8,059 nucleotides of DNA from a virus. Taxonomy: Duplodnaviria > Heunggongvirae > Uroviricota > Caudoviricetes. The notes below the pieces were generated by a model. That model did no database searches, had not been told where the DNA came from, and saw only the letters and a program-made list of their open reading frames with translations. A program made the translations under genes and the position numbers. This document shows, piece by piece, positions 1 to 8,059 of the stretch (position 1 is the stretch's first letter; each line of letters opens with the position of its first letter). Where the stretch lies: the IMG/VR virus record IMGVR_UViG_2778261541_000003; one strand, written 5' to 3'.

Positions 1-50
1 GGTCATCGGGCATTATCTGAACATAAAACACTATCAGTAAGTTGGAGTCA

Positions 51-587
51 CTACCAATAATGTAATATTATTGACTTACGTTGTTTTCTTGCTTCGTAGA
101 ATAAACGCTCTTGCGGCGATAATTTGTGAAAACTGCCGGATGCACAATATATGTTTTTTAACTTTTCGCTGGTTGCTTTTATTGTATCTTCTGAGATGTA
201 TTTTAGGTATTTATCCGTATAGATGTTGCTACTATAAGAAATTAATGTTTTGCTGTTGTTGTGATGTGTTGTATTTTTATCGTTGAAGTCTGTATTTTTA
301 TTTACTGTCATTAGGTTTTTAATGATTACATGTAATGCAATAGTCTCCCCATCATCAATTCCATATTTGATGTCATAGTCAGTATATTTATTTGTTATAC
401 CGCTTCCTGATAGCGGCACTATGTACTCTGAGAAAAATGAGTTTGCCGCGTGACCATCAAGAGCAATAGCAGTTTTTTTGTGGTAAAAATAAAACAATAT
501 TGAGAGAGTCAAAATAATAGCGACGCCTAATGCAACCTTTAATATAGATATGGTTTTCAAAATATCGCTCCTTGTTGTAACATACAT
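51..587 (-). CDS. Hypothetical signal-anchored (single N-terminal TM helix) protein, Asn/Lys/Tyr-rich, AT-rich gene
   Basis: ORF track 51..608 (-). Hydrophobic stretch ILKVALGVAIILTLSILFYFY followed by HKK. The track start at 608 is TTG with no SD. In-frame ATG at 587..585 chosen here; an alternative TTG at 560 is preceded by a strong AAGGAG (rc of 568-573) at 7 nt spacing and would give N-terminus MKTISILKV. No family recognised. Confidence 0.55.
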   Translation of the reverse strand: MYVTTRSDILKTISILKVALGVAIILTLSILFYFYHKKTAIALDGHAANSFFSEYIVPLSGSGITNKYTDYDIKYGIDDGETIALHVIIKNLMTVNKNTDFNDKNTTHHNNSKTLISYSSNIYTDKYLKYISEDTIKATSEKLKNIYCASGSFHKLSPQERLFYEARKQRKSIILHYW

Positions 588-650
588 CAGTAATGTGGCG
601 TTTTTCAATTGTATTAAAGACGTGTAATATGTACACGCCTTTTGTTCTTC

Positions 651-1082
651 CTATTCAGGTATTTCAATTCCAAAACCATCTGCATCCCATGAGTTTTCAC
701 AGATGATGTAACCTAGTTCATTGAGCTTATTAAATGTTTTTTCAAAGATGATCTGGTAATCATTATCTGCAAGTGATTCCAGTTCAAGGTCATTAAGGTT
801 TATATAAAAACTTGTATGTCCAAGTGTTATTTTCTTATTGATTTCATTAAAAGTTCTTTTGAAAATAATATTTGATATTTCATGCCGTGCATTGTTTGCA
901 ATAATTTTTGCTTCATAAGCAGAAATTACGTCATCTTCATGAATATCTTTCAGAAAGCTGGTGTCAAGACGTTGTACTATTTCAGCGTTCATTGAGCGCT
1001 TATTGGCTTTTGCAGAAATTTCTATTTTTTCTTTTACTTCAACGGGAAGTCTGATCCTTAGTTGTGGATCTTCTCTGCTCAT
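651..1082 (-). CDS. mnt: Mnt-like ribbon-helix-helix (Arc/MetJ superfamily) repressor with an extra ~95-aa C-terminal domain of unknown function
   Basis: ORF track 651..1112 starts at TTG; in-frame ATG at 1082..1080 preceded by GGTGA. N-terminus MSREDPQLRIRLPVEVKEKIEISAKANKRSMNAEIVQRLD aligns closely with P22 Mnt as I recall it (MARDDPHFNFRMPMEVREKLKFRAEANGRSMNSELLQIV). Divergent from an arc-ant pair as in P22 immI. Confidence 0.8.
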   Translation of the reverse strand: MSREDPQLRIRLPVEVKEKIEISAKANKRSMNAEIVQRLDTSFLKDIHEDDVISAYEAKIIANNARHEISNIIFKRTFNEINKKITLGHTSFYINLNDLELESLADNDYQIIFEKTFNKLNELGYIICENSWDADGFGIEIPE

Positions 1083-1119
1083 GTTCTTCACCAAATATTG
1101 AGTTACTTGCAATGATTGA

Positions 1120-1188
1120 AGTATGCCTCACCGTGTGCTTGACATCAATGACGCACGGTGTGACAATTGTTTTGCCCCACGGTGGGGC
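1120..1188. promoter_or_regulatory. Divergent promoter/operator region between the mnt-like and arc-like genes
   Basis: Plus strand: -35 TTGACA 1139-1144, 17-bp spacer, -10 GACAAT 1162-1167. Minus strand: -35 TTGATG (rc of 1143-1148), 17-bp spacer, -10 CATACT (rc of 1120-1125). 15-bp perfect palindrome GCCCCACGGTGGGGC at 1174-1188 sits at the predicted rightward start site and shares the CCACGGTGG core with the P22 Mnt operator as I recall it. Inverted 7-mers CACCGTG (1129-1135) and CACGGTG (1154-1160) flank the overlapping -35 elements. Confidence 0.5.
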
Positions 1189-1202
1189 TAAGGAGATATG
1201 AA

Positions 1203-1370
1203 ATGCAAAAAGCAAAAGAGATGTGTCAACGACGAGTTCGTTTTCCGGACGATGTGAAGTTAGCTATTGAAAGAAATGGCGAAAAAGAATGCCGAAAGTT
1301 CAATACAGAGATTATCTATCAGCTGAGGAAAGTGTATGGACTCACTGGTGAGAAGAATAGCGTGGCATAA
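1203..1370 (+). CDS. arc: Arc-like ribbon-helix-helix transcriptional repressor (55 aa)
   Basis: ORF track 1167..1370 starts at TTG; in-frame ATG at 1203 has AAGGAG (1190-1195) 7 nt upstream. RRVRFPDDVKLAIERNGEKECRKFNTEIIYQLRK resembles the P22 Arc RHH fold (FNLRWPREV...ENGRSVNSEIYQRV). Size and position (immediately upstream of ant) match arc. Confidence 0.75.
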   Translation: MQKAKEMCQRRVRFPDDVKLAIERNGEKECRKFNTEIIYQLRKVYGLTGEKNSVA

Positions 1371-1442
1371 AACAGCGAAGCCCAACGGTGGCCAGACCGT
1401 CAGGGCTTCAGTATCGTAAAACTACGTATAGGAATTAACGAC
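1367..1442 (-). ncRNA. Candidate sar-like antisense RNA covering the ant ribosome-binding site
   Basis: Minus-strand sigma70-like promoter (-35 TTGATA, 17-bp spacer, -10 TATACT) predicts a start near 1441-1443. The transcript would be antisense to the ant SD (AGGAA 1430-1434) and end at a minus-strand hairpin GAAGCCC...GGGCTTC (1377-1409) followed by GCUGUUUUAU. Predicted length ~75 nt, comparable to P22 sar (~68 nt, from memory). Confidence 0.5.
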
Positions 1443-2387
1443 ATGACGAGTATAGCAACAGCGGTATCTACTATCAACGTGCCATTCCACGGCGCAGAAC
1501 TTTATGTTGTCAATCACAACGGAGAACCGTACACCCCAATGAAACCTATCGTTGAAGGCATGGGTATGGATTGGGCTTCACAGTTTACGAAAATGAAGCA
1601 GCGGTTTAAAACCTGCATTGTGAAAATCACAATGCAGCTTCCTGGGGATGAACAGCGCCGTGAGATTATTTGTTTGGCACTTCGCAAACTTGCTGGCTGG
1701 TTGCAAACCATCAGCCCTAACAAAGTCCGCCCTGAAATCCGCGACAAGGTAATCCAGTATCAGGAAGAGTGTGACGATGTTCTCTACGAGTACTGGACTA
1801 AAGGCCATGTGGTTAACCCACGCAAAGCTAAAAAGGCGTTGCCGGGTAAAATAACCACTGAACAGCAGGAAGCCATTAAACAACTCGTCATGAGTCGCGG
1901 TCAGTCTCTGCCAAAAGAAAAACAGGCTAAGGCGATGATCACCATGTGGTCGTCACTGAAATCTCATTTTGGCTGTTCGTACAAAGAAATTGATGAAGAT
2001 CAATTCGCCGAAGCGTTGTCTCTTGTTGCTCGGGTTCCGCTTGAAGGGGAGCATCTCCCTGCTGGATCTGCATCAGAGAATGATGAAGTGGCAGTCAAGA
2101 TGTTAGATGCGCTTCGTGAGGCAATTAAAACACAGACAAAATGTTATGGTTATCCGCTGAAGCCCGGCTACCGCAGTCTGATTCATTCGCCGTCTGGTGT
2201 TCTCGGCCTGACGGAGAACTCACTGCTGATGAATCTGCTTAACCAGTTACAGGACGACGGGCACGATGTATCGGGCGCGGCGGCGGAGCTGACCACCATG
2301 TTCTGCTACATCGTCGGTGTGAGCAAATGCCTGCGTGATATCCAGACCCACGCGGAGTACATCAACGACAAGGCTGGGTTCTTCTGA
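1443..2387 (+). CDS. ant: Phage antirepressor (Ant; P22-antirepressor-like N-terminal domain plus conserved C-terminal domain)
   Basis: 314-aa ORF; AGGAA 8 nt upstream of ATG. Follows arc as in immI. N-terminal region (...LAGWLQTISPNKVRPEIRDKVIQYQEECDDVLYEYWTKG) resembles the P22 antirepressor N-domain family as I recall it. C-terminal ~80 aa are shared with two other genes in the window. Confidence 0.88.
   Translation: MTSIATAVSTINVPFHGAELYVVNHNGEPYTPMKPIVEGMGMDWASQFTKMKQRFKTCIVKITMQLPGDEQRREIICLALRKLAGWLQTISPNKVRPEIRDKVIQYQEECDDVLYEYWTKGHVVNPRKAKKALPGKITTEQQEAIKQLVMSRGQSLPKEKQAKAMITMWSSLKSHFGCSYKEIDEDQFAEALSLVARVPLEGEHLPAGSASENDEVAVKMLDALREAIKTQTKCYGYPLKPGYRSLIHSPSGVLGLTENSLLMNLLNQLQDDGHDVSGAAAELTTMFCYIVGVSKCLRDIQTHAEYINDKAGFF
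1449..1477 (-). promoter_or_regulatory. Candidate sigma70 promoter for the sar-like antisense RNA
   Basis: -35 TTGATA = rc of 1472-1477; 17-bp spacer; -10 TATACT = rc of 1449-1454. Lies inside the first codons of ant. Confidence 0.5.
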
Positions 2388-2418
2388 CGGGCGGCGGCAC
2401 AGGGATGTGCCTTTAAAT
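2157..2418. repeat. Inverted repeat copy A (~260 bp, ~97% identical to rc of 3882-4141)
   Basis: Direct comparison: 2157-2418 matches the reverse complement of 3882-4141 with a handful of substitutions (e.g. cagtctgattcat vs cagcctgattcac; atcaacgacaaggctggg vs atcagcgacaaagcagga). Covers the last ~77 codons of ant plus its terminator. Confidence 0.9.
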
Positions 2419-2422
2419 AATT
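2396..2422 (+). terminator. Intrinsic terminator downstream of ant
   Basis: Hairpin GGCACA-GGGA-TGTGCC (2396-2411) followed by TTTAAATAATT. Confidence 0.55.
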
Positions 2423-2533
2423 CTGTACAGATTGCAGACTGTGGGTGAATAGCGTACTATTACCTCAAGGGTAAGAAAGCATTTTTAATCTTCCCTTCAA
2501 AACGCGTCCTGTAGCCAAACATGGGAGGACGAA

Positions 2534-3166
2534 ATGAGAACAAATACAACAAGAAAAGCGATGCCATACATTATCCCAGAAGCAGATTTCGATAGAAAAC
2601 TGAACATGTCTGAGAAGAACACTAGTCACACCGAAAGCTACTTAGCGAAAGGTGTGGTTGATTTCGTTCTTCCGGGATTCACAACACCTTATGGTTATCG
2701 CCTTGTAAAATCTTGTAATGGCGATCATTACAGAATGATTACTACCAGCGATACTCCAGAAACGGTGTATGCGGTTAAGTTAATCTTTCGGGAAGATATC
2801 GTCGAAGCCAAAAGAACATGTACGCAGATCATGGTATGGCGTACGCCTAATGTTATTCATGACCGTGCTGTTCATGGTTTGCCTCAGATTTTTTTTCAGT
2901 TCTTCCTAGAGCAATATGCGATCGTTGTATCTGATGAGCAACAAACAATCGATGGGAGGAGATTCTGGGAAAGAATGATTTCTTGGGCTATAAACACCCC
3001 GGGATATAATGTATACGTTTCAGATGGCTCTGAAGAAGATAGACCTCTTAGCTTCATGACATCATGGGATGATTTCTATAGCCAGTGGGCTGATTTCTGT
3101 TGGGGCAGTGATAAAGATGTGCATACCCACAGACTACTGGTTATAAGCAAAGATAAACTGCATTAA
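2534..3166 (+). CDS. Hypothetical protein (210 aa), cassette gene, no recognisable family
   Basis: ATG at 2534 with GGGAGGA SD 5 nt upstream; stop TAA 3164-3166; visibly lower GC than the flanking ant genes. Convergent with the 3187-3630 gene, sharing a bidirectional terminator. Confidence 0.7.
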   Translation: MRTNTTRKAMPYIIPEADFDRKLNMSEKNTSHTESYLAKGVVDFVLPGFTTPYGYRLVKSCNGDHYRMITTSDTPETVYAVKLIFREDIVEAKRTCTQIMVWRTPNVIHDRAVHGLPQIFFQFFLEQYAIVVSDEQQTIDGRRFWERMISWAINTPGYNVYVSDGSEEDRPLSFMTSWDDFYSQWADFCWGSDKDVHTHRLLVISKDKLH

Positions 3167-3169
3167 TAG

Positions 3170-3188
3170 AAGCCCGCGGCGCGGGCTT
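3170..3188. terminator. Bidirectional hairpin terminator between convergent cassette genes
   Basis: AAGCCCGC-ggc-GCGGGCTT perfect 8-bp GC-rich stem at 3170-3188, followed by TTCTTCTTCTTC on the plus strand; overlaps the stop codon of the minus-strand gene. Confidence 0.55.
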
Positions 3189-3630
3189 ATTCTTCTTCTT
3201 CATCATTAAAAAGCGGATTGTTGTTTCCATCTGATGAAAGGAAAGGTATGTGTTCTCTTGAAAATCCAACAATGACAATTTCATTATCATTTTTTGCATA
3301 ATGAATGCATTCATTAGAATGCATTCCGCCAGGGTTGAAATTTAAGTTAATGGTATAATTCTTAAATGTGTTTGGATACCATGTTGGCCCACAATGATAA
3401 TGCCAATAATTCTCTTGCTCATAATTGTCTGAGCCGGGAATTTTATCATGGTTATCATCAACCCACGAGGGCTTGTTTTTTCCAACAAGCGCCCTTCCAT
3501 TGGCAACATCCTCTAAAAACCTTTGTATGATTTTTATTTCATCATCAGTAAGGAAAGGTCCGTCTACAGCGAAAGGGGTGTTGCTTTCCCCATGTAGAAA
3601 ACTATTAGATATTCTAATGTTAAACTTCAA
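3187..3630 (-). CDS. Hypothetical protein (147 aa) with acidic C-terminal tail, no recognisable family; possible toxin or effector partner of the upstream small ORF
   Basis: ORF track 3187..3630. Start is TTG (rc of 3628-3630) with AGGAG SD 6 nt upstream; no in-frame ATG until residue ~103. Ends ...NDEEEE. Contains YWHYHCGPTWYP. Confidence 0.65.
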   Translation of the reverse strand: MKFNIRISNSFLHGESNTPFAVDGPFLTDDEIKIIQRFLEDVANGRALVGKNKPSWVDDNHDKIPGSDNYEQENYWHYHCGPTWYPNTFKNYTINLNFNPGGMHSNECIHYAKNDNEIVIVGFSREHIPFLSSDGNNNPLFNDEEEE

Positions 3631-3650
3631 GGAAAACTCCTGATGTGCTT

Positions 3651-3818
3651 CTATTTGGAGCGAAATGCCGCCTTGAAGTCGCTAAAAGATGTTCCTGTCT
3701 GGTAAACCATATCCTTGTCGCGCTCTTTGCTTGCGCGACCAAGCATAACTTTTCCAATGACATCCCAGCATTGCTTGGCTTGTTCATTGTGCTGAGTACG
3801 ATTTTTCAACGCTGTCAT
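3651..3818 (-). CDS. Small hypothetical protein (55 aa), first gene of a two-gene minus-strand operon; not in the ORF track (below its length cut-off)
   Basis: Hand translation of minus strand from ATG at 3818..3816: MTALKNRTQHNEQAKQCWDVIGKVMLGRASKERDKDMVYQTGTSFSDFKAAFRSK, stop at 3651-3653. Strong AGGAGG SD (rc of 3825-3830) 6 nt upstream. Stop lies 20 nt before the SD/TTG of the next gene. Confidence 0.45.
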   Translation of the reverse strand: MTALKNRTQHNEQAKQCWDVIGKVMLGRASKERDKDMVYQTGTSFSDFKAAFRSK

Positions 3819-3874
3819 ATCGCGCCTCCTTTACCTTTAAGGTAATATTACGCGAATCTACATCACATCGCCAA
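3819..3874 (-). promoter_or_regulatory. Candidate sigma70 promoter with palindromic operator for the 3651-3818 / 3187-3630 operon
   Basis: Minus strand: -35 TTGGCG (rc of 3869-3874), 18-bp spacer, -10 TAATAT (rc of 3845-3850), immediately followed by perfect 15-bp palindrome TTACCTTTAAGGTAA (3831-3845) over the predicted start site, then AGGAGG. Confidence 0.5.
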
Positions 3875-3879
3875 TGATT

Positions 3880-3903
3880 ATTTTAAAGGCACATCCCTGT
3901 GCC
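3880..3903 (-). terminator. Intrinsic terminator downstream of the second antirepressor (inside the repeat)
   Basis: Hairpin at 3888-3903 (GGCACA-loop-TGTGCC) followed on the minus strand by TTTAAAATAAT. Confidence 0.5.
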
Positions 3904-4141
3904 GCCGCCCGTCAGAAGAATCCTGCTTTGTCGCTGATGTACTCCGCGTGCGTCTGGATATCACGCAGGCATTTGCTCACACCGACGATGTAGCAGAACA
4001 TGGTGGTCAGCTCCGCCGCCGCGCCCGATACATCGTGCCCGTCGTCCTGTAACTGGTTAAGCAGATTCATCAGCAGTGAGTTCTCCGTCAGGCCGAGAAC
4101 ACCAGACGGCGAGTGAATCAGGCTGCGGTAGCCGGGCTTCA
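3882..4141. repeat. Inverted repeat copy B (partner of 2157-2418)
   Basis: Reverse complement matches copy A; covers the last ~77 codons of the second antirepressor plus its terminator hairpin. Confidence 0.9.
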
Positions 4142-4568
4142 GTGGGGCGCTGTATTCTTTTTTGTCTTCCAGCTTGATCGCCTCCATAATGGCGGGCATG
4201 AAGCCTGACAAGACCTTCTCCACTTTTGTTTCTTGTTGTCTTAAACGTTTCTCGCATTCAATGAAGTAGCGTCGCACCTGGCGACCTTTTTCGTTACGCT
4301 CGACCATCGCCAGCTCTTTGGCTGTATCAAGGGTGAGGTGGTACTCTTTGCGGTTGTGGCCGCCTCTACCAGATGTTTGCTTTCCCAAATTGGAAAGCAA
4401 AATATAGTCTTGATTTTCAATGAATTCGTATTCTGATATGCGATTTGTAATCCATGCTGCAAACACCTTTTTAACACCTAAAAAAGCGTGCAGATCGCGG
4501 GCATTACAAAGTAGGGCTGTTTCGTTAGATATAGTGCCGTTGAATACGGGGATGAGTTGAGCGTTCAT
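3912..4568 (-). CDS. Phage antirepressor, second copy: different N-terminal domain (Bro-N/ORF6N/Rha-like, tentative) fused to the same C-terminal domain as Ant
   Basis: 218-aa ORF; ATG at 4568..4566 with GGAGA SD (rc of 4576-4580). N-terminal part (...[33 protein letters not shown]...[32 protein letters not shown]) resembles phage antirepressor N-terminal families. C-terminal 77 aa are ~97% identical to Ant (1443-2387). Confidence 0.88.
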
Positions 4569-4596
4569 GATGGCGTCTCCACTTAGCGAATTACAT

Positions 4597-4804
4597 CACC
4601 ACCGCTGAGACCAATCAGATGGTGGTGAACTGAACGGAGTTGGTCTTACCGGCCTAAGTGGTACCGGCGTCCTTTCGGACCCCCATTCAGCCCACCATAA
4701 TTCTGGCATGACTGTGCTATACGCATAAAAAAACCACGTCTGGCGTGGTATGCGCCACTTAGTAATCCGGGAGACCAATCCCGGCACTGGATTTTGCCAG
4801 TGCC
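4597..4804 (-). other. Hairpin-rich untranslated leader upstream of the second antirepressor
   Basis: H1 at 4597-4627: CACCACC-g-CTGA-[gaccaa]-TCAG-at-GGTGGTG. H4 at 4767-4784: CCGGGA-[gaccaa]-TCCCGG, same hexaloop. H5 at 4783-4804: GGCACTGG-attttg-CCAGTGCC. No convincing ORF in this ~400 bp (track ORF 4596..4928 rejected). Confidence 0.45.
4726..4749 (-). terminator. Candidate intrinsic terminator or attenuator within the leader (minus strand)
   Basis: Minus-strand RNA ACCACG-CCAGA-CGUGGU followed by UUUUUUU (plus-strand A-run 4727-4733). Sits ~160 nt upstream of the second antirepressor start codon. Confidence 0.45.
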
Positions 4805-4839
4805 CGATTACTATGGCACAAGAGGAGTGCAATGTAAAT

Positions 4840-4948
4840 TTACCGCAAAGGTAATGATAAACGCGAAGAAATATTAAAATCAACCGTATTTGGTTGATTG
4901 CGTTTAACGCTTGATCACCTGAAAGCAAGATATTACCTTTAAGGTAAT
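4840..4948. promoter_or_regulatory. Two palindromic TTACC-N5-GGTAA operator-like sites
   Basis: Site 1 TTACC-gcaaa-GGTAA at 4840-4854. Site 2 is a perfect 17-bp palindrome ATTACCTTTAAGGTAAT at 4932-4948. Centres are ~94 bp apart. Site 2 lies ~20 bp upstream of the start of ORF 4968-5696 and at the distal end of the minus-strand leader. Confidence 0.5.
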
Positions 4949-4967
4949 GTTATTGTGAGGAAAAGCA

Positions 4968-5696
4968 ATGGAAGTTTTCTGGATAGTTGTTGGTGTGGTT
5001 GCGGTGATTATTTACGTTATCAACCAGAACAAGACTAAGATCTCTGATCGTACGGTCGTTAATCATAACAAAACGATAAAGACCGAAGATGGGGAGATAA
5101 CGATTAATCGTACACAGGTGATAGAACACACCTCTACTCAGTTTCAAAAAACTGGAGGTAATGCGCCTAATATTTCCGCACCTCCTGCTTATGATAGTGC
5201 GGTAATCCAGACATATTATAAACAGCAGGAGTTAGCAAAAGAGAGGCAACTGATTCAGCCAAAGCCGTTTACAGCTGAGCTTCCACCTGGAGTGTCAACG
5301 CGTCCGGCATATCATGGAAGATTCCCTGGTGATGACATATCGTCTCAGTCATCTAAAAAAGCACCTCAGGCAGTATCAGAGCCAGCAAGAATACCTTCTG
5401 TATCGCCGCCAAAAGAAGAATCAGCTAACAGAGTTTCAAGTGGTAGCAAGCAGTGCTTGCGATGCAGAATAAACCTACCATATGAAAAATTCAGGAAATC
5501 GTCAAAAAATCCAGATGGATTGACTAAGTGGTGTGCAAGGTGTCTCGATGGCCCAAAGAATACACGCCATATGAAGTGGTGCCCAATTTGTAATGTCCGC
5601 AGAAAACGAACAAGCTTTTACCCTAATAATCAAAATGCGGATGGCTTAATGGCATGGTGCAAAACGTGCTGGGACGAGCACAAAGCGAAACGATAG
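4968..5696 (+). CDS. Membrane-anchored protein with Pro/Ser-rich linker and C-terminal tandem CxxC-N20-WCxxC (zinc-ribbon-like) motifs; function unknown
   Basis: 242-aa ORF; GAGG 7 nt upstream of ATG. N-terminal TM helix MEVFWIVVGVVAVIIYVI followed by NQNKTK (positive-inside rule suggests a cytoplasmic C-domain). Two Cys motifs: CLRCRINLPYEKFRKSSKNPDGLTKWCARC and CPICNVRRKRTSFYPNNQNADGLMAWCKTC. Terminator follows. Confidence 0.75.
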   Translation: MEVFWIVVGVVAVIIYVINQNKTKISDRTVVNHNKTIKTEDGEITINRTQVIEHTSTQFQKTGGNAPNISAPPAYDSAVIQTYYKQQELAKERQLIQPKPFTAELPPGVSTRPAYHGRFPGDDISSQSSKKAPQAVSEPARIPSVSPPKEESANRVSSGSKQCLRCRINLPYEKFRKSSKNPDGLTKWCARCLDGPKNTRHMKWCPICNVRRKRTSFYPNNQNADGLMAWCKTCWDEHKAKR

Positions 5697-5720
5697 GCCG
5701 CTCTTGCGGCCTTTAAATTT
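5696..5720 (+). terminator. Intrinsic terminator after the Cys-rich membrane protein gene
   Basis: GGCCGC-TCTT-GCGGCC (5696-5711) followed by TTTAAATTT; stem overlaps the stop codon TAG 5694-5696. Confidence 0.6.
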
Positions 5721-5976
5721 ACCGGGTTTGTTTTCGTAATTGTTCGGCACAATAGTCGAGATGTGTTTGCAGATCCCGCATAGACATCTGTGAGCTGGTG
5801 ACGTAGTTAATCAGTGCAGTCAGTTCGGCAAGTGGGCCATCGACATTAAATCCATCCTTATCGAGATCCCGGAGTAATTTCATCAAGTGCGATCCCTCCA
5901 CCAGTGACCTGACGCCTCCCGGCGTGTGAATCCTTTCGGTAAATCCGTCTTCCAGTGGATAGTGATACTGCTGCAT
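5719..5976 (-). CDS. Small stand-alone antirepressor C-terminal-domain protein (85 aa), candidate SOS-inducible mini-antirepressor
   Basis: ORF track 5719..5994 starts at TTG; in-frame ATG at 5976..5974 with GGAGA SD 7 nt upstream. PLEDGFTERIHTPGGVRSLVEGSHLMKLLRDLDKDGFNVDGPLAELTALINYVTSSQMSMRDLQTHLDY aligns over its length with the shared C-terminal domain of the two larger antirepressors ([69 protein letters not shown]). LexA box 20 bp upstream. Confidence 0.8.
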   Translation of the reverse strand: MQQYHYPLEDGFTERIHTPGGVRSLVEGSHLMKLLRDLDKDGFNVDGPLAELTALINYVTSSQMSMRDLQTHLDYCAEQLRKQTR

Positions 5977-5995
5977 CTTATCTTCTCCATGCAAT

Positions 5996-6015
5996 AACTG
6001 TATAAATATACAGTA
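5996..6015. promoter_or_regulatory. LexA (SOS) box
   Basis: AACTGTATAAATATACAGTA at 5996-6015 is CTGT-N8-ACAG with an AT-rich spacer, 18/20 match to the E. coli consensus TACTGTATATATATACAGTA. A TTGATA -35-like hexamer abuts it on the minus-strand upstream side. It lies 20 nt upstream of the 5976 start codon. Confidence 0.8.
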
Positions 6016-6051
6016 TCAAATAATTTGTTTGCTATCCAGCACGTTTTGCGA

Positions 6052-6118
6052 ATCACCTGAAAGGTAATATCTGTTCGTATTTATGGGTTATCTATCCATA
6101 TATGGTTTTTAAGGTAAT
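6052..6118 (+). promoter_or_regulatory. Repeated motifs upstream of the tail-fibre gene (ATCACCTGAAAG plus two AAGGTAAT half-sites)
   Basis: ATCACCTGAAAG-GTAATAT at 6052-6069 (TCACC-tgaaa-GGTAA, imperfect palindrome) and TTTTTAAGGTAATAG at 6106-6120. Same motif family as 3831-3845, 4840-4854 and 4932-4948. Confidence 0.4.
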
Positions 6119-6171
6119 AGAATAACCGGATATGCGGCGCAACGGGTGCTGCTACTATCTGGAGATTTAAC

Positions 6172-7941
6172 ATGACGGTCTCAACCGAAGTTGACCACAA
6201 CGAATACACAGGTAACGGTGTTACAACGGCATTCCCTTATACCTTCAGGATTTTCCAGAAATCTGATTTAGTAGTGCAGGTTGTTGACCTGAACGAGAAC
6301 ATCACAGAGCTGATTCTTGATACTGATTACATAGTCACTGGTGCGGGAGGGTATAACGGCGGCAATGTAATTCTGTCGAAGGCGTTGGCTAACGGTTATC
6401 AGATTTCTATATCAAGAGAGCTACCGGTTACGCAGGATACCGATCTGCGCAACCAGGGTAAGTTCTTCGCTGAGGTGCATGAAGACGCATTCGATAAACT
6501 GACGATGCTGATCCAGCAGGTTCGCAGTTGGTTTGCCTTGGCGCTGCGCAAGCCATCAACCATCGCTAACTGGTACGACGCGCTGGGGAATTACATTCGC
6601 AACCTGCGCGACCCACGAGACCCGCAGGATGCTGCCACTAAAAATTATGTAGACACGATTAGTAACAACAACTATCTGCACACGTTAAGGGTTCCAGAGT
6701 CATTTACGCGGCAACTCCCTCCTGCTGCAGAACGTGCAAATATGATCCATGCATATGATTATGCAGGTGAGTCCATTATGGTCTTGCCTGAGAGCGGTAG
6801 TGCAGCAGATGTTCTGTTATTGCTGGCGCAACCTGACGGGCTTAAGAGGATTGGCACAAAAGTTAATTACGGTATACCGGTTGGATCTACTTTAACCGAT
6901 GGCGTCACTTTTTCTTTTGATAAGGATAAAGGTTGGCTGAGAATTGGTGGTGCCGATCTCCTACCACTTGACGATGAAAAGAACTTCTGGAGAGGCTTGC
7001 CTACACCGAGAAATTCATGGTGTAACCCGGCTCTTATCGGTGATTACTCAGTATCTTTTAACAGAAACGGTGCGTCATTCGCGGTATACGCCACAACTTT
7101 CGGGCATGACTGCGTTACGTACGGCGCGGCATCTATTGCCGGTGGTGCTGGTTCTGCCACTGGGGACCCAGATCATATTACCTCACCAAATGCTGAGGGG
7201 TACTGCTCTTTTGCATTTGGGAAAAATGTCATTGCTCTTGGAGCAAAATCTGCCGCATTCTGTGAAGAAACGGAAGCGCTTTCAAGGGCGGCTTTTGCAA
7301 CAGGTTATTATACACAAGCCAGACCGGGATACACTACAGACCCCGGCGGGGTTGCAAGTGATGGCATTGGTGCGGCGGCCATTGGATATCGAACTCGCGC
7401 GGCAGGAGATGGCTCTTTTGCTGTAGGTAAGAATATTCAGGCTTATGGTGGTTCGATTGCGATCGGGTGCGGCACTGATGAAGATAACCCAGCAGTCAAT
7501 CCACATAAAGACTCAGTGATGCTGTTTGCAAAATCGCTTATTCCAGGTATATCCGTTGTACCTGGTGGCGGTGGGCCGGAGGAACCATCGCGTGTAGGGG
7601 GGCACACAAAATACCCTAAAGAAATAGTGGATGTAGTACTGGAGGGAGGGGGCCGCGCAGCCATCAGAATACCAGGGATAGGAACTGGTACGATCTTGCT
7701 GCAAGGGACAGATAACGACGGCAATGCACTTTCTATCGCGTCGCTTGAATGGACAAGCGGAAACGGAGGTAGTGCTGTTGGTTCGTTGAAAATAAACATG
7801 AACAACGACGCACCATGCATTGAATTTCTGGAAGATGGCAAGGTGGTTTTGAAGAACGTAAAAACGTTTGAGGAGATAAACGGCGCCCCCGCGGGCACCA
7901 TTTATAAGGATGCTTCAAACTTCCTTAAAATTGTTGTTTAA
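6172..7941 (+). CDS. Tail fibre / tail spike protein: T7 gp17-like N-terminal adaptor domain with Gly/Ala-rich repeat-containing C-terminal region
   Basis: 589-aa ORF; GGAGA 7 nt upstream of ATG. N-terminus (EYTGNGVTTAFPYTFRIFQKSDLVVQVVD...YIRNLRDPRDPQDAATKNYVD) resembles the conserved N-terminal domain of T7 gp17-type tail fibres. C-terminal half has repeats such as CSFAFGKNVIALGAKSAAF and GSFAVGKNIQAYGGSIAIG that resemble YadA-head/Hep_Hag-type beta-roll repeats. Confidence 0.88.
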   Translation: MTVSTEVDHNEYTGNGVTTAFPYTFRIFQKSDLVVQVVDLNENITELILDTDYIVTGAGGYNGGNVILSKALANGYQISISRELPVTQDTDLRNQGKFFAEVHEDAFDKLTMLIQQVRSWFALALRKPSTIANWYDALGNYIRNLRDPRDPQDAATKNYVDTISNNNYLHTLRVPESFTRQLPPAAERANMIHAYDYAGESIMVLPESGSAADVLLLLAQPDGLKRIGTKVNYGIPVGSTLTDGVTFSFDKDKGWLRIGGADLLPLDDEKNFWRGLPTPRNSWCNPALIGDYSVSFNRNGASFAVYATTFGHDCVTYGAASIAGGAGSATGDPDHITSPNAEGYCSFAFGKNVIALGAKSAAFCEETEALSRAAFATGYYTQARPGYTTDPGGVASDGIGAAAIGYRTRAAGDGSFAVGKNIQAYGGSIAIGCGTDEDNPAVNPHKDSVMLFAKSLIPGISVVPGGGGPEEPSRVGGHTKYPKEIVDVVLEGGGRAAIRIPGIGTGTILLQGTDNDGNALSIASLEWTSGNGGSAVGSLKINMNNDAPCIEFLEDGKVVLKNVKTFEEINGAPAGTIYKDASNFLKIVV

Positions 7942-8059
7942 GATAAGTCATCACCAAGGAAGGCGGTGAGTAGCGCCTCCGCTATTACTCTGTGACCAAA
8001 ATCAGGTGATGCTGCCAACTTACTGATTTAGTGTATGATGGTGTTTTTGAGGTGCTCCA

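Follow-up and report, generated by a model that had tools for sequence, protein, structure and literature searches.

The open reading frame at 6172..7941 (+ strand) of the 8,059-nucleotide stretch of viral DNA analysed here, which we call the window, raises the question of what kind of protein would join a phage attachment domain to adhesin-like Gly/Ala repeats, and also of what a LexA box is doing upstream of such a structural gene. The reading frame itself, as claimed in the original prediction, is real and intact: it runs from the ATG at 6172 to the stop codon at 7939-7941, encodes 589 amino acid residues, is preceded by a Shine-Dalgarno GGAG (6161..6164, + strand; 7 nt 5' of the ATG) conserved in the intergenic alignment, and matches a 589-residue orthologue (P0001) over its full length with 98% identity. 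The gene occupies the tailspike position in a Uetakevirus (epsilon15/phiV10/TL-2011b-like) prophage of E. coli, and its product is a common type of object, namely a modular receptor-binding protein, with a rare and unstudied binding module. We consider it likely that the protein is the tail fibre with which a temperate podovirus prophage of the epsilon15/phiV10-like kind (Uetakevirus) binds its receptor, that it is made of a conserved adaptor and an exchangeable YadA-like module, and that the LexA box belongs to the neighbouring gene ant. In the fibre protein, no signal peptide, autotransporter anchor, S74 chaperone, or enzyme domain was detected, and the two Pfam matches given by the protein itself are both under the curated cut-offs; the likenesses described below stand at the level of families and profiles only.

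We begin with the N-terminal part, which is divided into a virion-attachment domain of the epsilon15 gp20 type (aa 1-160; 6172..6651, + strand), assigned from matches in PHROG and PDB and from Pfam matches of its relatives, and a neck region (aa 161-228; 6652..6855, + strand). Residues 1-228 are 73-80% identical to the tailspikes of epsilon15, SPC32H, phiV10, and TL-2011b, and 58% identical to a protein of Klebsiella phage BUCT711; the identity to the Uetakevirus tailspikes stops at aa 228, so that the conserved adaptor includes the neck and does not end around residue 150 as had been proposed. From residue 1, the protein is matched by PHROG 1640 and by over 20 further PHROGs of tail fibres or tailspikes with E-values down to 3e-144, and the structure of Dpo31 (28lx) matches aa 1-156 (E 1.8e-25), which confirms that the N-terminus is a conserved attachment domain. 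The KN1 depolymerase (9m4c) is also matched at aa 135-246 (E 1e-10). In the cryo-EM analysis of Dpo31, the N-terminal D1 domain touches the base of the virion (PMC13317679), and by homology the adaptor of the fibre protein would dock on the tail. A search for homologues of the adaptor gave mostly partial proteins at contig ends and hence no usable census of the C-terminal modules.

The adaptor had been called T7 gp17-type, and this holds only as a remote likeness of the family, the type proper being that of epsilon15 gp20 and Uetakevirus. Like the N-terminal domain of T7 gp17, the adaptor occupies the N-terminal place in a podovirus receptor-binding protein, and weak collinear matches are found between aa 12-82 and T7 residues 11-77 and between aa 135-167 and profile positions 123-155. 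Among 27 close relatives, 26 match Phage_T7_tail (PF03906) at E <= 0.1, with the best E-value of 8.9e-10. The fibre protein itself, in contrast, stays under the cut-off of 25.2 bits (the gathering score), giving 15.2 bits with the whole protein and 18.5 bits with aa 1-217, where the matched stretch is only aa 135-167. Direct similarity is also marginal; hhalign of the family against T7 gp17 residues 1-200 gave E 0.031 over 64 aligned columns, and no chain named T7 gp17 was retrieved when the family profile was searched against PDB.

Where, then, does the adaptor give way to the rest of the protein? The comparison with related fibres, which the original prediction had suggested for finding the recombination junction, located it at the linker of aa 210-228 (6799..6855, + strand; SAADVLLLLAQPDGLKRIG); the sequence LLLAQPDGLKRIG also refers to this linker. 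Judged from the points where the alignments start and end, the linker is the likely site of recombination: identity to the Uetakevirus tailspikes ends with its last residue, and similarity to fusions of the P22 type and the TSP1 type begins at aa 210-218. The consensus of the module homologues contains this linker in the form of LRxxLAxxDGxKLxG. The proximal part of the module downstream (aa 229-290; 6856..7041, + strand) is conserved in 77 module homologues and is modelled by AlphaFold with pLDDT of 65-77.

At their N-termini, the 77 homologues of aa 231-589 have either Head_binding or Tail_spike_N, or else no Pfam domain. In a P22-like E. coli prophage, a P22 head-binding domain precedes the module, which is 89% identical there, and the P22-type gene is 91.9% identical in nucleotides over 6916-7993; the surroundings of this fusion (P0002) are P22-like, with arc/mnt-like, ant, tailspike, and integrase genes. 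In lambda-like Enterobacter prophages, the module (about 70% identical) follows a TSP1/gp66-type domain, beside gpJ, and one of these fusions (P0013) is encoded directly 3' of a gpJ-like gene in a lambda-like tail operon. PF09008 is carried by the sister fusions P0002, P0004, and P0028, whereas Pfam found neither PF09008 nor a pectate-lyase-like match in the fibre protein. With the module fused to three different N-terminal adaptors, the chimeric nature of the protein, in which a receptor-binding module is swapped onto a conserved adaptor, is borne out. A single uniform tailspike fold was also considered and is ruled out by the different sets of relatives that different parts of the protein have. 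The module is rare; among 5,426 complete E. coli genomes 11 have it, as do 238 of the 1.84 billion protein clusters, and no isolated phage carrying it was found, its known carriers to date all being prophages. In the databases it is labelled "hypothetical protein".

The repeats lie within this module. The Gly/Ala repeats were predicted to fill the C-terminal two-thirds of the protein; they do exist but span only about a quarter of it (aa ~291-441; 7042..7494, + strand), where composition, motifs, periodicity, and profiles point to approximately nine YadA-head-like repeats of 14 residues. Gly and Ala make up 16% and 19% of aa 291-440 versus 6% and 7.5% of aa 1-160; aa 161-290 are not rich in Gly/Ala, and aa 441-589 are rich in Gly but not in Ala. 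The motif S-[FI]-A-[FVI]-G occurs three times in the fibre protein, and a looser motif, [SA]x[AS]xG, occurs six times between aa 321 and 432 and once more within the N-terminal domain, at aa 71. The spacing of Gly is periodic compared with 1000 shuffles (z = 5.0 at a lag of 7 and z = 2.6 at a lag of 14), and nine units of 14 residues with Gly at the turns can be laid out in this region.

While YadA_head (PF05658) matches the fibre protein itself at a single stretch (aa 398-421) with 17.8-18.7 bits (cut-off 25), the likeness to YadA heads is supported in the family: half of the module family members (32 of 64) match YadA_head at E <= 0.01, the best being 1.8e-6, and the family profile matches the solved heads of BpaC (1.4e-6), YadA (3.7e-4), and CbpF (7.6e-4). 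Furthermore, six distant relatives of aa ~323-451 found by phmmer were scanned, and all have strong YadA_head matches (E 1e-24 to 1e-140). On these profile comparisons, the repeat region is homologous to YadA-head repeats. The AlphaFold monomer of aa 231-589 has an overall pLDDT of 79.9 but only 48-65 across aa ~290-380, so that it does not confirm the putative beta-roll of the repeats. The top match of the module model in BFVD is a protein with an "LbR_YadA-like domain" (E 7e-5 but TM 0.2), and Foldseek against PDB returned weak matches (E >= 0.014, TM ~0.2). The identity of the protein as a trimeric autotransporter was considered and is rejected, since the signal peptide, stalk, and anchor are all absent; among the anchor and stalk families of Pfam and NCBIfam none was found in the fibre protein, the sole match being Ata with 10.6 bits against a cut-off of 2500.

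The protein ends in a beta-rich tip (aa 442-589; 7495..7938, + strand), which is presumed to be the receptor-contact domain. Modelled alone (aa 441-589), the tip gives a confident model with a pLDDT of 90.6. Its structural neighbours are tips of trimeric fibres, namely Bd2133, Bd2439, Bd3182, and T5 pb1, all with TM below 0.5; the best Foldseek match, which is weak, is the tip of Bd2133 (E 2.9e-3, TMq 0.44), and T5 pb1 (4uw7) follows with TMq of 0.38-0.40. The model of the tip thus weakly resembles the fibre tips of Bdellovibrio MAT proteins and T5 pb1. Peptidase_S74, which Pfam did not find in the fibre protein, is present in nine of the 64 module relatives, and those relatives share only aa ~240-467 and have another tip instead. 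In the MAT family, tips with and without S74 likewise interchange (PMC10769870).

Given that proteins at this position in the relatives are enzymes or enzyme-like, the record of epsilon15 citing a tailspike HHpred match for gp20 and the protein of BUCT711 being annotated as a GDSL esterase/lipase, the C-terminal module might instead belong to an unrecognised depolymerase or esterase tailspike that cleaves or deacetylates a surface polysaccharide. The neighbours of the module in the Enterobacter prophages, which include a GDSL lipase and an acyltransferase, also hint at a polysaccharide context. We nonetheless regard this explanation as improbable: no signature of a hydrolase, lyase, or esterase was found in the fibre protein with Pfam, NCBIfam, and PHROGs, the module is short (~360 residues), its repeats are homologous to those of YadA-head adhesins, and the structural neighbours of its tip are non-enzymatic. 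The absence of a recognisable enzyme domain is not in itself a proof of no activity.

We then ask whether the gene of this predicted non-enzymatic fibre is still functional. A megablast search with the window hits prophages like epsilon15, phiV10, and TL-2011b, in which virion genes, an antirepressor region, ant, and the fibre gene are followed by holin and endolysin genes; in E. coli UTME-8, for example, an intact fibre orthologue precedes two holin genes, a GH19 endolysin gene, and the gene of a DUF2514 protein. A scan for tRNA genes gave none. At 8005..8059 (+ strand), 63 nt 3' of the fibre stop codon, the window has the left end of IS1, which starts with GGTGATGCTGCCAACTTACTGAT, the IS1 inverted repeat, and has matches at thousands of sites across E. 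coli genomes. UTME-8 has a holin gene where the window has this IS1 end; the IS1 may part the fibre gene from the lysis cassette, and the prophage may be defective. In line with a reading of the fibre gene as the non-functional relic of a defective prophage, with its IS1 insertion and a mosaic antirepressor region, the annotation of strain UTAK-6 gives the orthologue as a truncated pseudogene, and the gene of the DUF2514 protein is frameshifted there. The gene in the window, however, is of full length like its 589-residue orthologues, to which it is 98% identical, and there are intact copies whose lysis cassette is complete; decay is not to be judged from the window, which covers only part of the prophage. 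Such a relic appears quite improbable to us.

The LexA box upstream does exist as predicted. Its core (CTGTATAAATATACAG) is located at 5998-6013, and CTGTAT-N4-ATACAG was matched in none of 200 shuffles; the whole box (AACTGTATAAATATACAGTA; 5996..6015) was assigned from its motif and alignment to the divergent ant as its operator, rather than to the fibre gene. It lies 20-39 nt upstream of the ATG of ant and 157 nt from that of the fibre gene. The gene ant (5719..5976, - strand), whose ATG at 5976 has a GGAG 8 nt upstream, encodes a small antirepressor of 85 residues that is 86.7% identical to the SPC32H protein registered as "ant: anti-repressor protein". All seven Uetakevirus relatives compared have ant and the tailspike gene in this divergent arrangement, and the CTGT-N8-ACAG core is intact in six of the seven aligned intergenic regions, with one mismatch in Klebsiella phage BUCT711. 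A LexA-controlled Ant is the induction mechanism described for the group in a review (PMC7380047, citing Kim and Ryu 2013); this review and annotations in the records are the support for the mechanism. As in SPC32H, a LexA box is present at the promoter of ant, and the Ant of SPC32H type is Tum-like in function. Judged from its place and alignment, the box belongs to ant, the SOS-induction switch of this phage group, and because it is conserved across the genus, the arrangement is normal rather than an unusual regulation of a late gene, as had been supposed. That the fibre protein is a trimeric-autotransporter-like adhesin of lysogenic conversion, displayed on the bacterial surface under SOS control, would suit the YadA-head-like repeats and the perfect LexA box 157 nt upstream but is extremely improbable, since the N-terminus (MTVSTEVDHNEY) is a virion-attachment domain without a signal peptide, no YadA-anchor or stalk domain is present, and the box abuts ant at a position kept across the genus whatever fibre module follows.

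The intergenic region has two more candidate elements. An imperfect palindrome (ATCACCTGAAAGGTAAT; 6052..6068) is a candidate operator of the phage repressor, as it aligns with ATTACCTGTAAGGTAAT, annotated in the epsilon15 record as a binding site of "repressor (lysogeny)"; AAGGTAATA recurs at 6111-6119. Also, GGTAATAGAAT (6113..6123, + strand), invariant in seven of seven aligned intergenic regions, is a candidate -10 element of a fibre/lysis promoter. No good -35 element was found 16-18 nt upstream of it, and a scan of 5995-6171 for the sigma-70 consensus called no fibre promoter. The fibre gene and, in intact relatives, the lysis cassette next to it are probably transcribed from a promoter of their own in this same region.

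Returning to the receptor-binding tail fibre, we propose the following picture. The protein is probably a homotrimer like its structural relatives; its trimerisation, attachment to the tail, and binding to a receptor are all read from homology. Residues 1-228 would dock the fibre on the tail and aa 229-589 would project outward, with aa 291-441 forming a YadA-head-like beta-roll shaft and aa 442-589 a beta-rich tip that would contact the host surface. Because no catalytic domain is detectable, binding most likely proceeds without degradation of the receptor, unlike that of the beta-helix tailspike enzymes usual at this position, and our best guess for the receptor is a surface polysaccharide such as O-antigen. 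The exchangeable cassette would have been joined to the genus adaptor by recombination in the short conserved linker (aa 210-228), and one cassette would also serve P22-like podovirus and lambda-like siphovirus prophages. A bolder version, which is conceivable but rather unlikely, is that aa ~218-589 are a self-folding, non-enzymatic YadA-like unit that has no need of an S74 chaperone, plugs via one conserved linker of ~19 residues into three unrelated adaptors (that of epsilon15, the P22 head-binding domain, and TSP1/gp66 on a lambda-like siphovirus), is so far seen only in prophages, and perhaps binds a receptor distinct from the polysaccharides that ordinary tailspikes cleave.

Receptor-binding proteins set the host range of phages, which shifts mainly through modular exchange of the distal regions of these proteins. 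The present locus gives a clear example of such an exchange, with a mapped junction and one uncharacterised module in two podovirus lineages and one siphovirus lineage, spanning E. coli and Enterobacter. If binding were shown, the module could serve as a compact targeting unit without an enzyme, and if it were indeed a self-folding cassette, it would amount to a naturally portable adhesin cartridge, of use in phage retargeting. The annotation is also corrected in that the LexA box marks the switch of prophage induction (ant) and not SOS control of a structural gene.

Among the known systems close to the fibre protein are the Uetakevirus tailspikes (epsilon15 gp20, SPC32H Tsp, phiV10 gp25, and TL-2011b gp48), with which it shares aa 1-228 at 73-80% identity, a gene that is divergent from ant and precedes the lysis genes, and the same intergenic region with the LexA box. 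Past aa 228, on the other hand, there is no similarity; those tailspikes have 697-1070 residues and other receptor-binding parts, while the fibre protein has 589 residues with YadA-like repeats. The heads of YadA (1p9h), BpaC (7o23), and CbpF (9u93) have the same kind of Gly/Ala-rich 14-residue repeats (the SxAxG...AxG type), but in our case the repeats sit inside a phage virion protein, and unlike trimeric autotransporter adhesins, this protein lacks the signal peptide, the coiled-coil stalk, and the C-terminal membrane anchor. With the fibres composed of YadA_head and Peptidase_S74 (those of phages, Bdellovibrio MAT, and T5 pb1), it is connected through distant relatives that share aa ~240-467 and then continue into S74, whereas the fibre protein has no S74 and ends in the beta-rich tip of ~150 residues. 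The fusions of the P22 head-binding type and the CBA120 TSP1/G7C gp66 type, furthermore, have one and the same C-terminal module, whose N-terminal partner is PF09008 in a P22-like prophage and, in a siphovirus prophage resembling lambda, PF18668. Classical module-exchange tailspikes are typically right-handed beta-helix enzymes; unlike in those exchanges across tail types, the part shared in the present case is a YadA-like fibre.

The open reading frame at 6172-7941 on the plus strand (ATG at 6172, stop codon at 7939-7941, GGAG 7 nt upstream) lies exactly where it was originally predicted and encodes a fibre of 589 aa. We regard it as a real gene because it has a 98%-identical 589-aa orthologue, P0001, and an intact annotated copy in E. 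coli UTME-8 (WP_064559440, labelled “hypothetical protein”). The fibre is a modular receptor-binding protein of known kind, in which a genus-typical adaptor is joined, at a junction that could be mapped, to a rare and unstudied YadA-like cassette common to P22-like and lambda-like prophages. On structure, the original prediction was for the most part correct; it has to be amended as to how far the repeats extend and as to the T7 label, and its inference on regulation was wrong.

In terms of the adaptor, aa 1-228 are 73-80% identical to the tailspikes of epsilon15, SPC32H, phiV10, and TL-2011b, all members of the genus Uetakevirus, and 58% identical to the tailspike of Klebsiella phage BUCT711; nothing beyond aa 228 was alignable with these five tailspikes. 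More than 20 PHROG tail-fibre/tailspike families match the fibre from residue 1, with ends varying from aa 155 to 276. Also, aa 1-156 match Dpo31 (E 1.8e-25), the solved tailspike of a marine podovirus, of which the N-terminal beta-sandwich is placed at the virion base with the contact seen by cryo-EM (PMC13317679). The adaptor furthermore has a second, neck-like part, since aa 135-246 match the capsule depolymerase 9m4c. This N-terminus had been called T7-gp17-type. On the fibre, the Pfam model Phage_T7_tail aligned at aa 135-167 only and, with 15.2-18.5 bits, stayed below its cut-off of 25.2. Among 27 close relatives, 26 matched the model at E <= 0.1 (best 8.9e-10), and hhalign paired aa 12-82 with residues 11-77 of T7 gp17 (E 0.031). 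The likeness to T7 gp17 is remote and acceptable as a statement on a distant superfamily, but the proper assignment, as judged from sequence, is an epsilon15 gp20-type adaptor.

When homologues of the C-terminal module were searched with aa 231-589, 77 were found, and their full-length alignment gave four groups, the domains of which were confirmed by Pfam scans of the aligned set: namely, 578-589-aa proteins with the same adaptor (66-98% identity, aligned from aa 1), 488-aa proteins with the P22 Head_binding domain (PF09008; 70-89%, from aa 218, their residue 118), Enterobacter proteins of ~500 aa with Tail_spike_N (PF18668; about 70%, from aa 210-218), and distant proteins with various N-terminal parts, many with a terminal Peptidase_S74 (41-53%, aa ~240-467 only). 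The gene for the E. coli homologue P0002 is surrounded by a P22-like order of arc/mnt-like genes, ant, tailspike gene, and integrase, and that for P0013 of Enterobacter lies immediately behind a gpJ-like gene of a lambda-like tail operon; genomic context hence confirms the presence of the module in three different virion types. In lambda-like Enterobacter prophages, the module gene is followed by opposite-strand genes for a GDSL lipase and an Acyl_transf_3 protein (10527-12712 in one copy), a pair that suggests surface-polysaccharide modification and is possibly a clue to the receptor class.

Similarity to the Uetakevirus tailspikes stops at aa 228 and that to the other fusions starts at aa 210-218; because the two limits meet there, we place the junction in the common linker SAADVLLLLAQPDGLKRIG (aa 210-228; family consensus LRxxLAxxDGxKLxG). 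Comparison with related tailspikes has therefore both located the junction and supported the proposal that a receptor-binding module was swapped onto a conserved adaptor. In nucleotide comparisons, the DNA up to nt 6656 is 90.6% identical to TL-2011b, and nt 6916-7993 are 91.9% identical to a P22-type gene in a prophage. Nucleotides 7971-7993, 3' of the fibre gene, match the same P22-like prophage, and identity to epsilon15-like relatives stops at 7970; judging from these matches, the exchanged segment may reach beyond the fibre stop codon.

The module is present in 11 of 5,426 complete E. coli genomes and in 238 clusters (E <= 1e-3) among 1.84 billion. It was found in none of 50,697 records of isolated phages, where the best match, from Acinetobacter phage TRS1, covered 58% of the query at 37% identity.

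The regulation of the fibre gene had been considered unusual due to a LexA box. This box, AACTGTATAAATATACAGTA (5996-6015), agrees with the LexA consensus TACTG(TA)5CAGTA at 18 of 20 positions and is not a chance occurrence (0/200 shuffles). The fibre ATG is 157 nt downstream of the box, which lies only 20-39 nt in front of the ATG (5976) of a divergent 85-aa gene (5719-5976, minus strand) with its own GGAG. The product of this gene shares 86.7% identity with “ant: anti-repressor protein” of Salmonella phage SPC32H, in which ant is likewise divergent from tsp. In the ant/tailspike regions aligned from seven members of Uetakevirus, the CTGT-N8-ACAG core is intact in six, with one mismatch in BUCT711, and the box is conserved while the distal parts of the tailspikes differ among all these phages. 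In such Salmonella prophages, furthermore, according to a review, LexA cleavage permits synthesis of an Ant by which the repressor is inactivated (PMC7380047, citing Kim and Ryu 2013). Given its proximity to the ant ATG, this conservation, and this mechanism, we assign the box as the operator of ant; the LexA/ant/tailspike arrangement is usual in the genus and not peculiar to the fibre gene.

The operator-like motifs noticed in the same intergenic region are real, and those within 6052-6123 are conserved across the seven genomes as candidate binding sites. In the epsilon15 record, the counterpart by alignment of the imperfect palindrome ATCACCTGAAAGGTAAT (6052-6068) carries the annotation “repressor (lysogeny)”. 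The motif AAGGTAATA occurs in two copies spaced 50 nt apart (one at 6111-6119), and the invariant GGTAATAGAAT (6113-6123) may serve as the -10 region of a rightward promoter. If so, the LexA box, more than 100 nt upstream, would not occlude that promoter.

This small Ant is not the only one: apparently, the window contains three antirepressor modules, each with a different type of control, that by LexA included. Rfam detected, all on the minus strand, a sar RNA (1374-1441) just upstream of a P22_AR_N-type Ant gene (1443-2387, plus) and a C4 antisense RNA and an isrK RNA (4618-4702 and 4727-4803) upstream of an AntA-type Ant gene (3912-4568, minus). All three antirepressors share a C-terminal domain of ~78 residues, which may be the repressor-binding part joined to different N-terminal domains; the two large proteins hardly differ across their last 80 residues, and the small Ant matches the shared domain with 41% identity (E 6e-17). 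A 242-aa ORF (4968-5696, plus), Cys-rich in its C-terminal half with several CxxC pairs, gave a weak, sub-threshold Stc1 match, and its TL-2011b equivalent bears no annotation other than “similar to hypothetical protein”. Positions 1-1000, with a G+C content of 32-33% against 42-52% elsewhere in the window, look like acquired cargo; a 185-aa ORF without Pfam match (51-608, minus) adjoins an Arc-family gene (651-1112, minus) there.

By megablast, the relatives of the window are E. coli prophages akin to TL-2011b and phiV10. In that of strain UTAK-6, genes for capsid and internal virion proteins precede the matching region, which terminates with holin, endolysin, and chromosomal yfgI. The window holds the variable antirepressor region of a Uetakevirus-like prophage followed by a gene at the tailspike position. 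Its last 55 nt (8005-8059), which we take to be the left end of an IS1 element, start 63 nt past the fibre stop codon, at the site of the holin gene in intact relatives; the IS1 may have separated the prophage from its own lysis cassette.

As to the nature of the module, the Gly/Ala repeat region claimed for two-thirds of the protein does exist but amounts to about a quarter, because the composition differs along the fibre: Gly and Ala are 6% and 7.5% in aa 1-160, 16% and 19% in aa 291-440, and 15% and 7% in aa 441-589. There are three copies of the proposed motif S-[FI]-A-[FVI]-G, and a looser [SA]x[AS]xG is present six times between aa 321 and 432 and once at aa 71. Gly is periodic in aa 290-441 (lag 7, z = 5.0; lag 14, z = 2.6; 1000 shuffles), and the region can be arranged as nine 14-residue units. 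Pfam YadA_head remained sub-threshold on the fibre itself (17.8 bits); the suggested YadA-head likeness holds at the family level, where 32 of 64 relatives match YadA_head (best E 1.8e-6) and the family profile matches the solved heads of BpaC (1.4e-6), YadA (3.7e-4), and CbpF (7.6e-4). When 1.84 billion representatives were searched exhaustively with phmmer, aa ~323-451 proved to have distant relatives, which are long proteins and match in 5-13 stretches each; all six that were scanned had strong YadA_head matches (E 1e-24 to 1e-140), and four of them also had Peptidase_S74. By these profile matches, the repeat region is homologous to YadA-head repeats.

In a monomer model of aa 231-589, pLDDT was poor (48-65) over aa ~290-380 and good past aa 380, and the top viral structure match was an “LbR_YadA-like domain” protein (E 7e-5). 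Modelled by itself, the tip (aa 441-589) came out as an all-beta domain (pLDDT 90.6). Its best PDB neighbours were three fibre tips from Bdellovibrio, namely Bd2133 (E 2.9e-3, TMq 0.44), Bd2439, and Bd3182, together with the T5 L-shaped fibre pb1 (TMq 0.38-0.40); these neighbours suggest, though not conclusively, a trimeric fibre tip. No enzyme signature was found in the fibre with Pfam, PHROGs, and NCBIfam, nor was a signal peptide, stalk, or anchor with Pfam and NCBIfam. YadA homologues in phages have already been noted (PMC3728262). Since the six distant relatives scanned are YadA_head proteins, four of them with Peptidase_S74, the nearest wider family of the fibre is not the cell-surface autotransporters but the phage/MAT-type YadA-repeat fibres; in the Bdellovibrio MAT family, tips with and without S74 likewise replace one another (PMC10769870).
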